Assembly (NCBI GenBank): GCA_000996205.1
Contig: LBYO01000004.1
Span: 4,051 to 68,050, forward strand
Direction: 5' to 3'
DNA: 64,000 bases
Source: Parcubacteria group bacterium GW2011_GWA1_40_21
GTDB taxonomy: Bacteria; Patescibacteriota; Minisyncoccia; Phycocordibacterales; GWA1-40-21
Shown here: one piece after another, positions 1 through 64,000 of the stretch
Numbering within the stretch: position 1 is the stretch's first letter
Layout: the number at the start of each line of letters is the position of its first letter
The notes under the pieces: model-generated
What the model saw: the letters and a program-made list of their open reading frames with translations, nothing else
What the model was told of the DNA's origin: nothing
Database searches by the model: none
Made by a program: the position numbers and the translations under genes

Positions 1-981
1 GCGATCATTTGAGATAAGCCAGCCGTTAAGGTTGATTTCAAAAATTCCTTGATTCCATATTTCCACCGAATCGCCGGAAACATTTGAAATAACGACTGAC
101 GGATTCACCACTTTTACGCTTGTTCTGGAAACCGCGGAAACATCGGAGAGATACGCATTCAACACGACAGCATAATCTCCAGCAAATTTGTAAATATGCG
201 AAACTTTCTTGCCTTCCGCGGCGGAGCCGTCGCCGAAAGACCAGACGAACCTCACGCCCTGCCCTTCTGACTCTTTAGGAATCACGGCTTCCCCGCTAAA
301 GGCTATGGGAGCGCCGGAATAAGCGAGGCGGGCGCGGCCGGAGCTTGCCTCAAAGCGCGCGGAAGATTTTGAGGACGAGCTCAAATCTTCCGGACTGGAA
401 TGAGTGGAAATAAAAGATGGAGAAGTCTCAACACTTGCGATTTCTGAAGGAGGCGCGGACTGGGATTGGCCTGAAGAACTTTCGGAAGAAGATGATGAGC
501 TTCCGCCCGAACCGCCTGAATAATTTGAGTCAATAGTTATAATGTGAGGCGAAAGTTCTTGGATATATTTATATTCCGAGGACGCTTCATCTTTCATCTT
601 TACTTTGATCTTGTAATCACCATCGGACACTACCACCCCCCTGCTCATCTTTGTGTCGCTTGGCTTACCATACCACGGCTTTATAACTGAAGAAGTGTAG
701 GAATTACTTGTTGTTGTAAAAAATATCACACTGCTGTCATCGTCGTCGTTGCATTTGCTATCTGTGGTCTTGCATATGTAAATCCTGCTGAATTTTACCA
801 GAACATTGGTATTTATCTCGATATTCACAACATCGCCCCGCGAAGGATTGAGTTTAACACTTTCTTCTTTTCCGTTTAATTTGTAATTGACAACTTTCGG
901 CTCCAGCGTGGCGGAAGCCAATATTGAAAATGAAAATAAGGAGGCAAAAACCAAAGAAGCCCGGATTATTTTGAATTTCAT
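1..981 (-). CDS. secreted PKD-domain protein (partial; C-terminus beyond the window start)
   Basis: Minus-strand frame opens with ATG at 981 (MKFKIIRASLVFASLFSFSILASA, signal-peptide-like). A PKD-like motif 'HIYKFAGDYAVVLNAYLSDVSAV' and Ser-rich low-complexity stretches follow. The frame runs off the window edge, so it is absent from the ORF track. Confidence 0.5.
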   Translation of the reverse strand, partial: MKFKIIRASLVFASLFSFSILASATLEPKVVNYKLNGKEESVKLNPSRGDVVNIEINTNVLVKFSRIYICKTTDSKCNDDDDSSVIFFTTTSNSYTSSVIKPWYGKPSDTKMSRGVVVSDGDYKIKVKMKDEASSEYKYIQELSPHIITIDSNYSGGSGGSSSSSSESSSGQSQSAPPSEIASVETSPSFISTHSSPEDLSSSSKSSARFEASSGRARLAYSGAPIAFSGEAVIPKESEGQGVRFVWSFGDGSAAEGKKVSHIYKFAGDYAVVLNAYLSDVSAVSRTSVKVVNPSVVISNVSGDSVEIWNQGIFEINLNGWLISNDR

Positions 982-1035
982 TTTTTTATATTCTTAATCT
1001 TCCCTAAACAGCTACAAGCTAATAAGCTATCCTCT

Positions 1036-2016
1036 TCAATATCCATAAGTCAGCTCGTCAACGCTTTTCCCGTCGCCGTCATAAAGAGTAATCGTTTCTC
1101 TGTCTTTGCCCCATAATTCGCGCGGATAGTTTAAAAAAATTCTCCATTCTTTTCCGAAAAAGTTTTCATCCGACAAGTGATTCACGACGCAGGATTCGTA
1201 ACTGTAATTGCTCTTGAGGAAATTTTTGCACTGCTGGCTTAAATTTCCGACATCATCCACAAATCCGGCGAAAGGCTCTTTGTTTTTGTAAAACAAATCT
1301 TTAAATTCCGGAGTATGGCACGAGCCCATCCGCCTTACGAATTTATAGCAAGCATCGTCCAAAGACGACACGCCTTTTTCACTCTCCGGATTTGGGCAAT
1401 TCGTATTTATAGACGGAGTAAAATCATAATACTTCAAATTTTCAATGTAGCCGGAGCAAATATTTTCTTTAAAATTTGTTCTAATTTCAAAAGGTATGCC
1501 GTTCGCCACTTTGCCCGTCGTTATTACCGCTTTGTCTCCCGCTTTAAGAACAATGTCTTCCCGGGGATTGCCGCCGTTCGGAATGAAGATAAGAGTCCCT
1601 TCCGGAATCATGACTTTGTCAGACACGCCTCTCACTTGTTTGTCATTGCCGGTCAAAAATAATTTTTTGTCTTTGCCGTTCGTGAGCGACCAGCCGGTGA
1701 TGTTTATCGGCTCTTTGTTTCCGCTTCCGGCTTGAAGGGTGATGTATTCTTGATTGACGCGATCTTCCCCGGAAGCATTTCCTCTGCCTATTCTGACCAT
1801 CTCTTTCCATCTTGACTCGCCACTATCAACACTTGAACCAGTTTGCCCGCTTATCGCAGAAGATGGTTTTGAGATATCGGTTTTTTCGTCATTTGCCGTC
1901 TGCCCTCCTATTCCGCCTACTCCAAATTTGCCGGTAAGCCAAACCGCCAAGATTATAATCACAAACCATTTCAAATCCGCCATCGGATTGCCTTTTTTCT
2001 CTTCGTCTTTTGCCAT
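1036..2016 (-). CDS. membrane-anchored protein with a lamin-tail-like (LTD) domain
   Basis: 326-aa ORF with an N-terminal TM helix (WFVIIILAVWLTG). The segment 'YITLQAGSGNKEPINITGWSLTNGKDKK' resembles LTD domains common in CPR surface proteins. Confidence 0.55.
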   Translation of the reverse strand: MAKDEEKKGNPMADLKWFVIIILAVWLTGKFGVGGIGGQTANDEKTDISKPSSAISGQTGSSVDSGESRWKEMVRIGRGNASGEDRVNQEYITLQAGSGNKEPINITGWSLTNGKDKKLFLTGNDKQVRGVSDKVMIPEGTLIFIPNGGNPREDIVLKAGDKAVITTGKVANGIPFEIRTNFKENICSGYIENLKYYDFTPSINTNCPNPESEKGVSSLDDACYKFVRRMGSCHTPEFKDLFYKNKEPFAGFVDDVGNLSQQCKNFLKSNYSYESCVVNHLSDENFFGKEWRIFLNYPRELWGKDRETITLYDGDGKSVDELTYGY

Positions 2017-2149
2017 TTTTTTTAGTTTATAGGTGTTAGGTTTTAGGTATTAGGGGGCAGAGGATTTAATTTCTCTTTTCTGAAAACCTGCAACCTTGCC
2101 GCCTAACACCTGCAACCTAGTTATTATATCAGAAAATAATCTTTACTTT

Positions 2150-2251
2150 GAATTACGAAATGCAAAAATTTATGGTCTGGTTGAGCAAAAACATTTAGAA
2201 AACAAAGAGATTTTGCGACCCGAGGACCTAAATTTTTGCATTTCGTAATTC
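2150..2251. repeat. MITE-like palindromic element, copy A
   Basis: ~102 bp bounded by terminal inverted repeats gaattacgaaatgcaaaaattt ... aaatttttgcatttcgtaattc. Near-identical copies lie at 57885-57990 (inverted) and 59443-59549. Confidence 0.6.
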
Positions 2252-2340
2252 AAGAATCTTTAAGTATTTTTTACTTTGTAAATTTACGAACTTTCCACTC
2301 TTCCTCTGAAGGAGGATCCTCCACGGGCGGAACAACTTTT

Positions 2341-5300
2341 TTACGGGCAACCTCCTCCCGGCGCGCAGACGACGATATCAATATCATTATCATGGACGAC
2401 GCTGGCGGGAGTAGTCGCGGCGGAGTCCGCGGTCATAGCGACACCGATGGAATTGCCGGTTATCTCGCCGCCCTCAATCACGACAGGAATTTTAGGAGAA
2501 TCCGCCACAACTCCCGCCCCTTCGGCAAATCCGGTGATTGTTGTGTTTTTGATATTCGCCGTCCCGCTATAAATATCAATGCCGTTCGCTTCTCCGTTTT
2601 GAACCAGCAAGTTTGAGATTGTGGAAGTTGAATTGTAAAGACTTATGCCATTGTCTGAAACATTTTCTATCGTTGAACTCGCGATGACAAGCGTTGAGTT
2701 ATAAATAGCGATGCCGTCGCCGTCGTCTATGTTCTCAATCGTCGTTGATGATATTGTTACATTTGAATTATTAGCGGCGTAAATTCCGTCGCCTCCAGAA
2801 ATATTTTTAATGCTGGAATTCGCAATGACAAGAGTGGAATTGTAAATGCCGATACCGTCACTGTCGCCCGCGATATTGCTTACTGTGGTTGAAGAAATAT
2901 TTACCACTGAGCCGCTATAAGCGCCGATGCCGTCGCCGTCGCTTACACCGTTGATTGTCGTTGACGATATATTTATCACCGAACCGTCATAGGCGCCAAT
3001 CGCATCGTCTGTCAGATTTGCAAAATGCGCATTCTCAATGACAACTGAACTTCCGTCGTAGGCGTTAATACCGCCGTCGGTATTCGCAAAATCTGCATTG
3101 CGGATTTCCAACCGCGAATTACTGAGTCCGACATCTTTCGTATTCTCAAAACGAACATAATCAAGAGTGCTTGTCCCTGTCGCGCCGTCAAACCAAAAAC
3201 TTTCGGTCTGATTTCCCGAAAATGAATTGATGATAATCGGATTTTCGGCGGTCCCTCGCGCATCAATAATTCCATTTACATAAAATCCTCCGTTAGCGCG
3301 GTACGAAGAATTTTTATAAATTGAAATTGTGACTCCCGACTCAATAGTAAGCGTGCTTGAGGCGGAAATGGAAATTTCATTGGAAACGACAAAACCGCCA
3401 TCATCGGCTGTAAGCTTTAAGCTATCCGCGATGTCTTGTCCTTTGTTGATGAGAAAACTTACGCTGTTCTTCGCGCCGGGGGTGCCTCCGATCGGGTTGC
3501 TATTAGCATCGGCGCCGTTGGAAATAAAACCGAGGTTCGTTCCCCAGTTGAGAGAGTCAGCGCCGGATTCTTTTGACCCGTATCGTTCCATTGTTTTTCT
3601 GCTTGAACTGCTGGTATTATTTCCCGCCACCCACGCGCCGGTTGGAGTTTGGTCAAATATCGCGGATAAGTAAGAAAGAATCAGCTCTTCCCCGCCGTTC
3701 CCCAACGCCCACTCTGATGCGCCGTTGCCGTAAGCGACGGTGGTGGAATCGGCAATTATCGTATTTGCCCTCCGTTCAAGGATGAGATATTCTCGCGGCG
3801 CGATTGAGCCCTGAAGGGCGATTCGGGGAGCGCCATCTTTTGATTCAATCGCCCATTGCGACAGACTGATCGTATGTCCAGTGTTGTTTTTCAGCTCCAG
3901 CCATTCGTCGTAAGAGGAAGCGGCCGTCCCCATCCATGCGATTTCGTTGATGGCAATCGGAATCGTGGCGACTGAAATTGTTTTGGTGCTCGTCGCGCTT
4001 TTCCGGCCGCTTGCGCCGACCGCCGTGACATCAAATGTATAATCGGAAAAATCAGGAGCGGTTATGTCAATAAATGTTTCCGCGATTGTCGCATGCTCGT
4101 CGTTTTTGTTTATCGCATAGTAAGAAGCGCCGGCAACCGGCGCCCATTCAAAATGCATTGCCGTCGTGGCGAGAAGACAGCTGTCAGTCGCTAGAGAGTC
4201 GGCGCATTGAGGCGCGCTTAATGCCGGCGCGGATAATTCTTCGGGAGTGACGGATTCATTTTCTGTTTTTTTGATTTCAATTTTTTCAACCGCCACGAGC
4301 GGCGGCGACGAACCTACTCCGTAAATTCGCCGTCCCACAAAAACAAGTTTGACCGGCGAACTTTTTTCCGCCATTGCTTTAACCTCCGTCTTTGATACGA
4401 AGGAATTTCCCGCTGGATCGGCGGATGGAAACGGCAAAGACGGCGAGATGGCTGATTGCTTGTTTAAAGTGGAAACAGCAACGGCGACAATTTTATTTTT
4501 GGATGTTGCCGCGCCGGTCGGAATTGGAGGAGCCGGCAATCCTTGGTTCGCATTGTTTACCGCCGCGCCGCTTCTCCCAGCCAAATTTGCCGCCCCGCTC
4601 GTCAACGATTTGGCGGCGGCGGTTAGCGAAGAAGCGGTTGCGAGGGCGGTTTGAGCAACGGTTTTTGCCGCCGCCATTCCGGTGTTGTATGTCCAAACGA
4701 CCACTTTCGCGCTAGCTGTTCCAACGAGCGCGACCGCATCACTGCCCGCAGTCGCCGCAGGATCGGCGACAGCGAGAACCGCTCCTTCAATCTTGTGAGC
4801 GACAGTGAGTTCCGGCGGAGATATGCAAGACTTGTCTTCGCTTTGCGAAATATTTTCCGACAGACGGTCAAGTGAAGCCCGAATATCCGAAACGATTTCC
4901 GCGCCGCGGTATTTGAGATAAATATCTTTGAAATTATGCCCAGCGGGGTCATCGCCGTTTTGCAATTCAATATGGGTATTGGGCGGCATAATTTTTTTGA
5001 ACGGCGCGCGCCCGACTACGCCGGCAATGACCTTGTCCGTGTCGGAAGTGAGCCACTTCCCTCCTCCAGCCACGCGACCGGACGGAGTGGCAACGCTGTA
5101 GACGCCGATTGATTCCGTCGGAACGCCGCCTTGTTTTCCGGCCACGGTATCGTAAAAACTGTTGGCATAAAAATTGCCCTGTGAATGGGCAACAAGGAGA
5201 AGCTTTTGAGTTTTGACCTTTTCGCTGGCGGACTTCAGCATCTCTACAAGGTCGTAATCCTCCACCGTCTCATTATCAAAAATCTTCTGATAAACCGCCA

Positions 5301-5580
5301 TCAAAATGTCGCCCACCCCCGCGAGGTGCGAGGGGTTGTGAAGAAAATCAACGGTGATAGGTTGGCTATTGAAAGTGGGAGGTAATCTTTTCTTTAACTC
5401 ATCTTTGTTTTTCTTTGCATTAATCTCGTCAGTAAAAATCCCATTTATTGTAAAAATTGAGTAGCCGACAGGAGAACAAATTTGACTGTCTGATTGAGCA
5501 AAAATTGAAAACGGAAAAAGAAATATGAACGCAGTCAATATAATTTGATAGTTTTTAAAAAGATATTTCATAAAACTCAA
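2341..5580 (-). CDS. large secreted multidomain protein: lipase-like alpha/beta hydrolase + LTD + right-handed beta-helix repeats
   Basis: 1079 aa with a signal peptide (ILTAFIFLFPFSIFAQS). 'LLVAHSQGNFYA' is a GxSxG-type nucleophile elbow. 'INEIAWMGTAASSYDEWLELKNNTGHTISLSQWAI' is LTD-like. ~22-aa repeats (NxxFANxTDDAIGAYDGSxxxI...) are typical of parallel beta-helix (pectate-lyase-like) folds. Confidence 0.7.
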   Translation of the reverse strand: MSFMKYLFKNYQIILTAFIFLFPFSIFAQSDSQICSPVGYSIFTINGIFTDEINAKKNKDELKKRLPPTFNSQPITVDFLHNPSHLAGVGDILMAVYQKIFDNETVEDYDLVEMLKSASEKVKTQKLLLVAHSQGNFYANSFYDTVAGKQGGVPTESIGVYSVATPSGRVAGGGKWLTSDTDKVIAGVVGRAPFKKIMPPNTHIELQNGDDPAGHNFKDIYLKYRGAEIVSDIRASLDRLSENISQSEDKSCISPPELTVAHKIEGAVLAVADPAATAGSDAVALVGTASAKVVVWTYNTGMAAAKTVAQTALATASSLTAAAKSLTSGAANLAGRSGAAVNNANQGLPAPPIPTGAATSKNKIVAVAVSTLNKQSAISPSLPFPSADPAGNSFVSKTEVKAMAEKSSPVKLVFVGRRIYGVGSSPPLVAVEKIEIKKTENESVTPEELSAPALSAPQCADSLATDSCLLATTAMHFEWAPVAGASYYAINKNDEHATIAETFIDITAPDFSDYTFDVTAVGASGRKSATSTKTISVATIPIAINEIAWMGTAASSYDEWLELKNNTGHTISLSQWAIESKDGAPRIALQGSIAPREYLILERRANTIIADSTTVAYGNGASEWALGNGGEELILSYLSAIFDQTPTGAWVAGNNTSSSSRKTMERYGSKESGADSLNWGTNLGFISNGADANSNPIGGTPGAKNSVSFLINKGQDIADSLKLTADDGGFVVSNEISISASSTLTIESGVTISIYKNSSYRANGGFYVNGIIDARGTAENPIIINSFSGNQTESFWFDGATGTSTLDYVRFENTKDVGLSNSRLEIRNADFANTDGGINAYDGSSVVIENAHFANLTDDAIGAYDGSVINISSTTINGVSDGDGIGAYSGSVVNISSTTVSNIAGDSDGIGIYNSTLVIANSSIKNISGGDGIYAANNSNVTISSTTIENIDDGDGIAIYNSTLVIASSTIENVSDNGISLYNSTSTISNLLVQNGEANGIDIYSGTANIKNTTITGFAEGAGVVADSPKIPVVIEGGEITGNSIGVAMTADSAATTPASVVHDNDIDIVVCAPGGGCP

Positions 5581-6212
5581 TTGGTAATATTTGCATAATC
5601 TATGTCACAGGTTTTATTTGTTGATTCGCCATAACTACCCAAATTACCTTTATAAAAATCTTTATGCGCTTCTTTTCTTATTTCTATATTGAATTGTTTA
5701 TCTTCTAAAAAATTTATAAATATATCTATTTTTTCTATATCAGAATATTCCCTTGAAGATTCAGGAGTTTTTCTAGGCACAAGAGTATCTGCAAGACAAG
5801 TATCTGCTCTACTCTGCTCTGTTGCCACTTCAGTCACCGTCCCCCCATTCACCACCATCTGCACTGCCTCCATCTGCAACGCCAGCGCATACTGCAAAAG
5901 TACCGCCCGAGTTTTCGCGGAGTTTGGGTATTCTTTAAAAATAGCGAGCTCAACATCGTCGCGAATGCCGTTTTGATTGGCGTCAATTCCGGCGACGGTT
6001 TTGTCCGCCTCCGCTCCCGGGTCCGGTGGCAAGTTTTTCCCCATCACATCATCAAGAGAGAGCTTGGTCGCGTGAATTTTCTCCACCATCGCGGCGGTCT
6101 TTTTTAAATTGGCGAAGTGGAACATCCTCACGATAACTAAAATCACGAAAGCCACAAAAATAACAATAAAGAACCACACCGCCACCTTCCCCACTTTCTT
6201 TAAAAAGTTCAT
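5577..6212 (-). CDS. hypothetical membrane-anchored protein
   Basis: 211-aa ORF with an N-terminal TM (VAVWFFIVIFVAFVILVIV). It overlaps the upstream gene by 4 nt (ATGA), suggesting translational coupling. Confidence 0.5.
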   Translation of the reverse strand: MNFLKKVGKVAVWFFIVIFVAFVILVIVRMFHFANLKKTAAMVEKIHATKLSLDDVMGKNLPPDPGAEADKTVAGIDANQNGIRDDVELAIFKEYPNSAKTRAVLLQYALALQMEAVQMVVNGGTVTEVATEQSRADTCLADTLVPRKTPESSREYSDIEKIDIFINFLEDKQFNIEIRKEAHKDFYKGNLGSYGESTNKTCDIDYANITN

Positions 6213-6282
6213 AATTTAATTCATTTTATTATATCAACAAAACTCAAAACAACAACTCTCCCAAAAAGATACCGACAAACAT

Positions 6283-6311
6283 CCCACTTGGAAACTTAGT
6301 TTCCAAGTGGG
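6283..6311. terminator. 29-bp perfect palindrome cccacttggaaacttagtttccaagtggg (bidirectional terminator-like)
   Basis: The perfect palindrome overlaps the stop codon of the 6296..8029 gene. An identical 31-bp copy lies at 34830-34860. Confidence 0.5.
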
Positions 6312-8029
6312 GAGTATTCGGGCGAGATTTTGTATATTTTGAAGGCGTCTTCGCCGGCGAGATTTTTAATAATGTCGTAAGGAACTTTTAATCCGTCTAA
6401 TTTCTCGGCGAGATTTATGCCGATTGAAGATATTTCGCTGTTCGCTTTCCTTGTCGTGTCCAAAATATTTTCTTTTAAGGGATATATGTAATGAACATCT
6501 CTTTCGCTGATTTCTTGCAAGTCTTTAATTTTAAGAGCCGGACCACTCTGAGACAAATAACTTGTGGATATTACCGGTAGGCGATAATAATTCAGATATT
6601 TCTGAAAATACCAATATTGAGCGAACCAATTTATTCTGTCGTCAAAGATGATGACATTTCTGCCGGTGAAATCCTCGTTGCTGAAACTCAGATCAGCGAG
6701 ACTTCTTGGGGATTGCTTGCGGGGTAAATCAGTTATTAAATTTTTTCTTATATAATCCTCAAGCTGGTTGAATCCGTAGTTTTTTATTCTATATGAAGAG
6801 AACATTTTATTTTCCGCGCCGATAGGCTTGCGAAAAACATTGGTGTTGAAAGCGTAAAACATTTCAAAAATAAGCATAGCGGCAATCAATGAAATATAAG
6901 CGGGGACAAGTATTTTTTTAAGACGATTGCCTTCTGCCAGTTTATACCAGTCATAAAAAGCCAAACCCAAAGCGATGGAAGCGATTGGCGTAATAATTGA
7001 AACAAATCTCACTCCTGCGCCAAAAAAAGAAAACATCACAAAAAGGGAAGCGACATTGACCGCCAAATACAAATCAAATTTTGTATTTTTTCTTCGCGCG
7101 ATTTTCGCAGCCAGCCAAGCGAATGAAAATAAAACAGCCAGCGCGAAAGGATAGGAATTATTGGCAAAAATTGTTGAAATTGTTGAACGAAAATTTCCCC
7201 ATAAATTAAAATCTGCCTTTCTTCCGGAGATTGTGATGAAGTCGTCCGGATGCATACCGACTATTGAAGAAAGAGCCGCGTCAAAATGCCCTCTGGTTTT
7301 ATAAACATTCAGATTGTAAATAATGACAGGAGCCGCGATTGCGAAAAATATAATGACCGCCGCGATAATTTTTTTACAGCCGATTTTCCTGAATATTTTT
7401 TTATATTCCAATACTGCAAAAATAAACGGCGGAATCAAAAGAAACAACGAGGTGTATTTTGATATCAAAGAAAGCGCGAGAAATCCCGACCACAAATAAA
7501 GATATTTTGTCTTGTAATCATTTTGCAAGAAAAGGAAAAGGAAGAAAAAAGCGAGAACAATAAACACTTGCTGTATCCCCTCAAGATATCCGGCGAGCGC
7601 CGCCCAGACGGCGTATGAGTTTGCCAAGAAAGCCAGAGCCGCTAAAATGGCGATTCTGAGGTTAAATATTTTCTTTATAAAATAAAAAATTAGAAACGCC
7701 GAAGACAGACCGGCGAAGATAAACGGCAATCGCGCCGCGAGCAAGGAAGGACCGAGAAAAAAGAAAAAAATATGCTGAATAAAAAATACAAGCGGTGGAG
7801 CGTCGTGAAAAGATAGAATCGCCCATCCGGGAACGCGGCCAAACCAATCTATCGGCGTGCTCTGTCCGCCAAGCAGACGGTCAAACCATCCTAACGCCCT
7901 AAAGGAATTTAGGGCATTGTCGGAATAAATATCTCCGTAAAAAATCCCGCCAAACCAGAGATACAAGATGAGTAAGCCTAATAAGACGCCTAAAATGTAA
8001 GTTATTTTTTTATATTTTATATTCTTCAT
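6296..8029 (-). CDS. GT-C superfamily glycosyltransferase (ArnT/PMT-like) integral membrane protein
   Basis: 577 aa with >10 predicted TM helices. The architecture is an N-terminal multi-TM region with loops plus a C-terminal soluble domain, typical of dolichyl/undecaprenyl-phosphate sugar transferases. Confidence 0.55.
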   Translation of the reverse strand: MKNIKYKKITYILGVLLGLLILYLWFGGIFYGDIYSDNALNSFRALGWFDRLLGGQSTPIDWFGRVPGWAILSFHDAPPLVFFIQHIFFFFLGPSLLAARLPFIFAGLSSAFLIFYFIKKIFNLRIAILAALAFLANSYAVWAALAGYLEGIQQVFIVLAFFFLFLFLQNDYKTKYLYLWSGFLALSLISKYTSLFLLIPPFIFAVLEYKKIFRKIGCKKIIAAVIIFFAIAAPVIIYNLNVYKTRGHFDAALSSIVGMHPDDFITISGRKADFNLWGNFRSTISTIFANNSYPFALAVLFSFAWLAAKIARRKNTKFDLYLAVNVASLFVMFSFFGAGVRFVSIITPIASIALGLAFYDWYKLAEGNRLKKILVPAYISLIAAMLIFEMFYAFNTNVFRKPIGAENKMFSSYRIKNYGFNQLEDYIRKNLITDLPRKQSPRSLADLSFSNEDFTGRNVIIFDDRINWFAQYWYFQKYLNYYRLPVISTSYLSQSGPALKIKDLQEISERDVHYIYPLKENILDTTRKANSEISSIGINLAEKLDGLKVPYDIIKNLAGEDAFKIYKISPEYSPLGN

Positions 8030-8144
8030 ATATTCTTATTTATCCCCAGTCTAACATTGACACCTGCGACATATCTGATATCATACTATTACAAATGGCT
8101 TCGGCCCGACTCCGCCGCAAGGCGGAGGTAAAAAATGAAAAAAT

Positions 8145-8534
8145 TCAAGGCAAAAGCGCCTTGAATTTTTTCATTAATTCCCTAAAATCATCGTCTGACA
8201 AATTACCCAACTTATGACTTAAACGGCGAGCGTCCACTAACCGAATTTGAGATAAAATAGCCGCGCTTATAATTTTATCGCCAGAAACAAACTGAAAATA
8301 GTATTTGGATTTCTTTTGAGTGTGAGTAAGCGGAATTGCCCAGAAAATTTCATTGTTAAATTTTTTGAACACAATCACAGGACGCAAGAAATCTTTTCCT
8401 CCGCCATCTTGCTCAAAACCTATATTTGCGCCGAGCGCGCACCACCAAATTTCCCTGTCATGAAAAAATGGACGGCGACCAATATCATTTACCTCCGATT
8501 TTTTACTGTGCCAATTCTGAAAATCTTTTTTCAT
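8145..8534 (-). CDS. MazF/PemK-family mRNA interferase toxin (EndoA-like)
   Basis: 129 aa. 'REIWWCALGANIGFEQDGGGKDFLRPVIVF...AIPLTHTQKK...RLVDARRL...LSDDDFRELMKKF' aligns colinearly with Bacillus EndoA/MazF ([25 protein letters not shown]...). No antitoxin ORF is evident upstream. Confidence 0.6.
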   Translation of the reverse strand: MKKDFQNWHSKKSEVNDIGRRPFFHDREIWWCALGANIGFEQDGGGKDFLRPVIVFKKFNNEIFWAIPLTHTQKKSKYYFQFVSGDKIISAAILSQIRLVDARRLSHKLGNLSDDDFRELMKKFKALLP

Positions 8535-8697
8535 TGATTATTTATGCAATGTTTCCAATTTTCAATATAATATCACATCCTAATCGACAATAAAAATCAG
8601 AAAAAGTCGCTCTGACTCCCTGACTGCAAACCCCCTTCAGTCCCCCTTGTCATTGGGAAAACCGGAGTAGTTACTTGGCGGTTTCACCGCCAAGCGC

Positions 8698-8722
8698 TCT
8701 GTGGGTATCAGATACCCACAGA
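8698..8722. promoter_or_regulatory. 25-bp perfect palindrome tctgtgggtatcagatacccacaga (family F)
   Basis: Perfect inverted repeat. Related copies lie at 21415-21441 and inside the 60-bp palindrome at 38184-38243. Confidence 0.4.
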
Positions 8723-8735
8723 ATTTGGGCAACGC

Positions 8736-8766
8736 AAAAACCCCTCTCGAAAGAGAGGGGTTTTTG
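8736..8766. terminator. Rho-independent terminator (aaaaa-cccctctcGAAAgagagggg-ttttt)
   Basis: 8-bp GC-rich stem with a GAAA tetraloop flanked by an A-run and a T-run, immediately downstream of the 8831..10813 gene. Confidence 0.6.
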
Positions 8767-8830
8767 TTAACCATCTTCTTGGTTGAGCTTAGCTTTAGCT
8801 AAGCGAAACCGGAGAAGTCACAAGAGGTTA

Positions 8831-10813
8831 TTAGAATGTGCCTTTAGTCAACTGAACAGGGCTGGTGTAGAAGGTGTCAATCCCCCAAGTCTGGTTGGTA
8901 ATAGTTACATCTCCGACGACGCTGTCAATGTTTGCAATAGCGCCGAATAGAGCTTGGCTAGAACCTAGGCTTGAGTTGTTTGAATATATTACACCCGTCA
9001 ATGTTACTGTGTATTCACCGGCATCACCCACTGAAGAATCCGTCGGTGAAGTCTGAATGGTAGGAGTTACAGAAATGGAATTGGCCGCAGTGTAAGCGCC
9101 GTTGGCCGCAGTGGTGGAAGCAAACACAAAAGTGAAGTTTCCTGCTGTCGGCTTAGTCATAGATCCACCATCAGCTTTAGCTTTCAAGACAATCGTAGCT
9201 GTGACAGAGCTTGAAGCGACTCCGACCACACCGGCAGTTCCGTTAGCTGAAGCGCTAACCAATGACCATTTAGGAACGGCTGAATACATATATTGGTCAT
9301 TTCCGGCTATTACGCTTGAAGGTCCGGCATTGCCTGTTGAGCCGTCCGGTTTCTCATAGACAACATCGGCGGCTGTCGCGGCGATGCTTGTGCTAGCCGC
9401 TTGACCGCTAACCGTTGTAGGGAAAGTGGCGCGAACCGTCAAAGTCTTAGTTGCATCCTTGGCAACCGCGACTGTCAAACCGCTGAATGTTATTTTCTCG
9501 GAAGCGTCTGAGCTTGTATCACTGACAGTCTGCGATCCTAGAACGGTGCTGCCATCCAACAATTCAAGTGTTGAAGGCATACCTGTTGTGGTTGTCGCCC
9601 TGACTGTAACTTTTACAGTTGTGATTGTTGCGTTACCTGTCGTGGCTTTGAAATCAATCGCTTGCATTGTAAGATTCTGCACTCCGTCAGTTGAGCTTAC
9701 TTTGCTGTTGTTTGATTTCGGAGTTGAAGCGACATTGGCTGAAGTGGTCAATGTTGAAGCGCCAGCTGAATTAAAGGTGTGTGTTCTGACATTTGCGGCC
9801 GCTGACATATCGGTGTAAGACTGAAGCCCCAAAGTGTCATAAGCTCTTATGTTCTGGCTGTTTCCGGTGTATCCTCTAATCGTCATAACTCTAGCCGTAT
9901 CGCTTGAGCTGATGGAAGCGGTGTTCACTTTGAAAGTCAAAGTTTTCGTCGCGTCTTTTGAAACTTTGAAGTTCATACCCGAGATAATGATGTGGTACAA
10001 GTCGCTTGAATCTTTGTTGAAATCAGATGATGAAAGCGATTTGCTCACAAGAAGAGTGTCGCCGTCATAAGCGCTGATTCCCGTTATAAATGAAGAAGGA
10101 TTCTGGGCAGTGCCTGAAACGGTTACCGCTACTTGCAAATCCGCTCTGTCAACCGTCATATCTGAACCGATAGCCTTAACTTCAATTCCGTACGCAGAGT
10201 AGTTGGTTGAAGTTCGGACATTGGCATTGTCAGCCGGTGTGGCTGAAAGCTTGGTTGTGATCAAACCTTCCGTGCCTCCGACGGTGCTGACTGAGCTTGC
10301 TACTGAAGAAGCGGCTGAGCTTGCTACTGAAGAAACCGAACTCGCGCTTGAAGCTGAAACAGCGTTCAGTGAGGCTCTTGTCGCGGCGTCAACCATACCT
10401 GTGGCTGAAATACCTTTTATTATCTGGTATTTCATAACGGCTGATTTTGTAAGAGCGCCGAAGTATGAAGATTCATTTCCAGGCGAACCGGCTCCGCTTG
10501 AAGCAACTTGCGTTCTTGAGTCCGTATTCAAGGATTTTTGCAAATTCGTTACTTCTGTTCCTCTGCTTCCCACTTTAAGGTCTAGAGTGAAGCTTGAAGT
10601 TGTCGTGTATCCGGATACAGCGGCTCTCGCTTGAGCGGCTTTGTCTGAAGAAATAATTCCGAGGCTGATAAAGAGCTCAACCAATTGGCTTAGGGAGACT
10701 CCCTGAGCGTTAGCGGATGTAGCTCCGATTCCCACAAAAAGAGAAAGAGCCATAGTGAAACCTACAACTCCCGCAACTATTTTTGCAGTTTTTGATTTTG
10801 TAAAATAACTCAT
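8831..10813 (-). CDS. secreted Ser/Thr-rich surface protein with a peptidoglycan-binding domain
   Basis: 660 aa with a signal peptide. '[15 protein letters not shown]...[26 protein letters not shown]' resembles PG_binding_1. Long S/T/A-rich low-complexity regions follow. Confidence 0.55.
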
Positions 10814-11736
10814 AATTTTTAATGCTAATTTTCTTTATAATTTCTTTTCAGCTTACTTATAAAACTAATAATTTTAGAAAAGAAATTATTTTTGGCTAAA
10901 ACATTTTTAAAATGTTCGCCTGAACGCGATTGATTCCAACGACTTCGCGACCTGACTTAACTACTTAACTGACTGTTTAAAACGATTGGAAACTTTTTAC
11001 AGTTCCCTTTCGCGTTCTATCACCAAACCAGCTATCTTATATTTTTGCGGGCATTTATTTGCCGGCAAGATCGACACAAGATTGGCTGGCTTAGCTAACT
11101 AAATTTGATCTGACAATCTGCCATTGGCTAACAACAATCCGAAATAAGACTTTCAGAAAAACTAAAATTCTCTATTTAATTTTCAACGACCTTATTCTTA
11201 ACTTTCTTACTGAAAAATTTACTTACTTTTTTATTCCGTGCTTTGATAATTACTTTAAAAAATAATTATCAATCGTAAGTATAATCCCTATCTAATAGTT
11301 CTGCAAAATGAAATCTGTGGATAACTGCCGAATCGGCTTTTTAAGCCTTGTTTTCAGCCTTTGAAGCCGTATTTTGACAGAATTATCCATCAGTTCATAA
11401 TAATTGCAAAAATATGAAGAAAAGTCAATCGGCAGAAGGTTTTAGGTGGTAGGTGGTAGGGATTAGGTTGTGGGTGGTAGGTTGTAGGTGGTAGGTTTTT
11501 AGCTTCTTAGTGAAGAGGTTAGGAAGATAGAAAAATAGAAAATTTTCGTCACCTCTGTCATTCCCGTGAAGACGGGAATCTAGGGTATTTCTTGCTGACT
11601 CTGGATTCCCGCCGGAGCCTGCCCTCCGTGAAGACGGTGAGGCGGGAATGACAGAAGGAACTAAATAACCTACCGTTCCATCTTTTCCGTCCTACAACCT
11701 ACTACCTAAAACCTACAACCTAGTCCTCACTGTCCT

Positions 11737-12597
11737 TTACGAAGCCAGAGAATACTTGCTCCATCTTCTTTCGCCTTCTTTCTTAAGGACACCTTTATCA
11801 ACCAAACTTAACAGCTCTCTTTGAATCGTCTTCTCACTGCAATCCGAAACTATACTTGAAACATCTTTTACGCTAATTTCTTTAGTCTTTTTCAAGAGAT
11901 TTATTATAACTTCATACCTTTTATTTTTGTCCTTAATAGTATGTCCTTTAATAAAGGACATACTCACCTTTTCTTCTTTATTATTGTCCTTTATCGGGAA
12001 ATGTCCTTTAAGTGAATTTGCTTCAAGAGCAGTCTCCTTGCCTGAATTTTGTTCAATCGTTTTTCTAATGTCCTTTTCATTTAAAATGGTGTCTGTCTGC
12101 GCCAATTTGCTGCGGCTGTCGGAATAATCTTCGGACGTTTCAAAAAAATTTTTTGATAACAGAAACTTGGAGTTCAAACCTCTTTCTTTTAATTCAACCA
12201 ATTCAACGATTCTTTCAATCTCGAACTTTATAATTTCGCAATTCATAGGAGAAAAGATTCCTGAAATATTCGCGGCTTCAAGCAAAGAAATAATCTCAAA
12301 AGAGGCGGAGATGAAATTATTCATCGCGTCGGCGCGATAGCGATGTCCTTGATTGGAGGATAAATTTATACTATAAGACAACAGGCGGGTTGAGGTCTCT
12401 CTCATCTTCCACCTGATCGGCTCATTGTCCGATAGAAAACCGGTGATTAGATAAATTGCCGAGACCAGTCTTTCTGTCTTTTTGAAGATGAAAGCAACCT
12501 GCGTGTCATTTTGAAAAATACTCACAGTCTTCAAATTAAGCTTGCTGTAGCTTGCTTGATTTTCTATCTCTTTATTTTTATTGTTTTTATCATCCAT
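11737..12597 (-). CDS. hypothetical protein with a C-terminal winged-helix DNA-binding domain
   Basis: 286 aa. The C-terminal 'ISVKDVSSIVSDCSEKTIQRELLSLVDKGVLKKEGERRWSKYSL' is DeoR/MarR-like wHTH. Confidence 0.45.
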   Translation of the reverse strand: MDDKNNKNKEIENQASYSKLNLKTVSIFQNDTQVAFIFKKTERLVSAIYLITGFLSDNEPIRWKMRETSTRLLSYSINLSSNQGHRYRADAMNNFISASFEIISLLEAANISGIFSPMNCEIIKFEIERIVELVELKERGLNSKFLLSKNFFETSEDYSDSRSKLAQTDTILNEKDIRKTIEQNSGKETALEANSLKGHFPIKDNNKEEKVSMSFIKGHTIKDKNKRYEVIINLLKKTKEISVKDVSSIVSDCSEKTIQRELLSLVDKGVLKKEGERRWSKYSLAS

Positions 12598-12966
12598 ATT
12601 GTCTTTTTAAGAAAAATAGTGTCTTTTAATTGTCCGTTAAGGCCTTTTCGCACTCTTGAAGTGTCTTATTAAAAACCGCTCTTCGCGCAAGTTCCACTAA
12701 CCTATTTAATGTCCATTATATATCGGACATTAAAGAAGTGTAAAGACGAAATCGGCATTGGAAAATAAAATTTACACTTTGTCATTACCGTGAAAACGGG
12801 ATTCTAGACATCTGCCTCTAGAAATTAAATTATTTTTTCTGCTATAATGTTTCAGGTAGTAGGGATTAGGTTGTAGGTGTTAGATATAATACGAATCTGG
12901 ATTCCCGCCGGAGTCTATCCCGAATCTTGCTTCGGGACGGGAATGACAGAGAAGGAAAACTAAAAA

Positions 12967-15204
12967 ATGGCGAAAAAATATAAAAAAGAAACAAAAGAAG
13001 ATGATAAGAAAAATGATAGCGACGGCATTTTGAGCCAGTTGAGCGATGAGACGAAGCAAGCCGTGTTCGGGATAATTTTTTTTGTTTTGGCAGTACTTTC
13101 AATACTGGCGTCTTTTCATAAGTCCGGCATGGTCGGCAATAAAATCTACGACATATCAGCGCGGCTTTTGGGCGTAGGGTACTTTCTCATTCCCCTTCTT
13201 TTCTTGCTCCTTGGAATTTCTTTCTTGAGAGCAAAAAAGAGAGAGCTCAACTGGCTTAAAATTTCCGGAATAATAATTTTCTTTATTTCAGGACTTGGAG
13301 CTATCGGAGTGATTTGGACAAAAAAAGGAGGGGTCATCGGCAATGTCATTTCTTCCCCGCTCATAAAATTATTTGACTTCTATACAAGCATCATCATACT
13401 GATCGCGCTTCTCGCGATATCATCTCTCGTAATTTTTGAAACTAAGCTCAACGCCGATTCTTTCGCGTCGCTCATCAAATTGTTCCGAAAAAAGGACGCG
13501 GGTGAAGATAACAATGAAGAAGTGAAAATAATAAACGGGAACGATGACGGCAAAACGGAAGATGCCAGAGAGAAAGAAAAAGAAAACGAAGATAAAATGG
13601 AAAAAAAATCAAAATCCAAGACAGACAAGACGAAAGAAAAAGAAGAGGACGGAGAATTTTCCATCAAAACAAAACGAATTGCTTACGGAAAATCATACGC
13701 TCCTCCGCCACTTTCGCTTTTGGACAGAGACAGCGGCAAGCCGGAAGTCGGCGACATCAAAGCTAACGCCAACATCATAAAGAGAACGCTACTGAAGTTT
13801 GGGATTGACGTGGAAATGGATGAGATATCAATAGGACCTTCCGTCACAAGATATTCCCTCAAGCCCGCCGAGGGCATCAAGGTTTCCCGCATCGTAGCTC
13901 TTCAAAATGACCTCGCTTTGGCACTTGCCGCTCACCCGATAAGGATAGAAGCTCCCATTCCCGGGAAATCTCTGGTGGGCATAGAGATACCGAACAGCGT
14001 CAAAACCACAGTCGGCTTGGGCACGATTTTGGCGAGCGATGAATATCAGCTATCCGGCAAACCGCTTCTAGTATCTCTTGGCAAAAGCATTCCAGGCAAA
14101 TGTTATTTCGGCAATATGGAAAAGATGCCCCACCTTCTTATAGCCGGAGCCACAGGCTCCGGCAAGTCGGTGACAATTCATTCCATAATCACATCTCTCT
14201 TATTTAGGAATTCTCCGGAGCATATGAAATTTATGATGATTGACCCGAAAAGAGTTGAATTGACTTTATATAATAAAATCCCGCACCTTCTCACGCCGGT
14301 AATCACCGACCCGAAGAAAGCAATTCTAGCACTCAAATGGGCGGCAAAAGAAATGGATAGGCGTTATGACATTCTTGAAGCGGAAAAAGTCAGAGATATT
14401 GAGTCTTATCATCAAAACATACTGGGAAGCGGGAAAATCGTGAACGATAAAAAAGACGGGAACGGCGAGGAAGAAACCATTGAAACAATGCCTTATATCA
14501 TAATCGTAATAGACGAGCTGGCCGACATTATGCAGTCTTATCCGCGCGAGCTGGAATCGGCAATCGTAAGACTCGCGCAGATGAGCCGAGCGGTCGGTAT
14601 CCACCTTATTCTTTCCACCCAAAGGCCATCGGTGAATGTCATTACCGGACTTATCAAAGCGAACATTCCGGCAAGAATCGCACTCCAGGTGGCTTCGCAA
14701 ATTGACTCAAGGACAATCCTTGATACAGGCGGGGCGGAAAAGCTTCTAGGTGCCGGCGATATGCTCTACATCGGCGCGGAAATGTCCAAACCAGTAAGAC
14801 TTCAATCCCCTTTCATATCAGAAACGGAAGTTAAAAAAGTTGTTAAATACCTGACCGACGCTTATAAGAATGAGATTCCGAGCGGGATAAACTTCACCGA
14901 AAATAACGAGAAGAACATCGCTTTTGACGCGATGTTTGAAAACGAAAGTATGGAAGACGAAGATGAACTTTACGAAAAAGCCAAAGAAGAAGTTTTAAAA
15001 GCCGGCAGGGGTTCAACGTCTTACCTGCAAAGAAGACTGGGGGTCGGATATTCGCGCGCCGCGAAACTGATAGACATCTTGGAAGAAAAAGGCGTGATAG
15101 GCCCGCCGAACGGATCAAAGCCCCGCGAGGTGATTGGCGGCAAAGACAATGCTGAACAATTGGCGAAAATCGGCGGTGATTTGCCCGACAATAATCCAAT
15201 ATGA
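12967..15204 (+). CDS. ftsK: DNA translocase FtsK/SpoIIIE
   Basis: 745 aa with N-terminal TM helices, Walker A 'LLIAGATGSGKSV', and a C-terminal gamma-domain wHTH (GRGSTSYLQRRLGVGYSRAAKLIDILEEKGVIG). Confidence 0.9.
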   Translation: MAKKYKKETKEDDKKNDSDGILSQLSDETKQAVFGIIFFVLAVLSILASFHKSGMVGNKIYDISARLLGVGYFLIPLLFLLLGISFLRAKKRELNWLKISGIIIFFISGLGAIGVIWTKKGGVIGNVISSPLIKLFDFYTSIIILIALLAISSLVIFETKLNADSFASLIKLFRKKDAGEDNNEEVKIINGNDDGKTEDAREKEKENEDKMEKKSKSKTDKTKEKEEDGEFSIKTKRIAYGKSYAPPPLSLLDRDSGKPEVGDIKANANIIKRTLLKFGIDVEMDEISIGPSVTRYSLKPAEGIKVSRIVALQNDLALALAAHPIRIEAPIPGKSLVGIEIPNSVKTTVGLGTILASDEYQLSGKPLLVSLGKSIPGKCYFGNMEKMPHLLIAGATGSGKSVTIHSIITSLLFRNSPEHMKFMMIDPKRVELTLYNKIPHLLTPVITDPKKAILALKWAAKEMDRRYDILEAEKVRDIESYHQNILGSGKIVNDKKDGNGEEETIETMPYIIIVIDELADIMQSYPRELESAIVRLAQMSRAVGIHLILSTQRPSVNVITGLIKANIPARIALQVASQIDSRTILDTGGAEKLLGAGDMLYIGAEMSKPVRLQSPFISETEVKKVVKYLTDAYKNEIPSGINFTENNEKNIAFDAMFENESMEDEDELYEKAKEEVLKAGRGSTSYLQRRLGVGYSRAAKLIDILEEKGVIGPPNGSKPREVIGGKDNAEQLAKIGGDLPDNNPI

Positions 15205-15551
15205 GCAGAAGAAAATTAAAATTATCCGTTAAAATATTTCTAGGGTCGTTGTTTCTTTTTTTAATCTTAGGCTATTCTTTTTATCAATCAAGAAGCCTTA
15301 TCACGGGACCTTTGATAACAATAAATGAACCTGAAAACGGATCCACTGTCACGCGGCAATTGGTGACTATAGCCGGCGCCGCCAAAAATATAAATAAAAT
15401 AACCTTGGACGACAGACCGATATATGTTGACGAGGCTGGCGTTTTCAGTGAGAAATTGCTGTTGTCGGAAGGCTATAATATAATTAAAATAAGCGCGTGG
15501 GACAAATTCAGCAAAAAAACGGAGAAGACGATTGAGCTTGTCTATCGGTAG
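15201..15551 (+). CDS. hypothetical membrane-anchored protein
   Basis: 116 aa, N-terminal TM. It overlaps the ftsK stop by 4 nt. Confidence 0.45.
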   Translation: MSRRKLKLSVKIFLGSLFLFLILGYSFYQSRSLITGPLITINEPENGSTVTRQLVTIAGAAKNINKITLDDRPIYVDEAGVFSEKLLLSEGYNIIKISAWDKFSKKTEKTIELVYR

Positions 15552-15787
15552 AAGGTTGTAGCTTATTAGTGGAGAAAGGAATATAGCTTTTTAGCTTGTA
15601 GCTTGTTAGGGAAGATTGAAGATTGGGGAAATAGCTTTTTAGCTTGTAGCTGTTTAGGAAAAATTAAGAGTATAATAGTAGAAAGCTGATAATGATAAAT
15701 TAATAATTAAATAGAGAAAGTGGCTGTTTAGGTAAGATTCAGTCCTAACAAGCTATCTGACTACAAGCTAAAAAGCTAAATAAAACT

Positions 15788-16804
15788 ATGATGAAAAAAG
15801 AAAAAAAGGAAATTGCGCCTAAGGCGACTTCAGCGAACATAGAGGATACCTTGCAGGCGATAAAAACAAAATTCGGAGAGGATTCTATTATGAAGCTCGG
15901 TGATAAGCCGAAAGTGAATATTAATGCCATATCCACCGGCTCAATCGGGCTAGACGCGGCGCTGGGAATCGGCGGGCTTCCCCGCGGAAGAATTGTTGAA
16001 ATTTTCGGTCCGGAATCTTCCGGAAAAACAACGCTATCGCTTCATGTAATCGCCGAGGCTCAGAAGCTCGGCGGAATTTGCGCTTTCATAGACGCCGAAC
16101 ACGCGATGGATCCCGAATATTCAAAAAGGCTTGGCGTAAAAATAGACGAGCTTTTGATTTCTCAGCCTGACACCGGAGAACAGGCGCTTGAGATAGTGGA
16201 CAGCTTGGTGCGGTCGGGAAAAATTGATGTCATTGTGATTGACTCGGTGGCGGCGCTTACACCGAAAGACGAGATTGAGGGCGATATGGGAGCATATCAT
16301 GTCGGCAAGCAGGCCCGCCTTATGTCCCAAGCCTTGAGAAAGCTTACTGCCATAGTCGCTAAAAGCAAAACTATCGTAATTTTCATCAATCAAATAAGAA
16401 TGCAGATAGGAGTGATGTTCGGCAATCCGGAGACAACCCCGGGAGGCAAAGCTTTAAAATTCTACACTTCCGTCCGACTGGATATAAGAAGAATAGCCCA
16501 GATTAAAAAAGGCGAAGAGATTATGGGCGGAAGGATAAGAGTCAAAGTTGTGAAAAACAAAGTCGCTCCCCCATTCAAGCAGACGGAGTTTGATCTTATG
16601 TATAACGAAGGAATTTCGCGTGAAGGAGAAATAATCGCTCTAGGCGAAAAGATGGGGATAGTCAAAAAAACCGGCAACTCCTACAGTTTCGGCGAGGAAA
16701 AACTGGGCCGTGGCTACGATGCCACTCGCCAATTCCTGAAAGAAAACGAGAAAATCACAAATAAAATTTTGGAAGAAATAAAAGCTAAGCTTAAGGAAAT
16801 CTAA
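15788..16804 (+). CDS. recA: recombinase RecA
   Basis: '[16 protein letters not shown]' Walker A. 'IDAEHAMDP', 'VIDSVAAL' and '[15 protein letters not shown]' are all canonical RecA motifs. Confidence 0.95.
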
Positions 16805-16909
16805 TTAGCAAAATAGCTTTTTAGCTTGTAGCTTGTTAGTAAGATAGTGATGACAAACTTTCTTCCTAAAAAGCTAAACAGCTACAAGCTACTAACCTAA
16901 ACAAAAAAT

Positions 16910-17470
16910 ATGCTTGAATACAACGAAATAGTGGAAAGAAAATTTATCATTCTTGACGGAGTGCCTTACGAGGTCGTGAGTTCCCACGTCTTCAGAAAAC
17001 AACAGAGAAAGCCGGTCAACGCTACGAAGCTCAGAAATCTTCTGACTGGAAAAATTACGGAGAGATCGTTCCATCAATCCGAGAAAGTTGAAGAAGCGGA
17101 AATCATATCAAGAGAAATAAAATATCTTTATACCAATAAGGGTGAGTACTGGTTTTCCGAAATAAATGATCCGAGCAAAAGATTCAAGCTTGAAACGGAA
17201 ATGGTAGGTCATCAAGGTAAATTTCTAAAACAGAATTCCGTTGTCAAAGCTTTGGTGTTCAACGAAAATATTATCGGACTTAAAGTTCCTATAAAAGTTG
17301 AACTTAAAGTCACCGAAGCGCCACCGGCTGTCAAAGGAGATACCGTGACGGGTGGCACAAAACAAATCACCTTGGAAACGGGTGCTGTCATCAACGCCCC
17401 CCTGTTTGTGAACGAAGGCGATGTGATAAGAGTCAATACAGAAACAGAAGAATACGCGGAAAGGGTTTAA
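16910..17470 (+). CDS. efp: elongation factor P
   Basis: 186 aa. The N-terminal KOW-like region and C-terminal 'KGDTVTGGTKQITLETGAVINAPLFVNEGDVIRVNT' match the EF-P signature. Confidence 0.9.
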   Translation: MLEYNEIVERKFIILDGVPYEVVSSHVFRKQQRKPVNATKLRNLLTGKITERSFHQSEKVEEAEIISREIKYLYTNKGEYWFSEINDPSKRFKLETEMVGHQGKFLKQNSVVKALVFNENIIGLKVPIKVELKVTEAPPAVKGDTVTGGTKQITLETGAVINAPLFVNEGDVIRVNTETEEYAERV

Positions 17471-17584
17471 GAAGTTATAAAGTAGAAAGTTATCAATTTC
17501 ATAAAGTTAAAACGGGAAGTAAAAAAAGAATTTATCTTTACTTTATAACTTTATAACTTTATAACTTTATAAACTTTCAACTAT

Positions 17585-17785
17585 TTATCTGGCTACATAG
17601 GGCAAGAGAGCCATAAATCTGGCGCGCTTCACGGACATAGCAAGCTTCCTCTGATTTTTAGCAGTTACGCAGGTCTTCTTTTTGGATATTATTCTGGCGT
17701 GCGGATTTAAAAACTTTTTTAGAATCTCCGTGTCTTTATAATCTATATGATTGATATTATTTTGTGAAAAAAAGCATTGTTTCAT
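17585..17785 (-). CDS. rpsR: 30S ribosomal protein bS18
   Basis: 66 aa. 'DYKDTEILKKFLNPHARIISKKKT...QRKLAMSVKRARFMALLPY' matches the S18 signature. Confidence 0.85.
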   Translation of the reverse strand: MKQCFFSQNNINHIDYKDTEILKKFLNPHARIISKKKTCVTAKNQRKLAMSVKRARFMALLPYVAR

Positions 17786-17884
17786 AAGTTTAATTTTTTA
17801 GATTAGTAGCTTATTAGCTTCTTAGCTCATTCAAATTTCTTTCCTAAAAAGCTACAAGCTACTCTCCTGATTATTTCATTATTA

Positions 17885-18367
17885 TTAAAATGGGATGTCT
17901 TCCGGATTTATTTCTTCTTGAGGATACTCGATAGTATCAAGGTTTTCCGCTTTATTCAAGCTTTCTCCTTTATTAGCTGGTGATTGCCCCGATCCTGCTT
18001 GGCTGAAATTACCCGCGCCGGCTGGGGCTCCGAATCCGCCGGGTCTTGGACCAAACTGAACGCTGTCGGCGACAATTTCCGTCCTGTATTTCTTGGTGCC
18101 GTCTTGAGCATCCCAGCTTCTCGTCTGCATTCTTCCTTCAACCAAAGCATTTGATCCTTTTTTGAGATATTGAGCGGAAGTTTCCGCCTGTCTTCCGAAG
18201 ACAACTATATTATGAAAGTCCACACTCTCCTGCTTTGCCCCGTCTTTGTTTTTCCAAACTCTGTTCGTGGCAAGAGAAAATGTCGTCACTTTTATCCCCG
18301 AAGGAAGAGATTTTATTTCTGGGTCCCTCGTCAGATTGCCTATTACAAAAGCTTTGTTCAAATACAT
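17885..18367 (-). CDS. ssb: single-stranded DNA-binding protein
   Basis: OB-fold N-terminus (FVIGNLTRDPEIK...VDFHNIVVFGRQAE), a Gly/Pro-rich linker and the acidic 'DIPF' C-terminal tip. Confidence 0.9.
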   Translation of the reverse strand: MYLNKAFVIGNLTRDPEIKSLPSGIKVTTFSLATNRVWKNKDGAKQESVDFHNIVVFGRQAETSAQYLKKGSNALVEGRMQTRSWDAQDGTKKYRTEIVADSVQFGPRPGGFGAPAGAGNFSQAGSGQSPANKGESLNKAENLDTIEYPQEEINPEDIPF

Positions 18368-18372
18368 AAAAA

Positions 18373-18885
18373 TTACTCCGCTATTAGCTTATCAATGGTC
18401 TTGTCTAATTCTTCTTGCGAAATTGGGGATTTGATTTCTTTTTCCGCTGAATCTTTTTTCACCGCCCTTATCTCCTCTTTGACTAAAACAGCAACGGGTA
18501 TTTTAGGAGAAAACAAAGTGTTTTCTCTAACGGTTTTTATCAAAAGAAACCTTAATATATTTTCATTTTCGTCAAGAAACTTCTTTATTTTGGCTATGGA
18601 CGCCTCTCCAACGTCAAATTTAATCCAGCCGAAATATGCGGTATCAAAATTTCGCTTTGCCCCGCCTACGGTTTTCTTGATAGAGTAAGCGAGTTCGCGC
18701 ATTTTAGGAAGTTCTTCCGATATGATTGAGGCTCCCTCTTTCACAAGAAAATTTTTAATATTTTCAACTTCATTGGGAAGATTCTCTATAGAAACATCGG
18801 ACACGATATGATAACCGACTTCATACACCTGAAGATTGTTCCCTTCTTTTTCTTGCTTATTCTCTTTCTCTGCTTTTTTTTCCAT
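18373..18885 (-). CDS. rpsF: 30S ribosomal protein bS6 (start probably at the internal Met MEKK)
   Basis: 'YEVGYHIVSDVS...GGAKRNFDTAYFGWIKF...ILRFLLIKT' matches S6. Sits in the conserved rpsF-ssb-rpsR arrangement. The longest ORF extends to 18921. Confidence 0.8.
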   Translation of the reverse strand: MEKKAEKENKQEKEGNNLQVYEVGYHIVSDVSIENLPNEVENIKNFLVKEGASIISEELPKMRELAYSIKKTVGGAKRNFDTAYFGWIKFDVGEASIAKIKKFLDENENILRFLLIKTVRENTLFSPKIPVAVLVKEEIRAVKKDSAEKEIKSPISQEELDKTIDKLIAE

Positions 18886-19146
18886 ATCGGACAGATTAAC
18901 ACAGGAGGCAAGCCAATGCAAGGATTAGTTTATGGTTTATAGGGACTAGGTTATAGATTTTAGAAAAGAGAAATCAATATCAATTTCTAATTAAATAGGA
19001 CATACGCACTTGACCAGTTTTTATTAAAAATCTTACAAAATACGGCTCAAAACCCCTTTATTTTGTAGGGAAAATGATTAAACTTAACCAAGTGCGTAAG
19101 TCCTATAAATCCTGATTCCTAAAACCTAATCACTAGCCACTAATCA

Positions 19147-19968
19147 CTAGAACCTAATCCCAAACACTCTCAAACTGTTTTTCAAAATTTGTTCTCTTGT
19201 TTTATCAAACTCTTCTCCGCGGATTTGAGCGATTTTTCTAACGACTTCCGCGACATATAAGGGCTCGTTTCTCTTCCCCCTGTGAGGAACAGGCGCAACC
19301 AATGGAGAATCGGTTTCCGCCATTATCATATCCAGCGGCGCGTTTTTTATCACTTCATCATAATCTCTGGCGAAAGTGATCACACCGGTGAAAGAAAGCG
19401 TGAAGCCGAGGTCAAGAAATTTTTTTGCAGTTTCCCAACTGCCCGCGAAAAAATGCATATTCCCGCGGAGTTTTGAGTCTCGCGCCGCGGAATACGAACG
19501 CAGAATTTCCAAAAGGTCGGCATAAGCATTGCGACAATGAATCATAAGAGGTTTATCCAATTCTAGAGCCAACTCTATCTGCATTTCAAAAATCTTTTTC
19601 TGTCTTTGCTTTTCACTTTCCACTTTTGACTTTTGACTTGCTTGATTATTTTCGTCTAAACGAAAATAATCAAGCCCGCACTCTCCTACCGCCACGACTT
19701 TAGGATTCGTGAATAATTTTTTGTAAACCGCCGCGTCAAAATCTTCGTTCCCGTCGTCCGTCGGATGAAGTCCGGCGGAAGAAAAAATGCCATCGTTAGC
19801 CGCGGCGTCTTTCGCGGCTTTTTTTGAATTTTTAAAATCAGTACCGACATCAATCGCCCAAATATTTTTTTCCTTCATTCGCCCTATCACCGCTTCCCTA
19901 TCTGCGTCAAAATCGGGAAAGCTTATATGTGAATGAATATCTATGTATTCCGGCATAATCATAGTCAA
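19147..19968 (-). CDS. tatD: TatD-family metal-dependent hydrolase
   Basis: 'IDIHSHI', 'AVGECGLDY', 'MIHCR', 'HFFAG' and 'ETDSPL' are TatD motifs. It carries a low-complexity insertion QASQKSKVESEKQRQKK encoded by a heptamer repeat. Confidence 0.8.
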   Translation of the reverse strand: MTMIMPEYIDIHSHISFPDFDADREAVIGRMKEKNIWAIDVGTDFKNSKKAAKDAAANDGIFSSAGLHPTDDGNEDFDAAVYKKLFTNPKVVAVGECGLDYFRLDENNQASQKSKVESEKQRQKKIFEMQIELALELDKPLMIHCRNAYADLLEILRSYSAARDSKLRGNMHFFAGSWETAKKFLDLGFTLSFTGVITFARDYDEVIKNAPLDMIMAETDSPLVAPVPHRGKRNEPLYVAEVVRKIAQIRGEEFDKTREQILKNSLRVFGIRF

Positions 19969-20022
19969 TCTTTTCTTGGAAACAAAGCCTTCTCGGGCAT
20001 TTTATTTTCCCTTATCGCTTTT

Positions 20023-21384
20023 TTAATATTCTCGGATGTGCTCGGCATAAAAATCTGAAGTCATTCTCTCTCCCTCCCCCTTGTCTTCTTTGATGGTTTT
20101 GAATGGCTGTTTTTTTTGAATGTAAGAATCCATTTCCGCTATTTTCCGCCATATAAAATCCATCGCCTTATTCAATTCAAATTTTTCAATATATCCAACA
20201 AACTCTTTTGGAAATTCAAATTTTTCTTCCCCGAGTATGGGATTTTCCAAATAAGTCTCAGCCATTTTCATTATCCTGCTCGTTAAATTGCCGAGTCCAT
20301 TGGCCAAATTGGCGTTATAAATGTCTTTGAATTTGTCTACAGTAAAATCACTGTCCTCAAAAGGGTTCAATTCGCGGGCGAAATAATAACGCAAAGCGTC
20401 GGCGCCATATTCCGAAACAATACTCGCGGGACTTACGACATTGCCGAGACTCTTGCTTATTTTTTGTCCACCGATTGTGATAAAACCATTCACAATAATT
20501 TGCTTTGAAATTGGAAGTCTGGCCGCAAGAAGCATCGCTTGCCACATTGCCGCCTGCTGGCGGAGATTGTCTTTACCGCAATACTGCGTGACTGGCCACC
20601 ATCTGTGGAATTTGTCCGTATCGTCTGGCCAGCCGATGGCAGAAATATAATTCACAAGTGCATCAAACCACACATACATTATGTGTTCCGGATCATTCGG
20701 AACAGCAACCCCCCACGGCATTTTGCTCTTTAGACGCGATATGCTGAAATCTTCAAGTCCCCTTTCAACAAAAGCCTTGACTTCATTGAGCCGTGAAGAT
20801 GGAATTACAAAATCGGGATTATTTTCATAAAGCTCCAAAAGCGGTTTCTGAAATTTGGAAAAAGCGAAAAAATAATTTTCCTCTTCAATAATTTCAATCT
20901 TTTGATTCGAATGAATAGGACAACATCCGTTTTCCAATTCCGATTCAGTCTTTTCCAGCTCGCATCCTACACAGTATTTCACTTTGTAATTTTTCTTGTA
21001 TATATAGCCGTTTTTATCGCACACTTTCCAAAATTCCTGCGCGGAATTTTTGTGCCTTTCGTCGGTCGTTCTCACAAAATTTATGCCTTCCGACAAATTC
21101 AAGACGCAAATGAGGTCTTTGAATTTTTCAGCATAACCGTCCACATACTTCTGCGGATCCTGCCCGATTTCAAGAGCTTTGCGATAAATTTTCAAACCGT
21201 GTTCGTCCGTACCGGTATTAAAAAACACATTGAAACCTGCAAACTTCTTATAGCGAGCGATAATATCCGCCCGCGTGATCTCCATAGCAAAACCGATATG
21301 CGGATCGGCATTCACATAAGGCAATGTCGTCGTTATGTAAAAATTTTTACCGGCAATTGAGTTTTTCATCTCTCCTCTTTTCAT
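20023..21384 (-). CDS. metG: methionyl-tRNA synthetase (short form)
   Basis: 'PYVNADPHIGF' (HIGH region), 'NTGTDEHGLKI' (MetRS hallmark), a Cys4 zinc knuckle and 'KISKSLGN' (KMSKS). Confidence 0.85.
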   Translation of the reverse strand: MKRGEMKNSIAGKNFYITTTLPYVNADPHIGFAMEITRADIIARYKKFAGFNVFFNTGTDEHGLKIYRKALEIGQDPQKYVDGYAEKFKDLICVLNLSEGINFVRTTDERHKNSAQEFWKVCDKNGYIYKKNYKVKYCVGCELEKTESELENGCCPIHSNQKIEIIEEENYFFAFSKFQKPLLELYENNPDFVIPSSRLNEVKAFVERGLEDFSISRLKSKMPWGVAVPNDPEHIMYVWFDALVNYISAIGWPDDTDKFHRWWPVTQYCGKDNLRQQAAMWQAMLLAARLPISKQIIVNGFITIGGQKISKSLGNVVSPASIVSEYGADALRYYFARELNPFEDSDFTVDKFKDIYNANLANGLGNLTSRIMKMAETYLENPILGEEKFEFPKEFVGYIEKFELNKAMDFIWRKIAEMDSYIQKKQPFKTIKEDKGEGERMTSDFYAEHIREY

Positions 21385-21414
21385 ATTTTTGTCTTATACG
21401 CGCCCTTTTACACA

Positions 21415-21441
21415 TTCTGTGGGTATCTGATACCCACAGAA
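21415..21441. promoter_or_regulatory. 27-bp perfect palindrome ttctgtgggtatctgatacccacagaa (family F)
   Basis: Perfect inverted repeat in the metG / transporter intergenic gap. Confidence 0.4.
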
Positions 21442-21465
21442 CACAGAATATCTTATGCGGCTGAT

Positions 21466-22716
21466 TTAGTTAAGAGATTTTTTCTCCTCGGTCATTTTCC
21501 CCTCCACCACATCGCGAAAATATTCGGTGATAGTCGCGGCAATCGGCACAGAGAGAAGCACCCCGAGAAATCCGGCTAATTTATATCCGATGACAAGCGC
21601 CAAGATGACCAATATCGGCGAAACGCCCACGACCTTCTTAACCACCAGAGGGTAGATAAGATGATTTTCAAATTGTTGAATGATGAGATACAGTCCGACG
21701 ACAAGAAGACCGGCTGTCAGCCCCCCGTCGGCAAAAGACAAGAGCACCGCCGGAATCGCGGCTATTACAGGACCAAAGAGAGGAATAATTTCAAAAAACG
21801 CGGCGAAAACGGAAAGAAGAATGGCGTTTTTTACTCCCAATATGGTGAGACCCAAGTATATAAGGACTCCGACAATCACCCCGAGAAGAATTTGCCCTTG
21901 CATCCAATAACCTATTTTCTGCTGGGATCTCTTCCAAAGACTGATGACATATTTCTCGCTTTTCAGCGGTGTGATAACTTTCAGAAAATTCACCACTCCG
22001 TCCTCTTGAACCGCGAGATAAAACGACAAGACGACAATAAGCACAAAAGACAGCACGCCTCCGAATATCGCGCTTACCGTGTTCACAAATCCGCTTGAAA
22101 AATGGGACAAGACATTTTGGAAACCGGTTATCAAATCTGACAAGCCGGCTTTCTTGTTGATTTTATTTCCCGCCACATTGTTTTCCAGACTAGCCATTTC
22201 AAGGCTGGCGGAAATTTTTTCGGCAATCTCCTTTGACTCCGCAAGTCCTTGCGAGACATTTCGCGCTATGTCTCGCGACTGATCCGCTTTTTCTTTGCTT
22301 AAAGGATTCCAAACGGCGGTTGATTCAAAATATCGCGGGAAGGCGTTGGTAAAATTGAGAGTTTCATTAAGAAGAGTCGGCAGAAAGAAATAAAAGAAGC
22401 CGATAAGCGCGCTGAAAAGTCCGGCATAAGTGATGATTACGGCAGGCAGTCTGGCCACTCTTATTTTCGCGAACCACTTGACCAAGGGCTCAATCGCGGA
22501 GGCGATAACGACTGACGCGAGCACCACAAGGACAAGATCGCTCACCAAATAAAGAAAACCGACAATGGCGAAAATAACTATCGTCTTTATGATAGTCCCC
22601 GAATTTATATTAACAATGAGATTTTTACTTTCTTTGTCCATTATTGTAATAATATCACTAAATAAATTTTTATTAAAGCCAAAAAAAGCGACATCGCATG
22701 TCGCTTTTAGATTCAA
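21466..22716 (-). CDS. AI-2E family transporter (PerM/UPF0118)
   Basis: 416 aa, 8 TM. The topology and C-terminal conserved region are typical of AI-2E. An alternative start at MDKESK (22641) is possible; the longer form overlaps the upstream gene by 4 nt. Confidence 0.7.
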   Translation of the reverse strand: MNLKATCDVAFFGFNKNLFSDIITIMDKESKNLIVNINSGTIIKTIVIFAIVGFLYLVSDLVLVVLASVVIASAIEPLVKWFAKIRVARLPAVIITYAGLFSALIGFFYFFLPTLLNETLNFTNAFPRYFESTAVWNPLSKEKADQSRDIARNVSQGLAESKEIAEKISASLEMASLENNVAGNKINKKAGLSDLITGFQNVLSHFSSGFVNTVSAIFGGVLSFVLIVVLSFYLAVQEDGVVNFLKVITPLKSEKYVISLWKRSQQKIGYWMQGQILLGVIVGVLIYLGLTILGVKNAILLSVFAAFFEIIPLFGPVIAAIPAVLLSFADGGLTAGLLVVGLYLIIQQFENHLIYPLVVKKVVGVSPILVILALVIGYKLAGFLGVLLSVPIAATITEYFRDVVEGKMTEEKKSLN

Positions 22717-23981
22717 AATTTGAGAGTTGGAAGAAATTCATTTTTGTCTTTGAATCGGCCGATTATGGCGAGATTGAGATATTTATCTTGGAAAATTTTA
22801 TTGGCAATTTTTTTCACATCCGCGGCGGTGACAGCTTGTATCTCAATGATAATTTGCTCCGGTGTTTTTATTGATTTTTTTAAAACCTCCTGATAACCGC
22901 AATATTCGGCAAATGAATCCGAGGTCTCAAGTCCCAAATAAAGATTGCCCTGAAGCTGTTGCTTTACTTTGTTCAATTCGTTCTCGGAAATATTTTCATT
23001 TTTCAATCTCTTGAATTCTTCCATAATGGCGCTAATTCCTTCCTTGACTTGTTTATTGTCCAAACCTGCGCTCACTTGAAGAACCCCGTGATCGGTGTAA
23101 GTGTCATTTTCAGCTCGGACATAATAACAAATACCCATCTCATCTCTGAGTTTTTGGAAAAGACGCGAGCTCATCCCTCCGCTAAGCATAGTCGCCAATA
23201 CTCTCATTGCCGGATTATTTTTGCTGTAAGTATTGAATGACCTTACCCCTAAAACGATATGTGTTTGGTCCGTGTCTTTATACTGCAATAATATCTCCGG
23301 CTTTTTTTGAGATTCAAAAGTTTTTGTTTTATCTTTCTTTTTGCCTCCGAAGATGCCACCCCATATTTTTTGAATATTAGCGAGGGTTTTTTTCTCGTCA
23401 AATTTTCCAGCGACAACCACTGCCGTTGCAGAAGGAACATAATGTTTCCTCCTATAATCCAAAAAATCGCTTCTTTTAAGATTTTTTATATTTTCTTTCG
23501 TGCCCGCTATGTCCCACCCTGCCGGCTGATCTCCGTAAAGCAGTCTCATAAAAATTTCCTGAACTTTCCGATGGGGCAAATCTTCATACATATTGATTTC
23601 CTCTATGATGACCCCTTTTTCTTTTTCAATTTCATTCTCATTGAAAACGGGATTCAAATACATATCGGAGACGACATCAAGAAGCATATCCAAATGCTTG
23701 AAATCTGCTTTAGCGTAATAGCCGGTATACTCTTGCGAAGTGAAAGCGTTGTATTGCGCCCCAACGCTGTCCAGCTCCCCACTTATATCTATTACCTTCG
23801 GCCTCTTGGTCGTACCCTTAAAGCACATATGCTCAAGAAAATGTGAAAGTCCGTTTATTTCTTTCGTTTCGTATTTTGAACCCGCCTCAACCATCACAAG
23901 GACAGTCACGGTCGGATTGTCTTTCGTCGGAACGGTAATCACCCTTAGTCCGTTTTTTAAAATTTTTTTATTGAATTTCAT
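22713..23981 (-). CDS. M16-family zinc peptidase (pitrilysin-like)
   Basis: Inverted zinc-binding motif 'HFLEHMCFKGT' (HxxEH) plus a downstream Glu region, 422 aa. Confidence 0.8.
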   Translation of the reverse strand: MKFNKKILKNGLRVITVPTKDNPTVTVLVMVEAGSKYETKEINGLSHFLEHMCFKGTTKRPKVIDISGELDSVGAQYNAFTSQEYTGYYAKADFKHLDMLLDVVSDMYLNPVFNENEIEKEKGVIIEEINMYEDLPHRKVQEIFMRLLYGDQPAGWDIAGTKENIKNLKRSDFLDYRRKHYVPSATAVVVAGKFDEKKTLANIQKIWGGIFGGKKKDKTKTFESQKKPEILLQYKDTDQTHIVLGVRSFNTYSKNNPAMRVLATMLSGGMSSRLFQKLRDEMGICYYVRAENDTYTDHGVLQVSAGLDNKQVKEGISAIMEEFKRLKNENISENELNKVKQQLQGNLYLGLETSDSFAEYCGYQEVLKKSIKTPEQIIIEIQAVTAADVKKIANKIFQDKYLNLAIIGRFKDKNEFLPTLKF

Positions 23982-24007
23982 TTTGTTTTATTTCGTTTTA
24001 TCTATAA

Positions 24008-24553
24008 TTAGCATTTGAGTTTCTCCTGTTTGTCCCGAAATCCTATCGGATTTTTCGGCTTTGTTTTCTCCGTCAAAAGACGCTTAATCGCTTCGAAAAT
24101 ATCCCTCATCTGCTTATCATATTTTTTCTCCATATTTTCTATTTTTTCTTTCAAATCTTTGTTTGCTGAAAGAAATTCTCTCATTTGCGTGAAAGTTCTG
24201 ATAATTTGGATATTGACCATTATTGCCCTATCGCTATTTAAAACACTGGAAAGCATAGCAACGCCCTGCTCCGTAAAAACCAAAGGGCTTTTTCTTAATC
24301 CTTTTTTATCTGCGGCGGATATCACAATTTGTGATTTCCAAATATTAGTTTCTTCTTGATTAAGTTGAAACATAAAATCAACGGGAAAACGATCAATATT
24401 TCTCCTCACTGCCTGATTAAGCGACCTTGTTTCTACTCCGTAGAGATTGGCAAGATCTCGGTCTATCATTACTTTCTTGCTCCTAATCAAAAATATCCCT
24501 CTGACAATCCTCTCGTTTGGAACGGTTATAATTTCTTTATCACTCTTTTTCAT
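24008..24553 (-). CDS. ORF6N-domain protein (phage antirepressor-like DNA-binding)
   Basis: 'IRSKKVMIDRDLANLYGVETRSLNQAVRRNIDRFPVDFMFQL' matches the ORF6N/KilA-N-like signature. Confidence 0.55.
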   Translation of the reverse strand: MKKSDKEIITVPNERIVRGIFLIRSKKVMIDRDLANLYGVETRSLNQAVRRNIDRFPVDFMFQLNQEETNIWKSQIVISAADKKGLRKSPLVFTEQGVAMLSSVLNSDRAIMVNIQIIRTFTQMREFLSANKDLKEKIENMEKKYDKQMRDIFEAIKRLLTEKTKPKNPIGFRDKQEKLKC

Positions 24554-24695
24554 AGATATCTTTTTTCAACAAAATTGCTTTATCTTCCGCAATCAAACAA
24601 TATCACGCCAACAAATTTTAGACAAAAAAATAAGGCGAGAGGCTCTATTTAATCAGTTCGATTAAATAGAGACATTCTCGCCTTATGCCATTTTG

Positions 24696-25283
24696 TTAGG
24701 TTGCCAAACTTGATTTGGCTTCCTTAACAATTTTTACTACCTCTCTGCCAAACCCGAAGGGAAAGATGTAGCGTTTAAAAAAAATCTCTTCAAGTTTTCT
24801 TATCAGCACCGAAGCGAGCCTCATGTCTTCCTTGCACTGCTCCTTCTCATAACTGTCACTGGGGTCGGGTCTGATATTGCCAGTCCTGACTGCTTTGCAA
24901 AGCAGTTCCATTTCCTCTACACAATAATCCTTCCCTTTCAACTTTAAGATATAATTACTTTTTTCTATCAATGATTCATCCAAGTCAGCTCTGATATTAG
25001 AGCCCCTTGCCGGATAAGTCCCTTTTTCTCGTTTCACTCGATCCTTGGCGAAAATATATGTCGCCTCCGTCCTGTCGACATATTGCTTTATATCATTTGG
25101 CAACTTGCTATTAAAGTCATCGACCATGAAGTATAATTCTCCGTAATCTTTTTGAGACACTTTGACCCCACAAATCTCACCTTTAAACGAAGAGGCTTTT
25201 ACCAACTTAAAATCTTTTGACTTCAGTACACCGTCTTTTAAAAATACATATATATATAAACTCATAACAATCCTCCCTTTCAA
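24696..25283 (-). CDS. hypothetical protein
   Basis: 195-aa ORF (likely start MSLYIY at 25265). I recognise no motifs. Confidence 0.35.
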   Translation of the reverse strand: MKGRIVMSLYIYVFLKDGVLKSKDFKLVKASSFKGEICGVKVSQKDYGELYFMVDDFNSKLPNDIKQYVDRTEATYIFAKDRVKREKGTYPARGSNIRADLDESLIEKSNYILKLKGKDYCVEEMELLCKAVRTGNIRPDPSDSYEKEQCKEDMRLASVLIRKLEEIFFKRYIFPFGFGREVVKIVKEAKSSLAT

Positions 25284-25424
25284 TATTTTACCGCCATTTA
25301 TTTTGCTTGGCAGCTATTTAACAAAGAACTTTATCAGACTCCTGATAACAGTTTGAATCCTTTTGTAAGGGTACACGCTTTTGACATTTTGTCAAGCGTT
25401 TTTGCCATAATTTATTTTTTACCC

Positions 25425-26783
25425 TTATTTTAAGCTGTTTTTTATGAAACTGGATAATTCACCTGTCTTTACTCTCTCCTGTTTGCCTGTATCCCTGTCG
25501 CGGACAGTGACGGTGTCATTTTCCAAGGTGTCAAAGTCTATCGTCACGCAAAACGGCGTGCCGATTTCGTCTTGGCGGCGGTAGCGTTTACCGATGTTGC
25601 CGTTGTCGTCAAAAACTATCGGGCGGATTTCTTTTTTTAATTCACTGAAAATAATTTGAGCTTTTTTCACCAGCTCCGGTTTATTTTTAAGCAGAGGGAA
25701 AACAGCAACTTTCACAGGCGCAACTGTTGGTTTGAATTTCAGGAAAATTCTTTTTTCACCGCCCATTTCATCTTCCGTGTAAACCTCGCAAAGAATAGCG
25801 AGAATCATTCTATCCAAACCGAATGAAGGCTCAATGCAGTGAGGAACAAATCTATCTTTCGTTTCTTCATCATAATATGATAAGTCAGCGCCACTCTTCC
25901 CTATATGAGCAGACAAATCAAAATCAGTGCGATACGCCAAACCAAGAAGCTCTTTTCTGCCGAAAGGATAATCAAATTCAAAATCTATGGTTCTTTTGGA
26001 ATAATGCGCTCGGTCTTCCGCCGAGACTTCAAGCTCATGGATGCTGTCTTTGTCAAGTCCGATATCCGCAAGCCAATCTAAAATCTCCGTTCTAAAACTT
26101 TCAAAATATTTTTCCCACTCGCTTTCTCTCGTGAAATATTCTATTTCCATCTGCTCAAATTCTCTAGCGCGGAAGAGAAAATCTCTTGGAGAGATTTCAT
26201 TCCTGAAAGCCTTGCCGATTTGAGCCATACCGAACGGCAATCTGGGATGGAAAGAATCCATCACATTCTTGAAATTAACAAACATTCCTTGCGCAGTTTC
26301 CGGACGGAGATATGACACGGAACCTTTGTCCTCCACTGGACCGACATTGGTCTTAAACATCATATTGAACATAATCGGAGAAAACCAATTTTCTGCACTA
26401 CCACACTTTTCACATTTTGGAGGAACAAAAACATAAGAGATGGAAGGCATTCCCTTTTTCATATTCTGAAAATGATCCGGTGGAAAGCCTATTTGATCAG
26501 CCCTGTATTGAGAGTGGCATTTACTACACTCAACAAGCGGGTCGGAAAATCCCGCGATGTGCCCCGACGCTTCCCAAACTTTTGCATTCATAAGAATCGC
26601 CGCGTCTATTCCATACATATCGTCTCGCTCTTCAACAAACTTTTTCCACCACGAATTTTTTATGTTATTTTTGAGCGACAAACCAAAAGACCCGTAGTCC
26701 CATGCTCCGGAAAGACCGCCGTAAATTTCCGAGCCGGGATAAATAAAGCCGCGCCTTTTGCAAAGCGATATTATTTTTTCCAT
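25425..26783 (-). CDS. glyQS: glycyl-tRNA synthetase (alpha2 type)
   Basis: 'MEKIISLCKRRGFIYPGSEIYGGLSGAWDYGSFG' is the canonical dimeric GlyRS N-terminus, and the class II motifs are present. The longest ORF extends to 26825. Confidence 0.85.
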   Translation of the reverse strand: MEKIISLCKRRGFIYPGSEIYGGLSGAWDYGSFGLSLKNNIKNSWWKKFVEERDDMYGIDAAILMNAKVWEASGHIAGFSDPLVECSKCHSQYRADQIGFPPDHFQNMKKGMPSISYVFVPPKCEKCGSAENWFSPIMFNMMFKTNVGPVEDKGSVSYLRPETAQGMFVNFKNVMDSFHPRLPFGMAQIGKAFRNEISPRDFLFRAREFEQMEIEYFTRESEWEKYFESFRTEILDWLADIGLDKDSIHELEVSAEDRAHYSKRTIDFEFDYPFGRKELLGLAYRTDFDLSAHIGKSGADLSYYDEETKDRFVPHCIEPSFGLDRMILAILCEVYTEDEMGGEKRIFLKFKPTVAPVKVAVFPLLKNKPELVKKAQIIFSELKKEIRPIVFDDNGNIGKRYRRQDEIGTPFCVTIDFDTLENDTVTVRDRDTGKQERVKTGELSSFIKNSLK

Positions 26784-26852
26784 TTTTCCGCCTTCGGCGG
26801 TCTCTTTTTTCTTTTTGATTTCCATAATTGTTGAATAATAGACAAAAGAAGG

Positions 26853-28793
26853 CTATTTCACAACCTTATCTTCTGAATATTTGAAGTCAGGATCGGTCTT
26901 TAATGTAGTTGTAAGGGAAGGTCGCGTTTCTCCAACTGATGCGGATGTAAAGCTGTCCGTTCCGCTTAAGACTGATTCGTTTAGAATTACGGGGCTCTGT
27001 CCCTCATGACTCAAGCTCGGGAGGAAGGAAATTTGGAAAGATGCTTCTCTCGGCGGACCTTCAATACCCGCGCCGGCTTCTATGTCTCCCGCGTCCCAGA
27101 CCACTTCCGCCCTCGCGGAATTAAATGAAATATTTTCACTGGCGGGATTTGTCTGCGAAAGCCATTTGACATAAAGAGGAAGACTTGCGGCGACTTTGGC
27201 GTCTTTGATCTTGCTTGAAGTGTTTGTTATCGTCCAGATCACCGTATAAGTCGTTTCACTTTCGGCTTTTGGAGGCATTGGTCCGGTGTTCTCAAATGGT
27301 CCGCTCCAGTGAATAGCGCGGGAAGACAGCCTTGCGTCAGTCGCTATTTTGATTATTCTTGTCGCGGAATACAAAACTTCCTGAGGGACATTGTCTCCTT
27401 CAAGCCTTTTGCCTCTCGCGACTATATCCAGAGAAATTGAAGGCTCAATCATAAGCGAGGATCCGCCGATATGAGAACTCAGACTCCCGAATGAAAAGTT
27501 TAAATTCCCGCTCTCGCCCGGGGACATTGACCCTAAAGCCGGATTATTCGTCTTGTCAAAGACGATGGTATTGTCAACCGACCTGTAAAAACCCCGCTCG
27601 GCGGAAACCGATGATTTGTTCAGGGTGTCGCCTTTAAACTTTATCTGAATCTCCGCGTCTTTAATCGGGGTCGCGAGATTGTTTTTCCAAGCGACATCGG
27701 CTCTTATGATTTTACTGCTCTCGGAAACAAAATCATTGGCAGTGTTGCCGTCAAGGGCGATTTGAATGCCGATAAAAGGCTTCTTGATTGAAACTTCCGC
27801 GAGAGAAGTGACAATGGGCGTGGCTATCACCTTCTCATCTTTGTCGCTTGAAATTCCCGTCGTAAATCTTAGAATCTTATTCTCTCCGTCCTGACCCTGC
27901 ATCTTGCCGTAAATTTTAACGGTTTTTTTCTGTCCGGCGGACAAATCTCCTATGGACCAAAGATTATTGTTCGTGTCAAGCGATTTTTCGCTTGAATCAA
28001 CAAAGACGAAACCGAACGGATATTCCGCCTTGAGCAAAAGATTTCTGATCGGATTGGAAGAATTTGAAACAACAGTAACGGAAAAATCAACCGCCTGATT
28101 GGCATTTATTTCTTTAAGGCCGGACACTTCAATGCTCACCGGCGAGTCGCTTATGACGACTTCATAAGTTTTTTCTTTATAAAAAATCGCGCTTGAACCG
28201 GAAATGCGATACTCCACGGTCACCTTTATTTCTTTTTTGCTTTTTTCTTCGCCGAAAAGTATGGCCTCAACTCTTTTTACGGCGCTCTCTCCTTGGGGTA
28301 TATCGCCGAGCTCATCCCTCGTCCTCTTGAGCTCTGTCTTTAAATCATCTATGGCGCGCGCTCCCTCCGGATACTCAACGCGGAGATCCGCCGCTTTGAG
28401 GTCGGTTTTATTGTTGTTGTCAACTTTTATATCAAGGGAGATTTTCTCCCCGCCGGAAACCGAAACTGGTCCCGTTATGGAAATTTCTATATTGTTAGCC
28501 GAAATTGTGTTTGACCCCCAATAAAATCTGTAAAAAGCCACGCCGGAAGCAATTAGAAAAAATAAAATTGAAACAATAAAAAATTTCATCACAAAAGTCA
28601 TTCCTTTCTTCTCCTTGATGAAGATTGGCTTTTTTTCAAGACTTTCTTCACCTTCGTGAGACCATTCGCCCGCCACATCATAAGATTCGCTTTTCAAGTG
28701 GCGGCTTTTCCTGTCCGTTCTCGCGCGATTATCTCTTGAATAAAGTCCTCTTTTTAACTTTTCAATACCGCTATTGTTATCTTGGGATTCCAT
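26853..28793 (-). CDS. hypothetical membrane-anchored protein with repeated beta-rich extracellular modules
   Basis: 646 aa. It has a charged N-terminal cytoplasmic tail and one TM (FVMKFFIVSILFFLIASGVAFY), followed by a long extracytoplasmic region. Confidence 0.45.
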   Translation of the reverse strand: MESQDNNSGIEKLKRGLYSRDNRARTDRKSRHLKSESYDVAGEWSHEGEESLEKKPIFIKEKKGMTFVMKFFIVSILFFLIASGVAFYRFYWGSNTISANNIEISITGPVSVSGGEKISLDIKVDNNNKTDLKAADLRVEYPEGARAIDDLKTELKRTRDELGDIPQGESAVKRVEAILFGEEKSKKEIKVTVEYRISGSSAIFYKEKTYEVVISDSPVSIEVSGLKEINANQAVDFSVTVVSNSSNPIRNLLLKAEYPFGFVFVDSSEKSLDTNNNLWSIGDLSAGQKKTVKIYGKMQGQDGENKILRFTTGISSDKDEKVIATPIVTSLAEVSIKKPFIGIQIALDGNTANDFVSESSKIIRADVAWKNNLATPIKDAEIQIKFKGDTLNKSSVSAERGFYRSVDNTIVFDKTNNPALGSMSPGESGNLNFSFGSLSSHIGGSSLMIEPSISLDIVARGKRLEGDNVPQEVLYSATRIIKIATDARLSSRAIHWSGPFENTGPMPPKAESETTYTVIWTITNTSSKIKDAKVAASLPLYVKWLSQTNPASENISFNSARAEVVWDAGDIEAGAGIEGPPREASFQISFLPSLSHEGQSPVILNESVLSGTDSFTSASVGETRPSLTTTLKTDPDFKYSEDKVVK

Positions 28794-29094
28794 AAAAAAA
28801 ATTATACCACAAGAATTAAGTTGTAGGGACTAGTTTATAGTTTTTAGGTTATAGTGATTAGGTTGCAGGTGAAGAAGATGGCATCAATTTCCAATTCCTA
28901 ATTTCTAATTGATCTAATCAAATCCCAATCAACAATCAACAATAAATAAGACTTAATTTAATTAACTTTTAATTGGTCATTTTCTTAGTTGGTTTTTGAA
29001 GTTTGATTAGAAATTAGATCAATTAGGAATTAGTAGTTTGATAGGCCACTCTTCCTTTCTTCCCTACAACCTACCTAAAACCTACAACCTAGAA

Positions 29095-29688
29095 TTACAA
29101 CTGCGTTTCTTTTAGGGCTTTGTTTATTTGGAGGACGGCATCGCGACCGAGAGGGCTCATTTTAGAAACAAAATCTTTTGTCCAAACGGCGGAAGAAAGA
29201 AATTCCTTGAAATCGGCGGATTCTGCCATATATCCGAGACTATGCAGAATTCTCATAATCAGCAAGTATTCGCAGTTCCTCAAGAGGCTCTCATCAAGAT
29301 TTTCCTTTTCCAAAAACTCGCAAGCGGATGAGACATGGCTGAAAAGAATCTCGTTTTTCTCCTCGCCTCGGACAAGACGCAAAAGAAGCGCGAATGTCTT
29401 GGCCAACAATTCAAACTTATCACGACTTCCGTTCAAAGAACGGCGCAAATCATTTTCTTTTATCGCTCCGACGATTCTCCAAATATATTTTCCTTTAACC
29501 AGAGAAATTCTTGAATAAGAATAATCTTGAAGGCTATAGCGAAGTTTTGACTTAAGAAGCCTCACCCCTTGCGCCGTCGCGCCAATCATTCCAAAATCCT
29601 TGGTGAATATGGAAAAATATTTGTTCGCCTCGCCAACACTCTCCCCGCTCAACACAAAACCTTCAGTGTGATATATGTGATGCGTCAT
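29095..29688 (-). CDS. recO: DNA repair protein RecO-like (short)
   Basis: The N-terminal OB-fold pattern 'TEGFVLSGESVGEANKYFSIFTKDFGMIGATAQGVRLLKSKL...LVKGKYIWRI' resembles RecO. Confidence 0.5.
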   Translation of the reverse strand: MTHHIYHTEGFVLSGESVGEANKYFSIFTKDFGMIGATAQGVRLLKSKLRYSLQDYSYSRISLVKGKYIWRIVGAIKENDLRRSLNGSRDKFELLAKTFALLLRLVRGEEKNEILFSHVSSACEFLEKENLDESLLRNCEYLLIMRILHSLGYMAESADFKEFLSSAVWTKDFVSKMSPLGRDAVLQINKALKETQL

Positions 29689-29864
29689 TTGTTAGAATTT
29701 ATCGTAGCATTTCGCCAAAATCTCTTTTCTTCAGAATTATCCCCTCCGTCAAATAAATTTGATGCGCCATAAAATTTACTCGTAAATATCATGCGTGCCG
29801 ATGTCTGTGAAAATAACATTGCCGTCTTTTAAAACCGCGAAGAAGGCACTATCTCCATATTTTT

Positions 29865-30152
29865 TTATTTATGAAGATTAGAATATTCTTTCTCCAAAAA
29901 CGATTCTAATTTTTCCGTTTTTCCTTTTTTGTGTTCCTTTAATGCTTCTTCAACTCGCTTGTCCAAACTTCTGGCTTTTTCCCCTTTCAAGAAACAAACA
30001 GGGAGACTTTTAGCTTTCATGCCCTCATACTCTTTTCGCGAAATAACCACCAAATCTTCGTTTTTTGTTTTTATTAAATTTTTAGGGATAGTTATGGTAT
30101 TCATTATTTTTATGGTATCAACAACACCAAAAAAGGTCAACGTCATTGCCAA
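29865..30152 (-). CDS. Phd/YefM-like antitoxin-like small protein
   Basis: 'MNTITIPKNLIK...DLVVISRKEYEGMKA' resembles the antitoxin beta-alpha fold motif. A 30-codon RelE/YafQ-like C-terminal remnant (…VLKDGNVIFTDIGTHDIYE*) lies just downstream on the same strand at about 29745-29835. Confidence 0.35.
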   Translation of the reverse strand: MAMTLTFFGVVDTIKIMNTITIPKNLIKTKNEDLVVISRKEYEGMKAKSLPVCFLKGEKARSLDKRVEEALKEHKKGKTEKLESFLEKEYSNLHK

Positions 30153-31156
30153 TTTAAAAAATATAGAATTTCTTCTTTATCGGCCGTATTCCTTAATGAT
30201 CGATTCATACTCCGAGATAATGGCGACTGGTAAGTTTTTTTGAAGGCTGAGAGTAAAAATTTTAACTGATGTATTCGCAAATCAAATTTATCATCCGGAA
30301 ATTGAGCAAGGTACTTTGCCCCAATTTTTATCATTTTTATCATTTCTTCGTCTCTCGGTTTTTCATCTCTCTCAAAAGATGTCTCATTGTTTTGTTCTTC
30401 TTCCGCAATATCGTGATAATACAAAGCGGGCGCATAAATAAGATTCCACAATTCTGCTACTGTGAAATTGAAATTGGTTTCTGAATGCTACTGTGAAATT
30501 GAAATTGGTTTCTGAAGCGTTTATCATTTCCAGGACTGTTTTATTGGTCATCCAATATGTCTCTGCTTGAATTGAAGCGATTTCTTTTCCAACACGACTG
30601 TCAACTGACTGAATCCCTAAATCTTGATATTCCTTTTTAAGCAACTTCTTTGTTCCCGAGAAGATGAACGCTGAACCAGTCCACCGTATATCATACGCTG
30701 AAGGCCTTTTAGCACACCCTCTGGGTGCGGAACTTTTTCCGCAAGCAATAAGCCAACCTGACCAATAGAACCCATACCGGTCAAAACTTCATTAATATCA
30801 TTTCTGTTTTTAAAAATATCTTCAAATGGCACCCCAATCTTTGGATTGTCAAAAAAATCGTCTATCCAATGCGCGCCGTAAACAAGATACGATTTGGCGA
30901 TAATTTCGCGCGGGTTGTCTTTTGAGGTGATTCCCACAATAAATGCCTGCACTTCTATATCTGAATAAACATGGACATCGCTAGTCTCTATGCCAAGTTT
31001 ATTTAAATCAAGCATTTTGAGATCGCTGATAAAATTATTTTCTCCTTCTCTCACGAAATGCAAAATATTTTCCCAGTTTGGTACTTCGTCATATAGCGCT
31101 TCCAGTTTTGGAGCTAATTTTTTTTCAAAATTATTATTTTCCATCATTTCTGGCAT
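30143..31156 (-). pseudogene. disrupted HD-domain protein gene (three overlapping ORF fragments)
   Basis: ORFs 30617..31156, 30384..30644 and 30143..30451 overlap in different frames. The fragments contain 'HFVREG…' and 'ALYYHDIAEEE' (HD-motif-like). A perfect 31-bp tandem duplication at 30455-30516 shifts the frame. Confidence 0.5.
30455..30516. repeat. perfect tandem duplication, 2 x 31 bp (tgctactgtgaaattgaaattggtttctgaa)
   Basis: Two identical adjacent 31-mers. 31 is not a multiple of 3, so the second copy frameshifts the enclosing ORF. Confidence 0.9.
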
Positions 31157-31188
31157 AGAAATTTGTTTTTGATAAATTAAATAAAATT

Positions 31189-34100
31189 TTACGCTTCTAT
31201 CTTGGCTTTTATCACAAAGCCGTCGGTGGAGATTTCCTGTCCGTCTTCCACAACGGCGTTGAATTCCAGTTTTTCTATGCCTGCTGATTTTTTGATTTCC
31301 TCGGCGAATTTTTCCATAAATTCTCTGGCATGGATTTCAGCTTGAACATACAAAATTATTTTCTGGCTGGTATTAAGACCGGCTTTCTTTCTCAAATCTT
31401 GAAGACCGCGAATCAAATCTCTCAAACTACCCTCTTCTTTGAGCTCGGGCGATATTTCCGTATCCAACTCAACCTCGCCTAAAATTTTCTCATCAAAAAT
31501 AATCTCTTTGACATTCAGCTCATCTTTGATCAAATCCAACATTTCTTTCTCCACTTTATGGACTTTATAACTTTTGACTTTTAACTTTTTTAACGCCTGT
31601 CTCACTTTTATATTCGCCTTTGCTCTAGCCTCCAACCCCAAAGAAACAATTCTCCTAACCTCCTCCATATCCTCAATTAAACTTTCGACTTTCGACTTTC
31701 GACTTTCGACTACTTTTACCCATTCTTCCAAATGAACGCTCTCTTTATCCTTTCCTTTGCCGTTCAATTTTTGGTACAAATATTCCGCCAAAAAAGGAGT
31801 GAATGGCGCCATAATTTTTGACAGTTCGGTCAAAACATACTTCATCGTGGCAAGCGCGAATTGTTTGTCTTTATAGTCATCTCCCTTTACCCTTTCTCTT
31901 GATCTGCGGACATACCAAGTGGAAAATTCATTGATAAAATCTTTGATCGGGCGGCCAGATTTGACGGTATTGTAATTTTCAAGCCCCTCCGTCACTTCAT
32001 TTATAAGAATATTGAGCTTGGCGAGAATCCATCCATCAAGAACATTTTCACTGTCTTCGCATTTCGTCTTGCCGTCATACTCGCCTTGATAAAGTTCAAA
32101 AAAATTGAATGTGTTAAGAAGAATATTTATCACTTTATTGTGAGCGTCCTTGATTTCCTCATCCGCAAATTTTATGTCTTCCGCCTGCATTATCGGACTG
32201 GTCATAAGATAATAACGCAAAGCATCCGCTCCGTACTTGTCCATATTCAGCATCGGGTCGGTGTAATTGCCTTTGGACTTGGACATTTTGCTCCCGTCTT
32301 CGGCTAAAATTGTTCCGGTGGTAATGACATTTTTGAAACTTGCATCGTCAAATAAGATGCCCGAAATGGTGTGCATATAGTAAAACCATGTTCTTGTTTG
32401 AGCCACATATTCGGTCACAAAATCACCCGACGGAAAACGGCTGCCGAGTTCTTTTTCATTTTCAAACGGATAATGATATTCGGCAAACGGCATCGCACCA
32501 GATTCAAACCATCCGTCAATAACTTCCGGCACTCTTTTCGTTTCGCCGAGACAGTCTTCACCACTGCAAACCAGATCAACTTCATCTATATAAGGCCTGT
32601 GCAAATCAAGCTCGTAATTTTCATTGTGCGGAAGCGGAACGAAGTCCAGTTTTCTTATCTCCGCGTTTTCAATAAAAAATTCTCCGTTTCCCCGCATAAG
32701 AAGCGCCTCTTTCGCATTCATCCCGAATGATCCGGCGAACAAAAGCCATGCAGGAGAGTCGTGAGTAACAATCAAAATATTTTTATTGTTGTGCCGTTTT
32801 TCAATGTCGTAAATAAAATCGGCGGTTCTTTTTTTAATATCGGAGTAATTTTCCCCCTGCGGAGTATTTTTTATAAATCGTTCTTCAAACGAAGTAAAAT
32901 AGTCGGTGTATGCCGATATAGATTTTCCATCAAATGTTCCCGCGTTCAATTCTCCGACTCTATTTTCAAGAATAATGTCAGATGGCTCAATTTGGAGCTT
33001 CCGTGCGATAATTTCCGCAGTTTCTTTTGTCCTCACAAAAGGCGAGCTGAAGATGATGTCAATTTTTTCAACTATCAAATCGTCCCCCGCTTTCGCCGCC
33101 TGCTCTCTGCCTTTCTCCGTCAAATGACTTGAATTTTTAGAATCGGAACTTATGAAAGCTTTTACATTGTTATCCGCTTCTCCGTGTCGAACCACAAAAT
33201 ATTTATTGCCGGATTTTTTTGTTTTTTTCTTTAATTCATCCACAGAACCGACAAGTTCAATTTTTCCGCATTTCTCGCATTTCCAAATCGGCAGAGGTGA
33301 GGCCCAATAGCGATTGCGGGAAATATTCCAATCCGGAGCGCTTTCTATATTATTCAGAAATCTGCCGTGTTTTAGGTGGTCTGGAAACCAATTTATTTTT
33401 TCATTAAGCTCCTTCAGGCGATTTTTCACTTTTTGGATGTTGATAAACCACGAAGAAAGCGCGCTGTAATAAAGCGGCGTTTCGCAACGATGGCAATGCG
33501 GATAGGAGTGAGTATGCGCCTGTTTGGCGAAAATCAATCCTCTTTTTTCCAAATCTTCTTTGATGTATTTCTCTCCTTTCTTCAAATAAAAACCTTGGAT
33601 AAATTCCGGCGCTTCTTTGTTGAAATGACCGCTTTGGTCTAAAAGCGGAATTGTCGGCAAATCGTATTTTATGCCGATATTATAATCGTCTTCCCCATGC
33701 ATCGGAGCGATGTGGACGATGCCGGTTCCGTCTTCCGTGGTCACGAAATCAGCCGAAACGACATAATGCGATTTTTTATTGAAATTTTTTACCGCCGGAA
33801 TTTCATAAAGTGGTTCGTATTCAAGTCCGACAAGTTTTTCACCGGAAAATTCACTTATTATTTCATAAGGTTCCGACAAAATACCGAGTCTTTCTTTCGC
33901 CAATATTAGATTTTCTCTGTCTTCAGTTTTTTCCGCCTGAGGCGGATCCGCCTCAGGCGGAAGATTTAATCCGTCAGCTGACGGATTAGATTTTAGATTA
34001 AGCTTGCAATAAATCAGCTCCTGATTTATTGCAAGCGCAACATTGCCCGACAATGTCCACGGCGTAGTCGTCCAAGCCAAAAGATAAGTATTTTCCGGCA

Positions 34101-34773
34101 AGTTGTGTTTTTTCGGATTTTTAACTTTAAACTTCACTATCACCGCTTCTTCCGTCACCGTTTTATAACTGTTATCCATCGCCACTTCCGCTTTGGCCAA
34201 AGGAGTCTCGCATCTCGGGCAATACATCAAAACCTTCCGACCTTCATAGAGCAAATCTTTTTTGTGGATTTCTTTTAACGCCCACCAAACGCTTTCAATG
34301 TAAGAATTGTCCATCGTCATATAGGAATTATCAAATTCCACCCAGCGGCCGATTCTCTCCACATAATTTTTCCAGTCGTGGGCAGTTTCTAAAACAGCGG
34401 AACGGCAAGTCTCGTTGAACTTTCCAACCCCCATCGCTTCAATTTCTTTTTTGCTCTTGAGCCCGAGCCTTTTTTCAATCATATTTTCAATCGGCAAGCC
34501 GTGGCAATCCCAGCCCCACCTTCGGCGAACATGATACCCCCGCATTGTCTTATAGCGAGGAATCACATCCTTAGCAACGGAAGAAAGCAAACTGCCGTAA
34601 TGAGGCAGACCTGTCGCAAAAGGCGGTCCATCATAAAAGACAAACTCGCCTTTCGGTGAATCCTTTGCCAAAGTTTTTTCAAAAATTTTATTTTCTTTCC
34701 AAAAACGGAGAGTTTCTTCCTCCCTTTTAGCCGTTTCGCTTTTGTTGTCTTTTTCCTTGTCGTTATTGGTCAT
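31189..34773 (-). CDS. ileS: isoleucyl-tRNA synthetase with an embedded histidine-phosphatase (PGAM-like) domain
   Basis: Carries 'PPFATGLPHYGSLL' (HIGH), 'WTTTPWTLSGN' (editing CP1), 'KMSKSKGN' and a zinc knuckle 'IWKCEKCGK'. Residues ~516-722 are 'YFVVRHGEADNN…FSSPFVRTKETAEII…ENRVGELNAGTFDG…ILIVTHDSPAWLL', a complete histidine-phosphatase core placed before 'LDLHRPYIDE'. Confidence 0.9.
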   Translation of the reverse strand: MTNNDKEKDNKSETAKREEETLRFWKENKIFEKTLAKDSPKGEFVFYDGPPFATGLPHYGSLLSSVAKDVIPRYKTMRGYHVRRRWGWDCHGLPIENMIEKRLGLKSKKEIEAMGVGKFNETCRSAVLETAHDWKNYVERIGRWVEFDNSYMTMDNSYIESVWWALKEIHKKDLLYEGRKVLMYCPRCETPLAKAEVAMDNSYKTVTEEAVIVKFKVKNPKKHNLPENTYLLAWTTTPWTLSGNVALAINQELIYCKLNLKSNPSADGLNLPPEADPPQAEKTEDRENLILAKERLGILSEPYEIISEFSGEKLVGLEYEPLYEIPAVKNFNKKSHYVVSADFVTTEDGTGIVHIAPMHGEDDYNIGIKYDLPTIPLLDQSGHFNKEAPEFIQGFYLKKGEKYIKEDLEKRGLIFAKQAHTHSYPHCHRCETPLYYSALSSWFINIQKVKNRLKELNEKINWFPDHLKHGRFLNNIESAPDWNISRNRYWASPLPIWKCEKCGKIELVGSVDELKKKTKKSGNKYFVVRHGEADNNVKAFISSDSKNSSHLTEKGREQAAKAGDDLIVEKIDIIFSSPFVRTKETAEIIARKLQIEPSDIILENRVGELNAGTFDGKSISAYTDYFTSFEERFIKNTPQGENYSDIKKRTADFIYDIEKRHNNKNILIVTHDSPAWLLFAGSFGMNAKEALLMRGNGEFFIENAEIRKLDFVPLPHNENYELDLHRPYIDEVDLVCSGEDCLGETKRVPEVIDGWFESGAMPFAEYHYPFENEKELGSRFPSGDFVTEYVAQTRTWFYYMHTISGILFDDASFKNVITTGTILAEDGSKMSKSKGNYTDPMLNMDKYGADALRYYLMTSPIMQAEDIKFADEEIKDAHNKVINILLNTFNFFELYQGEYDGKTKCEDSENVLDGWILAKLNILINEVTEGLENYNTVKSGRPIKDFINEFSTWYVRRSRERVKGDDYKDKQFALATMKYVLTELSKIMAPFTPFLAEYLYQKLNGKGKDKESVHLEEWVKVVESRKSKVESLIEDMEEVRRIVSLGLEARAKANIKVRQALKKLKVKSYKVHKVEKEMLDLIKDELNVKEIIFDEKILGEVELDTEISPELKEEGSLRDLIRGLQDLRKKAGLNTSQKIILYVQAEIHAREFMEKFAEEIKKSAGIEKLEFNAVVEDGQEISTDGFVIKAKIEA
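33933..34036. repeat. three consecutive perfect palindromes inside ileS coding sequence
   Basis: ccgcctgaggcggatccgcctcaggcgg (33933-33960), aatccgtcagctgacggatt (33968-33987) and gcttgcaataaatcagctcctgatttattgcaagc (34002-34036). Together they encode …INQELIYCKLNLKSNPSADGLNLPPEADPPQAEKTEDR…. Confidence 0.7.
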
Positions 34774-34829
34774 ATTTATTCAGAGAATACCACAGTTTAT
34801 CATTTTTCCATCGCTTTTCAAAAAAATTT

Positions 34830-34860
34830 CCCCACTTGGAAACTTAGTTTCCAAGTGGGG
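34830..34860. terminator. 31-bp perfect palindrome ccccacttggaaacttagtttccaagtgggg + A/T runs
   Basis: Identical to the element at 6283-6311. Followed by a second hairpin (aacgcattggt…accaatgcgtt) at 34869-34917, upstream of ileS. Confidence 0.5.
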
Positions 34861-34940
34861 AAAAGAAAAACGCATTGGTCTCTTCAGGATATTTAATCCT
34901 AAAAAAACCAATGCGTTGATTTGTCCGTAAAAAATACTGC

Positions 34941-35315
34941 TCACAAGATCACCATCGGATGACCCCTTAATGCAGATTCGATGCCGGACGGAGAACTGTT
35001 CGCCGCTTCATTATTCGCTACTTCAGTGACTATTCTATCAATAATCTCTAGAGGGGTTTCTTTCGGCGCGCTGATCGGCTCCTCTGTAAGCTCCTCCACT
35101 TTTACCCTAAGCCCTAAGTTTCGCGCTAACCGATTAAGCGCGTTTGGATTAAATATTTCAGGAATTTCACTTTGAGAAATTTTCTTCTCAAGACAAAACC
35201 CTCTAACAAAATTCTCGATTCCCACAATCAACTGCAAAGACAGTCCATCTATCTTATCTCCAGAAAAAGGCATGTTTTCCACTCCAATAAATTTTTGAAT
35301 CAAAGGCGGCCACAA
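34941..35315 (-). CDS. hypothetical protein
   Basis: 124-aa ORF with no recognised motifs. An alternative start MPFSGD is possible. Confidence 0.35.
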   Translation of the reverse strand: MWPPLIQKFIGVENMPFSGDKIDGLSLQLIVGIENFVRGFCLEKKISQSEIPEIFNPNALNRLARNLGLRVKVEELTEEPISAPKETPLEIIDRIVTEVANNEAANSSPSGIESALRGHPMVIL

Positions 35316-35489
35316 GCCGTCTTATGTTATGAACTAAATTTTTCTTCTGAAAGGATACCTTGCCCAAACAAAAAGTCAACGATTAAGAAGGCGGGTAGCT
35401 TGTAGCTGTTTAACTTTTTAGGAAGAAAGTCTGGCGCTCCTATTCTTATTCTTACCTAAAAAGCTACAAGCTAATAAGCTTCCCCAAAA

Positions 35490-37256
35490 CTACATCCTCT
35501 CCGGAACTTGAATTCCCAGAAGATTGAGGCCGTTTTTCATTGTCGCGGCGAAAGAGGCGGTGAGAGCAACCTTGTAAGGAGAAATTTCGTCGTTAGTATC
35601 CACTATCTTGTGTTTGGCGTAAAAACTGTTGAATGATCCGGCAAGTTCAATCAAGTAAGAAGCGATATAGTGAGGAGAATATTCCTTCCCCGCCCTCTCC
35701 ACGATTTCAGGAAAGCGATAAAGCAATCTTTCCAATTCTGATGTTTCGGTGACGACTTTTTTTGCGGAAGCCTTTATCCCCTCTCCTTTGGCTTTCTCCA
35801 AAACAGATTTCGCTCTCGCGTAAGAATATTGAAGATACGGTCCGGAATCTCCCTCAAAAGAAATTGATTTGTCAAAATCATATACTATGTCGCTTCCAGT
35901 CGTATGTTTTAGTATTGAATATTTTATCGCTCCGATTGACACTTTTTCAATAATTTCTTTTTCCATCTCTTCGTTGTAATTTCTGTCTTTGATTTTTTCC
36001 TCCACGAGTTTTTGAGTATCTGTCATAAGCGACTCCGCCGTGATAACATCGCCCGTCCTTGATGACATTTTACCGCTTGGAAGCCGAAGCATTCCGTGAG
36101 AAATATGCTTTGTTTTTTCCGCCAAGTCCGGAAAAACAATTTCCATCGCCTTCAGCAAAACCTTAAAATAGTCATTTATCTCATTACCTGTCACGACTAT
36201 TGAAACATCGTATTGATAATGTTCATCGTATTTTATTTTCGCCAGTCCGAGCTCTTTGGCTTCGTAAGTCGGCAACCCTTCCGAATTTATGAAAACCCTC
36301 GTGTGCAATCCGTATTTCTCTCCTTTAAACACGATAGCGCCGTCACTTTTCTCAAAAACGCCATTCTTCAAATTTTCCTCCACTATCTTCTTGCCAAAAT
36401 CCCCTGTCTCTCTTTCAAAGAAAATGAAATCAAATTCCGTGCCCAGCTTTTTGTAAATTTCTCCAAAATGCTTAAGGGATACATCCTTACCCCAATCATA
36501 CAGTTTATTTATCTCATCATCGTTTCTATCATAAATTTTTTTGTTTATCACCTCAAGCTCTCCGCTCTCAATTGCTTTGTTTATTTCATCAACCCTTCTT
36601 TTAAAATCATCAATTCCGCTAAGTGATGAGAACGAACTCGAACCTAAAGAGTAAGACATCGCCAAAAATTTAACCTTGTTTGTCAACATAGCTTTATCAT
36701 CTGGCATTAAATCTCTTAGAGTTTTCATACCCAGGACAGCTTTTGCCACATGAAGCCCTACATCGCCTTGATAGCACGCCCTTTTCACTTCCGCGCCGTG
36801 AAATCCAATGATTCTGGACAGAGATTCTCCGATGGTGTTGCTCATCAAATGTCCGATGTGAAATTCCTTGAAAGGATTCGGGTCTGTGTATTCAATCATT
36901 ACTTTCCGCCCTTTAAGCGATTCGTTCGCGCCAAAACTATCGCCTTCCGTAATCGCCTCGCCTACACTTTCCGCGAAAAATTCCTTTGATAGAAAAAAGT
37001 TAATAAAGCCGGCGCCGGCGACTTCCGCTTTTTCAATTTCTTTTATTTCGCGCTTCCTTATTTCCTCCGCTATCTTTTCCGCCAAATCTATCGGTTTCGT
37101 TTTTAATTCTTTGGCGTAAGCCAAAGCCGCATTGGAAGAATAATCGCCGAAGTTTAAATCAGTCGGGTGTTCCAAATGAATATCATCCGCCGTGATGGAT
37201 GGCATCTTTAGAGCTTCCTGTATTGTATTTTTAAGTTTTTCTTGAATCATAATCAT
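35490..37256 (-). CDS. argS: arginyl-tRNA synthetase
   Basis: 'FHIGHLMSNTIG' (HIGH), the N-terminal Add-1-like domain, the C-terminal DALR anticodon-binding domain 'SPHYIASYLIELAGSFNSFY' and the end '…LGIQVPERM'. Confidence 0.9.
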   Translation of the reverse strand: MIMIQEKLKNTIQEALKMPSITADDIHLEHPTDLNFGDYSSNAALAYAKELKTKPIDLAEKIAEEIRKREIKEIEKAEVAGAGFINFFLSKEFFAESVGEAITEGDSFGANESLKGRKVMIEYTDPNPFKEFHIGHLMSNTIGESLSRIIGFHGAEVKRACYQGDVGLHVAKAVLGMKTLRDLMPDDKAMLTNKVKFLAMSYSLGSSSFSSLSGIDDFKRRVDEINKAIESGELEVINKKIYDRNDDEINKLYDWGKDVSLKHFGEIYKKLGTEFDFIFFERETGDFGKKIVEENLKNGVFEKSDGAIVFKGEKYGLHTRVFINSEGLPTYEAKELGLAKIKYDEHYQYDVSIVVTGNEINDYFKVLLKAMEIVFPDLAEKTKHISHGMLRLPSGKMSSRTGDVITAESLMTDTQKLVEEKIKDRNYNEEMEKEIIEKVSIGAIKYSILKHTTGSDIVYDFDKSISFEGDSGPYLQYSYARAKSVLEKAKGEGIKASAKKVVTETSELERLLYRFPEIVERAGKEYSPHYIASYLIELAGSFNSFYAKHKIVDTNDEISPYKVALTASFAATMKNGLNLLGIQVPERM

Positions 37257-37445
37257 AGAAACATTTTAGCATCTGAACTTTGAATTACGAAATTTCTCCA
37301 ACTTGGACGTTTCGTTTCCAAATTTAAATCCTGCGCTATTTCGGCGATAGCAGAATTAAGATACACATTTTATGTTATGCGCTTTTTATATTTTGGCGGG
37401 TTTTAGCCTATTTAGTTTAGAGTTTAGAATGATGCGTATAAAAAA

Positions 37446-38126
37446 CTAGGACTTAACAATTCGCATTATTTTATCGTGAATTTCTTCAACAGACAGAAGT
37501 CTGCCGTCTTCCACGCAATTTATGAGTTTCCAGTCGTTCCTCTCTTTTGAGATTTTCGTGTAGACATCTATGACTTTCTGCTGATATTCCATATCTTTTT
37601 CGTGTCCGTCTTTAGCGCCCTTTGCGCTTTCGCCTCCGATGTAGGCGCGAGCTTCCTTTTTCTCCACGAGATGGGATGATATTTCAACGGGCACATAAAG
37701 ATAAATCACCAAAGTCGGTTTGGGAAGCTTCAGCTCGCCGTATTCCATCTGTTCAAGCCATGAAATAAACTCATCTCTTTTGTCTTCAGGAAGTTTTGAC
37801 GCTTGATGCCCGATATTGCTCGGAATGTATCTGTTGCAGATGACAACGCCTTTCTCAAGAGCTTTGTTGAGCTCATCTCTGGCGGCGATCCGATCAAGCG
37901 CGTAAGGAAGCGAAGCGATGTAAGGCGAAAGTAATAATGGGTCGCCGAACTCTCCTTTCAGATAGCGTCCCACTAGCTTGCCCGCCAAAGTTTTTTCATA
38001 TTGAGGAAAATCAAAAAAAGCGACTTTGGTTTCCTTGCTCAATCTGTCCACCAAAAGTTTCGCCTGCGTCCCCTTGCCCGCCCCGTCCCCACCTTCAATA
38101 ACGATAAATTTATGTTTTAATCCCAT
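37446..38126 (-). CDS. tmk: thymidylate kinase
   Basis: 'KFIVIEGGDGAGKGTQ' P-loop and the DRY-like region 'LDRIAARDE'. Length 226 aa. Confidence 0.85.
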   Translation of the reverse strand: MGLKHKFIVIEGGDGAGKGTQAKLLVDRLSKETKVAFFDFPQYEKTLAGKLVGRYLKGEFGDPLLLSPYIASLPYALDRIAARDELNKALEKGVVICNRYIPSNIGHQASKLPEDKRDEFISWLEQMEYGELKLPKPTLVIYLYVPVEISSHLVEKKEARAYIGGESAKGAKDGHEKDMEYQQKVIDVYTKISKERNDWKLINCVEDGRLLSVEEIHDKIMRIVKS

Positions 38127-38183
38127 TTAATTACATTATCGTCCATTTAAGACCAGAAGGCAACCACCATTTTCCCATCCTCT

Positions 38184-38243
38184 GATTCCGTGGGTATCTG
38201 ATATCCACAGACCGTCTGTGGATATCAGATACCCACGGAATCT
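38184..38243. promoter_or_regulatory. 60-bp perfect palindrome in the divergent tmk / dCMP-deaminase intergenic region
   Basis: gattccgtgggtatctgatatccacagacg | cgtctgtggatatcagatacccacggaatc. Each arm itself contains the family-F core gtgggtatctgata. Confidence 0.6.
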
Positions 38244-38313
38244 AAGAAGAAGAGTGGGTGAAAAAAATTTCTTCTATATTTGGCTGTTTTTAATAATCGG
38301 TTATAATATCTAA

Positions 38314-38838
38314 ATGGCATTATCGGACAAAAAAACAAAGGGCGCTAAATTCGCTAAAGTTCACAAACGCCCGAATTGGGATGAATATTTTATTGAGATG
38401 ACTGAATTTGTCGGCCGGCGCGGGACATGCGATCGAGGGCAGGCGGGAGCGATTATTGTCAAAGATAAGAGGATTCTTGCAACCGGATATGTCGGTTCGC
38501 CTATGGGACTTCCTCATTGCGACGAAGCCGGCCACGAGATGCACACGGTTATACAAGAAAATGGAATTCAGTCGCGCCATTGCATCCGCACCGCCCACGC
38601 TGAATTAAACGCCGTTGCTAACGCCGCTCGCTTCGGTGTCACTATTGATGGAGCGACTTTATATTGCAAAATGTTTCCTTGTTATGTATGCGCTAAAACA
38701 ATTATAAATTCCGGCATCAAACGAGTGGTGTGCATGAAAGATTATCATGCCAGCAAGCGATCAAAAGAAATTTTTAAAGAAGCTGGCGTTGAGTTTGAAA
38801 TTCTAAACAAAGGTACGGAGGCTTACTCCGATATGTAA
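38314..38838 (+). CDS. dCMP deaminase (ComEB-like)
   Basis: 'HAELNAV' plus 'PCYVCAKTIINSGI' form the CDA zinc-binding motifs. Length 174 aa. Confidence 0.85.
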   Translation: MALSDKKTKGAKFAKVHKRPNWDEYFIEMTEFVGRRGTCDRGQAGAIIVKDKRILATGYVGSPMGLPHCDEAGHEMHTVIQENGIQSRHCIRTAHAELNAVANAARFGVTIDGATLYCKMFPCYVCAKTIINSGIKRVVCMKDYHASKRSKEIFKEAGVEFEILNKGTEAYSDM

Positions 38839-38840
38839 TT

Positions 38841-39170
38841 ATGATAAACATTAAAGAATTGCAAAAAGAGGTTATGCGCAATAAGATTGAAAAAGGTTTC
38901 AATACTACCGATGTGGCGCTTGAATTTTGCCGCGCTCACGAAGAGCTCTCGGAAGCATTTTCAAAATTCAACAGAAATCATCCGGGTGTTGCCGAAGAAT
39001 TCGCCGATGTGGCTGTTTTTCTGCTTGGCATGTCGGAAATTCTGGGTTTTGATCTAGAGAAAGAGCTTATCAGAAAAATAGAGATAAATAAAAATCGGAA
39101 ATATAAAAAAGAAAAATCTCCAGACGGGAAAGACGTTTTTATTCGCGTTAGGACGGAAGAAGATCCTTAA
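38841..39170 (+). CDS. MazG-like nucleotide pyrophosphohydrolase (all-alpha NTP-PPase)
   Basis: 'EELSEAFSKF…AEEFADVAVFLLGMSEILG' matches the EExxE/DxxxD MazG motif pattern. Confidence 0.65.
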   Translation: MINIKELQKEVMRNKIEKGFNTTDVALEFCRAHEELSEAFSKFNRNHPGVAEEFADVAVFLLGMSEILGFDLEKELIRKIEINKNRKYKKEKSPDGKDVFIRVRTEEDP

Positions 39171-39182
39171 AAAAGAATCTTC

Positions 39183-40769
39183 ATGGAATCCAGCGATAAC
39201 TTTCTAAGACCTTACAAAACAAAGAATAAAAGAAATAATTACTTTCCAATGACACAAACAACCCAACTCTACCAGCCGGAAAAATATAAAGTTTATTTAG
39301 GAAAAGGCCAGTCAATCGGCTTCTGCACCGTTTGGAATGAACCTGAATCCGTTTTTAATAAGTCAAAAATAATAAGGGATAATTCGGTGATGCTCGGCAC
39401 TCTTTACAGCCGACAAGGCGTCAGTATTATTTTGCGGAACCTCGCGCTAAATCCCAAAATCAGAACCGTCTACCTCTGGGGGAACGGGACGCTTTCAAAT
39501 TCCAAGTTCGGAATTGCCGGAAGATCAACCTTGACGAACCTCTGGCAAAAAGGACTTTCAGACGACGGCACTATCGACGGAACTCAGTTTAAAATTGAAA
39601 AAGAAATTGACGCCAAAACAGTCAAGAAAATAATAAATAATGTTAAGCTCGCGGATGTGAGCGACAAATCCATTGAAGATGTTGAAAAACTATTAATTTC
39701 ATCGGGCGAGAAAGCCGGTCCTTATATGAAGCCTGTGGAATTTCCAGAAACAGAGCGCGAGCAGATAGACATTTTCCCCTCCGAAGAAATCGGCTGGCTT
39801 ATGAGAGGCAAGACGATCACCGAAGCGTGGCTCAAATTGGTTGAACGCATAATGAGATACGGAACGGTCAAAGGCACGCAGTACGGCTATCAGCAAAGAG
39901 AGCTTGTAGGCGCGACATGGGTCTCAAGCGAACCTGATCCCGAAAATCCGGACTTTTCTCTGGCGGGAAATTGGCCTCACAGCCTCAAGGAGCTTGCGGG
40001 GGCGACGCCGGAATCAATCAAAGAATATTTCAACATATTTCTTTCGGCAACGATGCCGACAGGCGTCTCTTACACCTATGGCAACAGATTGATGGCTTAT
40101 CCGAATAAAAACGGAGAAAAGCCAATAGACCAGATTGAGGAAATTTTAAAAAAGAATCTAATTGACTCACCGGATTCAAGACGCGCCGTGGCGACAACGA
40201 TGCACCCGTCAACTGACAAAGATAGCAAAGAGCCTCCTTGCATAACTCAAATCCAAGCGATTCAAAGCAGAGGAAGACTCCACTTTTTGGTGACGGCCAG
40301 AAGCCACGACATATTCAAATCGGCGATTCCAAACGCTTTCGGCCTGCGCACACTTCAGAAAAAGGTGGCTCGCGAGCTCGGCTTTGAGCTTGGAGAACTT
40401 CAAATAACATCACAGTCGGCGCACATCTACGAGCAAGATTGGGACCAAGCGTTAAAACTTTCCAGATGCTTTTTCTGGGAAAGAAAACCGGAACTCATCT
40501 TTGACCCGAACAAACACGCCGATCCGCGCGGCAATATGATAATCACGGTGAAAAGCAAAGAAATAAATGTTGAATTTCAAAGTCCTTCCGGCGCCAGTCT
40601 GATGACGCTTCAGGGGGAAAGCGCCAAAGAGCTGTCGGCGCAAATCGCTCATCTTGAACTTTTGAGCCTCTTTAGCCACATTATGGATGTGGCGATGGAG
40701 CTTCAGAAAGCCGAAACGGCGATGAAAAATAAACTGCCCTACAACCAAGACCGCCCTCTTGTTTTTTAG
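39183..40769 (+). CDS. thymidylate synthase (ThyA-family) with ~210-aa N-terminal extension of unknown function
   Basis: C-terminal ~310 aa: 'WLKLVERIMRYGTVKGTQYG' (ThyA N-terminal helix), 'PPCITQIQAIQ' (catalytic Cys), 'ARSHDIFKSAIPNAFG' (RS-D-N) and 'SAHIYE'. The N-terminal 210 aa have no recognised motifs. Confidence 0.6.
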   Translation: MESSDNFLRPYKTKNKRNNYFPMTQTTQLYQPEKYKVYLGKGQSIGFCTVWNEPESVFNKSKIIRDNSVMLGTLYSRQGVSIILRNLALNPKIRTVYLWGNGTLSNSKFGIAGRSTLTNLWQKGLSDDGTIDGTQFKIEKEIDAKTVKKIINNVKLADVSDKSIEDVEKLLISSGEKAGPYMKPVEFPETEREQIDIFPSEEIGWLMRGKTITEAWLKLVERIMRYGTVKGTQYGYQQRELVGATWVSSEPDPENPDFSLAGNWPHSLKELAGATPESIKEYFNIFLSATMPTGVSYTYGNRLMAYPNKNGEKPIDQIEEILKKNLIDSPDSRRAVATTMHPSTDKDSKEPPCITQIQAIQSRGRLHFLVTARSHDIFKSAIPNAFGLRTLQKKVARELGFELGELQITSQSAHIYEQDWDQALKLSRCFFWERKPELIFDPNKHADPRGNMIITVKSKEINVEFQSPSGASLMTLQGESAKELSAQIAHLELLSLFSHIMDVAMELQKAETAMKNKLPYNQDRPLVF

Positions 40770-40870
40770 ATATTAAAAGCGGCACTTGAGAAGGTGCCAC
40801 TTTTGTTTTTTATTGGGTTAACTAGAAATCAATTCCCAAACCTACTACCTATAAACTACAACCTAGTTTT

Positions 40871-41296
40871 CTACCCCACCACATCAACCCCCATAGACCT
40901 GGCCGAACCAGCGATTATTTTCATCGCCGCTTCAATGTCATTGGCATTCAAATCGGACATCTTTTTTTTGGCAATTTCTTTGAGCTGCGCTTTTGTGATA
41001 GAGCCAGCTTTTTTCACCGCGTTCTTGCCGGAGCCTTTTTCAACACCGATAGCTTTAAGAATCAAATTGGTAGCGGGCGGTCTTTTCAAAGCAAACTCAA
41101 AAGTCCTGTCTTCGTATACAGTGATAGAAACAGGGACGACTTCTCCCATCCTGTCTTTCGTGGCCGCGTTGAACTTGCTGACAAAGTCGCCTATGTTTAC
41201 TCCAGCCTGCCCCAAAGCTGGACCTATCGGGGGCGCAGCATTAGCTTTTCCTCCATCAATCTGAAGCTTTAATTTTTTTGTTATTTTTTTTGCCAT
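40871..41296 (-). CDS. rplK: 50S ribosomal protein uL11
   Basis: '[34 protein letters not shown]' is the canonical L11 N-terminal domain. Confidence 0.9.
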
Positions 41297-41408
41297 ATTT
41301 TTAATTAGGTGGTAGGTGGTAGGTTGTAGGTTTATAAGAAAGAAAAAAAACAGATTCTTCCTACAACCTAATACCTACCACCTACAACCTTCCTTTAAGT
41401 GATTATAT

Positions 41409-41951
41409 TTAAATCTTTCTAACTTGCAAGAAGTCCAGCTCCACGGGCGTTTCTCTGCCGAACATAGACACGAGGACTTTCACCTTGCCCCTGTCTTCGT
41501 CAACCTCGCTCACCTTTCCTTCCAAGTCCTTGAACGGACCGTCAACTATCATTACAGGCTCATCAATTGACAAATCAATTTTATGTTTAATCGTATCTGA
41601 ACCCATCCGACTGAAAATCTCCTCAACTTCTTTTTTCTCCAAAGGCACTGGGTAAACACCGGAGCCGACAAAGCCCGTCACTCTTGGGGTATTCCTTACG
41701 ACATACCAAGAATCGTCATCAACAATCATATCCACAAGAATATATCCGGGATAAATCTTTTCTTCTTCTTCCACTCTTTTTCCTCCTTTTATTTTTATCT
41801 TTTTCTCAACCGGAACAATCACGCTGAATATTTTGTTCCCCATGGCGAGCGAATCAATTCTTTGTTTCAAGTTTCTAGCCACCGCGTTTTCATAGCCGGC
41901 GTAAGTATGTATAGCGTACCAATTTCTTCCTTCGCTTGTTTGTTTTGCCAT
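41409..41951 (-). CDS. nusG: transcription antitermination factor NusG
   Basis: 'WYAIHTYAGYENAV' (NGN) and the C-terminal KOW 'PVMIVDGPFKDLEGKVSEVD'. Confidence 0.9.
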   Translation of the reverse strand: MAKQTSEGRNWYAIHTYAGYENAVARNLKQRIDSLAMGNKIFSVIVPVEKKIKIKGGKRVEEEEKIYPGYILVDMIVDDDSWYVVRNTPRVTGFVGSGVYPVPLEKKEVEEIFSRMGSDTIKHKIDLSIDEPVMIVDGPFKDLEGKVSEVDEDRGKVKVLVSMFGRETPVELDFLQVRKI

Positions 41952-42062
41952 TTTTTTATTAGGTTGTAGGTGTTAGGTTGTAGGTTGTAGGTTCCAGATT
42001 TAAGAGATTAATTTTCTTATCTTAAACCTAATACCTACAAACTAAAACCTTCTTCTGATTGA

Positions 42063-42239
42063 TTATATAATCTGCTTAAGGGCGAGAGAAAAAAGAAAAT
42101 CAAAAAAGCCCAAAAACAAAGAAACCCCTATTGAAACAGCGATAACAACTATGGTAAAAACAATCGCTTGTTTTCGCGTCGGCCAATTCACGTGCTTCAA
42201 TTCCGTCTTTGTTTCTTTTATATAATCTACGACTTTCAT
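42063..42239 (-). CDS. secE: preprotein translocase subunit SecE (small ORF, not in the track)
   Basis: Manual translation gives MKVVDYIKETKTELKHVNWPTRKQAIVFTIVVIAVSIGVSLFLGFFDFLFSLALKQII (58 aa). It has the SecE '…V.WPTRKE' motif plus a single TM, and sits immediately upstream of nusG. Confidence 0.6.
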   Translation of the reverse strand: MKVVDYIKETKTELKHVNWPTRKQAIVFTIVVIAVSIGVSLFLGFFDFLFSLALKQII

Positions 42240-42410
42240 ATCTCTTATAATTAAATCTCCCTTATTAAAAACCGCCCCTTGGGGCTACCTGCATAGTAGC
42301 TCATTTGTGTGGGAAAAGTCAACCGGAATTAGGTTGTAGGTGGTAGATAGTAGGTTTTAGGAAAGATAAATATTATCTTAAGTTTCTGACTGAAACCTAC
42401 AATCCGAAGC

Positions 42411-43265
42411 CTATAATTGATTCCCCTGCTTATCAAAGCGATATTCCTTGCTGCGGCGATATTCATTGGGGTCAGACCCTAATACAGTAATAATATCATT
42501 GTCTGATATGTTTAAACCATATAATTCACCACTGATGACTTCTTCTTTCCTCCAAAGTTCATTTCCATTTTCGTCTAATACAAACAAATTATCAATCTCT
42601 TTTTGCTCGTCGCCATCCTTTTTTATTATTCCAAGCACAACCGCAAAAAAATTTCCATTCTTTGAAAAGGCTGATATCCATCCCCTCCAATCCTCTTTTG
42701 TTGTGAAGTTAATTCCTCCTTTTTTATTTTTGGGTGTGAAATCAATTACCCTTTTTTCATTAAAAATTGAGATTGAGCCCTGAGAAGAACTTTTTGCAAG
42801 AAAATATTTTCCATTTGGAGAAAGACTATCAAAATAATAAAAAGGGTGTTCCTTTTTCCATAGATCTTCCCCTTTCCAATTTAGCACAGTAATTTCAGCT
42901 ATTTTATCCTGTTGATATCCATCAACAATCTCATATTCAACATTGTCTAGTGCTATGTATTTGTTATTTTCAGAAAAGTAAGCTTTTGAATAACTTTTTC
43001 CAGGAACAGTTTTTAAAATAGGCAATGTTTTTATTTCATTTCCATTTTCATCAAGAAAAATAATTATTTCTTTTTCTATGCGAAAATTCTGATTTTTAGA
43101 TTCGTATTCGTCTTTGGAAAATTGTTGGGTTCCTGATATTTGGATTTTATCTTTTTTCTGAGCGTAATTTAAATATCCGAAATATCCGCCAATACAAAAC
43201 AAGCTAATAATAATAAAAACAAACTTAATTGACCCACTATCGTGGCAAATATTTTTATATCTCAT
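42411..43265 (-). CDS. hypothetical membrane-anchored protein with beta-propeller-like repeats
   Basis: 284 aa, N-terminal TM, with repeated 'ENGNE…W' / 'NGKYF' beta-strand motifs. Confidence 0.4.
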   Translation of the reverse strand: MRYKNICHDSGSIKFVFIIISLFCIGGYFGYLNYAQKKDKIQISGTQQFSKDEYESKNQNFRIEKEIIIFLDENGNEIKTLPILKTVPGKSYSKAYFSENNKYIALDNVEYEIVDGYQQDKIAEITVLNWKGEDLWKKEHPFYYFDSLSPNGKYFLAKSSSQGSISIFNEKRVIDFTPKNKKGGINFTTKEDWRGWISAFSKNGNFFAVVLGIIKKDGDEQKEIDNLFVLDENGNELWRKEEVISGELYGLNISDNDIITVLGSDPNEYRRSKEYRFDKQGNQL

Positions 43266-43298
43266 AAAAGTTTTTTGTTATCTGTTAATGTAAATTGA

Positions 43299-44120
43299 TT
43301 ATCTTATCTCATAAACAATATTCACTTGAGAAGTAATTTTGTTTTCGCCTGTCGGAATTTCAGGAGCAAGAGTCGCCCCGCCTACCGCCATCACATCTGT
43401 GCTAAATTTCTCCCTGTAAATCGGGAAATATCCCGACTCGGAGAAGTTTATTATTCTCACAAGCTTCACCCCCAAACTTCTCGCCAGAATTTTGCCACTT
43501 TCTCTTGCGTCTTCAATGGCAAGGTCTCTGGCTTCTTTTCTCAATTTATCTTCTTCGTCAATGGAGAAATTCAGCCCGCTCACATTGCTCGCGCCCAAAT
43601 TGCCGACGCCGGACAAGATAGTCCCGGCAGAATCAATCTTTCTTACCTTCACCTCAATACCTTGATTGACTTCATATCCGATTAAAACTCTGTTATCCCT
43701 GATTGGCGGAATGATTTGAGATTTTTCAGGCAATTTTATGTAGTTGTAGCGAGGATAAATATTATAATTTGTTGTTTTTATGTCTTTTTCTTCTATTCCT
43801 TTATTTTTCAAAAATTGAATTATGTCATTTATCTTTTTTGCCGCCCTGCTTTGAGCATCGGAAACATTAGGCGATTCTTCCAACACATTGAAAGTAAAAG
43901 TAGCAATGTCCGCTTTAGCAACTATTTCTCCTTTGCCGGAAACAGAAATGGTATTCGGAGAAGACACATCTCTGCCGATATAATCATAAGCCTTTATGTC
44001 TTTCGCGATTCTAACCGCAAAAAATAAAATTAAAAACAAACCCAAAGCGCTGATAATAAGTTTCATCGGTTTATGCCCGCAGAAATGACAGCATTTAAAA
44101 TCATTGTTGTTTCCTTTCAT
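43299..44120 (-). CDS. SIMPL-domain (DUF541) protein
   Basis: 'ISVSGKGEIVAKADIATFTFNV…' and the C-terminal 'ITSQVNIVYEI' fit the SIMPL / 26-kDa periplasmic immunogenic protein family. The likely start is MKLIISALG. Confidence 0.6.
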   Translation of the reverse strand: MKGNNNDFKCCHFCGHKPMKLIISALGLFLILFFAVRIAKDIKAYDYIGRDVSSPNTISVSGKGEIVAKADIATFTFNVLEESPNVSDAQSRAAKKINDIIQFLKNKGIEEKDIKTTNYNIYPRYNYIKLPEKSQIIPPIRDNRVLIGYEVNQGIEVKVRKIDSAGTILSGVGNLGASNVSGLNFSIDEEDKLRKEARDLAIEDARESGKILARSLGVKLVRIINFSESGYFPIYREKFSTDVMAVGGATLAPEIPTGENKITSQVNIVYEIR

Positions 44121-44475
44121 AAAAATTTAAATCGAGATTATTGATAATTTGATTGTGAATAAGTTTAACAAAAATAAATAATAACCGCCACCTAAAATCA
44201 CCTAAAATCGCGTATAAACTAGAGTTATTAAAGTTATAAAGTCCATCAAGTTCATCGAGTTATAAAGTTTGTAAAGCAAGAAATTTCAAATTTATAAATT
44301 TATAATTTTGAATGAATTTTGAATGACTTAATTTTAAATTTAAAATTAATTCTATCTTCACTTTACAAACTTTATGGACTTTATAAACTTGATAACTCAT
44401 ATATATTGAATACTGACAAAATATAATTGCACCTATTATATGTGATCGCGCCGAATTTCTGATGAAAACATTGGT

Positions 44476-46182
44476 TCAACGAAGATATTCCGGAGCATTG
44501 ATGCTCATCCAGTCAATAAGCTCCCTCATCACATAAACTCCTCCGATCAAATTTACACTAGAACCTCGCTCCATAAGCACCGCGAAGGCGTATTTGGGAT
44601 TTTCGTACGGGAAGAAACCGATGACCCACGAATTTACGAATTTTTTGAAAGAGCCGAGCTGCGCCGTTCCCGTTTTTGCGGCAATTTCCACTTGAGGAAT
44701 GTTCAGACCGGTCGCGGTGCCGTAAAGGACGGCTCCTCTCATTCCCTCTCTCACGACTTGAAAATCATCTTCGCTCATATTGATAATTTTAGCGGCAGGA
44801 TTGGACGGATTGGAGATTATTGACGGATTTAAAAGCTCCCCGCCGTTCGCTATCATTGAAACCGCGCGAACCGCTTGCATCGGCGTTATCTGAAAACCGT
44901 ATTGTCCTATTGAAGTATTGTAAGTGTCTCCTATTCTCCACTGTGAATCTCCGAAATTTTCTTTTTTCCATTCCGGATTGGGGACAATTCCTGACTTGCC
45001 GGAGAAAAATCCCGCCGGAAAATCACTGCCGAAACCGAACATTCTCATATACTTTTCAATGTTGTAAATTCCGAGTCCTTTTTGATTCTCATAACCCCCG
45101 CCCACTTCGTAAAAATAAACATTTGACGATTCCGCTAAAGCTTTCCTCATATCAACATAGCCGTGAGCTCTCATTTCCGTAAAGACCGAGGGCTTCGCCG
45201 GATCGTAAATGTTCGGCACGGTGATTGACCCGCCGCTAAATATGGTATCCGAAGGCGAGATGATTTTTTCCGTGAGCGCGCCGAGCGCGACAAAAGGCTT
45301 CACGATGGAGCCGGGGGTATAAAGACCGTCAATCACCCTGTTCAAAAAAGGCTTGTTCTTATTTTCCAAATAAGCCCGTATCGCTCCGCCGTCCCTTCCG
45401 TCCGACATAATCTGGGAACTGTATTCCGGGTAATTGGCCATAGCCAGAATTTCTCCGCTTCGCGCATCCATAATCGCTCCGGCACCGCCGGAAAATCCGG
45501 CTCTTTGCGCCAAACCGGCTATTGATTCGTAAAATTTATTCTGCACCGCCGCATCAATTGACAAAGTGAGGTTGCCGCCTTCTTTCGGCAGACGGATCAC
45601 GCTCTCCGATTGGACTTTCCCTAGAGCGTTTGTTTCCGTTATCTTCAAGCCGTTCTCGCCTGAAAGTTCGCCGTTAAAAAAATTCTCAACGCCTGTTTTG
45701 CCTATATAATCTTCGTTGTAATAAAATCCCGACGAATCTTTCGCCGGATATTTGACATATCCCAAAATATGAGAGAAGCCTGACAGGGTTGTATACTTTC
45801 TTAAAGCGAATTCTTTGTCTTCTCCGAAAATGTTCCACGCGAGCTCTTTGCCGTTTCTGTCATAAATGACTCCGCGCGGAGCGAATACGGTAATATGGCG
45901 CAAACGATTATTCTCGCTCCTATTTGAATATTTTTCTCCTTCTGCGATCTGAAGATTTCCGACTTTGACGACAAGCGCCACGAACGCCAAACCGAAAAAG
46001 ACAGTCAAAAGAGCGATGTTGCGCTTGGAAATCGGGCTGACAAGCCTGCCTTCAAACTGATGGGTGTCAAATTTCGGCAGATTGCTTGAATCAAGAAAAA
46101 TTTCATCGGGCTCTATCTCGCTTCTCCTGTCCGCGAGACGTCCGTATCCGTTGAATATCTTTTTTATTTTCCTATTTAACAT
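44476..46182 (-). CDS. mrdA: penicillin-binding protein 2 (peptidoglycan D,D-transpeptidase)
   Basis: 'SIVKPF' (SxxK), 'SSNVYF' (SxN) and 'KTGTAQ' (KTG), with an N-terminal TM. Sits downstream of mreBCD. Confidence 0.85.
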   Translation of the reverse strand: MLNRKIKKIFNGYGRLADRRSEIEPDEIFLDSSNLPKFDTHQFEGRLVSPISKRNIALLTVFFGLAFVALVVKVGNLQIAEGEKYSNRSENNRLRHITVFAPRGVIYDRNGKELAWNIFGEDKEFALRKYTTLSGFSHILGYVKYPAKDSSGFYYNEDYIGKTGVENFFNGELSGENGLKITETNALGKVQSESVIRLPKEGGNLTLSIDAAVQNKFYESIAGLAQRAGFSGGAGAIMDARSGEILAMANYPEYSSQIMSDGRDGGAIRAYLENKNKPFLNRVIDGLYTPGSIVKPFVALGALTEKIISPSDTIFSGGSITVPNIYDPAKPSVFTEMRAHGYVDMRKALAESSNVYFYEVGGGYENQKGLGIYNIEKYMRMFGFGSDFPAGFFSGKSGIVPNPEWKKENFGDSQWRIGDTYNTSIGQYGFQITPMQAVRAVSMIANGGELLNPSIISNPSNPAAKIINMSEDDFQVVREGMRGAVLYGTATGLNIPQVEIAAKTGTAQLGSFKKFVNSWVIGFFPYENPKYAFAVLMERGSSVNLIGGVYVMRELIDWMSINAPEYLR

Positions 46183-46185
46183 AAA

Positions 46186-46455
46186 TCATCTGTTTGAATA
46201 AAACTTAAGCCTCTTTTTAATAAAAAAAGATGAGATGAACAGAGACGCGGAAATGAAAGTCATCAAATGAGAAAAATCATACAGATTGGCAATCGGTCTG
46301 CCGTAAAGCGAGTCAATAATAGGTCCAACGAATATTATCTCGTAAAAAGATTCATAATGATAAAGCAAAAATAAAGCCATAACCATGGGAAAAATCGGGG
46401 GCAGTAATAACACCGCCAAAAAAAGCGCCACATCAATAAAAATTCTTATGGGCAT
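46186..46455 (-). CDS. mreD: rod shape-determining protein MreD-like
   Basis: 89-aa polytopic membrane protein between mreC and mrdA. Confidence 0.5.
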   Translation of the reverse strand: MPIRIFIDVALFLAVLLLPPIFPMVMALFLLYHYESFYEIIFVGPIIDSLYGRPIANLYDFSHLMTFISASLFISSFFIKKRLKFYSNR

Positions 46456-46564
46456 TTTTGATTAGCTGATTAGCTTGTAGCTTCTTAGCTTTTTAGTATC
46501 AGAATCTTCCTAATAAGCTACAAGCTAAAAAGCTACTTATCTAATTTTTTATGGACTTTACGAC

Positions 46565-47365
46565 TTATATCTCCACCAAAACCCATTTCAATTCGGATAA
46601 ATTTGCCGGAATTTTAAAAATAATCTTCTGAAATGAATCAGCCGGATTTAATTCAATTTTCCGGACAAAACCGAAAACCGAAGTTGATATGCTCGGAACG
46701 AGAGCCGCATCTCCCTCCTTCACTTCAACATCTCGTGGCAATTTGGCGGCAAAATTTCCTCCGCCAAGCCCTTCCGCTTCCACTTGCACCGACCTCTCGC
46801 CGACGAGAGCGAGAAATTTTTCTCCAGGACTTGAGTGCATTTTTACCTTGGAAGATCGCTCATACGCTTCCTCAACTTCCCCGATGGCAACCGCTCCCTC
46901 ATAAAAAACCCTGTCTCCCGCCTTGACCCCTTTATCCTTGCCGACATCAATTATAATAACATCAAAAGGCGACACGCTAGGCTTCACCAAAACGGCGGAC
47001 AATACAAGATTCTTTTCCCCTTCGCTTCTCCCGAACAAAGCTTTTAGATTTTCATTTTCTTTCCGGATAAGTTGCAACAATGGCAAGTCTGTTTTGATTT
47101 TATCCAAATCCAAATTTAGCCGCCTGTTTTCCAAAATAAGCGACCTTTTTGAACCGATTATAGAGAAAGCGTTGGAAAATTTCAGGGCGGCATAGTTGTC
47201 AAACTTCCAAAAGGGCAGAGCGATTTTGTTAAGAAATCCTCTGGACGCGCCCGTAAGAGAGATAAAGAAAACCGTGGCGAATATGAATATAACCGCGATA
47301 ATTTTAAGCCGCCGATTCTTATTTCTGGGTTTTGAATTATTTCTTAGGGGGTAATTCATCTTCAT
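46565..47365 (-). CDS. mreC: rod shape-determining protein MreC
   Basis: N-terminal TM, a coiled-coil segment and a C-terminal beta-barrel region 'GDRVFYEGAVAIGEV'. Confidence 0.75.
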   Translation of the reverse strand: MKMNYPLRNNSKPRNKNRRLKIIAVIFIFATVFFISLTGASRGFLNKIALPFWKFDNYAALKFSNAFSIIGSKRSLILENRRLNLDLDKIKTDLPLLQLIRKENENLKALFGRSEGEKNLVLSAVLVKPSVSPFDVIIIDVGKDKGVKAGDRVFYEGAVAIGEVEEAYERSSKVKMHSSPGEKFLALVGERSVQVEAEGLGGGNFAAKLPRDVEVKEGDAALVPSISTSVFGFVRKIELNPADSFQKIIFKIPANLSELKWVLVEI

Positions 47366-48362
47366 TTTGTATCAATACCTCCTCAAATTCTTCCAAATTT
47401 TCCAAGATTATTCCGGTGCCTCTGGCAATGGCCGTAAGAGGGTCGTCGGCTATGAATACAGGAATCTTGAACCATTTTCGCAGAAGCTCATCCAGCCCTC
47501 TGATCATCGCCCCGCCTCCGACCAGATGAATTCCCCTCTGCATCACATCGGAAATAACCTCGGGGGGAGTCGTCTCCAAAACCTCCTTTACCGCTTCAAC
47601 AAGATTGTCAATTGACTGGGCAATAGCCTCTCTCACATCCGCATCGGTGATGATGACTTCGCGCGGCAGTCCCGTTATGAGATCCCTGCCTTTTATTGAA
47701 ACCTCGGACGGCTCCATCGGCACGACGGAGCCCAGCGCTATTTTTAAAGTTTCAGCGGTTTTTTCTCCGATTAAAATTTTAAATTCGCTTCTTATGTATG
47801 AAATTATGTCGCTGTTGAGCTTATCTCCGGCGATCTTCAAATTTTTGGAACGAACGATGCCTCCCAAAGATATTACGGCAATGTCGGTCGTTCCTCCCCC
47901 GATGTCAATAATCATATTCCCGACCGGCTCTTTGACCGGCAGTCTTATGCCGATGGCTCCGGCCATCGGCTCTTCAACTATAAAAACTTCTCTGGCGCCG
48001 GCATTCCTCGTGGCGTCGCGCACCGCTCTGATCTCAACATTGGTGATGCCTGAAGGTACGCCGACGACAACTCTCGGTCCGAGCATTTTTTTGGAATGCT
48101 CTTCGGCTTTTTTTATGAGATAAGTTAACATCTCTTCCGTCACTTCAAAATCCGAAATGACTCCGTCCACAAGCGGCCGCACCGCCACGATATGAGGCGG
48201 CGTCCGTCCGAGCATCTCTTTCGCGTGGGAGCCGACGGCGACCACCCTGCCTGTTTTCTGATTGATGGCGACCACCGACGGCTCGTTGACCACGATTCCT
48301 TTGCCCCCCAGATAGACAAGAGTGTTCGCCGTTCCCAAGTCAATGCCTATTTCATTGGACAT
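47337..48362 (-). CDS. mreB: rod shape-determining protein MreB
   Basis: 'IGIDLGTANTLVY' and 'MIIDIGGGTTDIAV' are actin-fold phosphate motifs. The longest ORF extends to 48398. Confidence 0.9.
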   Translation of the reverse strand: MSNEIGIDLGTANTLVYLGGKGIVVNEPSVVAINQKTGRVVAVGSHAKEMLGRTPPHIVAVRPLVDGVISDFEVTEEMLTYLIKKAEEHSKKMLGPRVVVGVPSGITNVEIRAVRDATRNAGAREVFIVEEPMAGAIGIRLPVKEPVGNMIIDIGGGTTDIAVISLGGIVRSKNLKIAGDKLNSDIISYIRSEFKILIGEKTAETLKIALGSVVPMEPSEVSIKGRDLITGLPREVIITDADVREAIAQSIDNLVEAVKEVLETTPPEVISDVMQRGIHLVGGGAMIRGLDELLRKWFKIPVFIADDPLTAIARGTGIILENLEEFEEVLIQNEDELPPKK

Positions 48363-48474
48363 CATCTTGTATATTTTATTGAATAGCTTTTTTTTCATTT
48401 TTTAAAATATAAATTAAAAACATTTGGCTATTTTGCCAAAATTTCCCTTTGTCTCTGTCGCCGTTGAATTATCT

Positions 48475-49734
48475 TTATTTCAAATAGTCATCCGCAAAAT
48501 CACGGAGGCCGCCTTCTTTCACTTTTGAAACCTTGCCGCCGCTCCTCTCTTTAATCTCAAAGAGTCCTTCGTCCAAAGTCTTCTTGCTTATTATGAGCCG
48601 GAGAGGTATCCCTATCAAATCCGAGTCTTTGAATTTTTCCCCCGCCCGCAAGTCCCTGTCGTCAAAAAGAACTTCCAACCCGCGACTATTGAGCGCGGAG
48701 TATATCCGTTCAGAAACTTTTCTGACTTCCCCGCTCTCGCCCCCGATTTCCACGAGATGAATGTCAAACGGCGCGACTCTCTTCGGCCAGACTAAGCCCT
48801 CTTTGTCGGAGAGGACTTCCGCGATCGTTCCGATGAGCCTCGTCGGGCCGAGTCCATAGCTTCCCATTACGACAAATTTTTCTTTTCCTTCTTCGTCAAG
48901 ATACGCGAGATTCAACGCTTCCGAAAATCTAACGCCTAAATTGAAAATATTGCCGACTTCCACGGATTTTTTCTTTTTTAAATCGGAAGATTGGCAATTA
49001 CCGCACGCTTTTTTACTTTCAAGAACCTCGTCGTTAATCGCGATTTTGCATCCCTCGCAGACATATATCGTATCTTCTCCTGCTTCCGTAATCGTCTGGA
49101 ATTCGTCCGAATATTTGCTGAAAGTCCCGCCGGAAGCGGAAGTGATGTAAGTCGTCTCTCCTATGCCAACCTTATCAAATACATTCATATAAGCAAGCTT
49201 GGCTTTTTCGTAAAACAAGCTGTGCTCTTTCTCATCTCTGGAAAAGGAGTAAAGGTCTTTCATCAGAAATTCTCGCCCTCTCATAATTCCGCTTTTCGCC
49301 CGCGTTTCGTTTCTGAATTTCGTCTGTATCTGATACGGATAGAGAGGCAAATCTCTAAACGATCTTATGTGATTTTTCATAAGCGCGGTCAAGGGCTCTT
49401 CGTGGGTAAAGCCGAGTCCGAGCTCCGCGCCGCTTTTGAGCTTCGTCTTAAACCAATTATCCACCACGGCATCGTCCCATCGTCCGGTCTTCTCCCAAAG
49501 TTCTCTGTCTTGAAGCGCGGCCAAAAGAATTTCCTGCCCGCCGATGGCATTCATCTCTTCGCGAATCACGCCGTTCACTTTATTTAAAACGCGGAGACCA
49601 AGCGGCAGAAATGAGTAAACTCCCGCCATTTCTTTGTGGATAAAGCCGGCGCGGATAAGAAGCTCGGCATTTCTAGAAACTTCGTCTTTCGGCGCCTCTT
49701 TCCGCGTTTTGCTTAATAGTTGGGATTGCCTCAT
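48475..49734 (-). CDS. proS: prolyl-tRNA synthetase
   Basis: 'MRQSQLLSKTRKEAPKDEVSRNAELLIRAGFI…YSFLPLG' with class II motifs. The longest ORF extends to 49770. Confidence 0.85.
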   Translation of the reverse strand: MRQSQLLSKTRKEAPKDEVSRNAELLIRAGFIHKEMAGVYSFLPLGLRVLNKVNGVIREEMNAIGGQEILLAALQDRELWEKTGRWDDAVVDNWFKTKLKSGAELGLGFTHEEPLTALMKNHIRSFRDLPLYPYQIQTKFRNETRAKSGIMRGREFLMKDLYSFSRDEKEHSLFYEKAKLAYMNVFDKVGIGETTYITSASGGTFSKYSDEFQTITEAGEDTIYVCEGCKIAINDEVLESKKACGNCQSSDLKKKKSVEVGNIFNLGVRFSEALNLAYLDEEGKEKFVVMGSYGLGPTRLIGTIAEVLSDKEGLVWPKRVAPFDIHLVEIGGESGEVRKVSERIYSALNSRGLEVLFDDRDLRAGEKFKDSDLIGIPLRLIISKKTLDEGLFEIKERSGGKVSKVKEGGLRDFADDYLK

Positions 49735-49840
49735 AGCCGAAATGATACAGGAAAAAAACACCGCGGTCAAAAATTATATTTTTCTCAACAAAAAATAAAA
49801 AAGGACCGGAAGGATAACTCCAACCGGTCCGCATCATGAT

Positions 49841-50308
49841 TTACTTCTCTTTATATTCTTTCAGAATATTTAAGAATAAGTATTGCTTTGCGCTGTAAGC
49901 ATAACCTCGCATTAAGTCCCTCATTCCTCTATATTCCTCCTCGTACCCAAAGTTAAATGAGAAACGATTTGCCCACCAATAATAGCGCCACCCCTCCACG
50001 TCAACGAACTCTCTCCAGTACTCGGGATTGAACTGAATCAGCTTTGCGCTGTATCCGCGACCGGCAGAGGTTACGGCTACACGAACCGGTCTAATGTCCA
50101 CTCGAGCCACTCCAACCCATAGTGGAGTTAAATGTATACCGCCATTTTTTTGCGCCCACATTTTGCCGGAAATATGATTCCTTGCAATTCCTATTTCGGT
50201 CGGCTCCGTGCAGTTTACAAAACCAATGTAAAATAAAAAACACAACACCAGAAAGATTGTTATTCCTGCAACCCACTTCTTCTTGAAGATACCGAAATAG
50301 GTATTCAT
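49841..50308 (-). CDS. hypothetical membrane-anchored protein (paralog 1)
   Basis: 155 aa. Shares 'LTPxxxxVxRxDxRP…AKLxxFxP…FV…GW' with the upstream gene. SPFH-like, but only weakly. Confidence 0.4.
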   Translation of the reverse strand: MNTYFGIFKKKWVAGITIFLVLCFLFYIGFVNCTEPTEIGIARNHISGKMWAQKNGGIHLTPLWVGVARVDIRPVRVAVTSAGRGYSAKLIQFNPEYWREFVDVEGWRYYWWANRFSFNFGYEEEYRGMRDLMRGYAYSAKQYLFLNILKEYKEK

Positions 50309-50820
50309 TTTTTCTCCTCAATGTCGATGGCGGGTAACTCTTGAGCTCCCTGATTCGGAGCGATTACCTGGATGACCTTCAGAAATGGACAATCTTTGCC
50401 TTCTGCCATATCAAAGGCGTAGCACTTCAAAATTTCTAGCAGATTTTTTGTATAGTCACCAGCGTTGCGACCGTGCCATTCCACAAATGTCGCCAGCCCC
50501 TTTGGATCAAATCTTACAAGTTTGGCGTTCAGCACGCGTTGATTGACGCTGATGGTCAGCTGGTATGGACGCAAATCGATTCTGTGCACACTATATCTAA
50601 TCGGAGTCAGAACGACCCACCCTGTGTGATCTATCGCTTCAATCTCGCCGGTCTTTCGGTCAAAACTGAACGCCAACTGATGTTTGTCCACATTGGTCAC
50701 CCATAAAGCCCTCCAGATCAATAAACCGAAAAAACTCGCAACCAGACATAAAATAACAATACCTCCGCATGTCTTAAGTATGCTATCCTTTCCTTCACCA
50801 CCTTCTTTTTTCTCACTCAT
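50305..50820 (-). CDS. hypothetical membrane-anchored protein (paralog 2)
   Basis: 171 aa. Paralogous to 49841..50308, with a 4-nt overlap. Confidence 0.4.
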   Translation of the reverse strand: MSEKKEGGEGKDSILKTCGGIVILCLVASFFGLLIWRALWVTNVDKHQLAFSFDRKTGEIEAIDHTGWVVLTPIRYSVHRIDLRPYQLTISVNQRVLNAKLVRFDPKGLATFVEWHGRNAGDYTKNLLEILKCYAFDMAEGKDCPFLKVIQVIAPNQGAQELPAIDIEEKK

Positions 50821-51036
50821 CTCAATCTCCTTTCGTGTTTGTTTTTTCCTAGAATTCTGCTAGGTCAGACACCTTTTCAAGGTATTCTACTGTAGATTAT
50901 TCACATATTATTACTTCTGTCAAGCTTTTTTGGAGGAATAAGAATTTTGCGATTCAAAAGATTTCCTCGATTAAAGAATATTAACAGAACGATTAGTCTA
51001 GCTTATAAAATCAGCTAAGTAGAAAATTCCAAATTC

Positions 51037-52125
51037 CTAAAACATCTTAACGATATCTTTGTAGGTCACGACGAGCATTAGGAGAATAAGCAGAGCTAAT
51101 CCTGCGCCGTTTAAAGCATTGGCGATTTTCGGACTAATCGCGCGTCTTCTCACCGCTTCAATGGCGACAAAAAGAAGCCGTCCGCCGTCAAGAGCCGGAA
51201 AAGGGATAATGTTTATGACGGCGAGATTTATTGAAATAAACGCGGCAAAGCTCATCAAGTAGACGATGCCTAAAGTTGACGCTTCCCCGACGAGCCCGAC
51301 AATTCCGACCGGTCCGGAAATTTGAGAAAAATCCGCCTTGCCTCTGAACGCGTCAAAGACAAAATGGTAGAGTCCGATTGCCACATTTTCAGTCGTAGCG
51401 CCCGTAAGCTTGGCTCCTTCATATAATGCCTTACGCGCCGAAAGTTTTACAATGCCAACCGTATCCATAGCTATACCGATAGCTTTTCTTCCTTCAATAA
51501 GCCCTTCGGACGCCGTGACGATCGCGGTTTTCAATTCATTGCCCCGCTTGTAATCTATCTTTATCGCACCGCCGCTGTTCGCAATGAAATTTTGTACCTC
51601 AGCAACATCGGCGGTGCTTATTTTCTTGCCGCTTGACTCCAGAGATATTATGGTTTCCCCGCCGACAAACCCAGCCGAGCGGGCAGGCGAATCCGCCTGC
51701 GCCGCGATTATAATTATATGCGGGTCTTTTACATATGAAGCGTACGAATCGCGCACGGAAGTCGTAAGTCCAGACATAAAAGAAATGGACAAGACAATCC
51801 ACGCGAACAAAATATTAAAGGTGATTCCGGACACGAGCACCGCCGCCTGTTTCAGCCTAGAGGCATTTACGAAACTTCTCGCGCTGTCCGGTCCGGCCAT
51901 TGATTCTTCATTGGGATTTTCGCCGAATATTTTGACATAGCCTCCGAAAGGAATTGAATTTATGGCGTAAGTCGTCTCGCCGTATTTCTTGCTCCAAATT
52001 TTGGGCGGAAAACCAATGGCGAATTCATCCACTCTGATTCCGAATTTCTTGGCAACGATAAAATGCCCCAGCTCATGGACAAAGATAAGCGCCGCAAGTA
52101 TTAATAAAAAAATTATGATTGACAT
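51037..52125 (-). CDS. rseP: RIP metalloprotease RseP (site-2 protease, M50)
   Basis: 'HELGHFIVAKKFG' (HExxH) and a C-terminal 'LNLAVINIIPFPALDGG' motif, with a PDZ region. Confidence 0.85.
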   Translation of the reverse strand: MSIIIFLLILAALIFVHELGHFIVAKKFGIRVDEFAIGFPPKIWSKKYGETTYAINSIPFGGYVKIFGENPNEESMAGPDSARSFVNASRLKQAAVLVSGITFNILFAWIVLSISFMSGLTTSVRDSYASYVKDPHIIIIAAQADSPARSAGFVGGETIISLESSGKKISTADVAEVQNFIANSGGAIKIDYKRGNELKTAIVTASEGLIEGRKAIGIAMDTVGIVKLSARKALYEGAKLTGATTENVAIGLYHFVFDAFRGKADFSQISGPVGIVGLVGEASTLGIVYLMSFAAFISINLAVINIIPFPALDGGRLLFVAIEAVRRRAISPKIANALNGAGLALLILLMLVVTYKDIVKMF

Positions 52126-52304
52126 GTTTGTTGGGAATTAGGTTTTAGGTTTTAGGTTTTAGGTGGTAGGTTGTAGGAAGAGAAAGAGGTTGTAGGTTTA
52201 AGAAATTTGGATTTGATTAGAAATTAGGTCAATAGAAATTTAATCGCCTTTTCTTCTTTTCCCTTCTTCCCTACCACCTACCACCTAAAACCCACAACCT
52301 TCTT

Positions 52305-52856
52305 TCAGGACATTATCTCCTTGTCTTTCTTCGCCACGACTTCTTCCAGTTTCTTGCTCGCGTCGTCAATAATTTTCTGCATTTCGGTCTTTAATCTGAA
52401 TTTGTCGTCTTCCCCCATCTCCCCATCTCTCTCCTTCTTCTGGATTTCGCTCCACACTTCATCGCGAGCGGAGCGAAGCGATACTCTGGCTTCTTCAAGC
52501 TTGGCGTTGGCGACTTTGACCAAAGCTGTTCTTCTTTCGGTTGTCAGCTCTGGAAACAGCACGCGAAGACCTTTTTCGTCCGCTCTGATTGAAACTCCAA
52601 GATTCGCCAAAGTAATAGCCTTTTCAATAGCCGCCACCTGCGAAATATCCCAGGGAGAAACGCGGAGAGATCTGGCGTCTTCTATGCTTACGCTCGCCAT
52701 CTCCTTTATGCCCATTCTACTTCCGTAAGACTCCACGACAACACTATCAAGAAGCGCCGGCGCCGCCATCCCCGTCCTTATGCCGGTGTATTCTTTCTTC
52801 AGCCACTCTTCCACTTCTTTTGTCTTGCTTTTTAATTTTGAAAAATCGTACAACAT
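52305..52856 (-). CDS. frr: ribosome recycling factor
   Basis: 183 aa. '…VRIPELTEERR…' is matched by 'LRVLFPELTTERRTALVK'. Confidence 0.9.
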   Translation of the reverse strand: MLYDFSKLKSKTKEVEEWLKKEYTGIRTGMAAPALLDSVVVESYGSRMGIKEMASVSIEDARSLRVSPWDISQVAAIEKAITLANLGVSIRADEKGLRVLFPELTTERRTALVKVANAKLEEARVSLRSARDEVWSEIQKKERDGEMGEDDKFRLKTEMQKIIDDASKKLEEVVAKKDKEIMS

Positions 52857-53072
52857 ATTTTTATATTTTTATATTTTTATATTTTTAATCCTGCTAATTT
52901 TTTATTGATTTCAATGATAACATCGTCTGTTTAAAAAACCAACACAGCGCGCGCAGCGCGCTCAAGTTGAAAGTCTATAAAGTTATCGAGTTTATAAAGT
53001 TTCAGAAATATTTCCGATATTATTAATCAGCCTCTCGTCCCCACTTTATGGGCTTTATGAACTTGACGGACT

Positions 53073-53810
53073 TTATACTATAAGCGCTATATGCTCAAGA
53101 AGCATCTTTACGGAAGGCGACCTGTCGCCGGCATAATTCCGGCATTTATCTATTTCTTCAAAAATAAACAGATTTTTTTTCTTTTCTTCGCTTGAACCAG
53201 ACTTATTCAAAATTTCCTTTTCAACATCGTTCAGAAAATCCACAGCAACCGACCTGCTTATTTCTTCATCGGCGATTTTGTCAGTTATTTTTTTCACCAT
53301 TGCCAACCGTTCGCCCGCCACTGATTCAATGAATTTTTTCGCGTCAAAAATGTTTTCTGATTTTTCAGATTTTTCGTCTCCACCGAATCCTGCTCCTTGA
53401 TTCAAATTCACGACCATCATCCTTGACCGGAGCGTCGGCAAAAGGATGCTTGCCGAGGAAATTATCAGGAAAAATACCGCCCCGCCCGCCGGCTCCTCAA
53501 ACATTTTGAGAAGTGAGTTTTGCGTTTCTCTCGTTATGAAATTCGCCGCTATCGCGAAAATTCTTCGGGGCGCCGACACAGCTTTTCTTGACTGCATTTC
53601 GTTGATTGACCTCCCTTCGTCAATACCCAAAGTGTCAAAAGCGCCGTAATAAAAATCAGGGTTGCCTTTGATCTTGAATTTCAAAATATTTTCCAAAAAT
53701 TCCCTTAATTCATTCAAAATATCTTCGCGCTTCCCTTCCAAGCAATAAGCGTGATGAAGTTTTTCCACTGAATCAGGAAGAACTGATTTCAAATCCAAAA
53801 CTTTGTTCAT
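53073..53810 (-). CDS. holB: DNA polymerase III delta-prime-like clamp-loader subunit
   Basis: 'NSLLKMFEEPAGGAVFFLI' and '[12 protein letters not shown]' (sensor/SRC-like motifs), with no intact P-loop. Confidence 0.65.
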   Translation of the reverse strand: MNKVLDLKSVLPDSVEKLHHAYCLEGKREDILNELREFLENILKFKIKGNPDFYYGAFDTLGIDEGRSINEMQSRKAVSAPRRIFAIAANFITRETQNSLLKMFEEPAGGAVFFLIISSASILLPTLRSRMMVVNLNQGAGFGGDEKSEKSENIFDAKKFIESVAGERLAMVKKITDKIADEEISRSVAVDFLNDVEKEILNKSGSSEEKKKNLFIFEEIDKCRNYAGDRSPSVKMLLEHIALIV

Positions 53811-53860
53811 TTAAAAATTATAGACCATACGGCAAACAAAGAGCAAATGAGTTGAAGAAG

Positions 53861-53924
53861 GTGGTAGGTGGTAGGTGGTAGGTGGTAGGTGGTAGGTGGT
53901 AGGTGGTAGGTGGTAGGTGGTAGG
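53861..53924. repeat. heptamer microsatellite (ggtaggt)x9
   Basis: A perfect tandem array ~50 bp upstream of the holB start. It is related to the family-B motif aggttgtaggtggtagg. Confidence 0.85.
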
Positions 53925-54437
53925 AAAAAAATAGGAAGAGAAGGTTGGTTTTGGATATGGTATAAAGTTTGGAATGATGAAACTCGCCGAGTTGCGTCAT
54001 TATTCAAAATAAAAAAGAGACTTCAGTCGCGCAAACAAACTGAAGTCTCTTATATTTTAACCGGGGGGAACTATATCGTAGCAATTACCGACAGTGGAAA
54101 CTCCTCTCTCAAACTGGGAACTCGTATTATAAAGTGTGGCCGGTAATGACCGCTTAACTTGTCGCTGTAAGCGATTGTTGGAGCTCGTCTTGAAATTTTT
54201 ATATTCTGCCTTAATTTTTTATCTACTTCTTTTCTCCTTCTTGGCATTTTATTCTCCTAAATGTTTAAAAATAAAAGAAAAAATAACAGAATTAAAACGG
54301 AAACATTGTCCTCCTTCCCATTGCTAACCAGCGCTAATAAAGTACGAAGCTAAAGAAATAATATACTAAACTGGCAAGAAGTCAATACCATGTTGGTAAT
54401 CTGTTGAATTTATGCTAGTGTTTTAGACACATCTTAT

Positions 54438-54522
54438 GCCGAGGTGGCGAAATTGGTAGACGTACTTGCCTTAGGAGCAAGCGGGGTAACCCATGGAGGT
54501 TCGAGTCCTCTCCTCGGCACCA
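54438..54522 (+). tRNA. tRNA-Leu (anticodon UAG)
   Basis: Acceptor gccgagg/cctcggc, anticodon loop ctTAGga, a long variable arm, T-arm ggttcgagtcc, and an encoded CCA. Confidence 0.9.
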
Positions 54523-54622
54523 CGAATCTGCGAGTGGGCAGAGGAAGCCCCGAAGAACATCGGGACGTGAGGACTCGAATGTCCTCTCCTCAGCAAAAAT
54601 TTGTAGTACAATATAAAAAAAC

Positions 54623-54706
54623 GCCCAGGTGGTGAAATTGGTAGACACGCAGGCCTCAGAAGCTTGTGGAAGCAATTCCTTGGAGGTTCGAGTCCTCTCC
54701 TGGGCA
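54623..54706 (+). tRNA. tRNA-Leu (anticodon CAG)
   Basis: Acceptor gcccagg/cctgggc, anticodon loop ctCAGaa, a long variable arm, T-arm ggttcgagtcc. CCA is not encoded. Confidence 0.85.
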
Positions 54707-54878
54707 CAAAGTTAGTCCACTAAATTTGTGACCAGGAAATGAGCAAACTGCTTTGCTCGTGTGAGAAATTGATGAATTGAAAATTTATCTCCATAAAACC
54801 TAACACCTACAACCTACAACCTAATCTGTTGGATTTATTCTCATTTTTGATATAGAATTACAAAGTTAAATAAACAAT

Positions 54879-56453
54879 ATGGTATCACCGCAAATCGCTA
54901 GATTGTTGGAAAGTTTGAAACAAACCGCCGACAAAGACGATATAGCCAACAAAGACGAATTTTATGTCAAAGTCAACGAGCTCGCCAAAAAAGCGGGTAT
55001 GTTTTACGAAAAAATCCGCTATCTGATTGATTACAAGGAGGAGCACACGATCCGCCGAAACGCGATTCAAAGAATTTTAAAAAGAAATCTTTTTTTCAAG
55101 ACCGAAGGAAAGGTCGCCCAACTTCTCATTCATGAACTTATAAGAGGCGGGTACCTTGAAAGCGGCAGTTTTTCAGAAAACAGAATTTCTTATGTTCAAG
55201 GAATAATAGACAAATTTTTGTCTCTCCAAAATTCTTTGGCTTCCGTGGCAGGAGGAGATTTGGCGACCAATAAGAAAATAATAGGCCTCGTGGCGAGTGA
55301 AATAGAAATTTATCTATTCGGCAGTAAGATTGAAGAGTCGGTCTTTATCGCCTTTTACGAGACTGTCAGGAACGATATAAAACTTTCTCAAATCCCGATA
55401 AGCGAAGACGACAAAGACGCGCAAATATACATTGCGTGCTTGAGAAGCCTTCTGAAAACCGACGAGCAAACAATCGCTTACCGATTATGGATAAGGCTTT
55501 TGCCTAATTGGATTAACATTAAAGACGGTTCGGAAATTCAGATTGTCGCAAAAAGTTTCTCATCTATCCAATCCAAGATAACCGCGAATCTTGACGACAA
55601 TCTTAGTTGGAGAATTGCTCGGAAATTAAAAAATCAGGCCATATATTTCAACCTCATAAAAGAGATCGTAGAGCGTTACGGGGCCGATTCCGAACAAATT
55701 CTTAATAATCCGGCTTCTCTGGAAAAGCAAGCGAAAAATATTCTGGAGAGCAAATACAAAAAAGAAAACGGCCGAATTCGCAAAAGCGCCTTTAGGGCGA
55801 TAATTTATATTTTATTCACCAAAACTATTTTGGCTTTCATCTTGGAACTGCCGTATGACCTTGCGATATTGGGGAAAATTTATTATCCGGCTCTGATAAT
55901 AAATGTGGCTTTCCACCCCGTATTTCTTTTCCTCGTCACATATACGATAAAACCGTTGGGAGAAAAAAATACCGGCCTTATAATTTCCGGACTCAACACC
56001 GTCATTTATGACAATGCTATGTCGTCCATCCAAATCAGGGGCAAAAAGACTAAAAATTTTCTGTATTTCCTGTTTTTAATTTTATACGGATTTATATTTC
56101 TGCTGACTTTCGGAGCGGTCGTGTTCATCCTCAATAAGCTCAATTTTAATTTTATGAGCATGCTTCTTTTTATTTTTTTCCTGACTTTGGTCGCTTATTT
56201 CGGACTGCGCATAAGATACATTGCGAAGAATTGGACGGCCAGCTCCAACAAAGAAAGAACGCTTCGCTTTTTAGGCAATATCTTAGTTATGCCGATAGTG
56301 GAAGTCGGGAGATGGCTAAGTCAGAAATTTGAAGGTATCAATATCTTGGTCTTTATTATGGATTTCATCATAGAAACCCCATTCAAGGCAATGCTCAGCG
56401 TGTTTGACTCATTCATCTCATTTCTCAAGGAAAAGAGAGAGGAGATGTATTGA
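54879..56453 (+). CDS. hypothetical polytopic membrane protein
   Basis: 524 aa: a ~300-aa soluble N-terminal region followed by ~6 TM helices. Confidence 0.45.
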   Translation: MVSPQIARLLESLKQTADKDDIANKDEFYVKVNELAKKAGMFYEKIRYLIDYKEEHTIRRNAIQRILKRNLFFKTEGKVAQLLIHELIRGGYLESGSFSENRISYVQGIIDKFLSLQNSLASVAGGDLATNKKIIGLVASEIEIYLFGSKIEESVFIAFYETVRNDIKLSQIPISEDDKDAQIYIACLRSLLKTDEQTIAYRLWIRLLPNWINIKDGSEIQIVAKSFSSIQSKITANLDDNLSWRIARKLKNQAIYFNLIKEIVERYGADSEQILNNPASLEKQAKNILESKYKKENGRIRKSAFRAIIYILFTKTILAFILELPYDLAILGKIYYPALIINVAFHPVFLFLVTYTIKPLGEKNTGLIISGLNTVIYDNAMSSIQIRGKKTKNFLYFLFLILYGFIFLLTFGAVVFILNKLNFNFMSMLLFIFFLTLVAYFGLRIRYIAKNWTASSNKERTLRFLGNILVMPIVEVGRWLSQKFEGINILVFIMDFIIETPFKAMLSVFDSFISFLKEKREEMY

Positions 56454-56534
56454 ACGACTCAAATTGCGCGATTCGGTCAAAGATATTAGAATGAAGCAAT
56501 TAAAATTATGCAAATAAATAACACATATAGCAAT

Positions 56535-57854
56535 ATGAAAAAAATTAAATTGAATGCCATTTTGGTCTTGTTTTTAGGTATTTTTGCCGCGGGCATATCA
56601 AATACGGCGCAGACAGCTTCAGCAAAATCTTCCGAGGACAGATTTGATAAAATCCCAGGACAATACATAGTCGTCTTAAAGGATAAAGGGGCTGACACCG
56701 ATTCGGAAACGGACAATACCGCCAAAGCCCATAAACTGGAACGTATCCACACTTATAATCGCGCGATAAAAGGATTCGCGGCAAGAATAAATGAAGCCGA
56801 ATTGGAAAAAATCAAAAACGACCCTCGCGTTGAATTTGTGGCGGAAGACAGAGCGGTTTATATTTCCAATCCCGCGTTTGGAAGCGAATCTTCGAACAAA
56901 GCTTCTTCCGTTTCCAAAAAGCCGGCGCCGCAGACACAGCCTCCGCAGACTGTTCCGACGGGGATTGACCGCGTCAATGCCGAGAACTTGCTTAACAAAG
57001 GTGCCGGTATCGGCGTGGCTGTCATAGACACAGGCATTGAGCTTTCTCATCCCGACCTAAAGGGAAATATCATAGCCAATAAAAATTGCCTTTCCAGCGT
57101 AAAAAACGGCAATGACGACAACGGCCACGGAACTCATACGGCGGGAACAATCGCCGCGCTTGATAACAATATCGGAGTTGTCGGCGCGGCGCCGGAAGCG
57201 AAATTGATAGCGGTAAAAGTTTTAAACCGAAATGGGTCGGGAACTTGGTCGTCAGTAATATGCGGAATTGATTGGGTAACGGCAAACGCGGCCAAATACA
57301 ACATAAAAGTCGCCAATATGAGTTTGGGCGGAGCCGGAGCGAGCGACAATAATTGCGGAAGCACAAACAATGATCCTCTTCATAAGGCCATCTGCAATTC
57401 CAGAGACGCCGGCGTCACTTATGTGGTCGCCGCCGGAAATGAAAACAAATCGGCAAGCCTTTCTGTGCCAGCCTCTTATGACGATGCCGTGATCACCGTT
57501 TCCGCTCTGGCTGATTCTGACGGCGCTCTGGGCGGATTGGGATCCCCTACTCTATACGGAGCCGACGACACATTCGCGACTTTCAGCAATTTTGGAAATA
57601 TAGTGGATTTGGGAGCTCCCGGGGTTGACATCTACTCAACATACATAGGCGGCAAATACGCGACCCTTAGCGGAACAAGTATGGCCGCGCCTCATGTGTC
57701 TGGTGTCGCGACTCTCTATATAAAAAATAATCCGTCTTCAACATGGGACCAAGTAAGAGATGTTTTGAAAGCGTTGGCGGAAAATCTCGGCTTCGGACAC
57801 ACCGACCCGTCCGACCTTCATTCTGAACCTGTTGTAAGAGCAGACAGTCTTTAA
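56535..57854 (+). CDS. secreted subtilisin-like serine protease (S8) with an I9 propeptide
   Basis: 'VAVIDTGI' (Asp), 'HGTHTAGTIAA' (His) and 'GTSMAAPHVSG' (Ser). Signal peptide MKKIKLNAILVLFLGIFAAGIS. The longest ORF starts at 56508. Confidence 0.85.
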   Translation: MKKIKLNAILVLFLGIFAAGISNTAQTASAKSSEDRFDKIPGQYIVVLKDKGADTDSETDNTAKAHKLERIHTYNRAIKGFAARINEAELEKIKNDPRVEFVAEDRAVYISNPAFGSESSNKASSVSKKPAPQTQPPQTVPTGIDRVNAENLLNKGAGIGVAVIDTGIELSHPDLKGNIIANKNCLSSVKNGNDDNGHGTHTAGTIAALDNNIGVVGAAPEAKLIAVKVLNRNGSGTWSSVICGIDWVTANAAKYNIKVANMSLGGAGASDNNCGSTNNDPLHKAICNSRDAGVTYVVAAGNENKSASLSVPASYDDAVITVSALADSDGALGGLGSPTLYGADDTFATFSNFGNIVDLGAPGVDIYSTYIGGKYATLSGTSMAAPHVSGVATLYIKNNPSSTWDQVRDVLKALAENLGFGHTDPSDLHSEPVVRADSL

Positions 57855-57884
57855 TTTTAAACGCCTTGAAATTGTAAAATGGTA

Positions 57885-57990
57885 CCCCAAATTGCGAAAT
57901 GCAAAAATTCAGGTCCTCGGGCAGCAAAAGCTGTTTGCTTTTAAATGTTTTTGCTCAGCCAGACCGTAAATTTTTGCATTTCGTAATTCG
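57885..57990. repeat. MITE-like palindromic element, copy B (inverted relative to A and C)
   Basis: Reverse complement of the copy-A/C sequence. Flanked by near-identical 8-bp aaatggta on both sides, a candidate target-site duplication. Confidence 0.6.
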
Positions 57991-58052
57991 GAAATGGTAT
58001 ACAAAATCTGCTATCGCTGAAAATGTGCACCCTTTCAAAAAATAAATAAATT

Positions 58053-58079
58053 AGAGGTGGGATAAAAATCCCACCTCTA
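58053..58079. terminator. Rho-independent terminator hairpin agaggtgggat-aaaa-atcccacctct
   Basis: 11-bp stem between the convergent subtilisin gene and the 58102..58392 gene, with A/T runs on both sides. Confidence 0.55.
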
Positions 58080-58101
58080 TTATGTAAATTCATCATCATT
58101 A

Positions 58102-58392
58102 TTAAAACTTGATAGCGCCGCCTCCCATCGTTTGGCACACAGGACAACACCTTAGATGATCCCTAATTCTGCACAAATGACGAGGTTTTATATACTTCTC
58201 GCCATAAGGTAAAATTCCAAAAAAGGGCGTTATTTCTTTACAAGTCGGAATCTCCCTTTTCTGCCACGGTCTTTTAAACGGAATCGCAGCCCCCGTCTCA
58301 ATCAATTTTCTTGCCTTTTCGCCGTATTTCATCTTCCCCCCTATCAAAATTCTGAATTTTATGGAACTAAAAACTTTTAAAGAGACTAGCAC
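58102..58392 (-). CDS. hypothetical small Cys-rich (zinc-ribbon-like) protein
   Basis: 96 aa. The C-terminal 'CRIRDHLRCCPVCQTMGG' is zinc-ribbon-like. Confidence 0.35.
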   Translation of the reverse strand: MLVSLKVFSSIKFRILIGGKMKYGEKARKLIETGAAIPFKRPWQKREIPTCKEITPFFGILPYGEKYIKPRHLCRIRDHLRCCPVCQTMGGGAIKF

Positions 58393-58397
58393 GCATT

Positions 58398-59417
58398 CTA
58401 TTTTTTGGCAATACCAGCGAGTTTCATATCCAAAAGATCGGATATTAACTTGGCTAATTTGGGATGGGGCTGTCCGTTTATTTCAATCCAGCGTTCCCCG
58501 TCAATCATAGACGGCACATATATATAAATTCCCAAAGTTTTAAATCCTCCCTCCTTCATAATTTTACCATTCTCATCCATGTACGCCGCACAGCCACCGC
58601 TGAATTCATTAATTTTCTCATCCTCTATGGAAGTGTCCAGTCTGGAAAATTTATTTTCAGGAATAATATAAATCAAATCTTTCTCTTCTTCGCTTCCATT
58701 TATTTTACCGTTGTCAATAGTCTTGACTTTCAACTTAACCATCCCTTCCAACTCTTTTCTGTTCATAGCATCGCCTTTGACTTGGATAAGCATATTGATT
58801 TTATCTTCCTTGTCTATCGCAATCATATCTATTGATTTCTCCACATCATCTTTAGGCGCGCTGTAAGTGAAATCCATTCTGTTTTTTTTGCCGCTTTTAT
58901 CTCTATTGTATTTATTATCCAAAATATTCCTCAAAGCTATCGGCGCCAGCACTCCGTGCTTTAAAGTTTCTCCTCTAACAATAGTTTTGTTTTTTTCCAC
59001 CTTAAAGAGATCGTCATACAAATCCCAATAATCTTCCAATAAAATAAAATTATTTTCGTTATTCTTTATGAAAAAAGCCATTTCTTGTTGAAATTTCGCA
59101 TTCTCAATTCTAACATCTTTATCCCTTTCTCCATTTTTTCTGGTCGCTTTATCTCTTAAAATCAATTCCTCCACGCCAAATAAAAGGCTGGTTAGATGAA
59201 TTCTGTTCGGGTCTGTCAATTTTCCTAAAAATTTTTCTTTTCCAGACAAGATTTTTGCGCGATAATCTTCATCATCGCCTTCTCTCTCCTCGCGCAAAGA
59301 CATAATTTCCTCCTCAATCTTGCGAAGGAGGTTTGGATAAGAAATTGAATCTAAGTTTTCAAAATCAGCCTCTTTCGGTTCGTCTTCCAAGAGAATTCCT
59401 CCTGGATGTGTCTTCAA
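58398..59417 (-). CDS. hypothetical protein (possible PD-(D/E)xK-like nuclease motif, weak)
   Basis: 339 aa, acidic N-terminus. 'SIDMIAIDKEDKINMLIQVKG' is loosely PD-(D/E)xK-like. I see no other motif. Confidence 0.4.
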   Translation of the reverse strand: MKTHPGGILLEDEPKEADFENLDSISYPNLLRKIEEEIMSLREEREGDDEDYRAKILSGKEKFLGKLTDPNRIHLTSLLFGVEELILRDKATRKNGERDKDVRIENAKFQQEMAFFIKNNENNFILLEDYWDLYDDLFKVEKNKTIVRGETLKHGVLAPIALRNILDNKYNRDKSGKKNRMDFTYSAPKDDVEKSIDMIAIDKEDKINMLIQVKGDAMNRKELEGMVKLKVKTIDNGKINGSEEEKDLIYIIPENKFSRLDTSIEDEKINEFSGGCAAYMDENGKIMKEGGFKTLGIYIYVPSMIDGERWIEINGQPHPKLAKLISDLLDMKLAGIAKK

Positions 59418-59442
59418 ATGATTCCATAATTTGTATTATATC

Positions 59443-59549
59443 CCAAAATTACAAAATGCAAAAATTCAGGTCTGGTTGAGCAAAAACATTTAAAGATAAA
59501 CAGCTTTTGCGACCCGAGGACCTGAATTTTTGCATTTCGTAATTTGGGG
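59443..59549. repeat. MITE-like palindromic element, copy C
   Basis: ccaaaattacaaaatgcaaaaattcagg…cctgaatttttgcatttcgtaatttgggg. Near-identical to copy A. Confidence 0.6.
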
Positions 59550-59577
59550 CATAATAAACACTCCTCAATTAAAATTA

Positions 59578-60267
59578 TCACATTTCGTAAACAACATCCT
59601 TTCTCTCCACGATTACTCTCCAGCCTTTCTTTTTTGCGCGCAAATATAGCTTTGAGTTGGGGTTGAAGCATATAGGCTCCGCGACCATTTCAAGAAAAGA
59701 AATATCGCCTTCCGTGTCCCCCACCCCCACCGAATTTTCCAAAGTCAAATTTTCTTTTTCAACGGCGCGCTTTACTATATTGGCTTTGTCTTTGATTAAT
59801 TCTTCGCTTATGACATTTCCCGTCAATTTTCCCGCCGAATCGGTTTCGTAGAATCTCCCGTACACTTTGTCAAAACCCAACTTTTCACAGAATCCGTCCA
59901 GTATTCCTTTAGGCGACTGCGAAATGGCTAAAATAAAATATTTCTTTTTCTTTAACTTTGAAATCAAATCCCGAGTGTAGCGGTATGTCCTGTTTTTGTA
60001 TCTTTCAATCACGATTTTCGCGGCGCGGTCAAAATCTTCATAAGCAATTCCTTTGATATTTTTCATAAAAACTTGCACCACCGCGTTTATATACGACTCA
60101 TAATCTCCCCTCCGGTCAAGCCACTCATTTTCCTCCATCTCGTATTCTTTGCGCGCGGAAAAATCAAAAAGCTTATTTTCAATCATAACTTCCACGAGCT
60201 CAATCAAAAGGCTTGAGCGGAAAATAGTCCCGTCAATATCAAATATAGCGACTTTCCTTTTTTTCAT
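59578..60267 (-). CDS. HAD-superfamily hydrolase (HAD-IB/SerB-like)
   Basis: 'VAIFDIDGTI' (DxDGT motif I) and the downstream 'GDTEGD' motif IV. Confidence 0.7.
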   Translation of the reverse strand: MKKRKVAIFDIDGTIFRSSLLIELVEVMIENKLFDFSARKEYEMEENEWLDRRGDYESYINAVVQVFMKNIKGIAYEDFDRAAKIVIERYKNRTYRYTRDLISKLKKKKYFILAISQSPKGILDGFCEKLGFDKVYGRFYETDSAGKLTGNVISEELIKDKANIVKRAVEKENLTLENSVGVGDTEGDISFLEMVAEPICFNPNSKLYLRAKKKGWRVIVERKDVVYEM

Positions 60268-60297
60268 ACAAGAAATAATAACATATAATTTTCATTG

Positions 60298-60369
60298 TGG
60301 ACGATACAGGGATTGAACCTGTGACCTTTCGCGTGTGAAGCGAACGCTCTACCGCTGAGCTAACCGTCC
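60298..60369 (-). tRNA. tRNA-Val (anticodon CAC)
   Basis: Reverse-complement cloverleaf: ggacggt…gctcagcggtagagc…ttCACac…ggttcaatcc…atcgtcca. Confidence 0.85.
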
Positions 60370-60442
60370 TTGATTTTTCACTTAACAAATTAATTGAATT
60401 ATGCACTCCGCGGCTTAAAACACAGCCCCGTCAATAAATCTA

Positions 60443-61102
60443 TCAGCTTTTCGGCAAGCCGAACGGGGATATTTCCAATTTTATCAATTCATCCCCTGTC
60501 GCCTTTCTAAAAATGAGTCCGGTCGCGCTAAGCATTATGCTGTTGTCCGACAGAGATTCCGGCGCGCCGTATTTTATGTCGCCAACAATGGGATGTCCGA
60601 TTGAAGAAAGCTGAGCGCGGATTTGGTGGGAACGGCCCGTGAGAGGTTTGATTTTTAGAAGAGAAAATTTGCCGTTTGATTCAATGACTTCATACGAGAG
60701 CTCTGACTCTTTTGTATCTTTGCTTGCCGATTTATGGACAAAAACTTTATTCCTATCTTCGTTTTTTTTGAGATGAGAAATAATCATTCCCTTCTTCCGT
60801 TCCATTTTTCCGAAAACAACGGCGTGATATGTTTTCCCCACTTCGTGATTCCTGAATTGCTCGGAGAGACGCGATGCTCCCTTGCTTGTCTTGGCGAAAA
60901 CCATTATTCCGGAAACAGGTCTGTCCAAGCGGTGAACAAGCCCCAAGAAAACATTGCCGATCTTTTTGTATTTTTCCTTGATATGCTTCTTAACCCAATC
61001 AAAGACAGACTCCTCGCCCGTCTCATCGCTCTGTGCGAGAATGCATGCCGGTTTGTAAACAGCGATAATATGATTGTCTTCGTAAAGAATTTTTAGGGTC
61101 AT
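60443..61102 (-). CDS. RluA-family pseudouridine synthase
   Basis: 'GLVHRLDRPVSGIMVFAKT' matches the HRLD…TSG catalytic motif. Confidence 0.8.
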   Translation of the reverse strand: MTLKILYEDNHIIAVYKPACILAQSDETGEESVFDWVKKHIKEKYKKIGNVFLGLVHRLDRPVSGIMVFAKTSKGASRLSEQFRNHEVGKTYHAVVFGKMERKKGMIISHLKKNEDRNKVFVHKSASKDTKESELSYEVIESNGKFSLLKIKPLTGRSHQIRAQLSSIGHPIVGDIKYGAPESLSDNSIMLSATGLIFRKATGDELIKLEISPFGLPKS

Positions 61103-61181
61103 TGTTTTAATTGTTTACTTGGTCTTTACTTTATGGACTTTTCCTCCGAAGGAGGATCCGCCTAAGGCGGAATAGACTTCT

Positions 61182-62069
61182 TTATAAACTTATTCTTCCC
61201 CATCTGGCAAAAATTCCGGCAGGCAACAGTCTGCCGCTCCCAGACTCCTCAATGGCAAGCTCCCCTTTCTCAATCGCTCCGCCGAATTTTTTCACGAGTG
61301 GCGACAGATTATTTTCATAAGCTATCGCCGAATACCCCGCCGAGTAGCCGTTTATCAAAAAGAAAATCGGCGTATCGGACAAAACATCTTCGCAGAGTTT
61401 CATAAGACCGAGAAAATCATCTTCTATCTTCCATAATTCTTTTTTCGGCCCATGGCCGAAAGCCGGCGGGTCCATCACGATTCCATTGTAGCGAACTCCT
61501 CTTCTTATTTCCCTTTTTACGAACTCGCGCGCGTCATCAAGTATCCATCGGACAGGCTTGTCCGCGAGTCCCGAAAGGACAGCATTCTCCTTTGCCCAAG
61601 TGATGGCGGATTTTGACCCGTCAATATGAGCAACTTCGGCACCGGCGCTAAGCGCCGCGAGCGTGGCTCCTCCAGTGTAGCCGAAAAGATTGAGAACTGA
61701 TACAGGCCGATTCAAATTTGCCGATTTTATTTTATCAATTATCCACCTCCAATTCGGCTCCTGTTCCGGAAATAATCCGGTATGCTTGAAAGCGGTCAGC
61801 TTTATGAAAAAGCTCAGCCCGCCTAATTCTATTTTCCATTTTTCGGGAACATTCGGCTTTTTCTTCCATCCTGCCTTAGCTCCGCTATGGGCGAAAACAG
61901 CATCGGCTTTCTGCCATTCAGCAATCGGCAAGCGCTTGTTCCACAACGCCTGCGGATCAGGTCTAGACAAGATAAATTTGCCGTATCTTTCCAGCTTTTC
62001 TCCTTCTCCGCTATCCAATAATTCATAATCCCCGCCAGCCAAAGTCTTAAGTATTTTCAATTCTTCCAT
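61182..62069 (-). CDS. class I SAM-dependent RNA methyltransferase (RlmI/YccW-like)
   Basis: 'VLNLFGYTGGATLAALSAGA' (motif I) and 'IVMDPPAFG' (motif IV). Confidence 0.7.
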   Translation of the reverse strand: MEELKILKTLAGGDYELLDSGEGEKLERYGKFILSRPDPQALWNKRLPIAEWQKADAVFAHSGAKAGWKKKPNVPEKWKIELGGLSFFIKLTAFKHTGLFPEQEPNWRWIIDKIKSANLNRPVSVLNLFGYTGGATLAALSAGAEVAHIDGSKSAITWAKENAVLSGLADKPVRWILDDAREFVKREIRRGVRYNGIVMDPPAFGHGPKKELWKIEDDFLGLMKLCEDVLSDTPIFFLINGYSAGYSAIAYENNLSPLVKKFGGAIEKGELAIEESGSGRLLPAGIFARWGRISL

Positions 62070-62310
62070 ATTTTGCCATTATATATTGAGAATTGCGATA
62101 TGTCATTCCCGCGCCGGCGGGAATGACAATTCAAAGTGTGTAATATTTATTCACAATCTCAATCAGCCTGTTCGTTATCTCTATATGCTCTTTTTCGTCA
62201 GTAATTATTTTTTATTTATTTCCTCTTTATCCAGTTCATGGTCTAGAAGCGGCATCAATTTTTCGCATAACCCCATCGCGCGGTATTCCGCCTCAAGGCC
62301 TTTCTTCAAA

Positions 62311-62610
62311 TCAAAAATTATGTCTTCCTTGGTATTTGTTGTAAATTTTCTGAATAATCTTTTTGTGCTCTATTGAATCTTCATAGAGTACTTTCATTCC
62401 TCTCCTTATCTCTTCTCTTTCCCCAGCTTTGACACAATCTTCCACGCCGAAATTTATGAGAGAAATATACAGAGAAATAAGAGTGTCTTCAACTTTTTCT
62501 TCTTCCATAAGAGTTTCAATCGCCGCCATAACTTTTTCATTTTTCATAGACAAATTATATATCCGCGTTCCTAAAAATGATAGCGCGGTTAAAAGATACT
62601 TATTATTCAA
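62311..62610 (-). CDS. hypothetical protein, possibly frameshifted at a T5 run (continues to ~62212 in the -1 frame)
   Basis: 99-aa ORF. Immediately after its stop, an open frame continues: FDLKKGLEAEYRAMGLCEKLMPLLDHELDKEEINKK. A single T indel in 'cataatttttgattt' would fuse the two. Confidence 0.35.
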   Translation of the reverse strand: MNNKYLLTALSFLGTRIYNLSMKNEKVMAAIETLMEEEKVEDTLISLYISLINFGVEDCVKAGEREEIRRGMKVLYEDSIEHKKIIQKIYNKYQGRHNF

Positions 62611-62679
62611 TTCTCGTGCCCTTCATAGGAGCAGAGGGCACTGAATTTTTATAGTCGTTTCATTCCTTAAAAATTAGTG

Positions 62680-62751
62680 GGTGACCAGAGAGAATCGAAC
62701 TCTCATTATTGCTTCCACAAAGCAAAGTCCTAGCCGTTGAACGATGGTCAC
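62680..62751 (-). tRNA. tRNA-His (anticodon GUG) with encoded G-1
   Basis: g-gtgacca…ttGTGga…gagagttcgattctctc-tggtcac-c. The extra 5' G pairs with discriminator C. Confidence 0.85.
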
Positions 62752-62753
62752 CA

Positions 62754-63266
62754 TTATTGTTTGTGTTTAAACAAAAACTTCTGTTTCTCTACATTATCAT
62801 AGTGAACCAATGAATGGCAATTGTGACAAAGCCAAATTAAATTTTTGACATTATTATTTTTGTGATTCTCATCAATATGATGAGTGGCCAGCACTCTGAC
62901 ATCTCTTTCTCCGCAATAATTGCAAATCTGCTTTATCTTATATCGTTTTAATATACTCTGATAAGAATTTTTACCATCTTTAAAATTCGCATGTTTTGGA
63001 CCGACAAATTCAGTATTTCTCCATTTGGTCTGACAAGATTTATTGCAAAAAAATTTACCGCTTTTTGAATGCCTTAATTGGGTCGCTGTTTTTAGCAATT
63101 CCTTATTACATATAAAACAAAATGCCTTATGTCTAACGCGAGTTCCTATATTTTTACAATTCCTTGAACAATATATACCCCAACCTTTTCTTACATTTGA
63201 TGGTCTTGGATAAAATCGAGTATTACAAATTTTGCAGAATGCAACTATCATATTATTTCTTTTCAA
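62754..63266 (-). CDS. HNH endonuclease with an N-terminal Cys-rich zinc-finger region
   Basis: C-terminal 'THHIDENHKNNNVKNLIWLCHNCHSLVH' (HNH). The N-terminus has CxxC…CxxC pairs. Confidence 0.75.
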   Translation of the reverse strand: MKRNNMIVAFCKICNTRFYPRPSNVRKGWGIYCSRNCKNIGTRVRHKAFCFICNKELLKTATQLRHSKSGKFFCNKSCQTKWRNTEFVGPKHANFKDGKNSYQSILKRYKIKQICNYCGERDVRVLATHHIDENHKNNNVKNLIWLCHNCHSLVHYDNVEKQKFLFKHKQ

Positions 63267-63744
63267 ATAATCTATTTTCTTCTTTTTTATAATGATGAAC
63301 TAAAAAATGACAGTTCCGACAAAGCCATATTAGATTTTGCGTATTATTATTTTTCCGATTTTTATCCAAATGATGGACACAAAGCATCTTAAGGTTGTCT
63401 TTGCCGCACAATTTGCAGATCTGTCTGGAACTTGTTCTTTTTAGCAGATTTTTATATGAAGACGATCCCCCAGTCCAATTCGGATTATTTGCCGCTCTCT
63501 GTTGTTTTCCTATCCACGCATTACCGCAAACCTGACCACAAAAGTATTTTCCGCTTTTTGAATTTTTTAAATCCTTTAATGATTTGTAAACAGTTTTATC
63601 GCAAGCAAAACATTGGACGGTCTTTCCTTTTCTTCTTCCCTGTTCTGAACAATATATTGAACAATAGTGCTTTGCGCTTAATTTTAATTGAGATTTTTTC
63701 TTTTTAAATTCCTGACCGCAAAGATCACAGATAATATTTTCCAT
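63253..63744 (-). CDS. HNH endonuclease (tandem paralog)
   Basis: 'VHHLDKNRKNNNTQNLIWLCRNCHFLVH'. Same architecture as 62754..63266, with a 14-nt overlap. Confidence 0.75.
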   Translation of the reverse strand: MENIICDLCGQEFKKKKSQLKLSAKHYCSIYCSEQGRRKGKTVQCFACDKTVYKSLKDLKNSKSGKYFCGQVCGNAWIGKQQRAANNPNWTGGSSSYKNLLKRTSSRQICKLCGKDNLKMLCVHHLDKNRKNNNTQNLIWLCRNCHFLVHHYKKEENRLFEKK

Positions 63745-63795
63745 GTCTCCATTGTATAAAAATCATAATTGAATGTAAATACCCAATTCTGTGGA

Positions 63796-64000
63796 TTATT
63801 TGTATCTGGGCGATTCCTCCTTTATCCTCGCCTTAAGATTTGATAGTCTGGCCAGCGCGTATAAAAGACTTGAGAGACGGTTAAGGTATGAAAGTGAATT
63901 GACTCCAACTTTTAACTTGCCTTCCTCGCTCACCTCCACTACCCTTCTCTCTGCCCTTCGGGCGATTGTTCTAGCAACATCAAACAGGGCGGATAATTCC
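63796..64000 (-). CDS. PduO/MMAB-type ATP:cob(I)alamin adenosyltransferase-like protein (C-terminal fragment; gene continues beyond the window)
   Basis: Manual translation gives …ELSALFDVARTIARRAERRVVEVSEEGKLKVGVNSLSYLNRLSSLLYALARLSNLKARIKEESPRYK*. 'RRAERR' and 'YLNRLSDLLF' are PduO-type signatures. Confidence 0.45.
   Translation of the reverse strand, partial: ELSALFDVARTIARRAERRVVEVSEEGKLKVGVNSLSYLNRLSSLLYALARLSNLKARIKEESPRYK

What the first reader, a model, noticed from the sequence alone, without database searches (positions are those of the whole stretch)
32608..33228. Complete histidine-phosphatase (PGAM/SixA-like) domain inserted inside isoleucyl-tRNA synthetase
Type-2 IleRS enzymes (e.g. 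Thermus) have only ~10 residues between the zinc knuckle (…IW.C..CG…ELK) and 'D.HRPY.D'. Here ~200 residues lie in that position.

The insert carries all the catalytic hallmarks of the histidine phosphatase superfamily:
- 'FVVRHGEADNN' (RHG, the nucleophile His)
- 'FSSPFVRTKETAEII' (the TSPLxRAxxTA motif with the second Arg)
- 'ENRVGELNAGTFDG' (the ERxFGxWEG-like proton-donor region)
- 'ILIVTHDSPAWLL' (the distal His)

The frame is continuous over 1194 aa, and the synthetase motifs (HIGH, CP1, KMSKS) are intact on both sides. A phosphatase fused into an aaRS catalytic core is not a known IleRS architecture. It might act on a phosphorylated nucleotide, on a phosphorylated antibiotic or tRNA intermediate, or regulate the enzyme, but I cannot tell which.
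Basis: partly seen in the sequence, partly recalled or inferred. Interest (0 to 1): 0.85.

Follow-up and report, generated by a model that had tools for sequence, protein, structure and literature searches.

The report
Histidine phosphatase domain inside isoleucyl-tRNA synthetase
The only isoleucyl-tRNA synthetase of this tiny groundwater bacterium carries a complete, apparently active histidine-phosphatase domain in a surface loop, and related bacteria have joined the same phosphatase to several other tRNA-charging enzymes, which points to an undescribed link between the two activities.

Summary
Window 31189-34773 (-) is one 1194-aa ORF that scores as IleRS (TIGR00392, 837 bits). About 192 residues (521-712) interrupt it where Thermus IleRS has about 6, inside the CP3 subdomain. 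The insert matches Pfam His_Phos_1 (E 1e-32) and folds on its own (pLDDT 97). Its catalytic residues R529/H530, R581, E608 and H671 are invariant or nearly so in 138 embedded homologues. Contigs from several samples bridge both junctions, so it is not a chimera.

The architecture is common in Patescibacteria: 2592 proteins matched the insert, and about 95 of 141 genomes sampled in the same class carry it. I found no description in the searchable literature.

Insert-less relatives keep a free-standing copy of the phosphatase gene directly upstream of ileS. The same phosphatase clade also occurs:
- at three different IleRS loops, and as tandem pairs;
- four times in tandem in a ValRS;
- inside AlaRS;
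- fused to ArgRS and to TsaC/Sua5.

Best reading: the protein is a bifunctional enzyme whose phosphatase serves the tRNA-charging machinery. The substrate is unknown. My lead candidate, a phosphate-blocked tRNA 3' end, is weakly supported. It is not a phosphoglycerate mutase or the cell's pyrophosphatase, because both exist separately.

The parts
31189..34773 (-). ileS ORF, 1194 aa. It is the only IleRS in the 761-kb genome.
   Evidence: TIGR00392 836.9 bits; single ileS in the genome
32638..33213 (-). Inserted segment, residues 521-712, absent from Thermus, Priestia and yeast IleRS.
   Evidence: N-terminal junction sequence KKSGNKYF; the C-terminal strand is followed by the host's own PLPHN...HRPY.
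32701..33198 (-). Pfam His_Phos_1 match, residues 526-691.
   Evidence: E 9.9e-32; domain alone: pLDDT 97.1, pTM 0.93; Foldseek top hits are iPSP1, GpgP, PhoE and CobC
33181..33189 (-). RHG motif, R529-H530-G531 (H530 is the nucleophile).
   Evidence: R and H are invariant in 138 embedded domains and in 74 full-length proteins
33031..33033 (-). R581, second phosphate-binding Arg.
   Evidence: 100% conserved
32950..32952 (-). E608, presumed proton donor.
   Evidence: 99% conserved in embedded domains
32761..32763 (-). H671, distal catalytic His.
   Evidence: 100% conserved
33268..33279 (-). CEKC (C499, C502), first half of the CP3 zinc knuckle, just before the insert.
   Evidence: The cysteines are not conserved in all homologues.
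32551..32568 (-). C736...C741, second half of the CP3 zinc knuckle, after the insert.
32608..32637 (-). Return linker PLPHNENYEL (residues 713-722). It corresponds to Thermus PLPEPFDP and is conserved in embedded forms.
34591..34602 (-). HIGH-type signature, here HYGS.
32275..32289 (-). KMSKS signature.
34054..34074 (-). WTTTPWT motif of the CP1 editing domain.
35490..37256 (-). ArgRS, the upstream neighbour. In insert-less relatives the free-standing phosphatase gene lies between ArgRS and IleRS.

Best explanation
Shown:
- The gene encodes a working-type, sole-copy type-2 IleRS.
- A complete PhoE/PspA-like histidine phosphatase domain (branch 1 of the superfamily) is spliced into a surface loop of its CP3 subdomain.
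- The domain folds independently.
- It keeps every catalytic residue under strong purifying selection.

Inferred:
- The protein is bifunctional, with the phosphatase as a second active site tethered to the synthetase.
- The insert came from a phosphatase gene that sat directly upstream of ileS in an ArgRS-phosphatase-IleRS operon. Some relatives still have that state.
- This phosphatase clade has been joined independently to IleRS (three loops, with tandem copies), ValRS, AlaRS, ArgRS and TsaC/Sua5. I therefore infer that its substrate belongs to the tRNA-charging or tRNA-modification machinery and not to central metabolism.

Lead guess, about 0.2-0.25 on its own: it removes a phosphate or pyrophosphate that blocks the 3' end of tRNA, so that the bound tRNA can be charged.

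The confidence given (0.55) is for the core claim only: an active phosphatase functionally coupled to aminoacyl-tRNA synthetases.
For: Domain identity and fold.

Catalytic residues invariant or nearly so (R529, H530, R581, H671 100%; E608 99%; N536 96%).

IleRS integrity and single copy. The full-length model has pLDDT 90.1 and pTM 0.84.

Only PF00300 match in the genome.

Prevalence:
- 2592 proteins matched the insert and the best 120 all carry PF00133 plus PF00300.
- 7 of 7 same-order genomes carry it, and it occurs in other classes too.
- About 95 of 141 same-class genomes carry it.

Operon state:
- Family f156 has ArgRS | His_Phos (184-189 aa) | insert-less IleRS, with overlapping or 1-nt-spaced stop and start codons.
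- Family f16 has the phosphatase gene 0.8-2.6 kb upstream of ileS.
- G112 has both an embedded and a free-standing copy.

Independent joinings:
- Three IleRS sites: A, the CP3 loop; B, near residues 771-778; C, near residue 905. Tandem pairs occur at site A.
- Four tandem copies in a ValRS.
- Inside AlaRS in all 5 sampled genomes of family f56.
- A C-terminal fusion to ArgRS.
- TsaC/Sua5 fusions, in a neighbourhood with the CCA-adding enzyme, TGT, a queuosine-salvage gene and TruD.
- A free-standing copy directly upstream of ValRS.

Precedent for the lead guess: toxic small alarmone synthetases block tRNA by pyrophosphorylating the 3' CCA end, some with tRNA specificity (bioRxiv 10.1101/2021.04.30.441581 and 10.1101/2024.07.05.602228, found).
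Against: - No substrate is shown.
- The nearest solved relatives are small-molecule phosphatases: phosphoserine, glucosyl-3-phosphoglycerate and alpha-ribazole phosphatases.
- The domain is mildly acidic, with a median pI of 6.3. That gives no sign of RNA binding of its own.
- From my own knowledge, no PGAM-type enzyme is known to act on RNA ends.
- The genome's CCA-adding enzyme already has an HD domain. In E. coli that domain supplies a tRNA-end phosphatase (from memory).
- No RelA/SpoT-type synthetase was found in this genome, so any 3'-end blocking would have to come from outside the cell.
- The IleRS and ArgRS joinings could owe something to ancestral gene adjacency rather than to function.
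- I could not obtain model coordinates, so whether the phosphatase pocket faces the tRNA path is unknown.
Confidence: 0.55

Rival explanations
1. Hitch-hiker. The domain is a general metabolic phosphatase, such as a phosphoserine or sugar-phosphate phosphatase, with no mechanistic tie to IleRS. A neighbouring gene was copied into a tolerant loop, the free copy was lost, and the embedded copy became the cell's only source of that activity (a neutral ratchet).
For: - It is the only PF00300 domain in the genome.
- The ancestral adjacency of ArgRS, His_Phos and IleRS gives opportunity.
- CP3 is a variable, peripheral subdomain.
- The closest solved relatives are metabolic phosphatases.
- The ArgRS-fusion lineage keeps the phosphatase at that locus even though ileS is not there.
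Against: - Insertions into unrelated synthetases at other loci are hard to explain by one ancestral adjacency: AlaRS in 5 of 5 genomes of family f56, and ValRS with four copies.
- TsaC/Sua5 fusions sit inside a cluster of tRNA-modification genes.
- There are three separate insertion sites in IleRS.
- 174 of 401 sampled Patescibacteria genomes have no match to the insert at E <= 1e-5, so it is not a universal housekeeping need.
Confidence: 0.25
2. Product removal. This is a sub-variant of the coupled model. The phosphatase hydrolyses a product shared by all its partner enzymes, either pyrophosphate or AMP/nucleotide phosphate from the ATP -> adenylate + PPi reaction. This would pull adenylate formation forward locally.
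For: - IleRS, ValRS, AlaRS, ArgRS and TsaC/Sua5 all form adenylates and release PPi (established enzymology).
- In the TsaC fusions the phosphatase takes the position C-terminal to the YrdC domain. In Sua5 proteins that position holds the SUA5 domain (from memory).
- From memory, a mycobacterial MutT1 His_Phos domain cleaves a terminal anhydride phosphate. A weak match to that family appears.
Against: - The genome has its own family-I pyrophosphatase, 178.6 bits.
- PPi diffuses fast, so tethering brings little benefit.
- From my own knowledge, no branch-1 histidine phosphatase is known as an inorganic pyrophosphatase.
- Degrading AMP makes little sense in a nucleotide scavenger.
Confidence: 0.12
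3. Self-repair or regulation. This is a sub-variant of the coupled model. The domain is a protein phosphatase that removes an inhibitory phosphate from its own host synthetase, for example one placed by a HipA-like toxin kinase. It would act in cis when embedded and in trans when encoded next door.
For: - From memory, protein phosphatases exist in this superfamily (SixA, PGAM5, Sts-1).
- From memory, HipA-family kinases inactivate GltX, TrpS and LysS by phosphorylating active-site loops.
- Cis action would explain why tethering to several unrelated synthetases, at various loops near the catalytic domain, is selected.
Against: - No Hanks-type kinase was found in this genome. HipA was not searched.
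- The SixA model scores below its cut-off, 33-37 bits against 74.5.
- TsaC is not a known kinase target.
- No phosphosite is known.
Confidence: 0.08
4. Non-catalytic module. The fold is kept as a structural, phosphate-sensing or tRNA-binding domain without turnover.
For: Pseudo-enzymes are common among appended synthetase domains (general knowledge).
Against: The nucleophile His, both Arg residues, the distal His and the proton-donor Glu are 99-100% conserved across 138 embedded domains that are otherwise only about 35-50% identical. The domain is acidic.
Confidence: 0.03
5. Artefact. The insert results from an assembly chimera or a mis-joined contig.
For: None found.
Against: Contigs from three samples in two studies bridge both junctions without differences. 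Hundreds of independent assemblies show the same architecture.
Confidence: 0.01

Closest known systems
Type-2 ('eukaryote-like') bacterial IleRS: Thermus thermophilus 1ILE and Priestia megaterium IleRS2 8C8U/8C8V
   Same: The best sequence and fold matches (E 7e-210; TM 0.93 by 1ILE). It has the same domain order, the CP1 editing motif, KMSKS, and two zinc knuckles like Thermus.
   Different: About 192 extra residues in the CP3 loop form a separate enzyme domain. The HIGH motif reads HYGS. A 21-residue disordered stretch lies in CP1.
NCBIfam NF040702 'ileS_w_GNAT': IleRS containing an N-acetyltransferase domain
   Same: Precedent for a foreign enzyme domain inside IleRS. Some Patescibacteria IleRS carry both a GNAT and a His_Phos domain.
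   Different: This protein has no GNAT domain and scores 309.7 bits against a cut-off of 1999. In the GNAT-bearing relative L018 the GNAT domain sits at site B, not at the CP3 loop.
PhoE / iPSP1 (PspA) / GpgP / CobC group of small histidine phosphatases (PDB 1H2E, 4IJ5, 4QIH, 6NRU)
   Same: Nearest solved relatives by sequence and fold. Same catalytic set: RHG, Arg, Glu, His.
   Different: Identity is only 17-24%, and the protein is below every NCBIfam equivalog cut-off. Those enzymes are free-standing. This domain is embedded in, or in an operon with, tRNA enzymes.
Other His_Phos fusions to nucleic-acid enzymes: mycobacterial RNase H/acid phosphatase (NF005567) and MutT1 Nudix-His_Phos (NF052459)
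   Same: A branch-1 histidine phosphatase domain joined to an enzyme of nucleic-acid or nucleotide metabolism. Weak matches appear.
   Different: Those are end-to-end fusions, not internal insertions, and the partners are different. Scores are far below the cut-offs.
Accessory domains appended to eukaryotic aminoacyl-tRNA synthetases (GST-like, WHEP, EMAPII, UNE domains); from memory
   Same: A synthetase used as a scaffold for an added module, recurring across several synthetases.
   Different: Those modules are mostly non-catalytic and terminal. Here a catalytic domain is inserted mid-chain in bacteria.

Membership tests
Histidine phosphatase superfamily, branch 1 (Pfam PF00300) | Profile match above the gathering score | tested here: met
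   110.6 bits against a cut-off of 21.7, E 9.9e-32, residues 526-691
Histidine phosphatase superfamily, branch 1 (Pfam PF00300) | RHG motif with nucleophile His, second Arg, distal His, acidic proton donor | tested here: met
   R529/H530/G531, R581, H671 and E608 are present and 99-100% conserved in 138 embedded homologues
Histidine phosphatase superfamily, branch 1 (Pfam PF00300) | Alpha/beta PGAM-like fold | tested here: met
   AF2 model of the domain has pLDDT 97.1. The Foldseek top hits are all PGAM-family phosphatases, TM 0.70-0.78. This is a prediction, not a solved structure.
Histidine phosphatase superfamily, branch 1 (Pfam PF00300) | Phosphoryl transfer through a phospho-histidine intermediate | not testable with these tools
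   Needs an enzyme assay with an H530A control
Cofactor-dependent phosphoglycerate mutase (dPGM) | Equivalog profile score and mutase-specific substrate residues (the E-R-H-Y-G and H-G-N contexts, from memory) | tested here: not met
   dPGM_arch scores 87-90 bits against 225 and pgm_1 scores 25 against 81.7. The local contexts here are E608-L-N-A and H671-D-S. The genome has a separate iPGM-type enzyme, enolase and PGK.
Phosphoserine phosphatase PspA/iPSP1; alpha-ribazole phosphatase CobC; SixA | NCBIfam equivalog cut-offs | tested here: not met
   PspA 66-70 bits against 350; CobC 70-74 against 162.9; SixA 33-37 against 74.5
Isoleucyl-tRNA synthetase (TIGR00392) | Equivalog profile above cut-off | tested here: met
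   836.9 bits against 621.4, in two stretches around the insert
Isoleucyl-tRNA synthetase (TIGR00392) | Class I signatures HIGH and KMSKS, and the CP1 editing motif | tested here: met
   KMSKS 829-833 and WTTTPWT 234-240 are present. HIGH is the variant HYGS, which 8 of 74 homologues share; the others have HYGH or GxHH. Whether HYGS is fully active is untested.
Isoleucyl-tRNA synthetase (TIGR00392) | Serves as the cell's IleRS | tested here: met
   Only one locus in the 97.7%-complete genome reaches the ileS cut-off. Aminoacylation itself is not testable here.
Mupirocin-resistance IleRS MupA/MupB | NCBIfam exception-model cut-off | tested here: not met
   About 710 bits against a cut-off of 1900. 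It is a type-2 relative, not MupA or MupB.
IleRS with GNAT domain (NF040702) | Model cut-off and presence of an acetyltransferase domain | tested here: not met
   309.7 bits against 1999, and no GNAT Pfam hit in this protein

The most novel reading that the evidence does not exclude
This histidine-phosphatase clade is a dedicated, so far unrecognised component of the patescibacterial aminoacylation apparatus. It has been recruited convergently into IleRS, ValRS, AlaRS, ArgRS and TsaC. It would act on the tRNA or on the synthetase itself. Possible actions are unblocking 3'-phosphorylated or pyrophosphorylated CCA ends, as a built-in defence against tRNA-targeting toxins, or reversing inhibitory phosphorylation of the synthetase. 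That would be a new kind of quality control or repair step coupled to tRNA charging.
Probability: 0.3. Interest if true: 0.85.

Novelty: new variant of a known kind. Interest (0 to 1): 0.72.

Why it matters
Aminoacyl-tRNA synthetases are among the most conserved enzymes, and a second catalytic domain inside one is rare in bacteria. Here an apparently active phosphatase is embedded in the sole IleRS of a 0.76-Mb genome. The same clade has been attached independently to at least four other tRNA-related enzymes across Patescibacteria, a very large and mostly uncultured radiation with minimal genomes.

In genomes this small, a domain that is retained and recruited repeatedly is likely to do something important. 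If the substrate is tRNA or the synthetase, this would reveal a new repair or control step in translation. If it is a metabolite, it would be a clear case of a synthetase used as a scaffold for an unrelated enzyme.

There is also a practical point. These proteins are under-annotated ('class I tRNA ligase family protein'), so ileS can be missed in metabolic reconstructions of these organisms.

Tried and rejected
- **Glycolytic mutase.** Rejected. The genome has a 507-aa metalloenzyme-type PGM, enolase and PGK, and the dPGM profiles are not met.
- **The cell's pyrophosphatase.** A separate family-I PPase is present.
- **Complex prediction.** I tested the free-standing f156 phosphatase against its own IleRS (residues 1-715). 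The result was 'no answer', score 0.00. This counts neither for nor against binding.
- **Expression.** No RNA holder was listed among public runs. Nothing can be said about expression.
- **Remnant gene between ArgRS and IleRS.** tblastn over window 34700-35600 found nothing below E 0.38, and the 124-aa ORF there has no Pfam hit.
- **Linkage to ileS in other classes.** Of 20 free-standing copies in other classes, 0 were within about 7 kb of ileS and 2 were next to ValRS. Tight ileS linkage was seen in family f16, in family f156 and beside the embedded copies of G112, G171 and G325.
- **Charge of the domain as a hint of RNA binding.** The median pI is 6.3, which is not informative.
- **Domain tree.** A FastTree of 215 phosphatase domains was too poorly resolved to count insertion events. 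About five of the 'free' rows in it are IleRS fragments.
- **IleRS tree.** With insert columns removed, it places insert-less IleRS inside insert-bearing clades at two or more places. This is FastTree only, so I treat it as tentative.
- **Literature.** Five literature searches aimed at this architecture found no description of it.
Full report
**What is there**

Window 31189-34773 (minus strand) is a single 1194-aa ORF. It reaches the curated ileS cut-off (TIGR00392, 836.9 bits against 621.4). Pfam splits its class I catalytic domain around a His_Phos_1 (PF00300) match at residues 526-691 (E 9.9e-32, 110.6 bits against 21.7).

Against Thermus thermophilus IleRS (1ILE), query residues 520 and 722 align to Thermus residues 482 and 488. 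About 200 residues therefore stand where Thermus has about six. Because the host's own PLP...HRPY segment resumes at residue 713, I place the insert at residues 521-712, window 32638-33213.

The finding's coordinates (32608-33228) are residues 516-722, and all four motifs it quoted are present. GC content shows no break across the insert.

**Not an artefact**

A 988-nt contig of one groundwater run covers 32464-33451 without a difference. Overlapping contigs from a second sample and from a different study also bridge both junctions. Independent assemblies with the same architecture number in the hundreds at least.

**Where it sits**

Published domain boundaries for Candida IleRS put CP3 at residues 473-534. 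The same paper notes that Thermus CP3 carries a zinc motif and that CP3 topology differs among IleRSs (PMC7191050). The query aligns to Candida residue about 498 at the junction.

The insert is therefore in the CP3 subdomain, between the CxxC (C499, C502) and CxxxxC (C736, C741) halves of a zinc knuckle. Many homologues with the insert lack these cysteines. It is a peripheral, variable site and not the Rossmann core itself.

**The host enzyme looks functional**

- It is the only ileS in a 761-kb genome that is 97.7% complete.
- KMSKS and the CP1 editing motif are intact. HIGH is present as the variant HYGS.
- The full-length AF2 model has mean pLDDT 90.1 and pTM 0.84. It superposes on type-2 IleRS structures, with TM 0.93 by 1ILE.

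**The insert looks like an active enzyme**

- Modelled alone, it gives pLDDT 97.1 and pTM 0.93.
- Its nearest solved relatives by sequence and fold are small phosphatases of the PGAM superfamily: Hydrogenobacter phosphoserine phosphatase iPSP1, PhoE, glucosyl-3-phosphoglycerate phosphatase and CobC.
- Across 138 embedded homologues that are otherwise only about 35-50% identical, R529, H530, R581 and H671 are 100% conserved, E608 99% and N536 96%. The same residues are invariant or nearly invariant (90% or more) in a 74-protein full-length alignment.
- It meets no curated equivalog. The dPGM, PspA, CobC and SixA models all score far below their cut-offs. It also lacks the mutase-type contexts around the Glu and the distal His.
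- The genome has a separate PGM of the metalloenzyme type, enolase, PGK and a family-I pyrophosphatase. Those housekeeping roles are already filled.
- It is the only PF00300 domain in the genome.

**How common it is**

Searching the insert within full-length-sized proteins gave 2592 matches at E <= 0.001. The best 120 all carry PF00133 plus PF00300. Every hit that has an organism name is from Patescibacteria: Parcubacteria, Paceibacterota, and Wolfe-, Nomura-, Taylor-, Nealson- and Uhrbacteria.

In genome samples:
- 7 of 7 same-order genomes have it in frames of 1156-1187 aa.
- About 95 of 141 same-class genomes have it embedded. About 9 have only a free-standing relative, and 37 have no match at E <= 1e-15.
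- It also occurs in other classes of the phylum.

These are samples, and I used open frames as proxies for genes.

**The wider pattern, which changes the interpretation**

1. *Operon form.* In family f156 (three genera) IleRS lacks the insert. A 184-189-aa phosphatase gene that is 35-44% identical to the window's insert lies between ArgRS and IleRS, with overlapping or 1-nt-spaced stop and start codons. The surrounding order is ArgRS, IleRS, RecO, a large protein, then a class II synthetase, the same as in the window.
2. *Looser linkage.* Family f16 has the phosphatase gene 0.8-2.6 kb upstream of an insert-less ileS. G112, in another class, has both an embedded and an upstream free copy.
3. 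*Several sites in IleRS.* IleRS has accepted this domain at three or more loops: site A in CP3, site B near residues 771-778, and site C near residue 905, between the stem-contact fold and the anticodon-binding domain. Tandem pairs occur at site A, and GNAT domains appear in some proteins.
4. *ValRS.* One ValRS carries four tandem copies. A free copy lies directly upstream of ValRS in another lineage.
5. *AlaRS.* All five sampled genomes of family f56 carry the domain inside the catalytic domain of AlaRS, which is a class II enzyme with an unrelated fold.
6. *ArgRS.* Two protein clusters are ArgRS with the domain fused at the C-terminus. At that locus ileS is absent.
7. *TsaC/Sua5.* Three clusters are TsaC/Sua5 (the YrdC domain) with the domain fused at the C-terminus. 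They lie beside the CCA-adding enzyme, TGT, a queuosine-salvage gene and TruD.

**Interpretation**

The following are shown:
- the domain's identity;
- the intact catalytic residues;
- the independent fold;
- the insertion point;
- the prevalence;
- the operon and fusion variants.

The following are inferred:
- The insert derives from the adjacent upstream gene.
- The clade's function is coupled to aminoacyl-tRNA synthetases or tRNA metabolism.

My reason for the second inference is that one ancestral adjacency cannot explain insertions in AlaRS and ValRS, or the fusions to TsaC. I put the coupled, catalytically active model at about 0.55.

The substrate is open. My lead is a phosphate-blocked tRNA 3' end. 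Toxic alarmone synthetases do pyrophosphorylate CCA ends, some tRNA-specifically. On its own this guess is worth only about 0.2-0.25, for these reasons:
- The domain resembles small-molecule phosphatases.
- It is acidic.
- The CCA-adding enzyme here already has an HD domain.
- No RelA/SpoT homologue is encoded.

Alternatives within the coupled model are removal of PPi or a nucleotide product, and cis dephosphorylation of the synthetase. No Hanks-type kinase was found. The main rival outside the coupled model is a metabolic phosphatase that merely hitch-hikes on IleRS (about 0.25).

**Novelty**

The architecture is visible in precomputed Pfam annotations, but NCBI names these proteins only 'class I tRNA ligase family protein'. 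NCBIfam has an exception model for IleRS with a GNAT domain but none for this form. Five literature searches aimed at this architecture found no description. I rate it a new variant of a known kind, a synthetase with an added domain. The interest comes from the convergent recruitment and the unknown chemistry.

**Limits**

- There is no enzymology.
- There are no model coordinates, so no geometry.
- The trees are FastTree only and poorly resolved for the 200-residue domain.
- The complex prediction gave no answer.
- No RNA data were available.

Noticed in passing
window 34591-34602 (-), residues 58-61: The class I HIGH signature reads HYGS here, and 8 of 74 aligned homologues share this. Most relatives have HYGH. 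About 15 of 74 have the swapped form G-I/M-H-H, which from memory resembles the altered motif linked to mupirocin hyper-resistance in type-2 IleRS.
   Followed up: partly
window 33925-33987 (-), residues 263-283: A 21-residue Pro/Ala/Asp/Glu-rich stretch lies inside the CP1 editing domain. It is predicted disordered (pLDDT below 50) and is absent from Thermus IleRS.
   Followed up: no
whole genome G000: No Sua5/TsaC (PF01300) match was found in the 97.7%-complete genome, although all 14 control genomes have one. The t6A pathway may be missing or highly divergent. No RelA/SpoT synthetase domain and no Hanks-type kinase were found either.
   Followed up: partly
window 25425-37256 (-): The gene order ArgRS, IleRS, a RecO-like gene, a large surface-type protein (DUF11), then a class II synthetase (tRNA-synt_2b + HGTP_anticodon) is conserved in distant relatives (L041-L043, L048).
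   Followed up: partly
window 34941-35315 (-) and 30617-31156 (-): ORFs of 124 aa and 179 aa flank ileS and have no Pfam match. The 124-aa ORF occupies the position where relatives have the free-standing phosphatase gene, but it shows no similarity to it.
   Followed up: yes
P0214 (relative; 1066 aa, cut off by the contig end): This IleRS carries an IS200-like Y1 transposase domain (residues 340-461) inside the CP1 region, plus a His_Phos domain and a GNAT domain. IleRS in these bacteria seems unusually tolerant of insertions.
   Followed up: no
L018 (G147) and P0242: These IleRS are about 1420 aa long. A GNAT or His_Phos domain sits at a second site, and another His_Phos lies between the stem-contact fold and the anticodon-binding domain.
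   Followed up: partly
window 39183-40769 (+): A 528-aa protein combines a partial thymidylate-synthase match with a C-terminal PterinBD-DUF4346 domain. It lies next to thymidylate kinase and a dCMP/cytidine deaminase-type gene.
   Followed up: no
window 33829-34068: Summed metagenome contig depth rises about 30-fold over the conserved editing-motif region (WTTTPWT). This is probably cross-recruitment of IleRS genes from other organisms in the same samples.
   Followed up: no
L030, L033, L039 (other classes): A subgroup of free-standing His_Phos relatives begins with '...YFVHGTT...' and so lacks the Arg of the RHG motif. One of them lies near a ValRS gene.
   Followed up: no

What the first reader, a model, noticed from the sequence alone, without database searches (positions are those of the whole stretch)
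32608..33228. Complete histidine-phosphatase (PGAM/SixA-like) domain inserted inside isoleucyl-tRNA synthetase
Type-2 IleRS enzymes (e.g. Thermus) have only ~10 residues between the zinc knuckle (…IW.C..CG…ELK) and 'D.HRPY.D'. Here ~200 residues lie in that position.

The insert carries all the catalytic hallmarks of the histidine phosphatase superfamily:
- 'FVVRHGEADNN' (RHG, the nucleophile His)
- 'FSSPFVRTKETAEII' (the TSPLxRAxxTA motif with the second Arg)
- 'ENRVGELNAGTFDG' (the ERxFGxWEG-like proton-donor region)
- 'ILIVTHDSPAWLL' (the distal His)

The frame is continuous over 1194 aa, and the synthetase motifs (HIGH, CP1, KMSKS) are intact on both sides. A phosphatase fused into an aaRS catalytic core is not a known IleRS architecture. 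It might act on a phosphorylated nucleotide, on a phosphorylated antibiotic or tRNA intermediate, or regulate the enzyme, but I cannot tell which.
Basis: partly seen in the sequence, partly recalled or inferred. Interest (0 to 1): 0.85.

Follow-up and report, generated by a model that had tools for sequence, protein, structure and literature searches.

The report
Active phosphatase nested inside isoleucyl-tRNA synthetase
The only isoleucyl-tRNA synthetase of this tiny groundwater bacterium carries a complete, apparently working histidine phosphatase inside its catalytic domain; hundreds of related Patescibacteria show the same nesting, also in ValRS and AlaRS, and I found no paper describing it.

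Summary
ORF 31189-34773 (-) encodes a 1194-aa type-2 IleRS, the only IleRS in a 0.76-Mb, 97.7%-complete genome. A whole branch-1 histidine phosphatase (aa 521-712; Pfam His_Phos_1, E 1e-31) sits in the CP3 zinc-knuckle hairpin, where Thermus IleRS has about 5 residues.

It is not a chimera:
- One contig from a sequencing run spans both junctions.
- At least 2,592 protein clusters and at least 556 species genomes, all Patescibacteria, match.

The catalytic set (R529, H530, N536, R581, E608, H671) is invariant. The insert is about as conserved as the editing domain. It folds confidently (pLDDT 92.5) and most resembles small-molecule phosphatases (PspA, PhoE, CobC, GpgP).

New context:
- The same domain is nested at a second IleRS site, in tandem, in ValRS and in class II AlaRS.
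- In a sister family it is a free gene between argS and ileS.
- GNAT domains show the same behaviour.

Roles as a missing PGM, pyrophosphatase or phosphoserine phosphatase are rejected for this genome.

The best reading is a two-enzyme protein with an autonomous phosphomonoesterase module. Its substrate, and whether it serves aminoacylation, remain unknown. It is a new variant of a known kind; interest is about 0.65.

The parts
31189..34773 (-). ileS: 1194-aa type-2 isoleucyl-tRNA synthetase with the nested phosphatase; the only IleRS in the genome
   Evidence: ORF. TIGR00392 scores 837 bits against a cut-off of 621. Best PDB matches are Thermus IleRS 1ILE and P. megaterium IleRS2 8C8U. It is the only IleRS match over the cut-off in the 97.7%-complete genome. 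AF2 full-length model: pLDDT 88.4, pTM 0.81.
33214..34773 (-). Host N-terminal part (aa 1-520): first Rossmann half, CP core, CP1 editing domain, CP2, and the first half of CP3 with C499/C502
   Evidence: Aligns to Thermus IleRS residues 11-482. Editing residues T235-T237, H354 and D363 are invariant in 100 relatives. The CP2-3 linker motif APDWNISRNRYW corresponds to the yeast linker that lines the tRNA-CCA/reveromycin pocket (PMC7955072).
32638..33213 (-). Nested branch-1 histidine phosphatase domain (aa 521-712)
   Evidence: Translation checked. Pfam His_Phos_1 covers aa 526-691, E 1e-31. It is the only His_Phos_1 match in the genome. AF2 alone: pLDDT 92.5, pTM 0.90. Foldseek best hit is PspA 4ij6, TM 0.75-0.78. 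Mean pairwise identity is 0.48, against 0.52 for CP1.
33184..33189 (-). R529-H530 of the RHG motif (H530 is the predicted phospho-accepting nucleophile)
   Evidence: Invariant in 100 IleRS relatives. Retained in 91 of the 92 nested and free domains compared; the exception has a gap there. The role is assigned from established knowledge of the histidine phosphatase superfamily.
32761..33168 (-). Span holding the other catalytic residues: N536 (33166-33168), R581 (33031-33033), E608 (32950-32952, proton donor), H671 (32761-32763)
   Evidence: Invariant in the 100 IleRS relatives. Invariant or nearly so in all host classes and in the free forms.
31192..32637 (-). Host C-terminal part (aa 713-1194): rest of CP3 (PLPHN..DLHRPY, C736/C741), second Rossmann half with KMSKS (aa 829-833, window 32275-32289), anticodon-binding domain, type-2 C-terminal domain (DUF5915)
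   Evidence: Aligns to Thermus IleRS 488-820. Pfam Anticodon_1 covers 913-1062 and DUF5915 covers 1101-1193. KMSKS is intact.
34591..34602 (-). HIGH signature as H58-Y-G-S61 (fourth His replaced by Ser)
   Evidence: 11 of 100 relatives have HYGS. HYGH is the commonest form (46 among the eight commonest motif variants listed). 14 have the GIHH (GXHH) variant.
35490..37256 (-). argS (arginyl-tRNA synthetase, 588 aa) upstream of ileS; its synteny anchors the comparison with family f16
   Evidence: Pfam Arg_tRNA_synt_N, tRNA-synt_1d and DALR_1. In family f16 the free His_Phos gene lies between an argS homologue and ileS.

Best explanation
The gene encodes two enzymes in one chain. The host is a working type-2 IleRS, the cell's only one. 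The CP3 zinc-knuckle hairpin of its catalytic domain carries a complete, independently folding branch-1 histidine phosphatase (aa 521-712).

The phosphatase most likely uses the superfamily's standard chemistry. His530 attacks a terminal phosphate. Arg529, Arg581, Asn536 and His671 hold that phosphate. Glu608 protonates the leaving group. The phospho-histidine intermediate is then hydrolysed.

Its substrate is most likely a small phosphorylated metabolite or nucleotide. It is unlikely to be an intermediate of the IleRS reaction itself.

The nesting is a Rosetta-stone type fusion. In close relatives the same phosphatase is a separate gene beside ileS, or is nested in ValRS or AlaRS, and usually in only one host per genome. 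The fusion therefore mainly ensures that one copy of the phosphatase is made together with an aminoacyl-tRNA synthetase and tethered to it.

Shown here:
- the architecture and insertion point
- conservation of the catalytic residues
- the predicted fold
- the distribution across genomes
- interchange between nested and free states

Inferred:
- catalytic activity
- a small-molecule substrate
- the reason for the fusion
For: Architecture and insertion point.

The host is functional:
- It is the only IleRS in a 97.7%-complete genome.
- KMSKS and the editing residues are intact.
- The model is confident.

The phosphatase is under purifying selection:
- All catalytic residues are invariant in 100 IleRS relatives.
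- They are kept in every host class and in free forms.
- Mean identity is 0.48, against 0.52 for CP1 and 0.41 for the C-terminal domain.

Autonomous fold of the small-molecule phosphatase type:
- pLDDT 92.5.
- Best structural matches are PspA, GpgP, PhoE, CobC, Entamoeba PSP and the riboflavin HFP.
- The motif is 'RExxxGxFDG', not the mutase 'ERHYG'.
- The domain is acidic like the free forms (pI about 6), with no basic patch signature.

Interchangeable states:
- Free gene between argS and ileS in family f16, whose IleRS lacks the insert.
- ileS-GNAT-His_Phos operon in G325.
- Nested in ValRS, in AlaRS, at a second IleRS site, and in tandem.
- Nested and free domains interleave in the domain tree.

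In a neutral sample of 141 genomes, 22 carry the domain in a long ORF, and all but one of the hosts are aaRS.
Against: - No enzyme assay exists, and the substrate is unknown.
- Internal nesting was seen only in aaRS genes: IleRS, ValRS and AlaRS, including two unrelated catalytic folds and at least three insertion sites. That is hard to explain by co-expression alone and hints at a direct link to aminoacylation.
- G147 carries three copies in two aaRS and no free copy.
- CP3 follows directly on the CP2-3 linker that lines the tRNA CCA pocket.
- Some relatives lack any His_Phos_1 (G077; 46 of 141 sampled genomes), so the function is dispensable or replaceable.
Confidence: 0.55

Rival explanations
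1. The phosphatase acts in cis for aminoacylation. Tethered beside the acceptor-end entrance, it would remove a blocking 2'/3'-phosphate or pyrophosphate from the tRNA 3' end. Alternatively it would dephosphorylate a nucleotide that binds the synthetic site. Either way it would act as a repair or quality-control activity of the synthetase.
For: - Every internal nesting seen was in an aaRS: IleRS at two sites, ValRS and class II AlaRS. These arose several times independently.
- CP3 directly follows the linker that lines the CCA pocket.
- G147 has copies in both IleRS and ValRS.
- Free genes sit next to ileS in families f16 and f81 and in G325.
Against: - Usually only one aaRS per genome carries it, and which one varies. 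Free-standing and absent states occur in close relatives.
- IleRS site B lies next to the anticodon-binding domain, away from CP3.
- The nested domains are acidic like the free ones.
- All close structural relatives act on small molecules.
- 40 free genes from other families have none of the six aaRS genes searched for (IleRS, ValRS, LeuRS, MetRS, ArgRS, AlaRS) within 6 kb.
- No histidine phosphatase acting on a tRNA end is known to me (from memory).
Confidence: 0.25
2. The insert is a structural or regulatory module whose catalysis is irrelevant. For example, it might dimerise IleRS, replace the zinc knuckle's stabilising role, or sense a phosphorylated ligand.
For: - The zinc-knuckle cysteines are lost in about 28 of 100 relatives while the insert stays.
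- Many free histidine phosphatases are dimers (established knowledge).
Against: - The full catalytic set is invariant over deep divergence and in all hosts. Pure scaffolds do not usually show this.
- IleRS without the insert exists in sister lineages.
Confidence: 0.07
3. The insert supplies a missing housekeeping enzyme of central metabolism: phosphoglycerate mutase, inorganic pyrophosphatase or phosphoserine phosphatase.
For: - The best NCBIfam hits are dPGM_arch, CobC and PspA.
- It is the only His_Phos_1 in the genome.
- In six other families a free His_Phos gene sits in a PPDK-enolase cluster.
- One lineage fuses the domain to a 2-hydroxyacid dehydrogenase.
Against: - All equivalog models score far below their cut-offs (90 against 225, 74 against 163, 70 against 350).
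- The genome already has a family-I pyrophosphatase, an iPGM-type enzyme and enolase.
- No SerC was found.
- The enolase-linked free genes are distant from the insert clade.
Confidence: 0.05
4. Artefact or selfish element: an assembly chimera, an intein, or a mobile-element remnant with no function.
For: Another IleRS (L020) carries an in-frame IS200-like transposase domain. These genes therefore do tolerate foreign insertions.
Against: - A single run contig spans both junctions.
- Thousands of independent contigs share the architecture.
- There is no Hint/intein Pfam match, and no Cys/Ser/Thr follows the host 'HN'.
- The catalytic residues are under strong conservation.
Confidence: 0.01

Closest known systems
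Type-2 (eukaryote-like) bacterial IleRS, e.g. Thermus thermophilus IleRS (PDB 1ILE) and Priestia megaterium IleRS2 (8C8U)
   Same: Collinear over the whole host: Rossmann fold, CP core, CP1 editing site, CP2, CP3 zinc knuckle, KMSKS, anticodon-binding domain and type-2 C-terminal domain.
   Different: About 192 extra residues forming a second enzyme inside the CP3 hairpin. A disordered 32-aa insert in CP1. HIGH reads HYGS.
Small branch-1 histidine phosphatases: PspA/iPSP1 of Hydrogenobacter thermophilus (4IJ5/4IJ6), PhoE of Geobacillus stearothermophilus (1H2E), CobC, GpgP Rv2419c
   Same: Same fold (TM 0.75-0.78), same size (about 190-210 aa), same catalytic residues, and the phosphatase-type 'RExxxGxxxG' motif.
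   Different: Only 18-26% identity. Every equivalog model scores below its cut-off, so the substrate cannot be transferred. Those enzymes are free-standing; this one is nested in another enzyme.
NCBIfam NF040702 'isoleucine--tRNA ligase, N-acetyltransferase domain-containing'
   Same: An IleRS that hosts a foreign small-enzyme domain in its catalytic part. GNAT domains also occur together with His_Phos in Patescibacterial IleRS and ValRS (L019, L028) and as a free gene after ileS (L058).
   Different: The domain is a GNAT, not a phosphatase. Profile offsets place it in the CP1 region, not CP3. The query scores 310 bits against a cut-off of 1999.
Bifunctional RNase H/acid phosphatase (Rv2228c type, NF005567), and by recollection MutT1 (NUDIX + His_Phos)
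   Same: A CobC/PhoE-like histidine phosphatase joined to an enzyme of nucleic-acid or nucleotide metabolism.
   Different: Those are end-to-end fusions in Actinobacteria. Here the domain is nested inside the partner's catalytic domain, and the partner is an aaRS.
CP1 editing domain of class Ia synthetases
   Same: A catalytic hydrolase domain nested in a loop of the Rossmann fold of IleRS/ValRS/LeuRS.
   Different: CP1 is universal and ancient and acts on mischarged tRNA. This insert is lineage-specific, has free-standing homologues, and has phosphomonoesterase chemistry.

Membership tests
Isoleucyl-tRNA synthetase (TIGR00392), type 2 | Whole-protein score above the curated cut-off | tested here: met
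   836.9 bits against a cut-off of 621.4, matched in two pieces around the insert.
Isoleucyl-tRNA synthetase (TIGR00392), type 2 | Class I signature motifs HIGH and KMSKS | tested here: inconclusive
   KMSKS (aa 829-833) is intact. HIGH reads H58-Y-G-S61, with the fourth His replaced by Ser, as in 11 of 100 relatives. The effect on activity is unknown, but this is the genome's only IleRS.
Isoleucyl-tRNA synthetase (TIGR00392), type 2 | CP1 editing site residues (Thr-rich motif, His, Asp) | tested here: met
   T235-T237, H354 and D363 are invariant in 100 of 100 relatives.
Isoleucyl-tRNA synthetase (TIGR00392), type 2 | Type-2 C-terminal organisation and closest relatives among IleRS2 | tested here: met
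   DUF5915 covers aa 1101-1193. Best PDB matches are 1ILE and 8C8U (IleRS2), with E 7e-210 to 1e-204, against 1e-86 for S. aureus IleRS1.
Histidine phosphatase superfamily, branch 1 (PF00300) | Profile match above the gathering score | tested here: met
   110.6 bits against 21.7; 113 bits for the excised segment.
Histidine phosphatase superfamily, branch 1 (PF00300) | Catalytic core: RHG His nucleophile, two Arg, second His, acidic proton donor | tested here: met
   R529, H530, R581, H671, E608 and N536 are invariant in 100 relatives and kept in all host classes.
Histidine phosphatase superfamily, branch 1 (PF00300) | Alpha/beta fold of the family | tested here: met
   AF2 pLDDT 92.5. Foldseek to 4ij6: TM 0.75-0.78, E 2e-15.
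Histidine phosphatase superfamily, branch 1 (PF00300) | Phosphomonoesterase or mutase activity | not testable with these tools
   Needs an enzyme assay.
Cofactor-dependent phosphoglycerate mutase (NF038349 dPGM_arch, TIGR01258) | Equivalog score above cut-off | tested here: not met
   90.4 against 225 bits, and 25 against 81.7 bits. The genome has an iPGM-type enzyme.
Alpha-ribazole phosphatase CobC (TIGR03162) | Equivalog score above cut-off | tested here: not met
   73.9 against 162.9 bits.
Phosphoserine phosphatase PspA (NF045917) | Equivalog score above cut-off, and presence of the pathway | tested here: not met
   70.5 against 350 bits. No SerC was found in the genome.
Phosphohistidine phosphatase SixA (TIGR00249) | Equivalog score above cut-off | tested here: not met
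   36.6 against 74.5 bits, N-terminal third only.
Intein | Hint domain blocks, N-terminal Cys/Ser nucleophile, and C-terminal HN followed by Cys/Ser/Thr | tested here: not met
   No Hint or intein Pfam match. The 'HN' at 716-717 is host sequence, aligning to Thermus 'PLPEPFDPHRPY', and is followed by a variable residue (Glu here).

The most novel reading that the evidence does not exclude
The nested phosphatases of IleRS, ValRS and AlaRS form a new class of synthetase-associated activity. They would act directly on the tRNA acceptor end, removing a 2'/3'-phosphate or pyrophosphate left by nucleases or toxins. Alternatively they would act on a nucleotide bound at the synthetic site. Together with the co-occurring GNAT domains, they would form a repair or detoxification layer built into aaRS in Patescibacteria.
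Probability: 0.2. Interest if true: 0.9.

Novelty: new variant of a known kind. Interest (0 to 1): 0.65.

Why it matters
Aminoacyl-tRNA synthetases are among the best-studied enzymes. Their known nested catalytic domain is the editing domain. Here a second, unrelated and apparently active enzyme sits inside the catalytic domain of the cell's only IleRS.

The same phosphatase has entered IleRS (two sites, sometimes twice), ValRS and the structurally unrelated AlaRS. In close relatives it alternates with a free gene beside ileS.

This provides three things:
1. A natural, well-sampled system for studying how whole enzymes are inserted into and removed from essential enzymes.
2. A Rosetta-stone link that may reveal a phosphatase function tied to tRNA charging in ultra-small symbiotic bacteria.
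3. A permissive site (the CP3 hairpin) that protein engineers could use.

If the phosphatase acts on tRNA ends or synthetase-bound nucleotides, it would be a new kind of aaRS accessory activity.

Tried and rejected
- **Missing-enzyme ideas.** The genome has its own family-I pyrophosphatase, enolase and an iPGM-type enzyme. It has a 2-hydroxyacid dehydrogenase but no SerC. PPase, PGM and phosphoserine-phosphatase roles are therefore not needed or not supported.
- **Intein or mobile element.** No Hint match and no +1 nucleophile.
- **Assembly chimera.** Rejected.
- **General linkage of free His_Phos genes to aaRS genes.** Of 40 free genes from diverse families, none has IleRS, ValRS, LeuRS, MetRS, ArgRS or AlaRS within 6 kb. 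Only these six aaRS types could be searched. The adjacency is special to lineages near the insert clades.
- **RNA-binding adaptation of nested domains.** pI and net charge equal those of the free forms.
- **Direction of evolution (capture or fission).** The domain tree is poorly resolved. The host tree places the insert-free IleRS inside insert-bearing clades, but the root is unknown. Direction is left open.
- **Expression.** No RNA holder was listed among the public runs.
- **Docking of the insert on the host (complex prediction).** Weak support only: score 0.47, best of 3 controls 0.11. In the calibration the mark was reached by 58 of 80 solved complexes and 2 of 110 mismatched pairs. At 0.60 or under, only 7 of those 80 solved complexes and both passing mismatches reached it. 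The runs agree in at least 88% of contacts, and partner pLDDT is at least 85. No interface was given, and I draw no conclusion from this.
- **Inter-domain geometry.** The distance from the phosphatase pocket to the synthetic site could not be read, because model coordinates are not returned.
- **Literature.** Six searches and six papers read found no description of the architecture.
Full report
**The observation**

The window holds one uninterrupted ORF at 31189-34773 on the minus strand, 1194 aa.
- Pfam finds the class I synthetase catalytic domain split in two around a His_Phos_1 match (aa 526-691, 110.6 bits, cut-off 21.7). [quoted passage not shown]
- NCBIfam names the host an isoleucine-tRNA ligase (TIGR00392, 837 bits, cut-off 621).
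- In the alignment to Thermus thermophilus IleRS (1ILE), Thermus residue 482 pairs with query 520 and residue 488 with query 722. About 200 residues therefore stand where Thermus has about five.
- The site lies between the two cysteine pairs (C499/C502 and C736/C741; Thermus C461/C464 and C502/C504) of the zinc-binding motif. Published structures place this motif in the CP3 subdomain. CP3 directly follows the CP2-3 linker that lines the tRNA CCA/reveromycin pocket (PMC7191050, PMC7955072).
- 'PLPHN..DLHRPY' aligns with Thermus sequence, so the insert proper is aa 521-712 (window 32638-33213).

**Not an artefact**

- A 988-nt contig with no differences, from a public groundwater metagenome run, covers 32464-33451, which includes both junctions. 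A second sample tiles the region.
- A search of 5.8 billion proteins with the insert found 2,592 clusters of 656-2090 aa. The best 120 all show the architecture IleRS plus His_Phos_1, and the sources that name an organism call it Parcubacteria, Paceibacterota, Wolfebacteria, Nomurabacteria or Taylorbacteria.
Among the 80 loci returned, every title that names a lineage is Patescibacterial except one 8-kb contig labelled Spirochaetia.

**The host looks functional**

- It is the only IleRS in a 0.76-Mb genome estimated 97.7% complete.
- KMSKS and the editing residues (T235-T237, H354, D363) are intact. The editing residues are invariant in 100 relatives.
- The HIGH motif reads H-Y-G-S, a variant shared with 11 of 100 relatives. 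Fourteen relatives have the GXHH variant, which a published study links to mupirocin hyper-resistance (PMC10485003, title and abstract seen).
- The full-length AlphaFold model is confident (pLDDT 88.4, pTM 0.81). Only the N-terminus and a low-complexity stretch in CP1 (aa 264-283) are disordered.

**The insert looks like an active enzyme**

- R529, H530, N536, R581, E608 and H671 are invariant in 100 full-length relatives whose inserts are on average only 48% identical to one another. G531 is in 99 of 100. G555, S577, E641 (all invariant), T585 (99 of 100) and R649 (97 of 100) are also conserved.
- That identity is about the same as for the editing domain (52%) and higher than for the C-terminal domain (41%).
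- Modelled alone, the insert gives pLDDT 92.5. It matches small free-standing phosphatases best: PspA-type phosphoserine phosphatase (TM 0.75-0.78), GpgP, PhoE, CobC, Entamoeba PSP and a riboflavin-pathway phosphatase.
- No NCBIfam equivalog model reaches its cut-off: dPGM 90 of 225 bits, CobC 74 of 163, PspA 70 of 350, SixA 37 of 74.5. The subfamily, and hence the substrate, cannot be assigned.

**The wider picture**

I searched the insert against 400 other genomes of the phylum. I also searched the Pfam model against a sample of 141 genomes at least 90% complete, then typed the long ORFs. The domain occurs in these states:
- IleRS at the same CP3 site, in the window's class and in other classes.
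- IleRS with two tandem copies at that site (family f20). The two copies belong to different clades of the domain tree.
- IleRS at a second site just before the anticodon-binding domain (family f90). In one case there is also a nested GNAT domain, and in another an in-frame IS200-like transposase domain in CP1.
- ValRS at or near the homologous CP3 position, once together with a GNAT domain and once in tandem.
- The class II AlaRS catalytic domain (family f56). This is rare, with five clusters in the large database.

In the 141-genome sample, 95 genomes have His_Phos_1 and 22 have it in a long ORF. The hosts are IleRS (12 genomes), ValRS (5) and AlaRS (4). One genome has both an IleRS and a ValRS host. 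The single non-aaRS case is an end-to-end fusion to a 2-hydroxyacid dehydrogenase. The catalytic residues are retained in all classes.

**Nested and free states interchange**

- In the window's own class, the IleRS of family f16 has no insert. A free 189-213-aa His_Phos gene lies just upstream on the same strand, between an argS homologue and ileS. The window has argS, a 124-aa ORF, and then ileS with the insert.
- In G325 the insert-bearing ileS is followed, with overlapping stops, by a free GNAT gene and a free His_Phos gene. In family f81 a free copy lies a few hundred bases to 3 kb from ileS.
- G077 has neither the insert nor any His_Phos_1.
- In the domain tree, nested and free forms interleave.
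- In a host tree built without the insert columns, the insert-free IleRS and the site-B IleRS are nested among site-A IleRS with strong support. This favours an old insertion followed by loss, fission or relocation, but the root is unknown.
- The linkage is not general. Forty free His_Phos genes from other families have none of the six aaRS genes I could search for within 6 kb. Six lie in a PPDK-enolase cluster (probably true mutases, and distant from the insert), and six lie next to a NUDIX gene.

**Function**

Three concrete metabolic roles can be set aside for this genome. It has its own soluble pyrophosphatase, an iPGM-type mutase with enolase, and no SerC.

The data best fit an autonomous phosphomonoesterase module with the standard histidine-phosphatase mechanism. 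It probably acts on a small phosphorylated compound and is carried by an aaRS. The arguments are:
- its relatives act on small molecules;
- it is acidic like the free forms;
- usually one host per genome carries it, and the host varies;
- free and absent states occur in close kin.

Against a purely incidental fusion, every internal nesting seen is in an aaRS. These include two unrelated catalytic folds and at least three insertion sites, and one genome carries three copies in two aaRS. I therefore keep a direct role at the tRNA acceptor end or at the nucleotide site as the main rival (about 0.25).

A docking test of the insert against the host gave only weak support, and I draw no conclusion from it (see Tried and rejected).

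**Novelty**

Fusions of histidine phosphatases (RNase H/acid phosphatase) and foreign domains in IleRS (NCBIfam 'ileS_w_GNAT') are known, so this is a new variant of a known kind rather than a new category.

I found no description of a histidine phosphatase nested in any aaRS in six full-text searches and six papers read. Database records call these proteins simply isoleucine-tRNA ligase or class I tRNA ligase family protein.

Noticed in passing
window 34591-34602 (aa 58-61): The HIGH signature of this IleRS reads HYGS (fourth His to Ser), as in 11 of 100 relatives. 14 of 100 relatives carry GIHH, the GXHH variant that a published study links to mupirocin hyper-resistance in IleRS2 (PMC10485003).
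   Followed up: partly
window 33904-33999 (aa 259-290): A second, small lineage-specific insert in the CP1 editing domain. It is low-complexity (NLKSNPSADGLNLPPEADPPQAEK...), absent from Thermus IleRS, and predicted disordered (pLDDT below 50 for aa 264-283).
   Followed up: partly
window 33268-33279 and 32551-32568 (C499, C502, C736, C741): The four CP3 zinc-knuckle cysteines are all present here and in 70 of 100 relatives. About 28 relatives have lost them while keeping the phosphatase insert.
   Followed up: partly
window 35490-37256 (-), 20026-21393 (-), 37449-38126 (-): ileS sits in a translation-gene neighbourhood. argS lies directly upstream, a MetRS-like ORF lies about 10 kb away, and a thymidylate kinase lies beyond argS. 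The 124-aa and 179-aa ORFs flanking ileS have no Pfam match.
   Followed up: partly
L020 (G314) aa 299-375 of the IleRS at L020:1156-5400:-: An IS200-like Y1 transposase domain (PF01797, E 6e-10) lies in frame inside the CP1 region of an IleRS. That IleRS also carries His_Phos at site B.
   Followed up: no
L019 aa 666-764; L028 aa 531-636; L058:3538-4008:-: GNAT acetyltransferase domains are nested in IleRS (G147) and in ValRS (G116, directly before the His_Phos domain). A free GNAT gene also lies between ileS and a free His_Phos gene in G325. GNAT and His_Phos appear to travel together around these synthetases.
   Followed up: partly
L023, L026, L027 (IleRS, 1466-1477 aa); L141:1875-5708:- (ValRS, 1278 aa): Two His_Phos domains lie in tandem at the CP3 site. 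In the IleRS cases the two copies fall in different clades of the domain tree, so the second is not a recent duplicate of the first.
   Followed up: partly
L030, L031, L032, L142 (family f56): Class II alanyl-tRNA synthetases (775-800 aa) carry a His_Phos_1 domain inserted at profile position about 213 of the catalytic domain. Only five clusters of this kind exist in the large protein database.
   Followed up: partly
L162, L165, L169, L170, L172, L181: Six loci from five other Patescibacterial families have a conserved PPDK - enolase - free His_Phos (- PfkB kinase) cluster. It suggests that those longer free forms (213-251 aa) are phosphoglycerate mutases. Six further free genes lie near a NUDIX hydrolase gene.
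   Followed up: partly
L140:1916-3595:- (G063): A 560-aa protein fuses a D-2-hydroxyacid dehydrogenase to a C-terminal His_Phos_1 domain. It was the only non-aaRS long host seen in the neutral sample.
   Followed up: no
L056:4514-5278:+ and L055:7809-8549:-: In family f16 a 247-255-aa protein with a weak alternative-oxidase (di-iron) match lies between the free His_Phos gene and ileS.
   Followed up: no
P0177, P0197 (1251-1265 aa): Class I synthetases whose precomputed Pfam list holds both His_Phos_1 and a serine hydrolase family (PF06821), which hints at further nested domains.
   Followed up: no
host tree (L054 versus L055/L056; L015, L018): The IleRS gene tree does not follow the genome kinship labels. 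One f16 IleRS branches apart from the other two, and IleRS from other classes group with the window's. This suggests transfer of ileS among Patescibacteria, or limited tree resolution.
   Followed up: no

Follow-up and report, generated by a model that had tools for sequence, protein, structure and literature searches.

The isoleucyl-tRNA synthetase (IleRS) of the groundwater bacterium Parcubacteria group bacterium GW2011_GWA1_40_21 (Patescibacteria, class Minisyncoccia) contains a complete branch-1 histidine phosphatase within its type-2 synthetase core, an anatomy that we regard as virtually certain. The insertion is real, ancient and in-frame, and yields a two-enzyme protein whose host IleRS is apparently functional. 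Few enzymes have been studied as closely as the aminoacyl-tRNA synthetases (aaRS). The accessory catalytic domains known in them serve editing, and further domains are as a rule added at the termini. Here a second, unrelated and, judging by its residues, catalytically intact enzyme lies within the aminoacylating domain of an IleRS that is essential and present in a single copy. All coordinates below refer to the window, the stretch of 64,000 nucleotides of contig LBYO01000004.1 that was analyzed.

Host gene and synthetase domains

The source genome (0.76 Mb, 97.7% complete) has a single IleRS, as ORF 31189-34773 is the sole locus genome-wide that scores above the cut-off of the ileS model TIGR00392. 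The features of this locus are as follows:

31189..34773, minus strand: ileS, type-2 isoleucyl-tRNA synthetase of 1194 aa (single unbroken ORF; TIGR00392; full-length AF2 model)
33214..34773, minus strand: IleRS N-terminal part, aa 1-520 (aligns to Thermus IleRS 11-482; tRNA-synt_1 match at aa 21-523)
34591..34602, minus strand: HIGH signature, reading HYGS, with the fourth residue His replaced by Ser (sequence and homologue alignment)
33925..33984, minus strand: Pro/Asp/Glu-rich stretch in CP1, aa 264-283, predicted to be disordered (pLDDT <50; outside the phosphatase)
33262..33285, minus strand: WKCEKCGK, first Cys pair of the second zinc knuckle (aligns to Thermus WVCQACGK; ends 16 residues ahead of the insert)
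32638..33213, minus strand: inserted histidine phosphatase, aa 521-712, branch 1, PhoE/PspA/CobC-like short type (PF00300, AF2 model, Foldseek)
33181..33189, minus strand: RHG (R529, H530, G531), with H530 the predicted phospho-accepting nucleophile (R and H invariant in 61 of 61 homologues)
32761..33168, minus strand: remaining catalytic residues, N536 (33166-33168), R581 (33031-33033), E608 (32950-32952, predicted proton donor) and H671 (32761-32763)
31189..32637, minus strand: IleRS C-terminal part, aa 713-1194 (aligns to Thermus 488-820; Anticodon_1 and DUF5915 matches)

The ORF runs without a stop or frame change over all 1194 residues, in agreement with the continuous frame claimed in a preliminary description of this DNA, and its product scores 836.9 bits against TIGR00392 (cut-off 621.4), the match falling in two stretches parted by the insert. 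The full-length AF2 model has a pLDDT of 87.8 and a pTM of 0.81. The N-terminal part comprises the first half of the Rossmann fold, the CP1 editing domain, the first zinc site and the CxxC of the second zinc knuckle, while the C-terminal part comprises PLPHN..HRPYID, CSGEDC (32551-32568), which is the second Cys pair of the second zinc knuckle, WFESG, KMSKS, the anticodon-binding domain and the DUF5915 domain.

The synthetase had been described as intact on both sides of the insert, which was supported overall, with a variant HIGH signature. KMSKS is exact at aa 829-833 (32275-32289, minus strand), with K829 and K832 invariant in homologues, and in the CP1 Thr-rich motif WTTTPWTL (aa 234-241) residues W234, T235-T237, W239, T240 and L241 are invariant and P238 is present in at least 90% of the aligned rows. 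The HIGH signature reads HYGS, a variant with Ser at the fourth position that is shared by 9 of 61 homologues, His being present in 49. The CP1 region also matches the solved IleRS editing domains 1wk8 and 1ue0, and the Cys residues of WKCEKCGK are retained in 44 of the 61 homologues. The Pro/Asp/Glu-rich stretch of CP1 falls in a region (query ~aa 259-290) that is unaligned with Thermus IleRS. Identity with the mupirocin-resistant enzymes MupA and MupB was rejected (NF000257 and NF000258, 711 and 709 bits vs. a cut-off of 1900), and the similarity to them is only what all type-2 IleRS have in common. As to the surroundings of ileS in the window, ArgRS lies upstream and the other neighbors are small ORFs without families, none of them informative; the plus-strand antisense ORFs 32371-32730 and 32761-33132 lie opposite a conserved coding frame and were taken as spurious.

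Identity of the inserted domain

The preliminary description placed an insert of about 200 residues between the zinc knuckle and HRPY, at 32608-33228. In a phmmer alignment to Thermus IleRS (1ile), query residues 497-520 correspond to Thermus 459-482 and the query from residue 722 to Thermus from 488, and the flanks of the insert, ELKKKTKK and PLPHNENYELDLHRPYID, form a contiguous stretch in the Thermus enzyme, from which we deduce that the insertion is aa 521-712 (32638-33213), within the range first proposed. These 192 residues sit cleanly between the two Cys pairs of the catalytic-domain zinc knuckle, 13 residues before HRPYxD.

Assignment of the insert to the histidine phosphatase superfamily was upheld. 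Pfam His_Phos_1 (PF00300) matches aa 526-691 (E 9.9e-32; 110.6 bits vs. a gathering cut-off of 21.7; profile positions 2-167 of 194), which is the only match to this family in the genome, and Foldseek aligned the insert model to many solved members (4ij5/4ij6, 1h2e, 6e4b, Rv2419c) with a probability of 1.00 and TM scores of 0.72-0.75. The full catalytic set is present, including all four motifs quoted earlier (RHG 529-531, R581, E608, and H671). Residues R529, H530, N536, R581, E608, and H671 are invariant in 61 aligned homologues, and the set R-H-N-R-E-H is kept in all 68 domain instances examined, every tandem copy (see below) included; in a genus census, the first two positions of RHG were read as Arg and His in 231 carriers each (those scoring at least 40% of the best score), and no alternative residue was listed. 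Since the full catalytic machinery is kept, the domain is expected to cleave either a phosphomonoester or a phosphate in terminal position, by way of a phospho-His530 intermediate. Whether the phosphatase folds independently had been left to structure prediction, and the model of the insert alone (pLDDT 95.4) predicts that it does.

Across homologues the insert is ~50% identical to that of this IleRS, a value equal to the whole-protein identity, and by this measure the inserted phosphatase is as conserved and as slow-evolving as the synthetase body. With a median net charge of -2 and a pI of 6.5, the inserts are slightly acidic; they belong to a Patescibacteria subfamily with motifs of its own (F.S.EE.F.K.PP.GEN), scoring far below every NCBIfam equivalog cut-off. 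For instance, the insert, which is of the short ~190-aa type, does not score as a dPGM (90.4 bits vs. 225 for NF038349 dPGM_arch; 25.1 vs. 81.7 for TIGR01258), nor as PspA (NF045917, 70.5 bits vs. 350), CobC (TIGR03162, 73.9 vs. 162.9) or SixA (TIGR00249, 36.6 vs. 74.5).

We considered whether the arrangement could stem from chimeric assembly, from wrongly joined frames, or from a piece of the intein or intron type that is missing from the mature protein, as intervening sequences are known in Patescibacteria and other IleRS in the phylum bear an in-frame transposase-like domain. However, a 988-nt public contig with zero differences covers 32464-33451, and thereby both junctions, and contigs from a second sample tile the same stretch, also with zero differences, which disposes of the chimera that the preliminary description had named as a possible refutation. 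The ileS reading frame has no stop or shift through the insert, the junctions (KK/SGN and DFV/PLP, as read from the sequence) lack intein splice residues, the phosphatase catalytic residues are under selection and the architecture is present in >1000 genera. An artefact or a removable element is consequently improbable in the extreme, and we consider this explanation effectively refuted already. The GC content of the insert is that of its flanks.

Distribution in Minisyncoccia and in other synthetases

The inserted phosphatase domain was found in ~1050 of the 1387 Minisyncoccia genera in the genus census (about three quarters). Among the carriers tried, ileS was located ≤1 kb from the domain match in all 75 of the 40-59% likeness band, in 141 of 147 of the 20-39% band and in 21 of 75 of those below 20%. 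A match was present in 22 of 23 genomes of the same class, and all 19 that were individually tabulated lie within frames of 942-1245 aa. At the protein level, 2592 clusters match the insert, the top 120 of which all combine PF00133 with PF00300. An IleRS-embedded phosphatase is thus the norm in the class Minisyncoccia. The architecture is not rare, which qualifies the claim that it is not a known one in IleRS. The segment corresponds to no named subdomain, and a full-text literature search (most subscription journals being outside its reach) found no description of a phosphatase domain in any aaRS; databases label these proteins "class I tRNA ligase family protein." Homologues do commonly contain the segment, however, which is one half of what the preliminary description had set down beforehand as counting against it, namely a segment that is both common in homologous IleRS and annotated as a known subdomain.

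The phenomenon also extends beyond IleRS: ValRS and AlaRS contain domains of this kind, which further occur at different sites and as tandems. Each of the 28 long host frames that were fetched is an aaRS (17 IleRS, 8 ValRS, and 3 AlaRS), as are all six further database proteins that were typed. The phosphatase is inserted at two loops in IleRS and two in ValRS, and it entered the class II AlaRS once, the second IleRS site being the junction with the anticodon-binding domain. ValRS hosts occur in several lineages and AlaRS hosts are rare; the AlaRS-type census at 60 bits was over-permissive, with 17802 generic carriers, and shows only the rarity of the AlaRS form. Inserts occur singly or as tandems of 2-4 copies, all catalytically intact. 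In a tree with quick SH-aLRT support only, whose deep branches are weak, the inserts of IleRS site 2, those of AlaRS and the two tandem copies form separate clades, ValRS inserts are polyphyletic, and inserted and free-standing (~190-aa) phosphatases interchange. The gene neighborhoods of the free-standing relatives have no consistent partner; single cases beside SmpB/IF3 and beside an HTH-Panacea antitoxin gene are anecdotal.

The design has been retained through the whole history of a class of >1000 genera and re-invented in ValRS and in the class II AlaRS, with up to four tandem copies, a pattern that points to an unrecognized phosphate-related step linked to the charging of tRNA in Patescibacteria, which are ultra-small and depend on hosts. 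Thousands of these proteins are public under generic names and are directly testable as recombinant enzymes. Any substrate found would give a function to a large unannotated phosphatase subfamily, and may bring to light a further level of quality control over tRNAs or synthetases.

Possible roles of the embedded phosphatase

Every host found is an aminoacyl-tRNA synthetase, leading us to suspect that the phosphatase most likely acts on something that synthetases handle, and in general terms it is probably active and functionally tied to aminoacylation. The explanation that we find best as a whole, in which such an active embedded phosphatase has a blocked tRNA acceptor end as its preferred substrate, is tentative and falls a little short of probable. 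The synthetase part would provide tRNA recognition, the tethered phosphatase would take a blocking 2'/3'-phosphate or 3'-pyrophosphate off the acceptor end (a block such as RNases leave behind or toxSAS enzymes install), and the same enzyme would then recharge the healed tRNA. toxSAS enzymes pyrophosphorylate the tRNA CCA end, which blocks charging (10.1101/2021.04.30.441581), and their modification of the CCA end is tRNA-specific (10.1101/2024.07.05.602228). Taken on its own, this synthetase-guided removal of an acceptor-end phosphate block followed by recharging is rather unlikely. We are equally doubtful that the embedded phosphatases are a repair device which either unblocks the CCA end of the cognate tRNA or removes an inhibitory phosphate from the synthetase itself. 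If true, this would represent a new proofreading-like "healing" activity of aaRS, with dephosphorylation and recharging on one enzyme, and a new substrate class for histidine phosphatases that was repeatedly invented in Patescibacteria. Our best guess at the substrate, either a tRNA acceptor end blocked by phosphate or some other phosphorylated species linked to aminoacylation, is made with low confidence.

Several observations argue against the tRNA end as substrate. The closest solved relatives act on small molecules (phosphoserine, 3-PG, alpha-ribazole-P, and glucosyl-3-PG), and the acidity of the inserts (net charge -2, pI 6.5) does not appear to be that of an RNA binder. The CCA-adding enzyme of this genome itself contains an HD domain, which is the classical module for 3'-end healing, and the phosphatase was rejected as a stand-in for an absent one. 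The near-universal, ancient retention in Minisyncoccia looks like housekeeping, not an arms race, and IleRS site 2 is at the junction with the anticodon-binding domain, away from the active site. Furthermore, the interchange of free-standing and inserted copies implies that covalent linkage is not strictly required. We know of no histidine phosphatase that acts on RNA ends, and a literature search for such an enzyme found no paper combining all three terms.

It is feasible that the domain is an ordinary sugar-, acid- or nucleotide-phosphate enzyme, needed for reasons unrelated to translation, which lodged in the surface loops of large, essential, constitutively expressed synthetases and was kept only for co-expression and genome economy. 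Its nearest relatives, among solved structures as well as among profiles, are without exception small-molecule phosphatases; embedded and free-standing forms change places on the tree, insertion sites vary and multiple intact tandem copies resemble a dosage effect; in addition, as this is the sole His_Phos_1 domain of the genome, it would have to fill whatever housekeeping role the family plays. We nevertheless judge a phosphatase of this kind unlikely, because all 28 fetched host frames and all six typed database proteins are aaRS, of three families, with no other large protein among them, and because a free-standing gene, such as many relatives have, would do equally well. The usual pathways are also either covered or absent, and a role as PGM, pyrophosphatase or phosphoserine phosphatase in this genome is unlikely: iPGM (614 bits) and enolase are present, as is a family I PPase, and a search of the genome (97.7% complete) for SerC found none, only a generic 2-hydroxyacid dehydrogenase being present.

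Another candidate substrate is a nucleotide that the synthetase site binds or produces (AMP, ADP, Ap4A/p4A, pAp or an alarmone-like nucleotide with a 3'-phosphate), hydrolysis of which would tune the reaction or clear an inhibitor. It is well established that aaRS release AMP and make Ap4A (for Ap4A, see the review PMC7705103), the substrate of CobC-type relatives is a nucleotide-like 5'-phosphate, and His_Phos domains are fused elsewhere to nucleotide or nucleic-acid enzymes (PRK07238 RNase H/acid phosphatase; the MutT1 model). Nothing in this proposal explains, however, why the hosts are IleRS, ValRS and AlaRS instead of strong Ap4A makers, hydrolysis of AMP or ATP would be wasteful in an energy-poor cell, and a pyrophosphatase is already present. 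No RelA/SpoT synthetase was found in this genome, which led us to reject an endogenous alarmone link and further weakens the case for a nucleotide substrate, which we consider quite unlikely. GltX, TrpS and LysS are switched off by toxin kinases of the HipA family, which phosphorylate them close to the ATP site, and the phosphatase could be a built-in antidote to such aaRS-silencing kinases that clears inhibitory phosphates from its own synthetase; self-protection would account for each synthetase having its own copy inside the catalytic domain. Protein phosphatases do exist among branch-1 histidine phosphatases, e.g., in mycobacterial MutT1, whose His_Phos domain removes phosphate from sensor kinases (PMC12407098). 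Yet no kinase is known to target IleRS, ValRS or AlaRS, and the cap region is typical of small-molecule enzymes, unlike the minimal SixA type (36.6 bits vs. 74.5), making dephosphorylation in cis improbable.

Comparison with known systems

Thermus thermophilus IleRS (1ILE) and IleRS2 (8C8U) are collinear with the whole synthetase (703 and 691 bits) and have the same two zinc sites, CP1 editing domain, KMSKS, anticodon-binding domain and C-terminal domain. Both, however, run straight on after ELKARATK, where 192 residues of a second enzyme intervene here, and they differ in the HIGH motif, which is HYGS in this IleRS. Among phosphatases, Hydrogenobacter iPSP1/PspA (4IJ5), Bacillus PhoE/YhfR (1H2E and 1EBB), CobC (6E4B and 6NRU) and Rv2419c GpgP share the fold (TM 0.72-0.75), the length of ~200 aa and the R-H-N-R-E-H set, but these short branch-1 enzymes are only 18-25% identical to the insert and are free-standing, whereas the domain described here is embedded.

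Branch-1 phosphatases are likewise joined to nucleic-acid or nucleotide enzymes in PRK07238 (RNase H/acid phosphatase, Rv2228c type), which is among the best profile matches of the insert (73 bits), and in MutT1 (Nudix plus His_Phos), whose phosphatase domain is a demonstrated working phosphatase (PMC12407098). Those are end-to-end fusions with other partners, in contrast to an insertion inside an aaRS catalytic domain. For the proposed removal of an acceptor-end block, the nearest parallel is provided by toxSAS/small alarmone hydrolase pairs, in which aminoacylation is stopped by a phosphate-type block at the tRNA 3'-end that a dedicated hydrolase can undo (10.1101/2021.04.30.441581; 10.1101/2024.07.05.602228); the reversing enzymes are of the HD-domain SAH family, not histidine phosphatases, this genome yielded neither a toxSAS nor a RelA/SpoT domain, and we only infer a link to the inserted phosphatase.

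IleRS with a GNAT domain (NF040702 ileS_w_GNAT) similarly gained a whole second catalytic domain, although of another fold and chemistry and, by profile coordinates, in the CP1 region instead of the zinc knuckle. The IleRS described here scores 310 bits against NF040702 (cut-off 1999), and one Patescibacteria IleRS, P0337, has both a His_Phos and a GNAT-like domain. The region of CP1 in which other IleRS bear GNAT or transposase-like inserts is the same as that occupied here by the Pro/Asp/Glu-rich stretch.

The histidine phosphatase domain and its host

The ileS product (P0001, to which residue numbers refer) reaches 837 bits with the NCBIfam equivalog model for ileS (cut-off 621) and carries the Pfam domains tRNA-synt_1, His_Phos_1, tRNA-synt_1g, Anticodon_1 and DUF5915. 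It is the sole isoleucyl-tRNA synthetase (IleRS) of the genome (97.7% complete, 761 kb, 26 contigs), which falls in class Minisyncoccia in our genus census, and its nearest database relatives bear the names Parcubacteria, Paceibacterota or Patescibacteria.

Features of the ileS region
31189-34773, minus: ileS, a single unbroken frame of 1194 codons
32638-33213, minus: His_Phos_1 insert, residues 521-712 (192 residues), from the Thermus alignment at residue level
33925-33984, minus: Pro/Asp/Glu-rich stretch, residues 264-283, pLDDT <50
34591-34602, minus: HYGS, the HIGH signature (class I motif) of P0001
35490-37256, minus: ArgRS, directly upstream of ileS

Alignment to Thermus IleRS (1ile) matched residues 497-520 with Thermus 459-482 and residue 722 onward with Thermus 488 onward. 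Read at residue level, the flanks ELKKKTKK (513-520) and PLPHNENYELDLHRPYID (713-730) correspond to one contiguous Thermus segment, and the guest is therefore residues 521-712, a clean insertion of 192 residues that replaces no host residues. It splits the second zinc knuckle, with the CxxC (WKCEKCGK) before it and the second Cys pair (CSGEDC) after it. HRPYID follows 13 residues later and the WFESG strand, in the second Rossmann half, ~40 residues later, and GC content is constant across the insert. The location between knuckle and HRPYID, and the size, thus agree with the preliminary description.

Public reads containing the ileS stretch originate from groundwater metagenomes. A 988-nt public contig that spans the insert (32464-33451) has no differences, and a second sample tiles the region, also with no differences. 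A protein database search matched the insert to 2592 clusters of synthetase length, the best 120 of which all combine PF00133 and PF00300, and inspection of the junction residues revealed nothing intein-like at either end. These observations rule out an artefact, including the assembly chimera considered at the outset.

Pfam places His_Phos_1 at residues 526-691 (E 9.9e-32), and the catalytic set R529, H530, N536, R581, E608 and H671 is complete and invariant in 61/61 full-length homologues, bearing out the family assignment originally made from motifs. The domain is predicted to fold by itself when modeled alone (pLDDT 95.4), a check that the preliminary description had proposed; in the full-length model (pLDDT 87.8, pTM 0.81) its 10-residue block means are 87-96. 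Foldseek matches (TM 0.72-0.75) are short branch-1 histidine phosphatases, namely iPSP1 (4ij5/4ij6), PhoE (1h2e/1ebb), CobC (6e4b/6nru) and Rv2419c, and a sequence search returns the same relatives. By profile search the insert fell below the cut-offs for dPGM, CobC, PspA, GpmB and SixA, reaching no named subfamily. From family membership, it is a predicted phosphomonoesterase acting through phospho-His530, and it is the only His_Phos_1 domain in the genome. Across the 61 homologues its identity to P0001 is ~50%, equal to that of the whole protein, and it is therefore as strongly constrained as the essential synthetase.

In 17 of the 61 aligned insert-bearing IleRS (alignment A1) the four knuckle cysteines (P0001 positions 499, 502, 736, 741) are gone and the phosphatase is retained, so the zinc of the hosting knuckle is dispensable once the domain is present.

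Distribution, hosts and history of the domain

At a threshold of at least 90 bits, the insert type was found in 1344 of 36145 genera, ~1248 of them Patescibacteriota, and the survey of Patescibacteria proposed earlier gave the insert in most Minisyncoccia genera.

Carrier genera in the census
Minisyncoccia: ~1050 (1387 drawn)
Patescibacteriia: ~90 (681 drawn)
Gracilibacteria: ~51 (385 drawn)

With falling likeness, ileS lay within 1 kb of the match in 75/75, 141/147 and 21/75 carriers tried, as against <3 at random places of the same genomes. In a phylum sample of 400 genomes (E 1e-10 or better), 22/23 same-class genomes had a match, and the 19 same-class matches itemised individually all lie within frames of 942-1245 aa; 264 genomes had no match at this threshold, and their IleRS are therefore without the insert. 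All 28 long domain-bearing frames retrieved from this sample are aminoacyl-tRNA synthetases (aaRS): 17 IleRS, 8 ValRS and 3 AlaRS, the last form being rare.

Arrangements of the domain
IleRS, zinc-knuckle site: single insert
IleRS, zinc-knuckle site: two tandem domains (family f20)
IleRS, second site, in the loop that precedes the anticodon-binding domain, ~75 residues past KMSKS: single insert (family f90)
IleRS P0369: inserts at both sites
IleRS P0337: His_Phos, transposase-like and GNAT-like domains
ValRS: inserts at profile positions ~415-430 or ~460
ValRS P0284: four tandem copies
AlaRS (class II): insert within the catalytic domain, with alaS profile positions 203 and 217 on either side (family f56)

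The catalytic set is kept in all 68 domain instances, bar single exceptions at one position in three sequences. In a quick tree (SH-aLRT support only, deep nodes weak), Minisyncoccia inserts and some free-standing ~190-aa proteins formed one clade (support 95), while site 2, AlaRS, first tandem copies and second tandem copies formed separate clades (94-99), ValRS inserts were polyphyletic, and the free-standing copy of genome G112 was sister to an IleRS insert from a different genome (100). This topology shows that the domain has several times entered synthetase genes, passed from one to another and left them, and, as the two f20 copies fall in different clades, that the second was acquired separately and is not a recent duplication.

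Possible function

What has to be accounted for is a domain whose hosts, as far as found, are all aaRS, from three families of both classes, and which lies in catalytic-domain loops, often in multiple intact copies. These features fit best with a substrate bound by the synthetases themselves. The one we favor, tentatively and by analogy, is a phosphate-blocked tRNA acceptor end: the synthetase would lend tRNA specificity to the embedded phosphatase, which would remove the block. ToxSAS enzymes pyrophosphorylate the tRNA CCA end and halt charging (10.1101/2021.04.30.441581), and this block is tRNA-specific (10.1101/2024.07.05.602228). Against this proposal, our literature search found no histidine phosphatase acting on RNA ends, the insert is slightly acidic, an HD domain is already present in the genome's CCA enzyme, one of the insertion sites is far from the active site, and retention so deep and near-universal resembles that of a housekeeping function.

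A metabolic phosphatase that merely rides along in its host is unlikely, slightly more so than a tRNA-end phosphatase; a check of the obvious metabolic roles showed that the genome encodes iPGM and enolase as well as a family I pyrophosphatase, and neither SerC nor a RelA/SpoT domain was found in it (97.7% complete). Action on a nucleotide by-product is a weaker candidate still, and a protein phosphatase acting in cis is improbable even with the precedent of the MutT1 His_Phos domain (PMC12407098).

Taken separately, the host, a type-2 IleRS, and the guest, a short histidine phosphatase, are both ordinary; what is new is their pairing and the guest's placement. In the fusions already known (NCBIfam models), His_Phos is joined end to end with an RNase H or Nudix domain, whereas here it is internal; another NCBIfam model describes an IleRS whose guest is a GNAT domain. 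A full-text literature search turned up no account of an aaRS that contains a phosphatase. Insert-bearing proteins are already in public databases under generic names. The interest of an aaRS-embedded phosphatase rests on its scale, recurrence and testability.

Additional observations

Arrays of 2-4 His_Phos domains in tandem, each catalytically intact, occur within one IleRS or ValRS in f20 (loci L010, L011, L012, L019 and L020 of genomes G392, G002, G327, G340 and G182) and in P0284 and P0304. Free-standing copies include P0286, P0293, P0311 and P0126. Three genomes have a free-standing His_Phos gene (~190-210 aa) at a distance of 2-3 kb from an insert-bearing ileS (L028:8254-8829, minus, with ileS at L028:3715-7236, minus; also G171:C20 and G325:C1). 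Free-standing P0139 (L039:3741-5534) has, immediately upstream of it, an HTH + SocA_Panacea antitoxin-type gene and a 131-aa ORF that matches no family, a single sighting that could be coincidence.

The fourth HIGH residue is Ser in 9/61 and His in 49/61 close homologues. About 10 kb from ileS is a class I aaRS-like ORF of 453 aa (20023-21384, minus); the stops within its genome-search match lie outside the intact ORF. The Pro/Asp/Glu-rich residues 264-283 are within a CP1 segment (~259-290) unaligned to Thermus IleRS, in the same region where GNAT or transposase-like inserts occur in other IleRS. A REP-associated tyrosine transposase match (NF047646, cut-off 80) lies in frame there in two Patescibacteria IleRS (L021:1156-5400, minus, residues 294-446, 71.5 bits; P0337, residues 326-472, 81.3 bits). 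Translation of such a domain within an essential synthetase is odd, and may be relevant to how these genes acquire foreign domains. After its His_Phos domain, P0337 has a GNAT-like N-acetyltransferase match (residues 921-1065, TIGR04045, 50.7 bits, below the cut-off of 68.45); NCBIfam holds a separate 'ileS_w_GNAT' family (NF040702), and accessory catalytic domains seem to accumulate in IleRS.
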